A DNA stretch of 63,413 bases, counting the filler, from Intoshia linei (Eukaryota; Animalia; Orthonectida): assembly GCA_001642005.1 (NCBI GenBank). It is 8 parts of 8 records of this genome, joined end to end, with 100 filler letters (N's around TTAATTAATTAA, not from the genome) between each part and the next. Parts side by side here need not be neighbours in the genome. Positions count along the whole stretch, not along the records: positions 47,828 to 50,933 come from LWCA01002143.1; 7 more parts are not named here. The stretch is one strand, 5' to 3'. The translations under genes were made by a program, and so were the position numbers. Of the stretch, positions 1 through 63,413 are shown piece by piece. The number at the start of each line of letters is the position of its first letter. Positions within the stretch are counted from its first letter, which is position 1. Below the pieces are notes generated by a model. The model was not told the DNA's origin, did no database searches, and saw only the letters and a list, made by a program, of their open reading frames with translations.

Positions 1-119
1 TATAATATACTAATTAATTTAATTTTTCATATTTAATTAACTTTGTTTCAATTTCATACGTGTTTTTATAAATGTAATGTTGTGTGATCATATGGTCACA
101 CTAGGAGTATATCGGTTAA
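1..119. mobile_element. Probable right end of a piggyBac-type MITE
   Basis: Ends ...CGG|TTAA at 115-119, with an imperfect subterminal palindrome GTGTGATCATATGGTCACAC (82-101). The other end is outside the window. Confidence 0.35.
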
Positions 120-189
120 TATAATAAATTTATCAACAAAAGTTAATATATAATAATAAAAACAACAATTAAATAGTAATAATAATAAT

Positions 190-457
190 AACAATTAAGA
201 TGGAATAATTTACTTTAAAGTAAAAAGTAATGTGATATGATGGTTCCACCTGAAACAAGTTTGGGCACTACTCTTTGAAGGATTGATAATAGTGAATAGT
301 AGGATTTTTAAGTTAGATTTTCAACGTGAATGGGATTGATAATAGTGAATAGTAGAATTTTTAAGTTAGATTTTCAACGTGAATTTTTTGATATAATAAA
401 AATAGCCCTCGGTAGAGCTAGGTGCTGTTTGTACGTAGTACATAAGAGTCAACCTAG
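190..457 (+). mobile_element. Non-autonomous Helitron, 3' portion
   Basis: Family 3' terminus CTCGG(T)AGAGCTAGGTGCTGTTTGTACGTAGTACATAAGAGTCAACCTAG|T (hairpin then CTAG). Contains an internal ~53-bp tandem duplication (about 280-383). Matches 52340-52551. Confidence 0.8.
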
Positions 458-494
458 TATTATATAATATGTTTGTACTGTATTCATAAATTAC

Positions 495-3400
495 TTGAAA
501 CGACTGTTTACTTCAATTTGACGGCCATTAAATTCAATAAAAGTGACATTTGACAATTTTTTTTTAAATTTGGATGTATTGTAGTTTGGTATGGTAATTA
601 ATTTCCCCAATAATCCTTCATATGTTTCACAGCAATTCTAATATATATTACAATATTATTATATGTATAATATATACATTGCATATGCTATTCCATAAAA
701 TTTCTACTGTACAGTGTACACTAAAGTGTCTCAAAAAAAATGAAAAATTATATTTTTGAACATCCTTAGGTATAATAGTGATCAAGTATATAAAAATAAT
801 ATTTCCAAAATATTAATGCATTTTAACATATATTGAAGATAGCCTGACCATTCAAAGTTTTCTATATATATACTATATACAAAATTAAAATGGAACTTTA
901 TTTTAATGGAAATTAGCGTTTGAGCTTTTCAATGTGGTACCGACTTCATAATAATATTCTCCGTGTTTAGTTATACTGTTTATTTTTTAAAATTTGTTTT
1001 TAGCTCAATTTTTTTGGATTTTATTTTTTTTTTGAATACAATTTAAAAATGTAAATAGCCAGAATTTGAGAAACTAAATAGTTAATAAAATCCAAACAAA
1101 TTGAGCTAGAAACAAATTTTAAAAAATAAACAGTATAACTAAACATGGAGAACAATATTATGAAGTCGGTGCCACATTTAAAAGCTTAAACGCCAATTTC
1201 TATTAAAATAAAGTTCCGTTTTAATTTTGTAATATATAGTATATATAAAGAAAACTTTAAATGGTCAGGCTAACTTCACCGTTAGGAGTTGGCCAAAACT
1301 ATTTTACAATAGTTATCATTTTAGTAAATCTATAATTTTAAGCCCTAAGGATATTTTTTCTAAATACCCATGAGACACTTTAGTGTACACGTACTAACTG
1401 ATGAAAATTTCAATATATGTCACGCTAATAGCATTTTATTTTATTAGAATCCAAAAATCTTGACCTGAAAAGTCCGTTTCCGAAAAGTTACACTGGATTC
1501 AGCTGTTTAATGATTACGTGAATATAATATAATTAAACCGTATAATTTTTTAGTTGCATTTGTATCTTAAAAATTAGCATACAAACATTTTAAAATGTAC
1601 ATTAGAAAATTGTGATTTTATTAATATAATTTTAATATTCAATATTTTACCATGATTAATACAGTTTCGCCCAATAAACACGCTTTTTCCAAGATCATAT
1701 CAGTAATTTCGTTATAATCGATTAGATAAACTTTACTATATTGATTTTTGATCCACCTAATTACAATCTATTTAAAAAATTTGATAATAACAATAATATT
1801 AAGCCATATATTAAGTATGTATGTTGTATTTAATATGTAGTGATTTAATATTTTCTTATCGGATGAGACAATATTTAGATATGACTGAAATATAAAAATT
1901 GTCGTGAACAGGTTTGTTTGATGTAACATTGTATGGTTCAGTAAAAAATAGAATGATTAATAATTATATTTGAAAATCAAACGAGTTCGAGAATTTAAAA
2001 AAATATATACTCTGATACGGATTTTAAAATCATCAATAATATCATCAATTTAAATTTAAAAAAATATATCTTCAGGGTCAAAACCCCAAATTACCATTTT
2101 TTTTAATGAAAACAGCCCTAGAATTTAAAAAAATTTAAAGGTGGTACAGTTGTATCCTGTTAACACACACAAAAAACTTCATTCTGAAAACCTATAGGTT
2201 TGAGTGGTGTAGATTTTGCGCTGGCAATTATGATATGTATTCTCCCGTAAATGTTATTTATCAATAACAAATTATTTAATAGTAAATAAAATTTACTTGA
2301 TGGAAATATAATGAGGGTCGATCAATAATGGGACTTTGTGAGATAAATCCATAATAATACCATTTTCGATAGATTCTTCGTCATTTGATAACCCATTATG
2401 CACCCATCCATTTATCTAATATAATAAAAAATCTTTACATTAATAATATATACTGTTTGTTGGTTAATCATACTTTTTATAAAATTATAATTATATCTAC
2501 AAGGTATATATGATTTTTTTTCCGATTTTCCAATTACGGTCATTTGCCATTTTTGTAAAGTATTTAACCGATCATCATGATCAAAACAACCCAAATATGT
2601 TATATACCCACTTGATAATAATATATCCCCCACGATAGTGCTCAATTCTTTTTCATAAGTATCCAGGTTTCGAATCCATAATTCCTAATAATGTACATGT
2701 ATACATAAAAATAAATTACCTTTTCGTTGGATAGAGAAAATAATATTTTTTGTGCTCTGCTGATTTTCATTTCGATGTTATTTTTTTCTTGATTCAAGTT
2801 TTTTTTGTCTTCAAAAGACTGTTGATATGCAGCATTTATAAGTTTTAATTTAACGTCAATCTAAAATTTAAGCTAATTATCTTTAATTAATCATTTATAC
2901 TGATTTTTTAAGACAATTATGCTTTTCATATATATCGTTTTGTTTTAATAGAATTTCTTCTGTTTCTTTAATTAAACGCTCTTTTGGTATCCTATCCTAT
3001 TTAAAAGACATAATAACGATATTAATGTACACATTACCTTTTTAACTTCGTAGTTATTTTCAATAGCTAATACCCATTCACACAAATATTTGCATATATT
3101 CGATACAGAACCTACATCCTTAATATTAAATTTAGGATTTCTCGTATATTTCTTTAATTTATTTATCATTTTTTTATTTATATTAGATTTGTTGTATTTC
3201 TTTATTTTTTCCATAAATTTATTATCAGATAATATAGATTTTACAGATAACCAATTTTCAGCTTTATTAAATAATATCGATATTGAAAACATAACTTCTT
3301 TAACTATATAAAACGAACATATAAATTTTTTTAATCTAACATTTAATCAAATTTAAAATATACAATATTAACTATAACATACTTACTATATTATTATAAA

Positions 3401-6400
3401 TACAATATTAATAAAAAATTCAAAATTTATATTATTTTTATATATATTAAATAATATATTAATACAAAAAATATTATTACCAATATGTGGAGGATTTCTA
3501 TATGCTCTAATAAATAAATAATATTATATCAAAATATAAATAAATTTTATTAATAACACAGTCCAACAAAATGACAACTTTTTTGAATGCAAGAGTAAAA
3601 TTTACATTTGCACTTGGAAGAGATTTTTATTATGAACAAGATGGTATAATCAGTTTTTCTGCATCAGGTTTAATTTTTTTTAAAATACGATTAAATTTAG
3701 AAAAAGTGCCTAAAATGGGCATATTTGAAGGTCAATAGAAATGTAAAATACAGTAGATTTATGGATTATTATATATGATTGGACATGGAAAAATCTTTGC
3801 GCTTCAACTTATAAAATTATTAACAGAATTGAATACTATTGAACGAAATAAAACGGAATATATAAAAAATATAATTATAATATACACTAAGCAAATAAAT
3901 GTTAGATCAGTGGTTTTCAACCTTTTTGTGTTCGACCCCCTTATAAACATAAAAAATTTTCGCGACTAAAAAATTTTCTATATACTCCAAACATCATATT
4001 AGTTCACATTAATGAAAATGAAAATATTAAAAAATCATATCCAGTTTTATTTATATTTTATACTGTGGTCACTGAGCACTACTCAGTACAATGTATTATT
4101 ATAATAACTAAATTTATTTTTTTCATGTGAAATTTGAGGTTCCATTTTTGATACAATTATTGATATTCTTGGCAGTGTATGCGATAAGGCGAGCCTCATA
4201 TCATCATTAACATTCAATCTGTTTATTGACTTTGTTTTTATATGAATAAGCGTATAAAATTCTGCTTCACACAGACAAGTTGACGGTAAAAATAGTAGCA
4301 ATATCAAAGCAATCGTAAATACATTTAGATATAAATCACTCATATATTATGTGATATGATATCACATTATTAAGTAGTTAGTGATTTTTTATAGAAAATA
4401 TTACGTGCAGTGGAATCATTTATTAAATCTTTTCATACTGTATTTTATCGGGAATATATGTAGTTTATATATTGAGTGAAGAAAAACATTTAAAATTGTA
4501 ATACAGAATGTAAAAATATTTCCTTAACATTATTACTGTCAAAATTCTATATTAAAATAAAAAAAATGTATTCATAAAATTTTCAAATTTTCACGACCCC
4601 CCGGTTGAAGACCATATGTTAGATCATTCTACATGTATAAATATATAAATTAGTTTTTCATATTGAATCTTATATTGTATTTTTAATTTAGAAATACCTC
4701 AGAAAGGCTGTAATTACTAATTATAGAAAATATTTGAGTAATCGTGTCATCTCGTTTAATCTTGTTTCTAATTGTGTTTAAGATGGCTTAGAAAACCTCC
4801 TATTTTAGATATTTTTGCAACTTTAACCTCAATTAAAAAAAATCTGGACGTGATTGAAAAATAATATTGGTATTACGTTGGCCAGTTCATTGAGACGAAA
4901 AAGATAATGTATTCATCATCCTTGATTTTTTATGGTGTTGAACTGTGTAATTAATGTGTAGTAATAAAAATGCTATATATAACTTACTTTAATTCAGATA
5001 AATTGATTTTATTAATTTTTTTCAAATTTTTCATTGCAATATCTAATTTTGGTTGAGCAGAATCCAGTTCAGATTTGTAACACTAATATAACATGTTATA
5101 AATACATACACCCTCAAACGGTGTAATTTCTATTAGCGATATATAATAGTATCAGACCAGGTTACTAAAAATAAAATGGGCACTACTAAACCAACAATAC
5201 AAACCCCTGGTATAAAATATGGGAATATATTTTTCCAAAATTATAAATCCTAAAAATTTTAGATTTGGACAAAATATATTCGAATTGTTAAAAAAACTAA
5301 ATAAAATGCCCGGGAAATAGGCGATAAAACATAAAATATAACTTATATGGGGTTTTCTGCAATTTTCTACACTACATTTGGCATTTTTTAAAATTGGCAA
5401 AAACCGTTTACACGTCACTTTAAATTGTACATTTGACCATTTTAAAGATACAGAAACAGGTGATTATCTAAATCAGTGGCACAAAAATTTTTGAAATGGG
5501 GGCCGGAATTAATAAAAAAATCTGCGGGCCAGATGGAAGCTATACATGACGATATTTTAAATTACAATTTAAATTTTAAGTTAATGAATAAATAAATTTC
5601 TCATGATCTAAAAATTACGAGTTGATAGTATATAGAATGGTATAGTATATTGATAGTATATATTTAAAATCTAAGTCGATGATATACATAAATTGTGTGA
5701 TAATTTGTAAGATATCACTCGTGTATTTTATAATATATTTGTAATTCGCGGGCCTGATAAAATTCAATTGCGGGCCGTAGTTTCGTGGCCACTGATCTAA
5801 ATGAACGGAAAAATAAGAAAAACATTGATTTAAAAGATAGCCCTAGTTAATTTAATTAGTATAATTTAATAAACAGAATAATCCATCTTATTAATTAACC
5901 ACGCCAATAGTGACATACTTTATATTAAATGTACTTTTTTGTTAATAATTATGTCATTATTTTATTACATATTAATTACATTTATTTGTTCTTGAATTTC
6001 AGATATTTTGGATTTCATTATCGATTGTTTGTTATTGATAATATTTAATACTTTTTTTATATCATTTTTTTGAGTGTTTAAGTTATTTATCAAGTTATCA
6101 GTTTCCTAAAAATTAATGAGTAATATATAATACACCTTACAATAGCTTTCAATTTAATTTTGGGACCAACATCCACTAGATCGTATTGCATTTTGTTAAT
6201 ATATTTATTTGATTCATTGAGTGATTTTAAACATTTCCTTAATGTTGTTATTTCATATAAATATCTTTTAGCATTATAATTAAAATTTTTACAAAACATT
6301 TCTATAAAATAAGCAATGCTAAAAAAACTTTTATCAAATTTATTTTTTTCTTTCAATTTTTTCATTGCAATTTGATGCATACTGTAAAAACAATTTACAA

Positions 6401-9400
6401 TTTTATAACGGTAGTTCTAAAAAAATTTATATAATGTTACATTTTGTTTACCAAAATGTATTTAGTTAAATCAGAATCAATATATTCATTCAAATAATGA
6501 ATTGAAATATTTTCAATTGTCTGACTTGTTAAATCTTTAAAATGTATTATTGTTAACTTGCTCAATATGGTTGCATCGAAAAATACTGTCATGTTACTTT
6601 TTATCGAAAAATCATTGATAATTAAGACTATACATAAATTTAATTTCAGTCTCTAAATAGATTTAATTAGCATATAGGTAGTAATATAATTAACAATATT
6701 ATACCATGTTCAAGTATTTAAAAATTTCATCATCATTTAAATGAAGATCTAATTTACTTGCGTATTCTTTTGTTAGTAAATACAGATTACTTTGTTTTTC
6801 TTGATCATAAAAATTTTCTATTTCTATACCATTCAAAATTGATAATATATCACTTAAAATAGCATCCTATAAAATATATATTTAAAAAATACCATGTTAG
6901 TAACATTTATTATGTCGTTATCAGTAATAACTAACACTTTTTTTTTATCTTGAAATACTACATTCTTTACAAGATTTTCAAAGTCATGTTTGAAATTTTC
7001 GTATGAATATGATGAAGAAAATGGCAATATTTCTTGTTGAATTCCACTTAGAGTTAAACAAAATTCAAGAGATCTGCGTTTACCAGTAGATTGACAACCA
7101 AACTAAAAATAATTCAAGTACAGTACGTTTGTTTGTTCACAAAACATTAAATTAATCTTAAAACCACTATAAGTGATATTTAACTAAAAGGTTATCCATA
7201 ATTTTATATTTATTTAAATTTAAACAATTCATATGTAAAAATTTACTATGCAGCTTTTGAACAATTTTTTGCAATCAAGAGATAATTTACTCACTGTGAA
7301 AACCTTCATACATAATATATACATTTTAAAATTTACATATTCCATCATTACTGATAAATTAATGTAGGGATAGTAAGTAAAAACAGTATTATAAGCTCAA
7401 ATCGAATCCAAGTTAAGAATTCATCAGATATAATAATACCCATATACAATGTATATATTATAGATCAGCGGTTCTCAACCTTTTTCAGGCCATGGCCTAA
7501 AAACGTTTTGCCTAAAATTCCATGGGCCACCTTAAAAAATCTACTTTTATTTACAGTAAAATTCTTTATTTATTTACATTTATACTAGTTAGTGACTGCC
7601 TTGGCATTGGTGTTTGTTGCACAATGCATCGTAATCAATTTCTATTAGTTTATTCAATCTTAATCGTATTATTCCTCGGTTGTTCACATCAAATTTTGAC
7701 CTCTTCTTACTAAAAATATCGACCACTGCTGAAAATCCAGCTTCTACAAGCCATGTTGTAGGAAAAGCAATAATGCTTGGTTGAACATTATCAAACACAA
7801 TTGGATTTAATTCTTGAATTCCACTAAATCCAAATACACCTTCCTTTTCTATTCGTCTTACTAATTTCAAATTTTCTTTTAAGTCCAAGAGTTTTTCTGT
7901 TAGTTAAGGACTGGTTTCATCATCTGGTTCAAATTTTAGAAGATCTGTAAACCAGACTGGATGCTTCATTTCCAGTATATCTTGGTTAGGGGTGTAAGTT
8001 TTATGCAATTTTTTTCGAAAATGCAAAAGTACACGCACACACGTTAAGGAGCCGGTTGAGTAGTACACAATTAAAAAAACGTTGGAGCTGAGCACTTCAA
8101 AATTTGAATAATTAAACATTATCATATTTCATATAGTAAATTTTAGTTATAATTAATTGTTATGACTTTATGACAATTAATTTTCGTGAAATGAGTTAAA
8201 TTGAAGTTTTTCAACAGAATCTAAATAATTATCAAATCAGCATTTATGCTTCGCTACAATGTAAGATTATGCATTTTTTGAAACTAATAATAAAAGAATT
8301 AATCAATGGTAACCCATTGGAAATTAATTTTTCATATAACAGCAATTTTATGGCTTAATACACCAAGTTTTTTTTAATGTTAAAAATTTTCTGTGGCCCA
8401 CAAGTGGGCCACATGGCCCATGTTGAGAACCACTGTTATAGATGTATGTATGATATACATTGTATATCAATGTTGACAAGATTTTAATATGATATAACAA
8501 AAAATATGAAAAATATTATTTATTATGCCAAATAAAGGGTTGATTCAATACATTAGGATTCACTATTGATATTTACCATGCATTTCATAGCATTAATATT
8601 TAATTTAAAATTTAATTCAATTTCTCACCAAAATATCATACATCTTAAAAATATTTTGTGAATTGATTGAGACTGATACAATTTGGTTTTTTAAGAGATA
8701 AATAGTTTTGTCTAGAAAATTACTATTTTTACCGACTCACTATGCAATTTAATATTAAATTTTTTGTGCATAAAATAAATCATTGATCACATTTTCCTAT
8801 ATTTTTTTCTCAAAATACCCATATATGCAAAAACCAAAAATACCAATTTTAATTTTTGAACTACGATTAATAAATAAATTAATAAAATGAAAAGGTACCA
8901 TCAATAAATTGCTTATTCCAGTTCCAATTGTACGTAAAATTTTGCATATATTCCTGGTAAAATCATCATATACATTAACATTGGAAACCTTCATAATGTA
9001 TTATTTATATACTTTTTAAATTTACCGTCGAATTGGATAATAAATATTTTGTGATGGCATTATTGACCGTAAATACATCTGATAAAGTATAATTAATTTT
9101 CTTAATACCAATTTCTTTTATTTCGTTGTGTTCATTTAATAAATTTATACAAACAATATTATTTAATTTTGATTTTTCAGGTGATATCTATTTTATAAAA
9201 ATTATCATCAAATTTCATATTTACCAAAAAATGTTTTTTTATAACAATGCCCATTTCATTTTCATATTTTTCTACATCTTCTTTCGATACAATCCTGTCC
9301 CTGAAGCATCTATTTGATTCATGCATCCATAATTGAATCCAATTATTTCTATCGTTAATGCAGTTTGGAACTATCATTCGTATTCCATAAAATAACTATA

Positions 9401-12400
9401 ATTTATATACTATTACTTTAATTACATTTAAATACACACATTATTATTAAAAATTAAAACTACCTTATATAAATCATGTAAATTAAAAATATGGTATGGT
9501 TTTTGTGCATTATAAGGAAATGTTTTCTTAATTCTGTTATATAAATCAGTTGAAGCAGTAATTGTAGAAAATATAGAATTTGCCACATCGTTGCAAAACG
9601 AATAAAATTGAAAAAAGATATCCATATTGTATTTAAATATTAATTCAATTGAAGAAGAAGATGGTTCATTATAAGAAATACAGTAAAATCTATTTTGTAA
9701 ACGATTGTTATAATTGTTAGAGGTGTATTTATCTGTACAAATAGAAGATATTAATCTGTAATTTTTGATGGTCTAATTCTTAAATTATTAATGTATACTT
9801 TTGTTGTTATATTAACCTTGTACATCCCTTTTTCATATATTTGATGTGAATCGATAAATTCTCGTAACGATTCATAAATATTTTTATGTTGAGTTTCAAC
9901 AACATTTGACATGCTCATGTCTGACAAATAATACAAAATCTAAAAAAGATACGTTTTAATGCACAACAATATAAATAATAACATTCAAATTTCATAATAA
10001 TAATAATAACATTCAAAGGAATCTTTAAAATCGTTAAAAATTTCCAGAATAAAATGTTCCCTTAAAGGCCTACAAAATTTTATTACTAAAATGAATATCA
10101 AAATATTTTAAAAATTGTAGAAAAAAATGTTCCCTTAAAAAAACTCACATAAACATTTGTCAAAAAATGAATAATTAATTATCGAAATCGATGATTATAT
10201 TTAAATATTTAAAAAATAATTTTATTATTTTGTATTTTTATTGTTGCATTTTAATCTTTAAACATTTTCGAATATCAATGTTTTTTCCTAATCAAAATTA
10301 AAGGTGAGCTCAAATTTTTATGTATTTAACAGATGAATATTAAGAAACACGACTCTAGAGAATGACACCATTTTAATTATACCTTTTTATTTGATGGAGC
10401 CGTATAAACATTTCTCTTGCTACGAATCAATTTATTAAAAAAATCTAATCTAAATTTTTCCAAAGTCGTGTAATTGTTGATATGTTGATTAGATAACATT
10501 AAATTATCTTGAGAATAAAAGTCATCTAAATACCAATTTAATTTTATAATATGTATTTGTAAGTACAATTTAATTTGTGTAAATTTATTCTTTTTATTAA
10601 TGTATTAATCAAATGAGATTTTCCTGTACCACTTGTACCTAAATTTGTATGTCTTGAATATTACATTTTGTGTTAATATATACAATTTATATTTTATGTA
10701 CAATTAAAATAACCAGATAATAAAATGGGAACATTTTCATTGATAGCCAGCATCATAAAAGATACCGATCTTTCTAATTCCAAGGTATTTACTGTAAAAT
10801 TTGTATATGCAGATTTCCAATTTTTAGCTTTTTCATCAATTGCATCGAATAAAATTTTATTCGATTTGACAACTTTATCATCAAAACTTTTTATTTTTCC
10901 ATCGCATTTATCAATGAAATAATTGTATAAATTCACGTCTTGTGGAAGAACAACACCTACATTAAAATTTTCATAAAATTCAATAATATCATCATAATAA
11001 TTAATAATAATATAAATTTAGTAATTATAATTATTTTAATTATATTGTTAATTCATTTACTTTTATATACATAATTTAAAGTTTATATACTTTATAGAAT
11101 TATAATTAATTAATGATACAAAAATTATGAGTCAATCCGGTACAATTCACAGGGTAAATTATTATAAGGCTTGTATTTATCGCGTCAGTATTTTAAATAT
11201 TAAAATGTCAGTATTTTAGATGCTTTGTCAGTAAAAATATTAAATTGTCAGTGTTTTAGGTGCCAGTTGACAAGGTGTCAGTATTTAAATTGAATATTCT
11301 GTATAAAATGAAACTGACAAAAAATGCTTTTGTAAAATATTCTATTTGTTCTCATAAAAAAATATTCTCTGGTGTGAACACTATAGAATATTTCTGATTG
11401 TTTTGTAATATAGTTTGTAGGTATAATATGGTATCTTCACATTTCAGTTTTAACTTGGTTCTGTAGTGGATGATATATTATTTCAAAAACTAGATTTTAA
11501 ATTTTTATACTGACACCTTGTCAACTCCAAAATCATCAAACTTACAATTCAATTTTTTTACTGAAAAAATATTTTATAAAATGTGTTTATTTCTATATAC
11601 TTTTTTTTGAGTTACTTACAATTTTCGATGAATCTAGTTATCATATTTATTGACAAAAATGCAATTATTGTCTGACAAGAAAGCAATTAAAAACTGACAA
11701 ATATGTAATTGAATACTGACAAAGTACATTTTATTACTGACAAATTAAATACTCCTCTTATTATAATAAAAAGTAGTTATTACAATTATTAAAAATTAGT
11801 GTTTCAAAACGATATTAAATATTGAACTTGTAAATTAATTTTAACGAAGCCACCAGAAATAAATCCATTATTAGGTTTGATTAAATTGGCTTTATTCTAT
11901 GAGAATTTGTTTAAAATTAAACATTAGCTTCGATAAAAGTGCATATGTTACAGGCAGTTTGGAAATCCAGGCAATTTGCAAATTGACTGATCCAGAGAAT
12001 ATTTTTTTATCCAATTCAATTGTATATTTATATTTAATTTTGTGTATTTTTAATCTCTTATTTTACTCTAATTAATTAGGTTAAATAGCAACGTGACTAA
12101 TAATTCAAATTTTCAAATTGCCTGGATTTCCAAACTGCCTGTAACACATACATATTCTTTGTCGTCAAAGTGCAATGTTCACGTTAGGTTATTTAAGTAA
12201 ATTAACACTTTTATTTATAATTTTAAAATTCAAATTCAATTATATTATAATTTACATTTACCCAATGTGGCCTGTTTTTCAAAAATCTGATACACAAAAT
12301 TAGAGAATGTATACTCAATTTCCTCCTTTCCAACATTAATTTGTTTAAAATTGGACCCTATGCTCCACAATATCGAAAATGCAAAAGTTTTTCCAATGAA

Positions 12401-15400
12401 ATATTTTAAATTATCAGAGTTAGATTTTATCAACCGTTGAGCAAAACTTTTATATCTAAAATATTATTTTTATTGAATCATTTCATATTATTTGTGGTAT
12501 GGCCTGGTCCATAATATACTCGTAACAAAATCGACCCATATTCGTAACCGTATTCGTGCATTGTTATCATAAATTTTACACTTCAAAATATAATTAAAAT
12601 ATTATCTTTTAACAAACTCTATTCTCTTAAATTTAACGATGAGTTAAAACTTCTATTACAATTTATATATGAGTTTAGTTAACATCAAATTTAACCCTTT
12701 CGTGACGAATGTATCAAATTTGATACATTTGTCATCTACGATATAAAATAAACTTTTCTATTCAATATTTTATAAATCTATGCAGTTATTTTAAAATAAA
12801 TTAACAAATGTAAATAATGACAAATCCTATTGTGTTTTAATCTAATGCCAGTCACTAAGTACGTCTTAAACATTAGTGTATGATGAAATTTTATATGTAT
12901 TAATTTTCATAATCTAGATACAACTATTGTGGATTAACGATTTTCACTATAAATAATTTAAATGTTGTTTATATAGCTATTGTTTTTAATTTAGAAGAGA
13001 AGACAACCGAGATAAAACAAACTGACCTAGCTAGCATTTAATATAAAGCAACGTTACTAATTAAGAGTCTTAAAAGATTCAAATTATAAATAAACATTTA
13101 TAATAACTAATAAACTAATAACTAATAAACTAATAACTAAGCTTGATATAACGTTATTTACATTTTATATATTTTTCAATAGTAATGGATTTTGATTACG
13201 AAGTTGAAAGAGACAAGTTTGGACGATTAATAAGAAATGTTTGTGTGATTCCCGATGCAGACCTGTCTGAGAATAACATTATAGAGGATAAAGACAACAC
13301 GAATTTTTCTGATGATAGTGATAGTATTGATGAAGATGACATACCATTAAACAAATTATATAAAAATCAGTGGAAAAAACAAAAAGGACCATTAATAGAG
13401 TTATCTATCCATAAAAACGAAAAAAATAAAAAACTATGCAATCCTATAGATTATTTTAATTGTTTTTGGACATATGACATGTTTGAAGAGACAGTGAAAC
13501 AGTCAAATTTTTTATGCTACACAATGTGGTTCAACGTTTGTAACCACTGTTGCAGAAATGGAAATTTTTTTTGGAATCATTATAAAAATTGATGTTATCC
13601 GATTGCTGTACTATAGAATGTATTGGTCGGCCGAATTTACCGTAGGCGATATATCTCATTGTATGACCTAGGATCGGTTCGAAGACATAAAAAAATACTT
13701 GCATTTTGCAAACAATGCACAGCTAGTGACAGACAAAAACAATCCAAAATTTGACCGCTCATACAAAATATCTAACATTCTTGAAATGTTCAGAAATGCA
13801 TGTCTTACTTCACCCCCTACTCAAATTAATTCAGTTGACGAACAAATTATACGATTTAAGGGAAAAACTGGAATGAAACAATATTTACCTAAAAAACCAA
13901 CAAAATGGCGACTTAAAGTTTTCTTTAGAAATTGAGATAATGGCATAATGAATAATTTTTATATATATTCGGAAAATACACCAAAAGTAGACAAATCTTG
14001 TGGAAATAATTCTGGGGACGTAGTGGTAAATTTATCTTAATCGTTGAATAAAATTGATCATATTTTGTGTTTTGACAATTGCTTTAATTCATACGTCCTC
14101 TAACATTTTCTAGCAAAACAAAAAATTTATTCTGTTGGAACAATGAGAAAGAATAGAATGCACGGAGCTCCTGTCATGGACGATAAAGTAATAAAACAAA
14201 AAGGTAGGGGAACTATGGACTATGCTTTCAACAATAACAAAAAAATCAATGTTGTTAAATGGTATGACAACAGACCAGTACAATTAGCGTCAAATTGTTA
14301 TGCCATCAACCCTGTTTCAAATTTTGTGCGATATGATCGTATCAGAAAAGCCATCATTCATGTAAAGTATCCGATGGTTATAAAATTTTATAACCAACAC
14401 ATGGGGTGGTAGACAAATTTGATATGCTTATGAGTCTTTATAGGAACAATCACAAAACTACAAAATGGTACATTGCAGTCTTTCACTGGATTTTAAACTC
14501 TTCAATTGTAAATGCATGGTTGCAATATTGTCGCGTTTGTAGAGATGGTGGAGAGCCTGCTTCAGATTTACTAACGTTTACATGTTCAATTTCAAGGTCA
14601 CTCATGCATTTTAATAAAATTCCTCTGATAGTTAAAAGAGGACGTCCATTAACTACAAAGAATAAATTACCAACAAGGACCTCTACTTATATTATAAATA
14701 ATATGGATGATGTAATTAGAAAGGATAATATAGGTCACTTTCCATTACCTACAGAAACGTTCAATAGGCGAAAATGTAAACTTTGTAGCAAACTCAGTAC
14801 CATGACTTGTATAAAATTTAAAGTATATTTATGTTGTAGGCATGAACGAAATTGTTTTATAAAATATCACCAATAAATATATACATGTATGTACATTTGT
14901 AATTTGAATAACACAATTTTAACTATGTAGATGACGAATGTATCATTTTTGATACACTGATTTTTATGTGTTTATTTTGATTTATTTTCAAATTTTTTTA
15001 TTTAATATGTAAATTCTACAATTATAACTAGAATTTACTGGAAAAATTATTATGTAGTAATATAGAAATATATTTGTCACGAAAAGGTTAAATTAAAGTA
15101 TTAAGTATATAGTACTATTAAAAAAATATATTCGTTTTTTTATGATATATGTTAAATTAATATATCATAAATATAAAATTTTTACTTTGAAACATTGTTG
15201 CATTCTATTTCATCATTAAAGCTCAAATAAGAACTCATTTTTCTATCAACATCTAAAATTAAAAATGTATATATCGATGACATATAATAAATATGACAAT
15301 TTACTATATATACATTTTTATTAGGTTTAAGAAATATAAATATTATTTTATTGAAAAAAAAGGTGTTTTTTTATCTTATACTTTATTAAAATATTGACTC

Positions 15401-18400
15401 ACTTAAAAATCAAAAATTAATCTGGTATTACAAGGCATATTATACACTTGCGAAATATATTACGTTTCACTAAAAAATGGTTTGCGAAATCCACATTGAA
15501 AATTACTGTTTTTTTCAATATTACCACTTATTGGTATTATAATAATATATTGCATTACTTTTATCTTCCATACTATCGTCAGCAAATAATGATTTCGTTG
15601 TCGTTTTAAATATAAAACATAATATTTTTATATGATATATATCATAAATTTCATTATAATTGGTATAATCAACGTATTTCCTTAAAAAATCTAAACAAGG
15701 TTGAAAAGCAACTTTAAATAGTTCCATAATATATTCCTTGTTGGTGTTTAATACATCACATAAACTGTATTTTATCCAAAAATCAAGATACTCTTTCCAT
15801 GTGAATGAATTTACATCCTAATTAATAATTATTATTAGTTACTTATATTATAATATAACCACATTTAATAAATTTTATAATGTTTACTAAATAAACGATG
15901 GAGCATCTACTAATAACGGCAGGGCTAGCAGTAGATAAATCATCAACTTCAAATATTAAACGTAAATTATTGTTAATATTTAAACGCTCTCCATTCGGTA
16001 AACATAATATTCTAGATGCATCAAGTAACGTATTTAAATTTTCCATCCATTCTGGATAAATTGGTCCTTAAATAAATAATTAATAATAAATGTTTGACAT
16101 TTACGTCATTTCATTGATGTTGTTTACAAAACAAATCACCAAAATTTAAATGCATATTATCAGTACGGGTAAAAATGGTTTGAAGATATAAAATTCGAAA
16201 AAAATAAATGAATTGACCTTATTTTATCACGGTCTCATTGGTCCACGACTTTTTTACTTTAGAACACACTTTTTCTTGTTTGGTGTCTTAAAATACAGTT
16301 CTTTATATAATCGAAAATTACCATCAAAAATTATGAATTTATTATTTAATAATTCAGTGGAATTGAAACAAGCAAAATTTGATTCTTTGTCTGATTGAAT
16401 GTGGTAGGCTTTAGGAGATGAATTTTGAGACGTTGGAGTAGTGGTTCGAGAATTTTCAATACCAAAGTTTGAACATATATAAGATTTTGAAGAAATGCTA
16501 GACTAAATTTTTAGTAAATATTAAATATTGTTACATTTTCTGATTCGATGCATAAGCGTATCACATTTCCAATAATTCCATCATGCCATTCAGTTGTTGT
16601 ACCATCAAAAAAACCATATAATTCATTAATATCAACACTGCCTGGGTTAAGAACATATGATAGTTTATTAGATTTTTTCAGTTTTTGAGTTATTTTTAAC
16701 ATTACCTCTTCAGGTAAAGAATCGTACGTATAATCATAAATGTTTATGTTAAAAATTCCATTCATTTTTTTCAGTAACTCAACAGTATATTGTAAATTTT
16801 TTACAATATTTGTAATTGTTGATTTCCCACTTAAACTAGGACCAATCAGTATCAATCCGTGATTAATAATTAGTTGGTTATAGTATTGCAAACATTTTTC
16901 TTTCTGTATTATGGATTCATTCAAATGATACAAATTGTAATTAATACTAATTGCCATTTCTAATATAGAATTTTTATTATATTGGACAATACTATTTTCA
17001 CCAAATATATTTTCTATTAAATATTGTAGTTTATCCATGTCCTTCTTTAATAATTTGGACTTGTTAGCCTCAATTATTGCCTGAATAACAATAGTCGATT
17101 CATCCTGTAAAGACAAATTTTGTTTTTTTTTACTTTTAATTAATGATATAATGTGTACGATTAATGCAATAGATCTCAAACTAAAATCATAATGATATTG
17201 TTGAGAAAATTGCTGTTGGGCCAACTCAAACATTTGACTAGTTTTTTTTGATAATATTTTTGCATTGCCAAATCCTTCTGACAATAATAATACTTCTAGA
17301 ATTAACTCATAGTCTGGAACAATCATAGCAATGAATCTAAATTGTGATTTTAAATTATCTGGAAGATTTGCCTTATCACAATAGTTGACTGTATTTAAAG
17401 ATACAAATATAGCAGAGGTTTTGTCTAAATGTACATCTTTACCATTCAAATTAAATCTTTGATAATTAGCAATCTTTGCTAATTTAATTGATTGAATCAT
17501 TTGAGCTGAAGAAGATAGTTCTCTTATACCAAGTCTATTTATTTCATCTAGACAGATCCAAGAACCAGTAGTTATTGTGCCAATCAAATATTTGTTTATT
17601 GTTTCAATATTTATAGAATTGGAACAATTAAAATTTATACATCGCTTTCCAATCATTTTTGCCATGTTTTTAATTGTTTCTGTTTTTCCAGTTCCCGTCG
17701 GGCCGTATGTAGCTACTCCGTAATACATATTAAAAGCTGTTGATATAGTTAATTGAGCCCTATCTGTTAACGGGGTTATAACTAATCTATTCGATGGACC
17801 TATATACTCATATCCATAGCAATATTTAGTATCATTTTGACAAATTACACAATCATTTATCTCCTTTTTCCAGTATATACGTAATCGTTTCAACCATTTA
17901 TAGTCATTTATTGATGAAATTTTAGCACTATTTAAATCATTTATAACATCTCTAAAATACACGTTAACAATCAACAAGCTTTTCAAAGTTATTTTCTGAG
18001 AAATAGTAGTATTTAATGTGTTAATCAAGTTTGAAATTTTAACAATTTGATTCAAAATGACATTAATTCCGTCATTCAGATTATATTTAGTTTCATTTAA
18101 TATTAAAGATTCAATATATGTATTAAAATGTATCTCATTAGAAATAACAACGGCTTGGCTAGGGTTATTTAGAATCCATTCTTTTGCAACATCGGGAGAA
18201 TATGACGTTAAGCATGATTTTATGGACTTTTTAACACTATCGTACATGACTGATTCAAGATATGTCATCCACTGTTCAACACTTCCTCTTATTCTGATGG
18301 GCCTAACTAAATCAAACTTTTCGTTTTCTACAGATACAAATTGAATAATAGATTCATAATTTTGATTTTTTTCCGTATATTTATCAACAATTAATTTATT

Positions 18401-21400
18401 TATATTTGTAAAACATTTCAATAAAAAAGGTTGAATATTTTCGACATTATTAGAATATGATAGCATTGTAATGATATCACTATTACTTAAAAAATAAAAC
18501 CGGGCAAATAAGTTTCGTTTTGATTCAATTATTAAAACAAATGCTTTAATTGTTTTTTCCAAAATAGAGTTAATATTTGATAAAATTTCATACAAATTTA
18601 TTTTAGTGGTTGCATGAATAACATTTTGATTATCTGATATATTTAGCATTATTTCTTGCCAAATTTTTTCACAGTTAAGATATTTTTTCGATTCATTCTT
18701 CAATTGCTTTTGAATGTCGGTAATTTTAAAAATACCAGAAAGATTTATGATATTCCTTTGAGTAACATTCCATTCCTCTACTGTTTTAATTGATAACTTG
18801 ATTTTATACAGCCAATCTGAAACAGAATTTTCAATAGGTTTTACATATTTTGATGATAGTATAATTGATAATGTTATTTTACTTTCTTCTAGCTGTGGAA
18901 GCAAAACATCTTCTAAACCCTGCACAAGCATTAAATTCATATTTGTATTAGTAACTATGTTTAATGTTGTATTTTTCCATAGATTGACGATTACTGTCAA
19001 CATGTTAGTTAAAGATGCTTCATGAGATGCCAATGATGAAATTCTATGTAATTCAACTGCATATGTGGTTACATCCATTTTAATAAATTCTTCAATATTA
19101 ATATTTTTTTTGACATTAAAAGATACCATCATTCGACCAGTTAGCATTTCACCAATATCTTTCCAATGTGAATAGTTTAAATTGGGATTTCGCAAGTCAA
19201 TTATACAGGGTAATAATTTATTAAATTCATTTACATTTTTTTTTAAATTATCCAATAGGCAATTTTTAGGTAAAAACTGTTCCATTATTTCAATTTTTTT
19301 AGACAAATTTTGAACAAACTTTGTTATATCACTTACATTTAATTCATTTAAATAGTCATTATATAATTTGTTACTAAATGTTTTCCATGAAAAATAGCTA
19401 TTCCAAAGTAATTCTCTGAATGCAATATTTTTATCCACAGATGATAATAAAGAGTGAACATTTTTTATTACTTCTGATTCTTGTAAATTTGAATTTATTG
19501 TATATGCTGTTTTTTTATTACCAATGTTTCTTATAATCTTAATTGTTTTGTTATACGATGTATACTTTTCGGATTTTTCTTTTAATTCATTATTTTTAGA
19601 AATTAATTTTTTTACTTCATTGTATACTGCAACAAGATTATTCATATCTGGATTTAATAATTTTTTATTCAATATTTGCGCTTTCAGTTCAATAATTTCA
19701 GATAATATTTGATCAAAATTATTATCGAGGATATTACCAAATTTAATTGCATTTTCTTCTAATTTGGCTTCAGAGTAAATAAGGCTATTCTAAAATAATT
19801 ATTGACGTATTCAAAAATTAAAGCATATCAAAAATACAACTTTTTCAATATTTTTGAAAGTTAAAAATTAAAGACATTTACACCCGTGATTTTTTGGGGT
19901 CGGATTTGTTACGGGATCTTTACAGGAAACTGTATATAGCAGGGTTATCAACATTTTTGGAACTATTTCCCCTAGATTAAAAAAATTGAATTTTTGCAAG
20001 ATTATGTCCCTTTCCTAAAAATATTTATTACGGACTTTTTAATAATTTAATTTAATTAAAAATAAGCCAAAAAAAATTTAATCTAATTTTGACCATTACA
20101 ATAATTGATGCTATATTAAATGTTATATTAAACAGAATTTTAGGTAATTAGAAAACACGTTTTTTCGGGAAATAAATCGCCCCATTATTAAAAAATCGTC
20201 CAGGTTGAGAATCCCTGGTATATAATTATTCAATTACTTATTATACTTTTAATAAAAAAGTATACCTTAAGTTTTCGCATAGTCCTAGCAACTGATTTAA
20301 ATAAAGCTAGTTCAAGGTCATTTACATGAATATTATATTTAAAAATTAATTTATATAAATCATTCACAATTTTTGATTTTTGCTCGTAGACTGACATATC
20401 AGCTGAAATTTCTTTTATATATTCAACATGTTGAATAAATTGATATATAAAGGTAATTTCTATGCTTAATCTATTGTTAGCATCCTAAACTATTTAATTA
20501 TTATAAAAATATTAAAAATTATACATTATTATAAAACAGGGGTGTCAATTATGCGGCCCCAATTATGGAATGTGCGGCCCTTATAATGTGCGTCATAATA
20601 TAAATTTTTATTTTTATAACAATTTTTACACATATTTCTTTTTTTACAATTTTTTCATATATTTTTCATGATTTATTTATTCATGATTACAATTTTAACA
20701 TTATTTGTACACCTATGCCATTATTATTGTTTTTATTTCGTTTTACAAATTGAAATTATTATAAATTAATTAAAACTGTTTTTTTTGCGCGGTCCGCGTA
20801 ATAATTTTTTTCACATTTGGCCCTCCAAGAAAATTGAGTCTGACACCCCTGTTTTAGAATTTAAAACTATAAAATAATAATAATAATTCAATTATTTTAA
20901 AATATATAAATTACACGCAAATCATTGGAAATTTCATTATTTTCTTGTAATGCTATTTTTGGTAGTTTATCGTTGATAAATATTAATATTTTTTCAATCA
21001 AATCACAATATTTTGATTTATATTTTTGTATATTTATTTTATATAATCCTATTATAGATATCGTTTTCATATATTTTATTTGATTCAACTAATTAAACAA
21101 TATGATTTTACATTATAATGTGGCATTAATGCTTATTATATAAAATAAATCGGAACTGGATCCAATTTAACTTCTTTAGACGTTCATTGAAAATGAATTA
21201 AAGTGAAATTTGACAAAATAATAGTGATAAAATATACAAAATAAAATTGGTATTTTTCAGTTTATCCTGGTAAAATTTCAATCTAAAGGTTGGATACCAC
21301 TACCATATACAGTAGAGACAGGTTAAACGGACCGATTTTATCAACTGGTTCATAATGGTTTTAACATTTTTATGCGTGTAACCATAGATATACTAAAAAA

Positions 21401-24400
21401 TCCATTGTTAATAATTTATTTTGATGATAAACATTAAATTAAATTTAAAATTTTTATCAGAAGCGTTTACATAGGCATTCAAAACGTTATGAGCGAAATG
21501 AAACTTATGAAAATTCTTTTTTTAAAATTCATTTTTTATCTACATAGTTATATGCATAGTTATCTACTGCGGTTACATAAGAAATTTATATAAGAAAAAC
21601 GTACATGTAAAGAAAATTTTGAAATTTGAAAAAAAGTGGTCCGTTTTTTTCAATACTATAGTGGCTTGCTTAATATGTCGCTACTGTAACATTAAAATAG
21701 GAAAAATTAATAATCAATAATTTACCAGTGATGTATAATAATTTAATGAATTATTAAATTCAGTGAGATTCCAATGAATGCGATTATTTATAATGTCATC
21801 ATAGTAAAGCAATATTTTACCAATTGGATTTAATTGATCTTTTAATAGCTATATTTAATATACTTCAAATTATATTCATTTTTTATTAAAAATAAATAAT
21901 ATTAAAATAGGGTTGTAAAAAGTGGATTTTTGTCAAAAAGTTTAGTAAATGGGATTTTTATTGATGGGATTGTTAAAAATGGATTTTTCTAAAAAACGTT
22001 GGTAATAGTTATTTTTCTCAAACGGGTTGGTAAAAGTGGATTTTTATTTATGGAGTTGTTAAAAATGGATTTTTCTCAAAAAGGTTAGTAAAAATGTATT
22101 TTTCTCTGAATGGTTAGTAAAATAGGATTTTTATTTATAGCATTGTTAAAAATGGATTTTTGTCAAAAACGTTGGTAAAAGTTTATTGTTCTCAAACGGG
22201 TTGGTAAAAGAGGATTTATCTAAAGAAGGTTGTTAAAAGTCTATTTTTATCAAAAGGGTTGTTAAAAGTGGATTTTGTTTTAAAATATTTGTAAAGTTTA
22301 ATTTTTCGTTCAGATATCGAAAAAAATTAAAATTAGACAAAATTCTTCAATTTAGTCTTAAATAACAAAACGACCAAATCTCAAAAAAACGATAAAATGT
22401 ATATTAAAAATTTACATTAATTGTTGAAGTTTGTAAATTAATAGAATCATCTATAACTATAAATAATTCCTTCAAAATACTATTTTCTTCTTTTTCAAAC
22501 AAAGAAAAAGTATCCGATTTACATTTTGCTATTTTTGATTCATCTATAATTTCCGAATAGTCCTCGGTAAAAATGTTATCCTTATTGAACTTAAAAATGT
22601 TCAAAAAAATAGTATTCATTATTTTCTCATCTGATTCAATCCTTTCATAATTTTCTAATAAAAATAAAATTTAAAAAAAATAATTAAAATTACATACCTT
22701 CGAATATATTGAAATTATTAATAATTTTGGAAACATAGAATTTTACGTCTGAAAATTTGAGTGATGATGTTAAAAAAATCTTGTATTTATTTGTTATTTT
22801 CTCAATATTTATTTCATACATTTCTTTAACATCTTTTATATATGTTGAAAAATATTCAATATTAAAATTATCTCTTTCTTCTATTATCAAATTCAAGTCA
22901 ACCAATATATAAGGAGGTAGTTGAGTATTTTTCAAATTATACATTTGATTGTAGTACTGTATTGTTTTGCAAATAAAATCCATATCAACAATACTTTTTT
23001 CATTTAAAGATAATTCAAATTCGTCAAAATTTTTTTTTTTAATAATTTTATAATTTAATGTTTCTAAAAATAAATTTTTAAGGTTTTTTATACACAAAAT
23101 TTTTATTTCGTGAATGTTTTGTTTAAAGGTGTAATCAATCAATTTTACAAATGGTAAAAATTTCAATAATAACTTTTTCAATCTTGTGATATCGTTATAA
23201 ATTTGTGAGTCTAAATATTTTTATTATTCGAAAATAATGTAAAATTACTAAAATAAAGAAAAATACTCTATTAAAGGGTCACAAAATCTAAAAAAAATCA
23301 AAATTAAATTTTGGTCCTTTGGGTAGTTAAATCTGCAATCCAGATTCTGGATTTAATATTATTTACATATTCATGTGAGATTAAATGCAAAAAATGTTGG
23401 ATAAATTAAATAGTACGAATAAAACAATTTTATTAAAATTTCTTCCACTGCGGTAAATCATCATTTAATTTAATTTAAGATTCAGTTTCATAAAATACCT
23501 TTTTCTTTGAAATGACTGTTTTTCCATGAATTATCTTTAATTACATTATATATTTTTAAACAATTGTCCTTTTTTATTGTGGTCTATTTAGAAAAATTAT
23601 CTTTATAGTTAATAATTCATATTATAATTATAATTATACAATTTTAATAGTTTATTTATTATTATAATAATAATTAGAATTTAATGTGTGATATTGTCCT
23701 TACTTATATAAAACTATTTGTTTGTCTGTCTGAATGTGTGTTATCGTTTATTTCAATAATTAAGAGTCTTAGAATTTTTAAAATTCCACATTTCTATTAC
23801 TATTTTTTACGAAGTGAAAGTAAGATAAATTCCAATCTCAGAAACTCACATCTTACCAGTCAAAAACTCCATTAATCCTTTTTTTTTGGAATATCAAACT
23901 AGTTCTAGAATTGGTAATTTGGCACTTCCAAATACAAAGAGTATACAAAAGTTAACAAAATGAATAACAAATAAACAACTTTTAAAGAGGATTTTAGAAA
24001 TTTTTTTCAGGTCATATTTAAAAAATTTTAAAGAGGATTTTAGGAAATATTTTTACATTAATTTATCGTAGTTATTTTCAAAGAGGTTCTATTTTTTAAA
24101 TTTTATTTGTTCCATCTTATTTACGAAAATATGTGTAGATTTTTAAAAACACCAATTTCTAATACAGTTTTTCGATTATTACATTTTATACAAATTAAAT
24201 TTCATAAATTGAGTCTTTCAGGGTGAAAACCCCAAAATATCGATCCTATTTTTAAAAATAAAACGAGACCTATATTTTTTTTAAATTTACATTCTGATAA
24301 ATATTTTAAAATCATGAACATAATAAATTTCGATTTCAAAAACTTAATCTTCATGGTTAAAACCCAAATTACCCATACCAACTTATCTAAAAGTTATTTA

Positions 24401-26669
24401 ATAATTATTAATAATATTTATCGTTATTTAATAAAATAAAAAAAAATAAATAGCCCTAGAATTTATAAAAAATCACATTTAATACTTCTTTATCCAGTGA
24501 AAATATATAACGTTTCAATGTTAAGTTAAGCTTACATTTTTAACAAAGCAATTTACTGTTTACGCTGTTTTATTATTTTTTTAGGGAAATTATTTCAGTA
24601 TAACAAAAAATTTGACATAATTAAATGGTCCTATAATTTAAAAATAAAAACTTGTTTTGACATGTTTGGAAACAATTACTTTAAAAGATTGCTTATAGTA
24701 ATTAGTGGAATTTTATGTTATTTTTTATTATTTGGTAGAGGTAGAAAGACCGCCCTCAGCAAAGATAGGTGGTGTTTGTACAAAGTACAAAACATCCCAG
24801 CTAGTTATTATATATAATTTTACCATGATTTTTTCAAGGACAATAATTTTGATTTTGTTTATTAAATTTATATAATTTTTTTTAAAATTGGTTTCATTTT
24901 CTTCATTTTTTTTGATAAATACGTTGAAATCATAGTCAAAATCAAATTTTGTAAAAATAAATTCAAATTCTGGATGTATATGATGAGTATGTAAATCACA
25001 TACATTTTTTAAAATGTTGTTAATTTCTGTCAATGTCGTTTTGATTGGTATATTGGAAATAATTAATTTTTCATGTATATTTTGTCTAAATAATTATAAA
25101 TTAAGTTTTTAAATCCATTTGATATATTGTAATTAATGGCATAATAATAATTAAAAACCATAATAACTTTTTGTTAAATTATATATTGTTAATAATACAT
25201 GTTTCGATTTTTTTTATTTTGAATTATAAACATTTTCCATATTTTGAATGCCTTGATTTTAGTATAATTTTTAAAAAAGGATAATTTCTTTAATTGATAA
25301 TATATTGTTCTCTCGTGCAAATATTTTAAAATACTTTTATGGTCAACAATACCACCAACATTATGAATCTAAATTTTCTGTTAAATGTTAAAAATTAAAA
25401 TACAACCGTAATTACGTGATTTGGTGAACCAATTAAATATACTTCACATTTCGATATATCTTTCATGTCGATTATTTTGGGATCATAGTAATTTGTATCG
25501 TCATAATATGTACCAGTTACAGTGGCGTATGTAAAATATGCCTCAGTTAAATTATTAAACCAAGGCTTTTCGTCATTTAACTAAAAATATTTAAAATATG
25601 TTTTTTATTATGATACTGGTTTTATGTTTTTTGTCAATTTAGATTTAATCATTTTATTATAAAAGTGTATGATAATTGAACAAAATTCAGATTCAGTCCC
25701 ATCAATATTAATCAGTTTAGAATTAATTACTTTTGGTGAAATGTTTATGTTTGTGATCCGCTCTATTTAATAAATTTTTAATAAATAAAAAAATTTTGTT
25801 AATTTAAAAAGTGCAGAATAATGGGTTATATTGATACTTATACTAATATAGATATATTGACCCTTATAATATAGAATGGACCTTTTAGCAGGACTAGTCT
25901 ACAGTAATTTACAATAATAAAAAATTCAAAATATTTCGAGCCACACCCATTGGCGAACACTTATCAACTATAATGTACATTTATAATGTATATTTTTCAA
26001 TTTATATTAAATAAAACCGTCATGCTTTATTATTGATGGAAATTTTTTTAATGATTCTATTGGAGGTAGATAATAATCAGGTTTAAATCTAAATGTAAAT
26101 TATTAGTTTGGATCAGTGTTTCTTTAATTTGTTGAAAATTTAAAAATATTTTAAAGAATTAAATAAAATTTTAATGTGTAAAATTGACTTACATTATAGT
26201 AACTCACATTAAAGTATAACATAATAATTCGCATTAATTAGCGAATCGCTACTTCATATTTATTGAAAACAAATATTGTAATTTACAATTTTTAAAAATT
26301 TTCTAGAACGGTCGCTAGAAAATTATGCAGACTAGTGGTTAGGAAACTCTGATTTAGATATAAATAATAAATAACTTGTCATATTTCTAAGATGAAAACT
26401 TTGTAATTTTTATTCAAAAAAATCATGCTCTTTACTAATTCACAAAAACTAATCAATAAATTAATATTGAGTGTAGTTACTACAACTTACCATTTACCTT
26501 TAATAAAAATTTGAATATTTTAAAATTACGTTTTTACAGTTAAATAATCTTCCCATTTTTCACTATTAGTTCCTTTTACTGATTTACACGATTCATTTTT
26601 AAAATGGAGTTTGTTTGCAATATCATTTAATTTACATAATTGAGAATTATATTTTGATTTGTTTTCCAT
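495..26669 (-). CDS. Axonemal (inner-arm type) dynein heavy chain, DNAH6/DNAH14-like. Multi-exon, 3' end beyond the left window edge. The 5' boundary (ATG at 26669) is tentative; exons are well supported from about 25580 downward.
   Basis: The 3255-nt exon 16535-19789 encodes the linker, AAA1 (GPTGTGKT, WICLDEINR) and the AAA2 Walker A (GPSLSGKS, ELYG..EWHDG). Manually spliced exons give FIIFDG/WMENLNTLLD..LCLPNGER, AAA3 GTSGTGKS (~10620-10640), AAA4 GCQSTGKR (~7080-7100), the stalk (2972-3292 CKYLCEWVLAI), IVGDILLSSGYITYLG and AAA5 PLLIDP. The N-terminal exon ~25200-25370 reads LKKLSFFKNYTKIKAFKIWK, typical of the DNAH6/14 N-terminus. Confidence 0.93.
712..1391. mobile_element. Tc1/mariner-type MITE with a long internal foldback
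   Basis: TA|CAGTGTACACTAAAGTGTCTCA ... TGAGACACTTTAGTGTACAC(-)G|TA. Internal inverted arms of ~185 bp (about 840-1026 versus 1083-1272). Confidence 0.8.
3908..4616 (-). mobile_element. hAT (Buster/Charlie) deletion derivative with a transposase C-terminal remnant
   Basis: CAGTGGTTTTCAACC ... GGTTGAAGACCA termini with 8-bp TSD TGTTAGAT on both sides. ORF 4083-4343 (PSTCLCEAEF..IKTK..NRLNV.DDMRLALS) is the hAT dimerisation C-terminus. Confidence 0.9.
5474..5794. mobile_element. hAT (Buster-type) MITE
   Basis: CAGTGGCAC ... GTGGCCACTG termini, perfect TSD ATCTAAAT, subterminal GCGGGCC motifs. Confidence 0.88.
7466..8435 (-). mobile_element. hAT (Buster-type) deletion derivative
   Basis: CAGCGGTTCTCAAC ... 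GTTGAGAACCACTG, perfect TSD TTATAGAT. ORFs 7589-7888 (FPTTWLVEAGFSAV..KKRSKFDV..RG..RLRL) and 7904-8125 are transposase C-terminal fragments. Confidence 0.92.
11167..11757. mobile_element. Mutator-like (GAGG-ended) MITE with inward-pointing TGTCAGT repeats
   Basis: Left (A)GGCTTGTATTTATCGCGTCAGTA, right TACTGACAAATTAAATACTCCTC, flanked by TTATTATA(A) (8-9 bp TSD). Multiple TGTCAGT on the left and ACTGACA on the right. A related end occurs at 27041-27068. Confidence 0.65.
11946..12146. mobile_element. TGT...ACA MITE with 4-bp TSD (Ginger-like)
   Basis: Perfect 33-bp TIR TGTTACAGGCAGTTTGGAAATCCAGGCAATTTG, flanked by CATA on both sides (11942-45, 12147-50). Confidence 0.75.
12695..15087 (+). 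mobile_element. Full-length piggyBac transposon with a disrupted transposase, inside a dynein intron
   Basis: TTAA|CCCTTTCGTGACGAAT ... ATTTGTCACGAAAAGG|TTAA. Subterminal inverted repeat at 12702-12739 and 14927-14957, containing the TGTATCA-N4-TGATACA palindrome. Confidence 0.95.
13185..14876 (+). pseudogene. piggyBac DDD transposase (PGBD-like), frameshifted with stops
   Basis: Fragments carry SVDEQIIRFKGK..KQYLPKKPTKW, CFDNCFNS, VKWYDNRPV, YNQHMG/VDKFD and a C-terminal Cys-rich domain (CKLC..CIK..LCC..CF..YH). Split over five ORFs. Confidence 0.93.
19940..20217. mobile_element. hAT (Buster-type) MITE
   Basis: CAGGGTTATCAAC ... GTTGAGAATCCCTG; TSD GTATATAG/GTATATAA. Confidence 0.8.
20537..20851. 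mobile_element. hAT (Buster-type) MITE
   Basis: CAGGGGTGTCA ... TGACACCCCTG; GCGGCCC subterminal motifs; degenerate TSD TTATAAAA/TTTTAGAA. Confidence 0.82.
21310..21686. mobile_element. Tc1/mariner-pogo type MITE
   Basis: TA|CAGTAGAGACAGGTTAA ... TTAATATGTCGCTACTG|TA, with inner AACGGACC/GGTCCGTT inverted motifs. Confidence 0.75.
21908..22300 (+). repeat. ~30-bp minisatellite (GGTTGGTAAAAGTGGATTTTT-like units)
   Basis: About 13 degenerate tandem units. The same unit occurs inside Helitron copies at 31400-31545 and 54160-54545. Confidence 0.88.
23697..24804 (+). mobile_element. Non-autonomous Helitron (both termini)
   Basis: 5' TCCTTACTTATATAAAA followed by a GT-rich tract; 3' ...GTTTGTACAAAGTACAAAAC...CTAG|T; no TSD. 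Confidence 0.8.
26114..26351. mobile_element. hAT MITE (degenerate)
   Basis: CAGTGTTTCTTTAA ... TTAGGAAACTCTG; TSD GTTTGGAT/ATTTAGAT. Confidence 0.6.
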
Positions 26670-26905
26670 TATAAATATTATATATAAAATGTAGCTTATT
26701 GAGCGTATAAAATTTTTTTTAAATAATATTTTATATTAAAAAATATATGTATCCAAGATAATTCTAACAAACGTAAATTACAAGCATATTAAATTTCAAT
26801 ATGGGTATAATGATGAAACCATTAGTTACAATAATAGACAGTAACAGACAATAACAGAAATCGGCGTTTGAGCTTTTAAACGTGGTACCGCCTTTATAAT
26901 ACTGT

Positions 26906-27005
26906 NNNNNNNNNNNNNNNNNNNNNNNNNNNNNNNNNNNNNNNNNNNNTTAATTAATTAANNNNNNNNNNNNNNNNNNNNNNNNNNNNNNNNNNNNNNN
27001 NNNNN
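26906..27005. other. Artificial scaffold-gap linker, first of seven (others at 31279-31378, 47728-47827, 50934-51033, 56551-56650, 60464-60563, 62083-62182)
   Basis: Each is 100 bp: N-run + TTAATTAATTAA (palindromic, stops in all six frames) + N-run. Confidence 0.97.
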
Positions 27006-27185
27006 ACAAACCATCACCAATACTGACAAATCAATAAGAAAAATACTGACACGATAAATACACGCCTCTGGAAATATCATTTTTTTTGATACACCTTATT
27101 GTGCAAACATTACACATTTCGAAGTAACAAACATACCTAATGTGTGTGTTTTAAGGACTAAACAAATAAGTTTTCATAAAATAAA

Positions 27186-30100
27186 ATGAAATCATTGAAA
27201 AACCGCATTAACGAATACTTAATTTGTCTTTTATCGTTTTGGACTAATGGTCTTGTATTTTCTTTTATTTATTCATTCGGAATTATATACAGAAAATTAT
27301 TCCAGATATATGATATGGAAAATAAAGCAACCAAATTATGTAATTGATTTATATTATTTTCCAAATAATGATGATATGCCATCTTCAATATTTATGAACT
27401 AACTAGGTTGACTGTTATGTACTACGTACAAACAGGACCTAGCTCTGCCAAATTATTTCACATTTTTTTTTTAATAAAATATTTTGGAAAAAAATATATG
27501 ATTACTAAAATGCTTTTTTGACCATGAAGTCGTCAGTTATTCAGATTGAAATTTTTTGTGTGTGTTAACAGGATACAACTGTACCACCTGTAAATTTTTT
27601 TAAATTTAAATTTATAATAATGTTCATGATTTTAAAATCCGCATCAGCGTATATATTTTTTTAAATTCTCCAACTCGTTTGATTTTCAAAAGGAGGGACT
27701 ATTGGGGTTTTTGACCTGTAAGATGTGAGTTTGAGAGATTGAAATTTATTTTGCGAACACCCCCGGACAAAACTTTAATTGAAATGTGGACTTCATATTA
27801 AATCTAAGACCAGGTGGTTATTTAAATAAAGTGGAACACACAAACAAAAATCGTGTAGCATATTATATAAGTAAGGAAGATCTCTAATATGTGATTTTTT
27901 TATTAGAATATGCTAAATGTCATTTTTGAGTTTTTTATTCACATTATACTAACTTTTCTGTTAAGTACTACATACAAATCATAGCTAGCTGTCTTAGGCG
28001 GACGTTTCGATAAAAAATAATGAAATATATAACAAAAATTGATTGTTATAAACTTTTGAAATTAAAATTAAGCCATGAAAAATGATATTTTGATTTGAAA
28101 TTGAATCCTAAATTTTTAAATTTGTAGTATAGATTTATGACAATTTCGTTATTAATTAATTAAATTAACAGTCATTTAATAATTTGACTAAATTAAAATG
28201 CAAATATTCTGAATTCAAATCAATTCCTAAATTATATATAATAATTATAATAATCGTTCAACATAGCCTTTAATATAAACCAGGGGTCGCCAACCTTTTC
28301 CATTTTGTGGGCCACTTTTTTATACCAAAAAATTATACGGGCACCGTTTTTGAAAATTTACACATGATAAATTTCAATTTTAACTGAAGTGAAACGGTTA
28401 TAATATATTCAACAAAATAAAATCCAGGGCGATCTGAAAATTCAAAATTAAAATAATTATAATGAGCCAATTATAGTAAAAAATGTTTAAAAAAGGTTGA
28501 AAAATATATAATTTACATATTTACTTAAAGGGCCACCAAAATTATTTTGTGGGCCCACAAGTTTCCGAGCCCTATGTTAAAGCGTAATGTAACGGAAGAT
28601 TAATATGACTATTTTGATATTGTAGATCAGCCATTCTCAACTGAGTCCACAGCACTTTTTTGAGGTTTATGAAAATTATATACATTTATCACATATTATA
28701 GATATTTTCAGTAACATAAAGTCGTTTTTAAAAAAAAAACTCAGAAATACTAATATATAATAAAAGTAAATTACTTACAAATGTAAAAACTTATTGGGAA
28801 CCCCCATTGTTCTATTTTAGAAGCAGCGGTTTTACTTAATTGTTTTACTAAAATTTATGACCGAGACAAGTTAAATTTCAAATTGAAAATGGGAAAAAAA
28901 ATCAGTCAATATTTATGATTCTATGAAACATCAACCAAGGGATATAAAATATAAATTCTTTACAGGGTAGATAGATAATATAGACTTTTTATTGATCTGA
29001 TAAAATATGTTGTAAACAATTGATAATGTACTGTAAACAATACCTGAAAAACATGTTCCATTTTGAGAACATTAATGGGTTAAAGTTTAATATTGATAGT
29101 TCATCAAGTTTATCATATCGCAAAAATAGAGTACTCCATGTCTTTTGACCATCATTCGTTTCACCCAAATGTAATGATTCATTAAAAATTTCCATTATTT
29201 GTAATTTTTATGGTATCCACAGGTTTTTTCTAATATCATCTTAGAGTCCTCAGCGAAAAAAGGTTGAGAATGCCTGTTGTAGATCATCAATATTAACTTT
29301 ATGAACCAAAAGTAGTCAATAATTATTTAATTATAATTAAAAAACATGTTTTTTTATCTTCAATATATTTCCAGGGTTGTACTTTGTTTATATTGTTTTA
29401 AACTATTTGTAATCAGGGATTGACATTAATTGATTGCAACCAATTTAATTGCATTAAATGGTAAAAGTTATTGAAAAATGAAAAAATATTTTACAATTAA
29501 TTGCTTTATAAAAAATAATTGTAATGATTGAATTGGTTTATTGAAATATAAAAAAATTTCAATTAATTAAAGATTAATGACAATATCATAATTATTTTTA
29601 TATAACTGTCATGTGGTTATAATTACTATATTAGGATGCTGTTGTCTGACGTACATAACAGTCAAGCTAGTAGGTTAAAAAATCATTTTTTTGGTGACAA
29701 ACGCGTTTATATTTTTTTTAAAATTGCATAGAATAATGAAAAGTTGTTAATATTTTATTATATATGAAACTATTTCAGTTGCATTATATTTTATTTGCAA
29801 AATAGTAAATAGAAAATATTTTCATATTATTTATTTTATTTCTTCCTTCGAATTTAGAAATAATTTATTTTCTAAAAATAAATAAAGCATGGTGAGACTG
29901 CGATACGCTACAACGAGTTTTGATAGTGACAACTTAATATTGTATTATAATAAATTATAGTGTATAATGATGAAATTTAATTTTTGAACTACATAAAAAA
30001 AATTTAATTAATTTTTTCGTCAATAAAAAGATTCAATTTATATTTCTTCAGTTATATGAAAAATTAATATTTAGCAAACAATAAATTGGTTTATACAAAA

Positions 30101-30784
30101 TAATTAGTTGCAATCAATTATTTACAATCCCTGTCTGTAATTTAATTGGTTTTAGCCGCTTTGGGATCAATTTTGAATGGATCACTTTATCTTGGAGCTG
30201 GTATATCTAGCTTAATTATTTCAGCAATAGGAATACAAAAAACGGCTGCAATTGGAATAATAGTATCAATAACGTCTCTTATTATAACATCTTTTTGTAT
30301 AAAATACTTATATGTAATGTACATATTTTATGGTGTATGTTTGGGACTAGGCAGTTCAATGACGGCTATGGCCTCAATATGCATAATTCTCAAAAAATTT
30401 TATCATCACATTGGTGTTTACATGGGATTTGTTACATTAGGGGCCAGTGTTTTTACTATTGTTATGCCGTACATTTTCTCATTTATTATATCTAAATATG
30501 GAATTGAAAATGTGTTCCGATTTCAAGCATTTTTATATATCGTTCCGATAGTTGGAGTTTATGTCTGGAAAACGGATAATACAACGCCACAGTTTGTTTC
30601 GGCTGAATCTCTTGAAAGAATCGATAGTTATTCAATCAAAGAATCTTCCGGTATTATTATAAATAGTGATTATAAGTGTACATCAAGCATCACCAACTTT
30701 CGGCCTTATCAAGATTTTGTGGTGCCCGCACAACTTTGTTATTTTATGAACATTTTTTCCATTTGTTTTTCAAAAATTTTTTAA
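27186..30784 (+). CDS. Major facilitator superfamily transporter, monocarboxylate (SLC16/MCT)-like, N-terminal half. A possible further exon lies at about 31921-32006.
   Basis: Exon 27186-27339 (M..LICLLSFWTNGLVFSFIYSFGIIY..) splices in phase 1 to the exon starting at 30156 (SALGSILNGSLYLGAG..YGVCLGLGSSM..KKF..G..MGFVTLGASVFT..FIISKYGIENVFR). The hydrophobic TM pattern is typical of MCT TM1-6. The 3' boundary is uncertain. Confidence 0.82.
27403..27877 (-). mobile_element. Non-autonomous Helitron (both termini) in the MFS intron
   Basis: A|CTAGGTTGACTGTTATGTACTACGTACAAACAG (reverse complement of the 3' hairpin + CTAG) and ...TTATATAAGTAAGGA (reverse complement of the 5' TCCTTACTTATATAA). Confidence 0.82.
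28281..28574. mobile_element. hAT MITE (degenerate)
   Basis: CAGGGGTCGCCAACC ... GTTTCCGAGCCCTA, with GTGGGCC motifs; TSD not conserved. Confidence 0.6.
28628..29276. mobile_element. hAT (Buster-type) derivative
   Basis: CAGCCATTCTCAAC ... GTTGAGAATGCCTG; perfect TSD TTGTAGAT. Confidence 0.88.
29414..30133. mobile_element. hAT (Ac-type TSD) MITE with a nested Helitron 3' fragment (29636-29670)
   Basis: 27-bp TIR CAGGGATTGACATTAATTGATTGCAAC / GTTGCAATCAATTATTTACAATCCCTG; TSD TTTGTAAT/TCTGTAAT. Confidence 0.82.
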
Positions 30785-31378
30785 CTAACTGTACCAGTAG
30801 ATTTAAAAAATCAACAGTAAAGTAACACAAATTAACAGTAATATTACTTAACTTAAATAATTAACTGAACTTAACAGTAAATTTAAAGATTAAATAAATC
30901 TAACCTAAAGATTTTGGTAAATGGTGAACATGCTAGTCAAAAGGTACGTGCAACTAATTACACAAAACGTAAAATGTTTATAAACTCAGGTATACATTAT
31001 ATTAACCAGTAATAATTACCAAAGTGGAATCTCTGTTAAATATTCAGTTTAATTAGCAGAGTTTACGCTATATTTTGACACTTTTTAGGGATCAATATCA
31101 TAAGTATCAACTTATAATATCGATAAAATTTTGATGTTTTTTGATATAAAAGAAATGATTCCAACATGCTCGTTTCTCCTCTTAATTAATAATAAACTTT
31201 TCGTAACTCCTCGCATACTTTAAAATCATATAAAAGAATTACGAATGAGTTGGAACTATTGTATTTTACAAAATATAANNNNNNNNNNNNNNNNNNNNNN
31301 NNNNNNNNNNNNNNNNNNNNNNTTAATTAATTAANNNNNNNNNNNNNNNNNNNNNNNNNNNNNNNNNNNNNNNNNNNN

Positions 31379-31853
31379 AACTCAAAAACAAAAACTCGAT
31401 TTTTCCATTAAAGGTTGGTAAAAGTGGGTTTTTCCATATAGGTTGGTAAAATAGGGGTTTTTTCTTTAGGGGTTTGTAAAAGTAGATTTTTCCCTTAAAG
31501 GTTGGTATAATTGGATTGTTCCCTTCAAGGTTGGTAAAACTGAAATTTTAATGATAATTTATGGTTTTAGCCCTAAAGATATATTTTTTAAATTTAAATT
31601 TATGATAATATTTACGATTTTAAAATCCGTATCAGAGTATATATTTTTTTTAAATTCTCCAACTCGTTTGATTTTTCAAAAAAGGACAATTGGGGTTTTT
31701 GACCCGTAAGATGTGAGTTTGGGAGGTTAAAATTTATTTTGTTAACACCTCGAAAAAACTGTAATTGAAATATGGATATAAAATTTTATGACTGGTAGTT
31801 ATTGAAATAAACGACAACACACAGACAAACAAAGCATATTATATAAGTAAGGA
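31379..31853 (-). mobile_element. Helitron 5' portion carrying the minisatellite
   Basis: Ends TTATATAAGTAAGGA|T (A^TC on the minus strand). Body matches 27600-27870. GGTTGGTAAAA repeats at 31400-31545. Confidence 0.78.
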
Positions 31854-32442
31854 TGATTGTACAATGCACATAGAAAAATAACAGATTTAATTATAAAAAA
31901 ATTAAGATTTGTGTTTCTAGGTGGTTTGGGAGAAGGCGGAATTTTTTCATTCTGCTGGATCATCGTTGATGCAGATTTTTTTTATAATACTGTATTTGAA
32001 ATTACAGTATGCCAATATACATAATTGTAACATTGTGAAAAAAAGAAATTATGATTAAGTGCTAATTTTAAATAATATCATACTTGACGATAATGTTACT
32101 AATATAATTATACACTGCATTGAGTAAATCCCTAGATTAATTAAAATTTTCAAAATGTTGTCTAATAGACATTACATGTATTGTTAATGCAGATATTTTT
32201 AAAAAATTGAAACATGTATGAATCAGTAGTACGAACTAGTGTGTTCAATTTAGTTTTTTTAGAAACTCAGTAAGTAGTTCTAAGTACTTAGTTTTACAAA
32301 ATAAAAAACTAAAAACATTTGATGAATTTTCAGTTTTCGTTTGCAAAACGTAAAAAATTCAAAACGTAAAATTAAAATTTCAAATTTTTGATAAAAATAG
32401 GAAATAAATTAATAGCAATACTGACTCAGTAAAACGTGATCA

Positions 32443-33060
32443 ATGGGGTGTGACAAAATTTTAAAAATTAAGTACAGGATCGGAAAAAGTTGACTAATTA
32501 ATCAAAAATGACAATACAAAAAACACATTTAAATTAGATAAAAATTTGCGGAGACGCTTGCGCTTTTAAAGATGCCATACAAAAATGTTGTAAAAAAATA
32601 AATAACTTTATTTAATGAAATTTTACTATCGAATGTGTTATATGTTTTGAATAGTCTTGCGTTGATCGTCATGTTGGGTTGTTCACTTTGCATCTTAAAA
32701 TTCAATTCTACCTAGTTTACTTTTTATTTTATCTATTTTTAAAGTTCTTATCATTTTTGATTGATAAAAATTTTGACTAAAAACAAAAATAAATTAGGTA
32801 GAATTGAATTTAAAGATGCAAAGTGAACCAAACACGACCACTCAAACATAGCTACAGTATCTCATCATAGCATTCCAGTAAATAAAGTTATATTTTAGTT
32901 TTTTTGGAACATTTTTGTATGAAATTTTTTAAAAATGGCAAGCGTCTTCGCAAAACATTCTCTAATATCATTTTTTTCATAAATCAATAAATATCATAAA
33001 TCAAAAAAAAATATTTTTATCATAAAATTTCTAAAAAAACTACTAAAATTCACATCCCTA
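32443..33060. mobile_element. Foldback MITE immediately upstream of VARS
   Basis: Inverted arms at about 32535-32720 and 32790-32966 (e.g. GTTCACTTTGCATCTTAAAATTCAATTCTACCTA / TAGGTAGAATTGAATTTAAAGATGCAAAGTGAAC). Outer GGGGTGTGA / TCACATCCC. Confidence 0.75.
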
Positions 33061-33169
33061 GTAATCAACTTATTAACGTTAATAAACAAAATAAATTCAA
33101 TTTAATCTATACTTCGTTGTTTAAATTTAACCACGACTACTTTAATACTATTAGATAAACGGTGTGACA

Positions 33170-36100
33170 ATGAAAGAACGTAATTTAATTAAATTATCTG
33201 AAACTACTGCACAAATGGACACTGAAAATTTATCAAAATCTCAATTAAGAAAAAAAGAAAAGAAAGAATTCAAACTACAAAAATACAATGCAAAAATGAA
33301 TAAAAAAAGTGCTGAACCAAAAAAAGTAAAAGATTCTCAAGTAAAATTTGACGATATAATTTATAAAAAAAACACGATAAAAGGAGAAAAAAAGGACACA
33401 TCAGAATTTCCATCTAAATACTCTCCCATATACGTGGAAAAATGTTGGTTAGACTGGTGGATCGAAAAAGGATTTTTTGAACCTCAAGGTAACGGTGAAC
33501 CGTTTACAATTATTATACCTCCTCCCAACATTACGGGCAATTTGCATTTAGGTCACGCTTTAACCACAGCTATCGAAGATAGTTTGGTTAGATGGAATAG
33601 AATGCTGGGCAAACGTGTTTTGTACAACCCTGGATGTGACCATGCTGGAATAGCAACTCAGATTGTTGTTGAAAAAATTATCAAAAACACTGAAAACAAA
33701 TCCCGTCACGATATAGGACGTGAAAACTTTATTGAAAAGGTTTATGAATGGAAAGATGAAAAAATGGATAGTATATATTCTCAATTAAAAATGTTGGGGG
33801 GATCATACGATTGGACTAGACCTGTTTTTTCAATGGATGCAAAATGCGTTAATGCTGTTAAAAAGGCTTTTATTGATTTTCACGAGGAAGGTTTAATTTT
33901 CAGAAAATTTCGACTTGTAAATTGGTCCTGTTCCTTAAAATCGGCAATTTCAAATATAGAAGTAGATAAATTGGAAATTAGCGGACCGACATATGTTAAA
34001 GTGCCAGGATATAATTCTGTTAAATTTGGAACAATAATTTACTTTGCTTACAAATTGTTTGATTCAGACGATGAAATCATAGTGGCTACAACGCGAATTG
34101 AAACAATGCTAGCCGATAAAGCTATCGCTGTGAACCCCAAGGATGAAAGATATTTAAAATATCATGGAAAATTTGTAGTTCATCCGTTTAATGGCGAAAA
34201 ATTGCCAATTATACCAGATAATTTTGTAGATATTGATTTTGGAACCGGTGCAGTCAAAATTACTCCAGCTCACGACCCAAACGATTATGAATGCGGTATA
34301 AGAAACAATTTAGAAATCTTAGTCTTGATAACCGATGATGGGTATATAAATGAAGTAGGAGGACAATTTTCTGGATTAAAAAGATTTGATGCCAGATTAA
34401 AAGTATTAAACGCTTTAAAAGAAAAGAAATTGTTTAGATCCGAAAAGGATCATTCCATGACTTTAAATATTTGTAGTAGGTCCAAAGATATCATTGAACC
34501 GTTACCAAAAGCTCAATGGTATCTAAATTGCAAAGAAATGTCGGAAAATGCTATAAATGTAGTCAAGAATGGTGAATTGGAAATTATTCCGAGCACATTT
34601 AAAAAAACTTGGTTTTCTTGGTTAGATAATTGTCAAGATTGGTGTATTTCTAGACAATTATGGTGGGGACACCGTATTCCAGTCTATTTTGTTGAAATAA
34701 ACAATCAAGTTAGTGACGAATTTGATTCAAGGTATTGGGTTAGCGCTTATAATGAGGAAAAAGCATTGGAAAAGGCGACGAAAAGATTTAATGTTGAAAA
34801 ATCTTGTATAAATTTACACCAAGATCAAGATGTATTGGACACTTGGTTCTCTGCTGCATTGTTTCCAATTTCATTTTTCGGATGGCCCAATCATTTAGAT
34901 TATAAAAAATTTTATCCAACCTCATTGTTGGAAACTGGACACGACATTTTATTTTTCTGGGTTGCTCGAATGGTTATGGTCTGTACAAAAATTACTAGTC
35001 AGATTCCTTTTAAACAAATTTATTTACATGCCATGATTCGTGATGCACATGGTAGGAAAATGAGCAAATCTTTAGGAAATGTCATAGATCCCAGGGATGT
35101 TATTACCGGCGCTTCTCTAGAAAAATTAAATGATACTCTTGACAATGGCTTGTTGGATGAAAAAGAAATTAATAAGGCTAAAGCTGGACAGAAAAAAGAT
35201 TTTCCTAATGGTATACCTCAGTGTGGATCTGATGCTATGCGATTTTCTTTGTGCATTTATACATCACAATGTAATTTTTTTGTGTTTTAGTTAGTGCGGC
35301 CAAAGTTCCAGACCATTACTCCACGGAGTAGTTCCATAACAACGACTCCAATTTCATAAATTTTACGAGTATACATTTAGATTAGCAACTCCAAAAATGT
35401 CACAATTTAACTTAAATTTCAAGTTTTATGCAAATATTTTGATTTATTTTGTCATTTTAAAACTTTATCACTAAATTTTTAGTACTTTTTTTAAATATTT
35501 TCATAAGAATGTTACAATTTTGTTATTTACTAAAATTTATAATATATATTAAAATTTTGCCATTTTATTAGATTAGAGATAATTTGATGTTAATTTCTTT
35601 GATTTTTAATCAAAAATTTATAATGAATATTACATTTATTAAAAAAAATTTTAAGATGAAAAATTTCCAATAAATTCAATTTTCCATAAAGTATAATTTA
35701 TGGAACTATTTCAGCAAATAACAATTGTAAATTTCGAAAATACAGATTTCAAAATGATCATTTTTAAATGAAGAATTTAACTTTATATTTGGCAACTTTG
35801 ACTGCGGCCATATTGTATACATAGATATTTACATAAAAAACAAAATTTATCATAATTGTAAAATTTTCATTTCTTTTTTTAAGTTATGTCATTACTACGT
35901 ATTTATGGGCACACTATTTTAGTGCAATATTTTTTTATATCATTTTTAAAATATTTTGATTTTAAAACCTATCCAATAATTTAATTAATTTTAATTTAAT
36001 ATCTGTGTGTTACGCTTTATTTAAATAACTACCTGTCTTATAATTTTATAAAGTCCACATTTCAATTACAGTTTTTTCCGGGACGTATAATAAGATAAAT

Positions 36101-38796
36101 TTTAACCAGCTAAATTCACATCTTACGGGTCAAAAACCCCAGTTGTCCCTCTTTTTGAAAATCAAACAAGTTGGAGAATTTAACAAAATATATACGCTGA
36201 TGCGGATTTTAAAATCATAAATATTATCATAAATTTAAATTTAAAAAAATTATATCTTCAAGGCCAAAACCCCAAATTACCCTTATTTTTTTAANTTAAA
36301 AAAATTATATCTTCAAGGCCAAAACCCCAAATTACCCTTATTTTTTTAATGAAAACAGCCCTAGAATTTCAACAAATTTACAGGTGGTACAGTTGTATCC
36401 TGTTAACACACATAAAAATTTTCAATTCGAATAAGTGACGACTTCACGGTCAAAAAAGCATTTTAGTATTCATATATTTTTATTAAAACAAAAAATGTGA
36501 AATATTAATAATTAATGATCCGAAAATTAAAAAAAAAAGAAAAGATTCTTCTGATAGAGCTTATTCCATTTCATATAATTAAAAATTTTGAACCCCTGAC
36601 ATCTACGCTTTCCCAGTGAAAAATAATTTTTAATATATTATCAACCAATATTTCGATTAAAATAAAAATTGAAAATGTAAATATTGATCCTACAATTTCA
36701 AAATAAAGTTCATTGTACGTCTACACATTTCCAATAAAAACATATGGGTGAAAATCTATATAATTCATTTGTCAAATTTCATACTATGATATTCAATGAT
36801 ATATATTATGTCATCATGAATATCATTCCTTCGTAATTTTTAAATTTCAAATTTTTATTAAAACATTAAAATTTAAATAAGAAACTACAACAACGAAACT
36901 AACAACTTTGATAATTTTAAAACCTTGATCAGATTGTGTGTTTTTTATAATTTTAGGACTGTTTGAATTTTCAAAAAAAGGATAATTGGTGTTTTGGACC
37001 TTGAAGGACTCAATTTCTGAAAATAAAATTTGCGATAAAATATCACCCTCGAAAAACTGTCATCGAAATATGGAATTTTTAAAACTCGACCCCTCTTAAT
37101 TTCTTAAATAAACCGGAACAAACAGATAAATAAATAAACAGTCATACAGTTTTAACGGAATTACTTTATATAAGTTACGATAATTATTTGTTTATTTTAT
37201 TATTTATGAGATTTCATATTTTAATGAATTCAATTAGCTCGCGATATAAATCTAAACGTACTCAGAATTCGTTCCGTTCGGTTCTTTTGCAATAAAGTCT
37301 GGAATGCTACAAGATTTTGTTTGGAATGTTTTGATCAAGTTTTAGAACCTTTTGAATTGGATTCATTTGACGTAATTTTTATTTTGTACTATTTTTTGTA
37401 TTACTGTTATTATAAGGATTATATTCGATTATGTCTATCTAGGACATGGGTTCTTAATATGGGGTGCTTGCACCCCAGGGATGCCAAAATAGTTTTTTTT
37501 GGGTGGGTGCCAGAAAATTTTTGAATAAAAATTACATCTGTGAAATGAATCATTTTATTGAATTAAGGTGTCCCAAGTGCAAAAAGGTTAGTTACAGTAT
37601 TTTTATGTTCAGTTACTGAATTTTCCTTTACTTTTTATTTTTCTTCTGAACTGCAGTAACTAAGCGTTCGGAGAACTAATGCTGCGAAATTTTAAAAGTA
37701 ACTAAACTTTTGCTTACACTATTTATAAATACTAATGAACATTGTTATTATGATTATTATAAATTATTAGATTACTTCAATTTTAACAGATGATGTAAAT
37801 AACTGGATTTTACATCAATTATATGAAACTGTAAATAAATGCAACAATTGTTTTTCTTCATTTAATTTATCTGAAGTGGCTACGACATTATTATCATTCT
37901 GGATAACAAAATTCTGTGATATTTTTGTTGAATACGTAAAGTTATATTGTAAAAAAACAAATGAAAAAAAGCACCCATCAAACCAAGAACATTTAAAAGT
38001 GCTCTATTTTTGCATTCACACTTCTTTATTATTATTACACCCCCTCATGCCATTTTTAACAGAGGAATTGTATCAAAGAATTGCCATTTACAATTTGGAT
38101 CGAAGTGAATCCATTACAATTGCAAAATACCCTACCACTCTACAGGTTTAAATGTACATTTAATTCTTTTTTATTTAAAAATTTTAGTTTATAAAATATA
38201 AAAATTTAACGGTGGAAAATGAAGTAGATATGCTAATGCAAACAGTAAAGGAAATTAGGTCATTAAGAGCAGAATTTTCGTACGATACTTGTTGTGACAG
38301 TATAAAATTTAGGAAAATAAAAATTTTGTATTTTTTAGTTATACTTGAAGCCAGCCCAATTTACCTAAATTGTTTTAAAAAATTTACCCGAGTCATTAAA
38401 TTATTTGGAAATGCAAAAGATGTAATTTTAACTGGAATGGACGATGAAAAAATTAACACCACTTGCATAGATTGGGCGTTTTCTAAAGACGTGACAATAA
38501 AAATTTGTTGTAATGTAATGTCTTTTCAATATTTATGAATAATTTAAAATTTAGAATGATAAATTTAATGTAAATGTCCAACGACAAAAAATTGTTGATA
38601 AAAAGGAATCAATATGTATAAATTTAACCGATCTAAAGAAAAAAAAGTTTGACCAAAATTTCACTTCCCATGCACCAGATCACGTTATAAATTTAAACAA
38701 TGAAAAGGTTATTTATAATTGACTTTATTCTAATATTAGCATTAGATTGACGATTTGGAATGTCAATTAAAACGCTTAAATTTAATTAAATTTTAA
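33170..38796 (+). CDS. VARS: Valyl-tRNA synthetase (cytoplasmic type), multi-exon
   Basis: PPPNITGNLHLGH, DHAGIATQ, DWCISRQLWWGHRIP, DVLDTWFS, GHDILFFWVARM and KMSKS in exon 33170-35270. Further exons: 37238-37371 (SRDINLNV..FCNKVWNATRF), 37771-38146 (LLHPLMPFLTEELYQ), and short exons to stop TAA at 38794-96. Confidence 0.97.
35301..35800. mobile_element. P-element-like MITE in a VARS intron
   Basis: CAAAGTTCCA ... TGGCAACTTTG termini with a GC-rich 8-bp TSD AGTGCGGC/ACTGCGGC. Confidence 0.65.
36001..37180. mobile_element. Composite of two oppositely oriented Helitron fragments in a VARS intron
   Basis: 36001-36900 matches the + strand Helitron 51300-52010. The region ~36930-37180 is a minus-strand 5' end (TATATAAGTTACGA|T). 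Confidence 0.7.
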
Positions 38797-39689
38797 ATAA
38801 ATGTTTTTATTATCTTTTATTATATGTTAAAATATAATTTACATTCCAATGAGTATTATATTGTTGCACCATGCTTGGTTTTAATTTTAACGCGGGTATT
38901 CAACGTAGTGTCGATTGAAAATTATATTGACATAATCAAATTCTCTGTTCTATTTAAAAATATCATAGATTAATTAAATCAAAACTTTTCCATGAACTTT
39001 AATTTTACTCAATTGTTTGCAAAGAAATATTTTCAAGTGTCCTTCACATTCAACGTCTTTCAGAGGGTATATACATATATCTTACATATATCTTAGAAAC
39101 AATAAAATTGGAATTGAAAGTTCTAACAATTTAAAATTTTCAATAATTTAAAAAGAATTAACAATTTAAAATATGAAATGTGAAATGTTAATTTTGTTGG
39201 TATTTATCATTGGAAATTATTTTTTTACATAATTCACTATCATTTTCCAAATGTTTGTAAAAATTAAAAAACTCTTTACAATCATCTTTATTTTATAATT
39301 ACAATTATAATTTTTTTTGGCATAATTAAAAAATAATTAATTTTTATTAATTAATAAATTTGAAGTTATCCAAGTTAAACGATATAAAGTGTGTTTTTAA
39401 TATAAATTTATTAAAACTTCACTTTATTAAGAAAGTGAAAAATTACAAGTAAAAAATTGACTAAAATTATCGATGGTATTTACGAGTACTTATTTAGTAC
39501 TTATTTTTGACATTTAAATGTTAAAATACTTTGTTAAAATAAGTACTTATGGACACACTAGCTATAGAGTAAACAATTTTAAAATTGTTGTTATGAAACA
39601 ACGTGTAAAATTTATTAACAGACATATTATTAAATAAATTAAAATTAAATTGATTGTTGTCAATATCACTTGTTTTTGCATTTATTTGA

Positions 39690-40680
39690 AATGGAATGTT
39701 ATAAAATGCTAATAAATTTTGCTATATTTGCGGTATGTATATGAAAAGTTTAAGTAAATATGTTATTAATTAATCTATGTTATATTTAGGAAAGAGTTAT
39801 TTGTTGACGAATTCTAAAACGATTGGATTTGTTGATGAAAAAGTTTTTGGTGTACCCATTAGCTCCGATAGTGATTGGACACCAAATAGATGCTGTAATA
39901 CATGTTACGCAATGTTAACCAAGTATTCAAATAATGGTCGTTTCATTACATTTTCTCAACCAAGTCAGAACCCAAGAATCACCCAGAGGACTGTTTCTTA
40001 TGTTTGGTTGTTAAATTGAAGTTCAAATTAACACATTTACCACGTATGAATGAATACCTTGATATTCTTCTATCAAAAAAGCCTATCAGAACAATTAAAA
40101 TAATAAAGGACAGTTATATTGATGAAGATAATGTTAACGATTCTGATTATTTTGAAAGTAATTATCTATCACAATCAGAAATAGACAATTTATTGCAGAT
40201 TTAAATTTATCTATAGGAAAGTTAAAACAACATAAATTAGTTGAAAAAATGTTACGTCAACTTTTCACAGATTAAGAAAGGATTTATTCAAGATTTTACA
40301 TTAATAAAGATGGATTATTTTATTGTAACGTTGTAGATCACTTGATGATAACTTTAAAAATAAAATATAAAGTATCTGAGTGGTATGTGTGTTTATGTAT
40401 GGATGCATCCATAGATAGCTTAAAAGCAGTTTTAAATTTTCTTGGGAATAATAGAAGTGAAAACTACCTAAATATTATCAAAACTATGCTCGCAAATTTT
40501 GAACAAATGGTGTTTTTTTAAGCTATAAGATACACCTCTTAATGTGTCATTCAAATATTTCCTTCTTAAATTGTGGTGCATTATCTGATGAACATGGTAA
40601 AAGATTTTATCAACAATTGAAGGCATTTTAATCGAGATATAAAACCCTAAGAATATGATGGGAGATTATTTATGCATCAT
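39690..40680 (+). pseudogene. Decayed Chapaev3-like (CMC superfamily) transposase
   Basis: Frameshifted fragments FCYICG, DSDWTPNRCCNTC, PRNHPEDCFLC, CGALSDEHGKRFYQ and NMMGDY. The superfamily assignment comes from recalled motifs. Confidence 0.7.
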
Positions 40681-41789
40681 TTCTCATTTATCTAAATAAT
40701 TTTTTATGTATTCATAATAAAATTTCATGTTATTAATGTTATTTTCGCTTTTTTGTATTTTAGTTTTCTATATCCAATCTGAATTGGTCAGTATTGCTAT
40801 GCAAACCATGAAAAAGGTATTTTAGTGACATCAATTTTGAACATCATTTTGAGGAATGAAATAATCATTTATAAATTATTAATTTTTATAATTAATAAAT
40901 TTGACTTTTTTACATATTTTTATATCTACGCTTAATCTGAATTGGATAAATAATGTATAGGTCATTAGAAGGAGAATAACTTGATGTAACATTTAAATCT
41001 CATTTTCAGGAAGGCAGAAAAAATTTATATCTTTTATTTGTAATCGAAATTTAATTTTTTTTATGTATTACAAAATATTATTTATTTATAAACTAATCTA
41101 TTTGAATGTTAGTTAAGGTATATATTATCACAAAACCCAATTTAATATATAACAAATAAAGTTAAATTTACAAAAATAAGGGTTTTTTAAATTGTCATAA
41201 TGGGTTCATTTGACTTAGAATCAAAACTATTTTTACGATGATGTGTTCATCGTTAAATATTCCAACATTAGTAATAAAAATATCATTTTGTTGGACAGTG
41301 TTATTAAATTTATTATCATTATAACACACATGAATTTAACATATAAATATGTAAAGTATAAATATATTTATAAATTAGTGATTCTACAATTTATTTATTA
41401 CAATTATTTTGTAATAAAAAAATATTTAGAAAGCTTTTTTTTTGTCAACTTTTGAATAATATTCAAAATATCTCGCGTCATCCACTTTGGCGAACACTGA
41501 CTTAAACATTACATTAAATTTAGAAAGTTTTCTTTTGAGAAAGAAAAATTGCGTAGAACTTAAAAAAAACCCGGACGAATCAATTATATAAATTCTCACC
41601 ATATTTCTTTATTAGAAATGTGTAGACATGAACATCATTCGAAATAATCAAGGCTCGTGGGTTCAGCTTATGATCCTATCAAATTGAAAAAATAGAAAAT
41701 CATCTAATAATAACTTATAACAGTGGTTCTCAAATTTTTATATTTCGCGACCCCTTATGAACAACAAAAATTTTAGATCTAGTATACAT

Positions 41790-42402
41790 GAGGGATGCCC
41801 AACCTGCCCATCGAGATCGACTGGTCGATCGAAGATGATTTTCTCGATCGCCAAAATTATAAAATTAGAAATAGTTTTTAATTTTAATAATACTTGTCAT
41901 TAAAATGATCTTTTGTCCTTTACCCTTCTGAGGTTACCCCACAGCGGTAGGCAAAATCTAGCCTTTTTCCCTCTCCCCTTTGTTAAAGATGAAAACCTTA
42001 TTATTTTTTTGCCTTTACTCTTCTGAGGTTTATGTATAACATTTAATTGTATATAGCATCTATATATTGTTAAAAAGTAGTTTATTATATGTGGAGTGGT
42101 TACCGGAACTCCATTTATTTAACCCCTTCTCTAGAAATATGATATACTGGCTACATTCAATTATAACACTTGGATTAGTCCACTGTTTATTATACTAGGT
42201 TTTGCCGATAAATTTCAAATATACAGCCAAAGTGCTTCGAATTATTCTGAATTTTAATTTTTATGTTTTCTACAATTATACTTTTTAATTTTTAACATAG
42301 CATATCTATTCAGAAACATTTTTTTAGTCAATGTATTAGTCGATCTCCACTCATTGAAAAATTTTAAAGTCGATTACATCAAAAAAAGGTTGGTCACCCC
42401 TG
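41790..42402. mobile_element. hAT (Buster-type) MITE beside or within another truncated hAT end at 41721
   Basis: GAGGGATGCCCAACC ... GGTTGGTCACCCCTG; TSD GTATACAT/GTATACAA; GATCGA subterminal motifs. A related right end lies at ~60840-60870. Confidence 0.82.
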
Positions 42403-43217
42403 GTATACAACATTTCAATCGGAATAGATAAATCAAATCGAAACATAGTACAGCTGACCATAAAGAAATCATTTAAAAAAATATTAAAAAGGCAAGCTGT
42501 TGAGTTCAGTTATAGAAAAATAATGCTATGATCATCAATAGCTCACCGTATGCGAAATCCCCATCTAAAGCTACAATTTGTCAAGCCTTAAAGGATAATG
42601 GTCTAAGATTTAAACATTAAAGTCAAAAACTCATCTCAAACAAAATTCAGAAGAATGGACTCATAAATTCTACCATTAAGCTTTTTTGTGACAAAATCGA
42701 TACGTCAAATATTGTATTAGGTGTGATTTGTTTTAAACTGTAGTGCTTAATTGAAGACTAAATTAAGAAGCATTAATTTTTTATTACTCAATAATTATTG
42801 AGTATCATACAACCCAATAAGTTAATTTACATTCTCCCGTATAACTCAAATTGACAAACAAATACAAATGTAGTAAATTAAAAATTTGTTGGTTGTTATT
42901 GCAGTACAGAATAACATGACATAATAAGTACATATATAATTTGTATTTGTATTATCCAAATAACATTATTATCATCTAACGGTTAGATAACTCAAAATAA
43001 ACATACAATTGTAAATATTTCTAAACTTATGCAAAGTACGCAGCAAAAATAGCTAAATAAAATCATCCAGTTGCCTAATAACCAAAAACAGCAACGAAGT
43101 TTGATACAATTCGAATACAAATCACCCTGACTCATTACAAACATAAATTTATTTTATAAATTTAATAAAGTTTATTTGCGTAAAGTTTGTTAAAAATATT
43201 TAATATAGTGTGATTAA

Positions 43218-45389
43218 ATGTCCAAAAATGATTCTTCCTCATTTCTGGATGAACTCATGGGTAAAAACAGAAACAGTTTCAACAAAGAAGATAATTATGG
43301 AGTTCATTGGAGTGATAAACAAGTTATTTTTAAAATATAAATTTAAATGAATTATTTCAATTTAGGTGTGTAAATTTTATTTAACATCCTTCTGCCCCTA
43401 TGACTTATTCAGCAATTGTCGATTAGATATTGGTACTTGCAGTGGGATACACGAGGATGAACTAGTCAGAGAGTAATTTTTTTTGTGTCATGTTATTCTT
43501 ATTTATTAATAGATACAGGAAAAGTGATCAGTTTGAAAAAATCGAATATAAAAAACAGTTTATTTCGTTTTTGATTAGACTCGTAGAAGACATTGATCGT
43601 AGAGTTCAAAGAGGCCGTGAACGATTAAACATGCAATTAAACGAGGTAATTAAATGTTTTAATATTAATATTTGCAACAAATGTACTCCAATACATAACG
43701 CGTTGTGTGGAACAACTCTATTGTTTATGGAGGTTTGTAAAGGTTAATATTTTATCTTCATACACGTCGAGTTGGTTATTTCATATTCCATCAACTTTTT
43801 ACCTTATGTATATTGATTTCATAAATATTCCAGTTTTTAATTGTTAAACTTAATTGGCTTGTAATGCAACGTGGCGTTCCTGTCCATCAAAAGACCTTAG
43901 TATCAATTAGCTAAATGTGGTACAAATGTAAATTTATACTTTAAATTATTAGACTGATAAATCCAGTGATTCAAGACTTGTAGAAATTCAAACCAAATTA
44001 AATAGACACCTCAAAGAGGTATATTAAATATTTTATATTTTAGTTTTGACGAAATTGGACCAATATTTTAGATTGAAAAGTTGGGTATTGAAGGGAATGT
44101 CATGGAAGCAAAAAAAATTATGACAGAGGTAGAAATACTTAAGGCTGAAGAACAAAGAATGAGAATGACTATTGAAAATACCGCCCAAAAAGATATGGAA
44201 GTATGCACAGTTTGTGGATCTTTACTGATAATCAACGTAGTTATTACTTTTTGTCTTTAATAATGTAAATTCGATTGTGATAACCATAGTTGTGTAGAGA
44301 GGTCTCGTGGTCATATGACCCAGTCTACAATCGTCAGGGTCGGTCAAACCGTTTTTGTCAAAGTTGAAAAGTTATATCATTAGATGGTTATTTATTTTTG
44401 TGTTGATTAGTAAAAGTATTGTTATGATACCGAATAATGTTTGTATAAGCGTCTATAATTTATTTGGCCCGTTAGACTGATGACTATCCACGGCTCCGGT
44501 GATAACTCAAATTATTTTATTAATTATTTTTTAGGACGCACCTCAACGAGTTCAAGACCACGTTAATGGCAAACAACACCTTGGTTGCCAAAGCATTAGA
44601 CAATATCTCAAAGATAATGATGTATGCATAAAATTTAAATTTTTATAAAATACAACATTTCTGATTTTAAGTGTTTTTGAATGTTGTGTAAGTGACTAGA
44701 AAATGATTTTAAAATGAAAATTTAACCCCAGAAAATGTAATATTTTGTCGATAAGACAATGACTACATTCTAATTGTCAAAAAGTGTGAATGAGTAATAT
44801 GTAAATTAACATACAAAATACTGTGTATATCGAAAAAGTGCCATATATCCGGTTCCTAGAAACTAATGCATTGGCCATTATTTTGAGAATTTTTGACAGT
44901 GTTTTAAACTAAACTAATTTTTAGGATCTGGTTAAAGAAATCAGTGATTCGCGAAAAGTTGATTCGATGGATTACTCAAATGGATCACCTCGATACAGAG
45001 ACAAAGATAGAGACAATGAAAGGCATAATGGGTCGGATAGGGATAAAGATAGAGAGCGAGACGATAGACGTTACAATTCACGAAAAGAATACCACGATAA
45101 GCCACCCCGCTATGAACCAGATCGCCAAAGACACAGAAGAAACGGAAACAGTCGATCTCCCCGTCGCAAACATCGATCTAGGAGTCGGTCTCACAGTCGC
45201 CGTCGTCATTGTAATTTTAATTTAAATTACTCGTTTAAAAAATTAACATTGTTGTTTTCTGTCGTACGCGAACCGCTAAATTTGAATATTTAAGAATTGA
45301 AATGTTTCTTGAATCTCAACCTTAGCGGTCGAATTTATGAATACATTTATGAATCTAATTATTTCATTTTAGCTCACAAGAGACGATAA
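43218..45389 (+). CDS. LUC7L3: Luc7-like protein 3 (U1 snRNP-associated, two zinc fingers + RS/RD tail), 8 exons
   Basis: Spliced translation: MSK..FLDELMGKNRN..WSDKQ|VCKFYLTSFCPYDLFSNCRLDIGTCSGIHE..|..MEVCTVCGSLLIIN|DAPQRVQDHVNGKQHLG..|..RDKDRERDDRR..RSRSRSHSRRRH|SHKRR*. Confidence 0.93.
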
Positions 45390-46167
45390 GGTTTGATTTT
45401 ATTTTAATGATATTATTCAAATAGTTACATTTATATATTAGCACTCGTCTAAATATTTTTATTCTCGATTGTGACTTTATTTAAGGCCATCTTCAACTAT
45501 TTAGGTTAGAATATAATAATTTCTTTTTCATTTTTCAATAATTTTTTTTAATAAACGGTAAGTTGAAACCAATTAAACCTGCGATGCATCAACCAATTCG
45601 CTATTTGTTGAAAATTTGTAATTTTTTTAATAGTATGTGGTGAATGGTAATTTTTTTATTTTAGGTTCAAAATTATTGTGGATTCAATCTTCAATTTGTA
45701 ATTTATATAATATACTTATTAAATTTATACACACTACGTCTTGTTTTTACTTTCGTCAAATTTTTTGTTCTATATGTCTAATCATTAAAGTCATCAGTCA
45801 ATCAGTATCGCCATTTTTTAATTTAAGATTCGTCTTATGAATTGACATGCTGTCACTAATGTGAACATTGTAATAAAAATGAAAATAACAGTTATACTTT
45901 TTGTGTTTTGATTGTGAAACAATTTTTTGGGAATGAAAAAAATCCGAAGGAATAAATTATATAGATTTCTACCCATTTTTCTTTATTGCAAGTGTAGACA
46001 TTCAATATCAGATAAATTGAAATAAACAGTAAACCAACTTCGTTTAACAGTAACATTACTTCAATTCACACTGTAAATTTTACAGTATATTTAAAAAATT
46101 AACAGTACTTTTATAAAAATTTTCACAGTATTTATTTTAAATTAACAATAACAATAATTATAATTAC

Positions 46168-46760
46168 AGTCAACGCTGTTCTATATGAACATGAAGGAAC
46201 CAGGTTTTGATCATGTTCATACTATACTGTAATATGAACATATATGAATGGCGATAATACATTAAATTAATACTATTAAATATACATATAATTAAAAGTT
46301 TCGAATGTCCCACTTGATAATAATCCCGTGATTACTTTAACAAAAATATTTTTTTGAATGATTTATTTTGATAAAACATTTTTTTATAGTTTCCATAAAA
46401 TCAATTATTTTCAATGATCGAGATTTTTTTTCTTGTTGAATTTCATCAATTATACCCCATATTTAATAAAGTTTATCTGGCAAGTTTAGCATGTAGTACT
46501 TTTCTATTTCAATTTACATTTGAACAGAGATATGCATCATAATTTGTAACTATTTACCTTTTTGTTATGCTCATCATCTTCAGAATCAGATTCGCTTTTT
46601 ACGCTCAGTTCTTTCAATCGCTTTTCTATCAATTCGTTTAGAAATTCACTGTCATCTTTTATCTTTGTATCATAACTTTGCTGATCACACAATATTTCAT
46701 TTTGTATTTCTTCATTAACACTATTATGAATATTTAACTTTGTGAACTCCAAAATAATTG
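46168..46760 (-). mobile_element. Possible pogo/Tigger 3' remnant
   Basis: TA|CAGTCAACGCTGTTCTATATGAAC terminus plus an acidic C-terminal-like ORF at 46537-46767. Confidence 0.35.
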
Positions 46761-46779
46761 CAAACATTGGTCATCAAAT

Positions 46780-47727
46780 TTCATTTTAATCAAAAAATTA
46801 CTCCTTAAATTAATTAAATCTTCAATCTATGTATCATTTATCAAATGATTTAATATCAATAAAAAGGGATCGCGTATCCAAAAATCGCAAGTTTTTATAT
46901 TTCCTCCCGGAAAATAGTTCTCAAATGAAATAGATAATGAGCTTAGTGTGTTAAAATTGCCAATTTCACGTTTTTATTGAAAAATTTTGATGCTTTCATT
47001 GCTTCATCTAAGCTAGAAAATCTAGATACTTTTCATGTTTAATATTGTCTTCCCACAATGATATTTTATCTTTAAATGCATTTAGCTTTTCATACGCCAA
47101 TATTACGTTCATATTTTTGCATTGAAGAAAAATATTTACATCGTTCAATTTGCAAAAAATATCAGTTGAATATGCTAAAAATTATTCAAATTCCAATGAA
47201 TCTGAAAACATTATATCAATATTTTGTTCTTTTATAAATTCTTTCATTTCCATTTGTAGCTCAAATACTAATTATAAAAAAAATTTTTAATATTAGTCAT
47301 GAGTAATTATAACATTTGGTATTTTCTTTTTGATCAGAGCTGCAAAACCGGATTTATTGCCTAACATGGCAAATGCCCCATTTGTACAAACAGAACCTAT
47401 ACAACAAATATACAAATCATGATCAATAAAGAACTGACATAACAAATTGAATACGTCTTGTGCTTTAAAAGTTGTATCTAATGTTTTTCAAAATAAAAAC
47501 TCTATGATATTTCCATCTTCAATAAATCTAACAAAAGCAATTAATTGACAGCAATTGGCCACATCTGTAAATTCGTCCAATTGCATGGCAATTTTTAATG
47601 AAGATTTTTTAATAAGGTCAATCACCTAATACAATATGTCTTCACTCATATCAATTATTCTATTTCGTATAATATCATTAGATAATGACACTGAAGCTAC
47701 TTTACTTTCTGCATCTTTACCCAAAAT
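46780..47727 (-). pseudogene. Decayed hAT (Buster/ZBED5-8 type) transposase fragment
   Basis: Minus strand reads VSLSNDIIRNRIIDMS..IAMQLDEFTDVANCCQLIAFVRFI..SVCTNGAFAMLG.KSGF, with stops and frameshifts. Truncated by the gap. Confidence 0.88.
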
Positions 47728-47827
47728 NNNNNNNNNNNNNNNNNNNNNNNNNNNNNNNNNNNNNNNNNNNNTTAATTAATTAANNNNNNNNNNNNNNNNN
47801 NNNNNNNNNNNNNNNNNNNNNNNNNNN

Positions 47828-48158
47828 AATACAAAATTTCAACCCCAGAAATCTACATATTCCCGGTGAAAAATAATTTTTTACATATTATTAATTAATA
47901 TTTTTCAAATATTTCGATTAAAATAAAAATTGAAAATGAAATTGATACTACAATTTCAAAAAAAATATGCATTGAACGTCTACACATTTCCAATAAAGAA
48001 ATATTGATGAAAATGTATATTATTTATTGATAGTTAATAATGAGTAACATTTTTAATTAATATTTTATTATTGAATGTATTTTTTTGGTATAATTAAATA
48101 AGTCCACCATCGGCAGAGCTAGGTGCTGTTTGTACGTAGTACATAACTGCCAACCTAG
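47828..48158 (+). mobile_element. Helitron 3' portion
   Basis: CGGCAGAGCTAGGTGCTGTTTGTACGTAGTACATAACTGCCAACCTAG|T. Confidence 0.8.
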
Positions 48159-48248
48159 TTTAATATATTTTACTATTGTATTCAATCACTTTGATTTATT
48201 TCTTAAATATATCGAAGCCGGGTTTTATTGTAAAATGTTAAATTTTAC

Positions 48249-50933
48249 CTTCACAGAAATTATGAGTCATGTTCCAGCTACAATTCGTTTCTATGCATTT
48301 ATTTTGGTTTGATATTGTATAACACGCATCTAGAATATGAAAAATTTAAATATTTTTTAAGATTTAAAATGCAATACATTAAATGTATTTAATTAACAAT
48401 TAATATATTCATATTCACGTGGAAATTTTGTACGGAATCAGACAATGATATGAAAAATTCTTTTTTTGGTTAAGTATATCAATATGTATTCTAAAAAATG
48501 AGTTGAAAGGTAATCCCGGATTCTATCCGATTTCTATATTTCAAAATGGCAAATTTAAGATAGTTATTTAATTGTACTTTATAATTAACGTTTCATAATT
48601 AATCGTGACGGTTGATTTTTTAAACAAAAAAATTAAGAATGAAATGAATAAAATCATACATGTCACTGAAATTTGTGTAAAAATCCAATATACGAGATGT
48701 GATTATGTATTTGTTCAATTTAAAAAGATAATAAAATTTTAAAGTTGTGAATTTTAAGCTTCAAAAATTAGCATTTCAGAAGTGAAATTTTTTGCATTCA
48801 ATTTCGAAAATCAGTATTTTCCCGTAAAAATTAACACTGTGTGTGTTCTAACATTTAAAATTTGTTAGCATTACTATATTTTTCGCATTCTATTAGTACG
48901 TATATGAAGTATATAAACATAGTATATAAGGTGTCTTGTGGGTATCTGTGTCTGTGTGTGTCTGTGCGTATGTGTGTGTCTGCGTATCTGTGTGTTGACA
49001 TTTATTGAAAAAATGACTGTCGCAGGATCTAAAAAACCCACTTGTTAATACTGTTTTTCTCAGAGCGTGTTTTTATCTATTTTCAGTTACAAAATTTGAG
49101 TCCTTCATGGTCAAAAACACAATTTCCCCTTTTGTTTAAAAAAAATCAACCCAAAATAAACTAAAAAATTTAATAAAACATACATTCTGGAACGCGTTTT
49201 AGAAGCATTAATATTATCGTTCATCTCTGGAATTTATGTTATTCATGACAATTTTTAGAATTAATGATAAGAGTAAGACTTTTTATGTAAAAACGATCAA
49301 GAACTTTTGTATTTTGGGATTGAATTTTATATAGGTAAAGCATTAAATTTTTTGTAGTATTAAAAACTTCCGGACTCAATAGAAAGTGTACTGTTTGTAC
49401 GAAGTATATAACAGTCAAAGTAGTTATTTAATAAAACATTAATAATAAAATTAACATTCAATTTTATAATAATAATGAAAATAAGTAATAATAATACAGT
49501 TAGTAGTAATGTAGTAGTACTAGTTAGATTATTAATATCTTGAGTAAGTAATTACCTCTACAAATTAATGATTCACTGTTCCATTGACAACCCTTTGATT
49601 TACAATCGAGATTATTACTTGTATTATAACACATTTCTATGCACAGAATAGATTATCAAAATAATAAAATCATTAAATTAGTATATTACCACGACAATAC
49701 ATTTGCAAATCATTCCACGCACAATTTGTAGCTACGCATTGATTTTGATCTTCTGCACTGTAGCACGACTCTGACAATTAATATATTTAATTAATGTATT
49801 TAATAAGTTTAAAAGTAATTAAAAAATTAAATGAACCTTTCATACATAACTGGGGCAACAAATTGTAACTGTTTCGATTTAATTCAAATATTTTTAAAAA
49901 ATTAAAAAGCACATTCTCCCCATAAAAAAAAATATATAATTATAATCACTAAATATTTGAAAATTTTTAGCAAAACTACAATATTACAGTTTACTTTTAA
50001 TGATAAATCAATTTTGATAGCATTCATTATATTAATTAATTAACTTAATTTGAAAAAAAGTTCATTTAAATTTTAAAAAGATACACTAACGCTTACTAAT
50101 CCAACGAAATTATTATAAGGTGTAATATTAGGGCATATGGTACATTTATTGTGATATTACAATACTAAATTACATTATGGTATCAATATTACCTTTGCAA
50201 TTATTGAATTCGTGACTCCATTGGCAACCTTTTTGCATACACTCCTGATTATCCACTACAGTTGAGCAGTTTTCTAGTTATTATCATTATTACGCATAGA
50301 TGAATCATCATTTACGAATTAATTTTATTTTATATTTTAAGCCTTAAAAGACTTTAATACCTAAATTATAAGCAAAAATTTTATATTTTATGTTTATCTA
50401 TGAAAAATCTGTCTAATCTAATCTAAATTTATTTATTGAAAAAATTGACATTTGCAGGATTTTAAAAAACCAATTTCTAATAAAATTTTTCCTAAAATGT
50501 GTTTTTATTCTATTTTTCAGTTTCATTTAGAATCTGAGTCCTTCAGAATCAAAAATCCAATTTCCCCGTTTGTTTAAAAAAATCAGCTTAAAACCAACAC
50601 TACATTACATTTTGTTTAAATGAAAACAGCCCTAGAATTTAAAACAAATTACCAATAGTACATAAGTATCCTGTTAAAACACAAATCACCCCCAATCGTC
50701 TCAATTGAAAATAGGCCTAACTGAATTAATCGCACTCTTAAGACTTTAAAAAATATTACCATAACAATAATTTGAAGACCTATTCCACCTACAGTTCCAT
50801 GTCAAACAATCCTGTTCTTGATTAAATCGGTAGCATGGTTCTGATTAATTATAAGTGTTAAAATAATTTAAATAAAATTATTAAAATGTATTTATTTCTT
50901 AAAATTACCATTACAAATCATTAAAGATGAACT
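48249..50933 (-). CDS. Fragment of an uncharacterised Cys-rich repeat protein, one 27-aa C-x8-C-x4-C-x-W-x6-C module per 81-nt exon
   Basis: Exons 50760-50840, 50193-50273, 49690-49770, 49556-49636 and 48249-48329 are all AG|81 nt|GTAA, phase 1-1. A partial exon at 50909-50933 is cut by the gap. Confidence 0.88.
48915..49423 (+). mobile_element. Non-autonomous Helitron (degenerate) with a GT microsatellite
   Basis: TATATAAG + (GT/CTGTGT)n near the 5' end; 3' CTGTTTGTACGAAGTATATAACAGTCAAAGTAG|T. Confidence 0.7.
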
Positions 50934-51260
50934 NNNNNNNNNNNNNNNNNNNNNNNNNNNNNNNNNNNNNNNNNNNNTTAATTAATTAANNNNNNNNNNN
51001 NNNNNNNNNNNNNNNNNNNNNNNNNNNNNNNNNATAATATTAAAAATAAAGTAAAAACAGTCCAATCCTAAAAATTGTCACAAATAGTATAAATTCCAGA
51101 AAAAATAAACTTATAAAAACCTATTTTGTCATTTTCAATGTTAGGACTTATATTTTGTACCAATTTAATAAATACTTAAAAATACCAATTGTATATCAAT
51201 AATTAACTGAATCTTCAATGTATAAACATTTCAGTCGAATTTTACCATTATTACAAAGGA

Positions 51261-52551
51261 TCCTAACTTATATAAAAGACTACGCAATTTTTGTTTGTGT
51301 GTGTGTGTTAAGCTTTATTGAAATAACTACCCGTCTTAGAATTTTTTAAAGACCACATTTCAATTACAGTTTTTTCCGGGACGTATAATAAGATAAATTT
51401 CAATCCTCCAATTTTACATCTTACAGACTTAAAAACCCCAAATTACCCTTTTTTTTATGAAAACAGTCGTAGAATTTAAAAAAATTTTAATCTGAATAAG
51501 TGACGACTTCACGGTCAAAAAAGCATTTTAGTATTCATATATTTTTTTCTGAAATATTTTATTAAAACAAAAAATGTGAATAATTTACAGGTCCGAAAAT
51601 TAAAAAAAAAAATTATTCTGATAGAACTTATTCCAGTTGATATAAATCATCTTAAAATTAATAAAAAATATTTTTCTGATAGAGCTTATTCCATTTCATA
51701 TAAATACAAAATTTGAACCTTAGAAATCTACGCATTCCCGATGAAAAATAATTTTTAATATATTATCTACCAATATTTTTCAATTATTTGGATTAAAATA
51801 AAAATTGAAAATGTAAATATTGATCCTACAATTTCAAAATAACTCGTCTACACATTTCCAATAAATAAATATGGGTGAAAATTTATATACAATTGTGTGA
51901 AAATGTAATTCATTTCTTCGCAATTTTTCAATTTCAAATTCTCATTTTCAAAACATTTTTTAAAATTTAAATTAAAACTAAAACAACGATTACTAAAAGT
52001 AATACAACTTTGTTATTATCATTTTTATATTTATTACAATTTTTTGCAATATTTGCAAAATTCAGCTGAAATATGTTTATAAAGTGCTGATTCTATTAAT
52101 ACATAATTGGTATTTTTAAGTATTTATTAAATTGATACTTAATATATTATTACATTGAAAATGAAAAAATAGGTTTTTATAATTTTATTTTTTCTGGAAT
52201 TTATACTATTTGTGAAAATTTTTAGGATATGACTGTTTTTACTTTATTTTTATACACACATTCTGTCTAATAAATTAAAAAAATGGGATAACAATTGTTT
52301 TTAAAATTAGTTACGCAAATTTTAACAAAACAAAAATAATATGGAATAAGTCACTTTAAAGTAAAAAGTAATGTGATGTGATGGTTCCACTTGAAACAAG
52401 TTTGGGAACCACCCTTTTAAAGGATTGATAATAGTGAATAGTATGATTTTTACTTAGATTTTCAACGTGAATTTATTTTTTTAGTAGAATAAAAATGTAC
52501 TCTTGGCAGAGCGAGGTGCTGTTTATACCTAGTACATAACAGTCAACCTAG
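51261..52551 (+). mobile_element. Longest non-autonomous Helitron copy (both termini)
   Basis: A|TCCTAACTTATATAAAA ... GCTGTTTATACCTAGTACATAACAGTCAACCTAG|T; no TSD. Confidence 0.85.
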
Positions 52552-52599
52552 TAATTTATATTATACATTATATACTTAAAAATAATTACTTATATTTAG

Positions 52600-55305
52600 T
52601 TACTGAAGATAAAAAATACATCCAGTTGGAATGGGGAAATTACGATAAATATTCTTATTTCACATTAACATATCAACTAATACAGGGTTATTTTTGACCT
52701 AATAACATATACTTAATGACTGTTTAATAGCGATTTCCGATTTTTAAAATTTCTGCTCATGTTTTAAAAAAGTTCCCACAGTTTAAACTATAAATAGTAT
52801 TTTTACATTTTAAATCAAATTAGTAAAATTACCGCGTTAATTAAATCCAAGTACAGTCATATTTTGATAATCTATTTATTTTATCAAATTTAATTGTAAA
52901 TTAAAAATATATAATTTACAAATGTGTGTTATGTTAGTAAAATAAACTTTAATAATATTACAAATACACACACCAATAAAAAATTACACATTTAGTTGAT
53001 TCATTTGCTATAATACATGCATTTCGACGATCACTGATTATTTTTAATTATATTCTGTAATTACGCCATAAAAAACTCCAAAAATTGATTTCCTTTCCTT
53101 TCCTGTTAACCAGGAATTTGACTTTATTTCAATATATTTCATATAACAACTTGGCATTCCCATCGACATGGGTGGCTCTACTTGGGAAACGCTTTAATAT
53201 AAGTATTTTAGATTTTCTTAAATCAGAATGACATACATGTATTTGATTTTAACAATAAATTTAGGAGATGTAATTATATATTCTGGAAGATGTTTTTCTC
53301 ACTTTGTCGGTATTTTAGATGATCATGATTCCAATGTATTTAAATTGGTAATATCAAACAAAGTCATGAAAACTGAAAGTGAACATTTAATTGTGACATT
53401 TTTAAATACATCTAACAGTTTAATTGAAGAAACTAAAGATATTATTAATGGTAATTATACTTTAATATTATTTAGTTATTATTAATTATAATGTTTAGTA
53501 TATGCATTAATATTAATGAAATTATATATATAAAAAATAATTAGTGCTACTATTATGTATATTAATATATGGGATGCCAACATAATAAAAATATATTTTT
53601 GCAAACCTTTAGACCATAGTTCTCATGTTAAATATGTGATATTAAACATTTTTTATCAAGTCCATTAAAATTTTTTACATAATACGTAACATATTTTGGC
53701 ATAATTTAATCAATATATTTAATGGTCCATTTTTAATTTTTTTTAAGTTTTTGAAATTAAATAAAGTTGTAATAGAGTAGATTTTACAATGTACATCAGT
53801 GTTTCCAAACATTTTTTTATGCTAAGCCTCACTTTCACTCATAAAAAATCTTAGACCCAATTGAAAAAAAACAACCGTATAATCATTTTTTTAGAGTTGA
53901 TATAACAGTTAAATTAAAAAAGAAGCATTGTTAATTCAGTGATTATTTTTTACTAAAAACTATTGTTTTATAATAAATCACAAATAGAAATTTTTTATTT
54001 TCGAAATTCGAGTTAATTATAATATTTATTTTATAGAATTAATGATATCACTGAGATTTTTTTAATATTATATATGACAAACGAGAATCCGTTACATATA
54101 TAAAATTAAATGTCTGTTTTTGTGTGTTACCGTTTAATTAAAAAAGGGTGTCTACTTAAATCCAACCATTTTTACAAATAATTAAAATTTACCAACCATT
54201 TAAGGAAATTCCTTTTTTAGCAAACCTTAAGGGTAAAATTAAGTTTTACCAAACCTTTAGGAAAAATTCCAGTTTTAGGGTTTGTAAAAGTGAATTAATC
54301 TCTTAAAGGTTGGTAAAACTGCATTTTTCCCTTAAGGGTAGGTAAAAGTGGAATTTTCACTTAAGGGTTGGTAAAACTAATTTTTTTAATTTAGAGTTGG
54401 TAAGACTGAATATTTCCCTTTAAGTTTGGTAAAAGTGGGTTTTTTGTACAAATGGTTGGGTTTTCGTGAAAAAATGGTTGGGTTTTAGTGAAAATGGTTA
54501 GATTTAAGTAAAAATAGTTGGATTTTAGTAAAAATGGTTGGGTTTAACAATATTCTCACTAAAAAAAGCAAAAGTCCTAGATTGAAAAAAAAACCATTTT
54601 TCGATAATACATTGTTTATAATACATTTTTTCCAGAATTATATTTTAGAAATTAAGTTTTTCAGGGTTAAAAACCCAAATTACCTGTTTTTTTAAAAAGG
54701 AAAAAAGTTACAGAATTTTATAAAACATAAATTTTGGATATTTTTTTAAATCATGAGAATTATCATAAATCTCAACCTCAAAAACTTAAAATCAATTATA
54801 AAATCGGCTCTCGGCAGAGCTAGCTGCTGTTTCTACGAAGTACATAAAAGTAAATGTAGTATTTTACAAAATTAAAATTACCCTATTTTAGTTTTCATAA
54901 TCCCAATAAATTCGTAAAATTTCTCTAGTCCTACGGTTAGGAAACACCATATATTTTATAGTATACATGTTATTATGTAAATATATTAATTAGTTGATAC
55001 TACTCCATATAATGTGCGCTTAAAGGGAATATCGTGCCATCAAGCGAAAATTGAATGGTCTTGTCAGGTATTCTGTTAGCTTATTTCATTAAATACGTTG
55101 TACATTGTAAGTATACATTAATTTTATCTTTAGGCTTACGACTTAACCAACAATATAATGAAGTTCATTGTATATTTGGGTACTTTAATTAATTTTTTTT
55201 CATCATATCTTGATGTATATTATAGATAAAAAAGTTCACGTAGGCACTCGTAATAGCTATGTTTTATTGAAGAATTTACGATCGAATACTGAATACAATA
55301 TTGAA
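52600..55305 (+). CDS. Fibronectin type III domain-containing protein (partial, multi-exon; boundaries uncertain)
   Basis: Short exons ~54994-55067, ~55134-55179 and ~55226-55305 splice to VDTTPYNVRLKGISCHQAKIEWSCQ|AYDLTNNIMKFIVYL|DKKVHVGTRNSYVLLKNLRSNTEYNIE, an FN3 pattern (P.N...A.I.W...L...TEY.I). Candidate upstream exons at 52600-52685, 53115-53202 and 53264-53450. Confidence 0.65.
53797..54950. mobile_element. hAT MITE interrupted by a Helitron (54088-54859)
   Basis: CAGTGTTTCCAAAC ... GGTTAGGAAACAC termini. The inner element runs A|TCCGTTACATATATAAAA ... CTCGGCAGAGCTAGCTGCTGTTTCTACGAAGTACATAAAAG..GTAG|T and carries a minisatellite. Confidence 0.72.
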
Positions 55306-55910
55306 GTAATTTAAAGTTTTAAAAACAATTTTAACATTTTTATGAATATTTAAAAAATTTTTCCGTTGACATGTACAATTTTTTATTGTAAATGTGCTAG
55401 AGGTATTGAAAATTTAACTTTTAAGAAAATAAATTAAAGGATTAAATTCGCACAAAAAATTTTAAAAAATTCGTTTTAATAAAGGTTTTTTGATTATTTT
55501 TCAGAGTTGCATCAGTATATTAATTTTCACTGCATTGCAAATTTCAATATATTTAACGTTTTAGGTTGAATTACATACATATATTTCTAAAATTTTCATA
55601 ATTTAAGTTGTAATAATTACATCCTTATAAAACCGCCTGAACTTAGTACACTATAATACATACAGAAATATAATGCCCATTGTTTTTTTAATTTCTTGAT
55701 AAAACATTTATTCTTTATTTCTGTTTTCTATCTCTGTGGCATCTCATTCGTATCATTTCATCAACCTTGGTTTTAATCCTTTTAAATGTTAAATTTTATA
55801 TTTAGATAGCATTATATCATAATAATAATTATACAAAACGTTCAAATGTGTTTATATTCAAAACTAAAAGTTACGGTAAATTATTTTGTATATACAGCTA
55901 TTTACTATAA

Positions 55911-56550
55911 CACGGTGCGCATTCTGAAAAACACCTAAACTTGTGTTATATCATTAAATCTATAATTTCATGTTGATTTGAATGTATAAATATTAAGGTG
56001 TGACGAGGTCATAATTATTTGCAATTATAGTTTTAAATTAATATTATTTTAAAACCGTCGTATAAGTAACTCGTTATTTTTCCATACAATAATATCAATT
56101 AGTTTATTGTATAAAGTTCAATTATATTTTTATTTTACACATGTATTGTGATTGCAAATATCATTCGGATGCTGATAAATATTGCTACATGTGCGGTCAC
56201 AGAATATTATGTAAGAAAAAGAAATATTCAGTTGACGGAAAATTAAAGGATACATTGAAAAGTATCTATGATATTAAATACATAAAAAATATCTGAACGC
56301 CTGGGTATATATGCTTATCTTGTGCAAATTCAATTTACAAAAATTACAAAAGATACGAAAAACCTCAATCATGGACATGCCCTGGTTCAAAAAATGATTG
56401 CTATTTCTGCATATGCAGAGATATCTCATTTAACAGTAAATTGAAAAATAAACATTTGCCAAATGTAGCATCATGTTTAAAACCGATTCCAATACCCAAG
56501 AGAAGAAAAAATGATGTATTTATAACTACATCAGATTCTTCATTCGACGA
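55911..56550 (+). mobile_element. Chapaev3-like element, 5' part (truncated by the gap)
   Basis: Candidate terminus TAA|CACGGTG. The frame from ATG 56141 reads MYCDCKYH..KYCYMCG..KNI*TPGYICLSC..KPQSWTCP..NDCYFC..PNVASC.KP (one TGA where Trp is expected). Confidence 0.7.
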
Positions 56551-56650
56551 NNNNNNNNNNNNNNNNNNNNNNNNNNNNNNNNNNNNNNNNNNNNTTAATT
56601 AATTAANNNNNNNNNNNNNNNNNNNNNNNNNNNNNNNNNNNNNNNNNNNN

Positions 56651-56853
56651 ATTTATTAAATCTATTACTTCATCCTGTATTTTATCGGGAATACATGTAG
56701 TTTACATATTGAGTAAAAAAGAACATTTAAAATTGTAATACAGAATGTAAAAATATTTCCTTAACATTATTACTGTCAATATTATATTTTAAAATAAAAA
56801 AATATATTCATAAAATTTTCAAATTCTCACGACCCCCCGGTTGAAAACCACTG
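56651..56853. mobile_element. Second copy (right end) of the hAT element at 3908-4616
   Basis: Closely similar to 4418-4616, ending CACGACCCCCCGGTTGAAAACCACTG. Confidence 0.85.
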
Positions 56854-56914
56854 ATATAATTAATTTCATCAATACAACTAAATTTTTTTTGCATTATTAA
56901 ATACATTGTAATAC

Positions 56915-57941
56915 CGATTGAACCGACTGAATCATGTATGCATTGTTATTCATGAATGTTTTGCCAAGTTCGTACAATTCGTGGGATGTATTTACGAAAT
57001 TATTAATTATCAATAAAGCCTAATAAAATGTATAAAAATTTTAAATTTATATAAATACCCAATATAAAATAAAATATTATATATACCAATATAAGATACC
57101 CAAACTGAATATTTTGATGCAACATTTAAAAACTTACGCATTCACTTATTTCAAATTTCATCCGTTCTTCGATATCCTGAACACCTAATACGTATTCACA
57201 TTGACCAACATCAAGTAATGCTAACTCACGGTAATACGACTTCTGTAATTATTAAAATGAATATATAATACATTTATATTATTATATATAATACTAACCT
57301 CGACAGTACTCATGTTTAAAGGTTTTGATTTAACATTAATAATTTTTTCTTGGATGGATTCGACTTTTGCTCTTTGTTTTTCATTTTTCTTTTTATTTTC
57401 CTAAAATACAATATTGATTGAAAAAAATAAAAAACCTTTAAACTTCCTACATCTGCGCATATTTCCTCCAATGTTTTAGATATTTGATTGTTTAAAATGG
57501 TAAACTAATTTGTATATTTTTAATAAGGCATATTTAAAATTACAGATCTTTGGTTACAGTTTTGTTCACTTTGAATAAATGAACTGCACTCTGAAAAGGA
57601 TCTAACTAAAAGAAAATGCATTGAAAAATGTGGAAAAGTAATATATTACTAATTTCATTTTCGTTTACAGTATTTTTCGTTGAAATTAATTCTATAGGAT
57701 AATTATCCAATAGATTTTTCATTTTTTCTGTTATTTTTTCAATTTCTATATAGTATATATTGTAACCATTATTAAATCAATTACTTTTTGAATAGTTTGC
57801 ATAGTCCATTATGCATTCTGATAATTTTCGCGCATATCTGCCTGCAGATTCAATGTTTTTTTCATGTTGTGCTATATTGTTTATATGACTAGGGGTATTG
57901 TAAATTGCTTCAACAAACTCTAAAATTTGTCCTGTAGCCAT
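56915..57941 (-). CDS. GRAF/oligophrenin-family (ARHGAP10/26/42/OPHN1-like) BAR domain, 5' exons
   Basis: MATGQILEFVEAIYNTPSH..HEKNIE resembles the GRAF N-terminus LEF..Y.DSP.F..HE.EL. Spliced exons give EYVLGVQDIEERMKFEISEC and LYELGKTF, matching GRAF EYV..VQ.V.ERK.FEF.E and YELAKDF. Confidence 0.72.
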
Positions 57942-58680
57942 TATAAGTGTTATACAACGTTTAATAGAACAAATATTTGTTTCAAATTTAGTTAATAGAA
58001 TATAGATCATTATTTGTATGTATATAAAGTTTTATTCAGAGTATTATGCAGTGTATGTATTTGACATGAATTTTCCACGTCATGTCCTTAAAAACGTTAT
58101 TGTCTTATAAATAATTATGATTTAATAAAATTTATTATAATTTTGAGATGTAATAATTATAATCTACATTATACTATACAATGTCAAAATAGTTATTTAC
58201 ACCAATGGTGGGCAACCTTATGATGGTAACGACCGGGTGGTAGATTCTGATAATTTGGGCCTGAAACGTTAAAAATTTACTATACACTGTTAGTACGGTA
58301 AACTCTGTCTATAAGAACAGTTTTTGAGTTGTTTTTATAGAGAGCCTCGAACATTAGGTAGTGCAGACGGTGGGAAGCATATACTGTACGAAAAAATCCC
58401 ATTTTACCACTTTCCCCACCTCTGGGTTAGTGCATAATCAAAATGTTAGTGCATTAGTGAAGAAAATTAACTAAACTATGGAAATATTGAAATCTGTTTT
58501 GAAATCATGGTTGATTGAAAAAAATGAGAATATAAAATTGGATAACAATAAAATCTATAAAAAAATTAATGTATTTATATGTATTATTAATATTACCACA
58601 TTCACCATACTTGGCTCCATCAGACTACTTCTAATTCATTAATTTAATAACTTTAATTATAATTAAATTATTATAGTATA

Positions 58681-59060
58681 CTAGGTTGACTGTTATGTAC
58701 TACGTACCAACAGCACCTAGCTCAGCCGAGTATTCAGTATATATATTCAGTACCAATTTACATGTTAATAAATACTTAAAAATACCAATTATGTATCAAT
58801 AATTAACGGAATCTTTACTTTGTAAACATTCAAATTCAAACAAATTCAGACGAATTTTACCAATATTGCAAAGGATTGTAATAAATATAAAAATGATAAT
58901 AAAAAAGTTGTATTACTTTTAGTAATCGTGTTTGTCGTTTTAACTCTTACGAGACTATGCTGATTTTCAAAATTGAAAGCAAAAAATTTCACTTTTGAAA
59001 TATTAAAAAACACCAAAATTTAAAGCTCAAAATTCACAAATTTCAATGTCATTGATTTGT
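58681..59060 (-). mobile_element. Helitron 3' portion
   Basis: A|CTAGGTTGACTGTTATGTACTACGTACCAACAGCACCTAGCTCAGCCGAG; the body matches other copies. Confidence 0.78.
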
Positions 59061-59434
59061 AGAGTGAACAACTTAAATTTGGCTTAGAATTAGCAATAAA
59101 ATATAGTTAACTTATAAAAAAAAACTTTTATTAACTACTACTTTTGTATATTTAATTAGATTTTTATAAAAAATTAATTTATAAATTACATTTGACAAAA
59201 GCAGAAGATAAAATATGATTTATTGTGGTACAATATTAAATATTTTTTTAACATTTTTGGTAAAAAATTTCCATTTTTCATAAGAAATTTTTTTAGTTAA
59301 CTAAATCTTATTTCCACAGAAAAGATGTCGATTTAGCATTCTTTAAGTCATAGTATAATGAATGGTTTCATCAATATCGCACATTATCTTTTGAATATCA
59401 GTATTATTCAGTCTTTTTTCAATATATTCTTTAA

Positions 59435-59645
59435 CCCTTTCACTGTCTGTATATTCTATACTATACACAGCAATTTCACTTCACACGTCTGTGTATTCTA
59501 TGATATACACAGCATAATTTGAAAAACTTTAATTTTTTTTAGTTTTCATACATTTTTAATTTAAAAATAATACATGTTTACATTAAAACATAAATTCCAG
59601 ACGTGTGGTGATGCACCATAAAATAGTATTAGACAGTAAAAGGGG
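59435..59645. mobile_element. piggyBac-type MITE
   Basis: TTAA|CCCTTTCACTGTCT ... AGACAGTAAAAGGGG|TTAA, with two internal copies of CTGT(A/G)TATTCTAT..TATACACAGCA. Confidence 0.85.
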
Positions 59646-60130
59646 TTAATTTTACAATAATCAAAAATAAAATTTAGATTTTTTTAAACATTAAGCAGCC
59701 TCGTTTTAAGAAATGCTGGTCTAGGAGAATATCCAATGTGATGGAAAAGCTCCTTAACATCCATATTCTTTAATTTAAGAAATTTCATGCTAGTGACAAA
59801 TTCATCTACTTTTCTATAATAGTTTCTTAATGAAAATAAAAAAATATTGCTTCTTTGAACAATATTTTTTTATTCTATCATTTTTTCTAGATATAGTTGA
59901 TCAATTTTATTTTTACAATAAGTTTCAGATAGTAAATTTTTCCCATATTTTTAAATAAATACGTGAGTTTTTTAGTATTTAGTTTGTATAGGGGAAACAT
60001 CTGTAATTAATTAATTAGCTAATTAATATTAATATGCATAATATTTATATCATTATTTTTATTATTTTAATCATGTAAAAAATTAACTCATAATGGCTCT
60101 AGTAATTACACATTATTTTACAAGATTTTA

Positions 60131-60219
60131 TTAAACAATCTGAATAAACACTTTTGGTACAAGTCCTGTTTTGTTATTGTGGGTTGCAATCATCCAATCA
60201 TCTTCTTCAGATTTTATTA
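60131..60219 (-). CDS. Terminal exon encoding the C-terminal half of an SH3 domain (GRAF-type)
   Basis: TTAG|(x)IKSEEDDWMIATHNNKTGLVPKVFIQIV*, matching the SH3 W....NGKTGL.P..Y/F ending of GRAF-family proteins. Confidence 0.72.
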
Positions 60220-60274
60220 CTAATCACAAAATTAATATAAAAAATTAACTTTTATTCTAATAAATTATAAAATA

Positions 60275-60800
60275 CTAAATTGACTGTTATGTACTACGTA
60301 CAAACAGCACCTATCTCTGCCGAGGGCACATTTTTATTCTACCAAAAAAATTAATTCATGTTCAAAATCTAACTTAAAAATCCTACTATTCACTATTATC
60401 ACTATATACTATTTTTTACTTTAACGTGAATTATTCCATTTTAATTTTTTGTTTGTTAACATTNNNNNNNNNNNNNNNNNNNNNNNNNNNNNNNNNNNNN
60501 NNNNNNNTTAATTAATTAANNNNNNNNNNNNNNNNNNNNNNNNNNNNNNNNNNNNNNNNNNNNTTATTTTTCACCGGGAATGCGTAGATTTCTGGAGTTA
60601 AAATTTTGTATTTATATTAACTGGAATAAGTTCTATCAGAATAATTTTTTTTTTAATTTTTGAACCGTTAATTATTTCACATTTTTTGTTTTAATCAAAT
60701 ATCTCTAAAAAAATATATGAATACTAAAATACTTTTTTCATTATGAAGGCGTCACTTATTTAGAGTGAAATTTTTTGTGTGTGTTAACAAAATACAATTA
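60275..60800 (-). mobile_element. Helitron fragments spanning a gap
   Basis: TTGACTGTTATGTACTACGTACAAACAGCACCTATCTCTGCCGAG (3' end, reverse complement) and body sequence matching 51500-51750. Confidence 0.72.
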
Positions 60801-63413
60801 TAACATATATTTTTTAATTAACTTTCAATCTACTGATATCTTTTCGCGGTAGACTGGTAGATCACCCCTGGTGTATTGTAATAATGACTTAATTTATGAT
60901 TAATTAAAGATTAAAAAATTAGGTTTGGCGAATTTTTTTTTGGTGATAAAAAAATATATTTAAACTTGTATTCTCTTATGTTATGATAAATTCATAACCC
61001 ATGTTTGGGAAACATACTTTTAGTTTCTAATTTATGTAAACATACATTAAATTTTTTTAAAAAATTATATTTTTGTAATTCCGTTTTTAGAAACAAGCAA
61101 AATATAAATGATGAGTTGACAGATAAAATTAGGTAATTTATTTGCATATCATAATTACATAATCCCATTATTTCAGAGTCGTGAAAAGGGGCTAGGTGGT
61201 TATTTCATAACTCTAATCACTAAGGCCTTGGTCCACGGGTCTATTATTATTCATTAATAGATAGAATTGGAAAATTTAAAAATTATCTTATATTAAAACG
61301 TTCCATTCATCATACTACGCTGTGCAATGTAAAAAACCCGATCGAACACACAATATTATGCAATGCTGTTATTTTCATATAGAAACTTACTATTTTAATC
61401 TTACCAGTCCCAATATCGTTCTCCACGGCCATGTAGCAATCTTATAAATACAATATCAATCTTATATTGACTCACAAAATCATTCAATATTATAGTTAGA
61501 GCTGTATTTTGATACCGTTTTAATTAAATTTGATACATTGAAAGCTAGTTTCCCTATTTATAAATTTTATAATTTTTGGGAATCACTATTTGATGTTCAT
61601 TAGTCCTTAGTAAGAACTCCTTACTTATATAAACTTAAAAAAAATTAAAAATTTGAGTCGGTATAAAAATTGCATTTGTAGGTTGCTATTTATTTAGAAT
61701 ACTGACCCTTCCAGAAATTTAAAAAATACAAAGCATAAGTCATATTTTAATTATTTTAATTTCTATTTTATGGCGTAGAAAGTAAGATAAATATCAATTT
61801 GCATATTCAGGGTAAATATTCATAATTTTTTTTATTTTGAAAAATAAAAAAAAATTATTATGCTATCATACTTTTTCCAAAAAAAATTTCTAAATATAAA
61901 TACAATGTATGTATCTAGAAATGTTCTTAATATAGTCCCGTAATACATTCCCCTATTATTAATAAAAATTAATAATTAATAATTTAAATTTGTGTAGAGT
62001 TTTATCAATAAAAACAATAAACTTGAAAAAAAATTGAAATCTCTTATGCAACAAAACAAAATATTAAATAATGAATATCCGANNNNNNNNNNNNNNNNNN
62101 NNNNNNNNNNNNNNNNNNNNNNNNNNTTAATTAATTAANNNNNNNNNNNNNNNNNNNNNNNNNNNNNNNNNNNNNNNNNNNNTGTAATGGCTTTCTTATT
62201 ATATATCTCATATAAAAAAATAAACTACCTATACATATACCATCACTTTTTAATTGATAGCCTAAATTGCATTGTGTGCAACGATTTTCATTTTCGTGTT
62301 CGCAATTAATAACTAAAAATTAAATATACATAAAATTATTTATATTTGCACTAGCTTTACTCTTATTTGCATCGTACAAATAGTAGCTAGTTCTGACAAG
62401 GATAGATTTTTTAATTATACTAAAAATTAATTTTTTCACTTATAAAAAATTGAATAGTTGTATTTCTTTTGAAAAAATTAATAGCTCTACATATACAGAA
62501 TTTCTAATAAATTCACTTAAGGTGATGCAATATCGAAAATGCCATTATAGAAATGTGATATTTACAGTCAAAAACTTGTGTTTTAGTTTTATGTCAAAAA
62601 ATTTTAATAATTTTGAAAAATAACAAAACTTAGTATAAAAATTTTAAAAATATCATAGATCATAGAGTATTTTCAGTTTGTATACAAACCAATTTTGAGT
62701 ATAAAAGATTATCGCCTTCACGATATAAATGCAATTTGATATTGATGTTTTTATTTTATATTTATTAAAAAAAAAATAAGGTATATAACTAATATTATTA
62801 TAATTTTTATATATTATCTTTATACAGTTTATTTAAACTGATATATATAATAAATTTTAAAAGAATTTCAATTGAACTTGGTTGGCGTTTTATGTAATAT
62901 ATACCTGTACAAATTCCAACCTTCAACTTGCCCAAGAAAGGTGTATAATATTCTATACAATTAGTGCATTGTAACTTACTATCTGTATAACTACACTTTA
63001 AACAGTCAAATATTGTATTGCAATCTAAATTAAGAATGTTATTAATGATACAATAATTATAATAAATATTATTAAAAATTTTAAGCTAACATTGTTTGCA
63101 GTGCAACAAAAAAAGTTGAAACCGCTTAATTTATCTGAATTTGATATTTCACAAAATGATGGCTGTTACGAGAAAGATACGAAATATTCTGTGAATGTTT
63201 TAATCATTTTTTTAGTCGTTTACAGTTAAATAAAAAATGGCGCATTTCTAAAATTTAATATTTTATCTCGTTACGTTTTGAAAACATTCTATGTGGTTAT
63301 GCTGTAATATAAGATTTATAATTGTTTACTTTTTATATCATTTGTTCCGTCGCAATATTTTGTATTCGATTCTGTTTTACATGCTAAACAAATAAATAAT
63401 ATTTATTAACACA

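What the first reader, a model, noticed from the sequence alone, without database searches (positions are those of the whole stretch)
48249..50933. Hidden array of identical-length 81-nt exons, each encoding a divergent 4-Cys module
Seen in sequence: five complete minus-strand exons of exactly 81 nt, all phase 1-1 with AG acceptors and G|GTAA donors, plus a sixth cut by a gap (..SSSLMICN). They translate to PCYRFNQEQDCLTWNCRWNRSSNYCY, NCSTVVDNQECMQKGCQWSHEFNNCK, SCYSAEDQNQCVATNCAWNDLQMYCR, MCYNTSNNLDCKSKGCQWNSESLICR and ACYTISNQNKCIETNCSWNMTHNFCE. The spacing C-x8-C-x4-C-x-W-x6-C is invariant while the loop residues are highly variable, and N-glycosylation sequons are frequent (NRS, NCS, NTS, NMT). 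The exons are too short to appear in the ORF track. Inference: an extracellular disulfide-bonded repeat protein whose module resembles a trefoil/PSI domain missing one disulfide. Symmetric exons allow any exon to be skipped in frame, so this could be a combinatorially spliced, diversified surface or secreted protein family.
Basis: partly seen in the sequence, partly recalled or inferred. Interest (0 to 1): 0.85.

Follow-up and report, generated by a model that had tools for sequence, protein, structure and literature searches.

The report
Orthonectid secreted tandem mini-PSI/trefoil-like repeat gene
This is a real, strongly transcribed but unannotated gene, most likely of the parasitic worm Intoshia linei, in which each 81-base exon encodes one 27-residue, two-disulfide module of an apparently secreted repeat protein; the proposed combinatorial splicing is not shown.

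Summary
There are five minus-strand exons of exactly 81 nt and a sixth cut by the piece edge. All are phase 1-1 with AG acceptors and G|GTAA donors. Each encodes [E/D]-x-C-x8-C-x4-C-x-W-x6-C-x.

The gene is real. Three RNA-like public runs each hold one contig that joins all five exons at exactly the predicted junctions, at high depth. A DNA run holds the unspliced locus.

A profile of the modules found only two hits among 1.84 billion representative proteins. One is a partial hypothetical protein of the orthonectid Intoshia linei. It is a co-linear paralogue with a signal peptide and five more 81-nt exons. The other is a marine-sediment metagenome fragment.

Pfam gives only sub-threshold trefoil hits for the modules, and a sub-threshold PSI hit for the metagenome fragment. 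An AlphaFold model (pLDDT 77) shows a helix plus a beta-hairpin. Its weak best structural matches are PSI domains, trypanosome VSG C-terminal domains and trefoil domains.

I read it as a lineage-restricted secreted protein built from a minimal trefoil/PSI-like core. Its function is inferred: an extracellular matrix, coat or glycan-binding rod.

Every assembled transcript includes all five exons in order. Contig breaks at exon junctions still leave alternative connections open.

The parts
50909..50933 (-). Partial exon, the tail of a module (..SSSLMICN), cut by the edge of the piece. It corresponds to module 4 of the paralogue.
   Evidence: It is 91% identical to L001:11248-11282. In run X2, 16 loose letters at 50841 match the 16 bases that precede this exon's final G, which supports the junction to the next exon (table 7).
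50841..50908 (-). Intron of 68 nt (GTAAT..CAG), 10% GC.
   Evidence: The junction is supported by the X2 loose end.
50760..50840 (-). 81-nt exon encoding module E-PCYRFNQEQDCLTWNCRWNRSSNYCY.
   Evidence: It lies in the spliced contigs of X2, X4 and X5 at record positions 3-84.
50274..50759 (-). Intron of 486 nt. It holds a copy of an interspersed repeat at about 50425-50640.
   Evidence: The joint 50273 to 50760, skipping 486 with ends CT..AC on the + strand, is seen in X2, X4 and X5. The repeat is shown.
50193..50273 (-). 81-nt exon encoding module E-NCSTVVDNQECMQKGCQWSHEFNNCK.
   Evidence: record positions 85-165, no other letters.
49771..50192 (-). Intron of 422 nt.
   Evidence: The joint 49770 to 50193 is seen in three runs.
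49690..49770 (-). 81-nt exon encoding module E-SCYSAEDQNQCVATNCAWNDLQMYCR.
   Evidence: record positions 166-246, no other letters.
49637..49689 (-). Intron of 53 nt, close to the median intron size of 57 bp reported for I. linei.
   Evidence: The joint 49636 to 49690 is seen in three runs. The median intron size comes from PMC6543705.
49556..49636 (-). 81-nt exon encoding module E-MCYNTSNNLDCKSKGCQWNSESLICR.
   Evidence: record positions 247-327, no other letters.
48330..49555 (-). Intron of 1226 nt. It is enlarged by a second copy of the interspersed repeat (about 48990-49200) and an imperfect TG-rich microsatellite (48937-48993).
   Evidence: The joint 48329 to 49556 is seen in three runs. 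The repeats are shown.
48249..48329 (-). 81-nt exon encoding module D-ACYTISNQNKCIETNCSWNMTHNFCE.
   Evidence: record positions 328-408, no other letters. The contigs run on 243-436 nt into further modules that lie outside the piece.
47828..48248 (-). Start of the next intron, at least 421 nt and beginning GTAAAATT. It is filled with very high-copy repeats, which probably explain why the assembly breaks here.
   Evidence: Summed word depth in DNA run X1 is 7,000-18,600 here, against about 8.7 for single-copy parts (table 2). No module motif is present.

Best explanation
The piece holds the middle of a real, spliced and strongly transcribed gene. It most likely belongs to the orthonectid parasite Intoshia linei. 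The gene encodes a secreted protein made of a head-to-tail string of 27-residue modules, with one module per 81-nt phase 1-1 exon. Each module is predicted to fold as a short helix packed on a beta-hairpin. Two disulfides probably staple it, inferred as Cys1-Cys3 and Cys2-Cys4. This is the minimal core shared by trefoil (P) domains, plexin/semaphorin/integrin PSI domains and trypanosome VSG C-terminal domains. Only three residues separate the last Cys of one module from the first Cys of the next, so the array should form a fairly stiff, N-glycosylated rod. The family is restricted to this lineage in the databases searched, and it has at least two co-linear paralogues. The major transcript includes all five exons in order, so splicing is constitutive. 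The function is inferred, not shown. The most likely role is an abundant extracellular structural or adhesive component, such as cuticle, matrix or surface coat. Glycan binding of the trefoil kind is possible.
For: Shown:
- Exon anatomy and chance control.
- Spliced contigs in runs X2, X4 and X5 (651, 844 and 653 nt; word depth 2726, 60 and 30) use all four predicted GT..AG junctions between the five exons. The fifth junction has a 16-letter loose end. DNA run X1 holds the unspliced stretch 49172-50403 and none of these joints.
- The contigs continue in frame into a further module, E-N-C-D-I-T-T-N-S-E.. (table 7).
- A profile search of 1.84 billion representatives found only OAF66235.1 of Intoshia linei (E 4e-28) and one metagenome fragment.
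- That I. linei locus (L001) has a signal-peptide exon ending in phase 1, followed by five 81-nt exons of the same kind. Its module 4 ends SSSLMICN like the piece's partial exon, but identity is only 73-91%, so it is a paralogue.
- GC content (24.5% against 21-31%) and short introns fit I. linei.
- AlphaFold on a 10-module alignment gave pLDDT 77, with a helix at residues 9-14 and a hairpin at 17-20/25-28.
- The best structural matches are PSI domains of plexin A1/A2/A4/C1, Sema2a/2b and RON, VSG C-terminal domains, and trefoil domains of TFF3 and MGAM.
- Pfam gives trefoil hits at E 0.0045-0.056 for 3 of 5 modules.
- ECOD has an X-group named 'Trefoil/Plexin domain-like' (PMC9387206).

Inferred: the disulfide pairing, the rod shape, glycosylation and the function.
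Against: - All structural matches are weak (Z 2.0-3.4, Foldseek E above 1), and so small a model cannot score high.
- The Pfam hits are below the gathering score.
- The signal peptide is seen only in the paralogue. The 5' and 3' ends of this gene lie outside the piece, so a membrane anchor cannot be excluded.
- The run and organism names were coded, so the stage or tissue of expression is unknown.
- Assignment of the piece to I. linei rests on the paralogue, the composition and the year of the DNA run.
- Contigs break at exon junctions. This is unexplained and could mean that other isoforms or near-identical paralogues exist.
Confidence: 0.75

Rival explanations
1. One reading: a combinatorially spliced, diversified surface or secreted protein. 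Symmetric phase 1-1 exons would be skipped in many combinations to give a repertoire of isoforms.
For: All exons are symmetric (1-1) and of equal length, so any subset stays in frame. The loops are highly variable. The RNA-like contigs break at exon junctions. All three spliced contigs start 2 nt before exon 2. The X2 contig ends exactly 243 = 3 x 81 nt past exon 6. An 86-nt contig covers only an exon-2-like module. This pattern is what alternative connections would give in a de Bruijn graph.
Against: In three runs the one contig over this locus contains all five exons in genomic order. No joint that skips one of them is listed. Alleles, near-identical paralogues or repeated exons produce the same contig breaks. 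Symmetric 1-1 exons are the rule for extracellular modules and do not by themselves imply skipping (established knowledge of exon shuffling).
Confidence: 0.12
2. A true but very divergent member of the trefoil (P-domain) family. The modules would be degenerate trefoil domains that have lost the Cys1-Cys5 disulfide, and the protein would act as a mucin- or glycan-binding lectin like the TFF peptides.
For: Pfam trefoil is the only family hit for 3 of 5 modules (E 0.0045-0.056), aligned to profile positions 11-33 of 43. This is the region Cys2..Cys3..Cys4-Cys5-Trp/Phe. TFF3 and the MGAM trefoil domain appear among the structural matches at Z 2.2-2.3. The missing Cys are those that pair with each other in trefoil domains (family knowledge).
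Against: Scores of 13.8-17.3 bits are under the cut-off of 21. Two modules give no trefoil hit, and the whole paralogue scores E 1. PSI and VSG domains match the model as well or better. The stretch after the Trp is shorter than in trefoil domains. Glycan-binding residues were not tested.
Confidence: 0.1
3. The sequence is not a functional gene of the organism. It could be a contaminant (host or other), a pseudogene array or an assembly artefact.
For: The piece is a short contig that ends in high-copy repeats. One RNA-like run (X2) carries a different organism label from the DNA run.
Against: Spliced and unspliced forms are found in separate studies, with 0-1 differences. All exons have open frames and all four Cys and the Trp are conserved despite saturated synonymous divergence. 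A paralogue lies on a 13.8-kb contig of the I. linei assembly with the same composition and a neighbouring WD40 gene.
Confidence: 0.03

Closest known systems
PSI domain (plexin/semaphorin/integrin repeat, Pfam PF01437)
   Same: A small extracellular disulfide-stapled module with a helix followed by a hairpin that carries a C-x-W motif. PSI domains of plexin A1/A2/A4/C1, Sema2a/2b and RON are the most frequent structural matches (TMq 0.60-0.64; Z 2.0-3.3). The metagenome relative with identical Cys spacing gives a sub-threshold PSI hit (E 0.038).
   Different: PSI domains have about 50 residues and 8 Cys (4 disulfides) with C-x-W-C. Here there are 27 residues and 4 Cys, and no Cys follows the Trp. 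No Pfam PSI hit was found for any I. linei module, even at E up to 10. PSI domains occur singly or interspersed with other domains, not as long pure tandem arrays.
Trefoil (P) domain (Pfam PF00088), as in TFF1-3 and maltase-glucoamylase
   Same: The spacing C-x8-C-x4-C-x-W mirrors Cys2..Cys3..Cys4-Cys5-Trp/Phe of the trefoil motif (my reading of the Pfam alignment range, profile positions 11-33). There are sub-threshold Pfam hits and weak structural matches. In vertebrate TFF genes, too, the domain is encoded by one symmetric exon (recalled from memory, not tested here).
   Different: Two of the six Cys are missing, the third loop is shorter, and scores fall below the family threshold. Trefoil proteins have 1-4 domains, not strings of nine or more.
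C-terminal domains of trypanosome variant surface glycoproteins
   Same: A small module of similar size. It is the top structural match (Z 3.4, rmsd 2.3 A over 37 residues; also Z 3.2 and 2.3) and is part of a parasite surface coat.
   Different: There is no sequence relationship for the I. linei modules. Only a weak Pfam Trypan_glycop_C hit was seen, for the metagenome protein (E 0.37). VSG has one or two such domains followed by a GPI anchor, not an array. The organisms are unrelated.
OAF66235.1, hypothetical protein A3Q56_06048 (partial), Intoshia linei
   Same: It is built from the same module with the same 81-nt phase 1-1 exons, and the order of modules is co-linear with the window gene.
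   Different: It is a different locus (73-91% nucleotide identity in the shared exons). It is unnamed and uncharacterised. Its annotated model contains a 39-residue non-module exon (L001:11460-11576) that the window gene lacks.

Membership tests
Trefoil (PF00088) | Match to the family profile at or above the gathering score (21 bits) | tested here: not met
   17.3, 14.8 and 13.8 bits for three modules and no hit for two; the paralogue P0001 scores 9.8 bits, E 1.
Trefoil (PF00088) | Six conserved Cys forming three disulfides (1-5, 2-4, 3-6) | tested here: not met
   Only four Cys per module. The match covers profile positions 11-33 of 43 only. The disulfide pairing itself cannot be tested here.
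Trefoil (PF00088) | Three-loop fold with a helix and a hairpin | tested here: inconclusive
   The model has a helix plus a hairpin. Matches to TFF3 (Z 2.3) and MGAM residues 13-55 (Z 2.2) are weak.
PSI (PF01437) | Match to the family profile at or above the gathering score (23.1 bits) | tested here: not met
   No PSI hit for any window module or for P0001 at E up to 10. Only the metagenome protein P0002 reaches 14.8 bits.
PSI (PF01437) | About 50 residues with eight conserved Cys, including C-x-W-C | tested here: not met
   27 residues and four Cys; C-x-W is followed by N, S or D, never by C.
PSI (PF01437) | PSI-like three-dimensional core | tested here: inconclusive
   PSI domains make up 7 of the 12 rows with Z of 2 or more and the best Foldseek rows. 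However, Z is only 2.0-3.3 and E is above 1.
Intoshia linei 27-residue module family (this gene and OAF66235.1) | [E/D]-x-C-x8-C-x4-C-x-W-x6-C-x modules, each on an 81-nt phase 1-1 exon, in tandem | tested here: met
   Five modules plus a partial one in the window and five in L001. Profile E 4e-28.
Secreted protein | N-terminal signal peptide | tested here: inconclusive
   The 5' end of the window gene lies outside the piece. The paralogue begins MHLLINATILLLIISCSISAQ, a hydrophobic leader by eye. No signal-peptide predictor was available.

The most novel reading that the evidence does not exclude
This is an orthonectid-specific family of very highly expressed secreted proteins built only from a 27-residue, two-disulfide minimal version of the trefoil/PSI fold. 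It acts at the parasite surface or the parasite-host interface as a glycosylated coat or glycan-binding effector. Its equal-length symmetric exons let module number and order vary, either by alternative splicing or by rapid exon gain and loss between paralogues. That variation would explain why the RNA contigs break at exon junctions.
Probability: 0.18. Interest if true: 0.7.

Novelty: new variant of a known kind. Interest (0 to 1): 0.5.

Why it matters
Orthonectids are extremely reduced parasites, and the molecules they use to interact with their hosts are almost unknown. This is an abundant secreted repeat protein that gene prediction has almost entirely missed. The only database entry is one partial 'hypothetical protein'. 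That makes it a concrete candidate for a major extracellular or host-facing product of the parasite.

For protein evolution, it shows the two-disulfide helix-hairpin core shared by trefoil, PSI and VSG C-terminal domains working as a free-standing 27-residue unit, multiplied exon by exon. It is also a reminder that arrays of 81-nt exons in AT-rich genomes escape ORF-based annotation.

Tried and rejected
- Pfam on single modules gave nothing above threshold.
- A PDB sequence search with the module profile gave only a chance match to a cullin neddylation protein, E 1.5.
- Rfam and tRNA scans of the piece found nothing.
- The search for homologous proteins with P0001, and with the module region of P0002, returned only the queries themselves. 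The length window of that tool means longer or shorter relatives were not examined.
- The ESM Atlas gave no usable hit by features. Its structural neighbours were a ciliate hypothetical protein (TM 0.53), EGF, PSI and attractin clusters. These are leads only.
- Folding the whole paralogue P0001 without an alignment gave pLDDT 35.5, which is unusable, so nothing is claimed about how modules pack.
- dN/dS between modules is uninformative because synonymous sites are saturated (pS 0.57-1.2).
- Literature searches found no description of this family.
All searches used single exons by reference, or natural database proteins.
- To reach the 30-residue minimum of two tools, the first row of alignments A2 and A4 is exon 49556-49636 read on for 10 codons into its intron. 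Those columns are not profile positions, and in the model they have low confidence.

Full report
**Observation.** The piece (47828-50933, 24.5% GC) carries five exons of exactly 81 nt on the minus strand: 50840-50760, 50273-50193, 49770-49690, 49636-49556 and 48329-48249.
- Each is preceded by AG and followed by GTAA. A partial exon at 50933-50909 (..SSSLMICN) is cut by the piece edge.
- Every exon starts with two bases that complete a codon begun by the final G of the preceding exon. The junction codons read E, E, E, E and D.
- The true repeat is therefore 27 residues: [E/D]-x-C-x8-C-x4-C-x-W-x6-C-x.
- The four Cys and the Trp are invariant. Overall amino-acid identity between modules is 26-41% and nucleotide identity 42-58%, with synonymous sites saturated.
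- The exact motif occurs five times, against 0.0 on average in 2000 dinucleotide-preserving shuffles.
- Exons are richer in G+C (28-41%) than introns (10-25%).

**Is it a gene?** One search for public runs and one laying of their contigs answer this.
- Runs X2, X4 and X5 come from a 2024 study and their kind is not on record. Each holds a single contig (651, 844 and 653 nt; word depth 2726, 60 and 30).
- Each contig lies on the piece as five consecutive blocks that coincide with the five exons.
- The joints skip 486, 422, 53 and 1226 bases. The skipped parts begin CT and end AC on the + strand, which is GT..AG on the minus strand.
- Four exons match without a single difference.
- DNA run X1 (2016) holds the unspliced stretch 49172-50403, which spans three exons and their introns, and it shows none of these joints. 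The joined form is therefore RNA, not a processed copy in the genome.
- The 68-nt intron after the partial exon is supported by a loose end in X2. Its 16 letters match the 16 bases that precede the partial exon's final G.
- Beyond exon 6 the contigs run on for 243-436 nt that are not in the piece. The first 30 letters read in frame E-N-C-D-I-T-T-N-S-E, the start of another module. The gene therefore has at least nine or so modules.

**Whose gene, and what family?** I built a profile from the five modules. The exons were not joined. The first row was read 10 codons into its intron only to reach the tool's minimum length.
- The profile was scored against 1.84 billion representative proteins. Only two proteins passed E 0.001.
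- P0001 (E 4e-28) is OAF66235.1, 'hypothetical protein A3Q56_06048, partial' of Intoshia linei (Orthonectida). It lies on the 13.8-kb contig LWCA01000995.1.
- That locus (L001) has a first exon encoding MHLLINATILLLIISCSISAQTDIGG, which ends in phase 1. Five 81-nt exons of the same design follow.
- The fourth of these ends SSSLMICN, like the piece's partial exon. The fifth (EPCYKANNEQDC..) corresponds to the piece's first full exon (EPCYRFNQEQDC..).
- Nucleotide identity is only 91% and 73%, so the two loci are co-linear paralogues and not the same place.
- The composition of L001 (21-31% GC) fits the piece. The 53- and 68-nt introns fit the reported I. linei median of 57 bp (PMC6543705).
- I take the piece to be I. 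linei with about 90% confidence. The run labels were coded and cannot confirm it.
- The second hit, P0002 (E 1e-4; hhalign probability 77%), is a fragment from a marine-sediment metagenome. It has two modules of identical Cys spacing. It may be a true distant relative or a convergence.
- Word-based searches with P0001 and P0002 found only the queries themselves.
- No paper in the library describes the family.

**Fold.**
- Pfam gives only sub-threshold trefoil hits for three of five modules: E 0.0045-0.056 and 13.8-17.3 bits against a cut-off of 21, covering profile positions 11-33 of 43.
- No PSI hit was found for the modules. P0002 gives a sub-threshold PSI hit (E 0.038).
- AlphaFold2 on an alignment of ten modules gave mean pLDDT 77, with all 27 module residues at 70-90. 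The model has a helix at residues 9-14 and a hairpin at 17-20/25-28.
- Foldseek against the PDB ranks plexin A1 and Drosophila Sema2a/2b PSI regions first (TMq 0.60-0.64, rmsd 1.7-2.4 A, 24-31% identity), but with E above 1.
- The exhaustive VIA search ranks VSG C-terminal domains (Z 3.4, 3.2, 2.3), PSI domains of plexin A2/A4/C1, Sema2b and RON (Z 2.0-3.3) and the trefoil domain of maltase-glucoamylase (Z 2.2). The second look adds TFF3 (Z 2.3).
- Each match is weak, as it must be for about 30 residues.
- The list nevertheless consists almost entirely of three kinds of domain. As I recall from SCOP, these are grouped as the fold 'Trefoil/Plexin domain-like', whose common core is alpha+beta with two conserved disulfides.
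- ECOD has an X-group of that name (PMC9387206).
- The module, with four Cys, a helix and a hairpin, looks like that bare core. By analogy the disulfides would be Cys1-Cys3 and Cys2-Cys4. This pairing is inferred, not tested.
- Membership of PF00088 or PF01437 was tested and not met.

**How it probably works.**
- Shown: an abundant spliced mRNA, tandem modules, and a signal peptide in the paralogue.
- Inferred: a secreted, N-glycosylated, disulfide-stapled rod.
- The sequon position W-N-x-[ST] recurs in 4 of 10 modules.
- Only three residues lie between the last Cys of one module and the first Cys of the next.
- I think an extracellular structural or adhesive role is most likely, for example in the cuticle, the matrix or the surface coat of the parasite. 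A trefoil-like glycan-binding role is the main alternative.
- Nothing here tests function or stage of expression.

**Splicing diversity.** The three assembled transcripts all contain the five exons in genomic order, and no skipping joint between them is listed. That speaks for a constitutive major isoform. Contigs drop rare variants, however, and one pattern remains unexplained:
- All three contigs start 2 nt before exon 2.
- The X2 contig ends exactly 3 x 81 nt after exon 6.
- An 86-nt contig covers only an exon-2-like module.
- Contigs with G at 50798 carry more depth than the contig tied to this locus.

Such breaks mean that an exon has more than one neighbour in the data. The cause could be alleles, near-identical paralogues, repeated exons or alternative splicing. 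Raw or long reads are needed to tell these apart.

**Verdict.** Combinatorial splicing is not shown. The family is a lineage-restricted and almost unannotated variant of a known kind of extracellular disulfide module.

Noticed in passing
window 48990-49200 and 50425-50640 (minus strand): Two copies of an interspersed repeat of about 200 nt, 82% identical, sit in two different introns of the gene. Summed depth in the DNA run is 290-1900 against 8.7 for single-copy sequence. The element seems to account for the long introns in a genome whose median intron is 57 bp. It is not tRNA-derived according to ARAGORN.
   Followed up: partly
window 47828-48243: A very high-copy repeat region. Summed word depth is 7,000-18,600 in DNA run X1, and it is also abundant in the RNA-like runs. 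Related copies lie in L001 (7142-7254, 81%). It probably explains why the contig ends here.
   Followed up: partly
window 48937-48993: An imperfect TG/CA-rich microsatellite with units of about 8 nt lies inside the 1226-nt intron. Reads appear to be cut there in the DNA run.
   Followed up: no
window 50760-50841, position 50798: Exon-2-like contigs carrying G instead of C at 50798 have more depth than the contig linked to this locus (X2: 5659 of 8385). One of them, 86 nt long in X5, has five differences. A closely related allele or paralogue seems to be expressed even more strongly.
   Followed up: no
L001:11460-11576: The annotated model of OAF66235.1 includes a 39-residue exon (AKRTISDQ..INFPEF) that is not a Cys module. 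It lies in the 2.35-kb gap between modules 4 and 5. The window paralogue joins the corresponding modules across a 68-nt intron with no such exon, so the annotated exon may be a prediction artefact.
   Followed up: partly
L002 (BARU01032310.1, 785 nt; protein P0002): A marine-sediment metagenome fragment encodes two modules, CSEITEAVECVTAGCSWNATTEIC, with exactly the same spacing, separated by a run of Glu. A beta-rich region follows. It has no relatives in the word-based search.
   Followed up: partly
L001:1050-2174 and 4777-6407: The neighbours of the paralogue on the I. linei contig are a WD40/PROPPIN-like gene and a 413-residue protein with no Pfam hit. Both are on the opposite strand.
   Followed up: no
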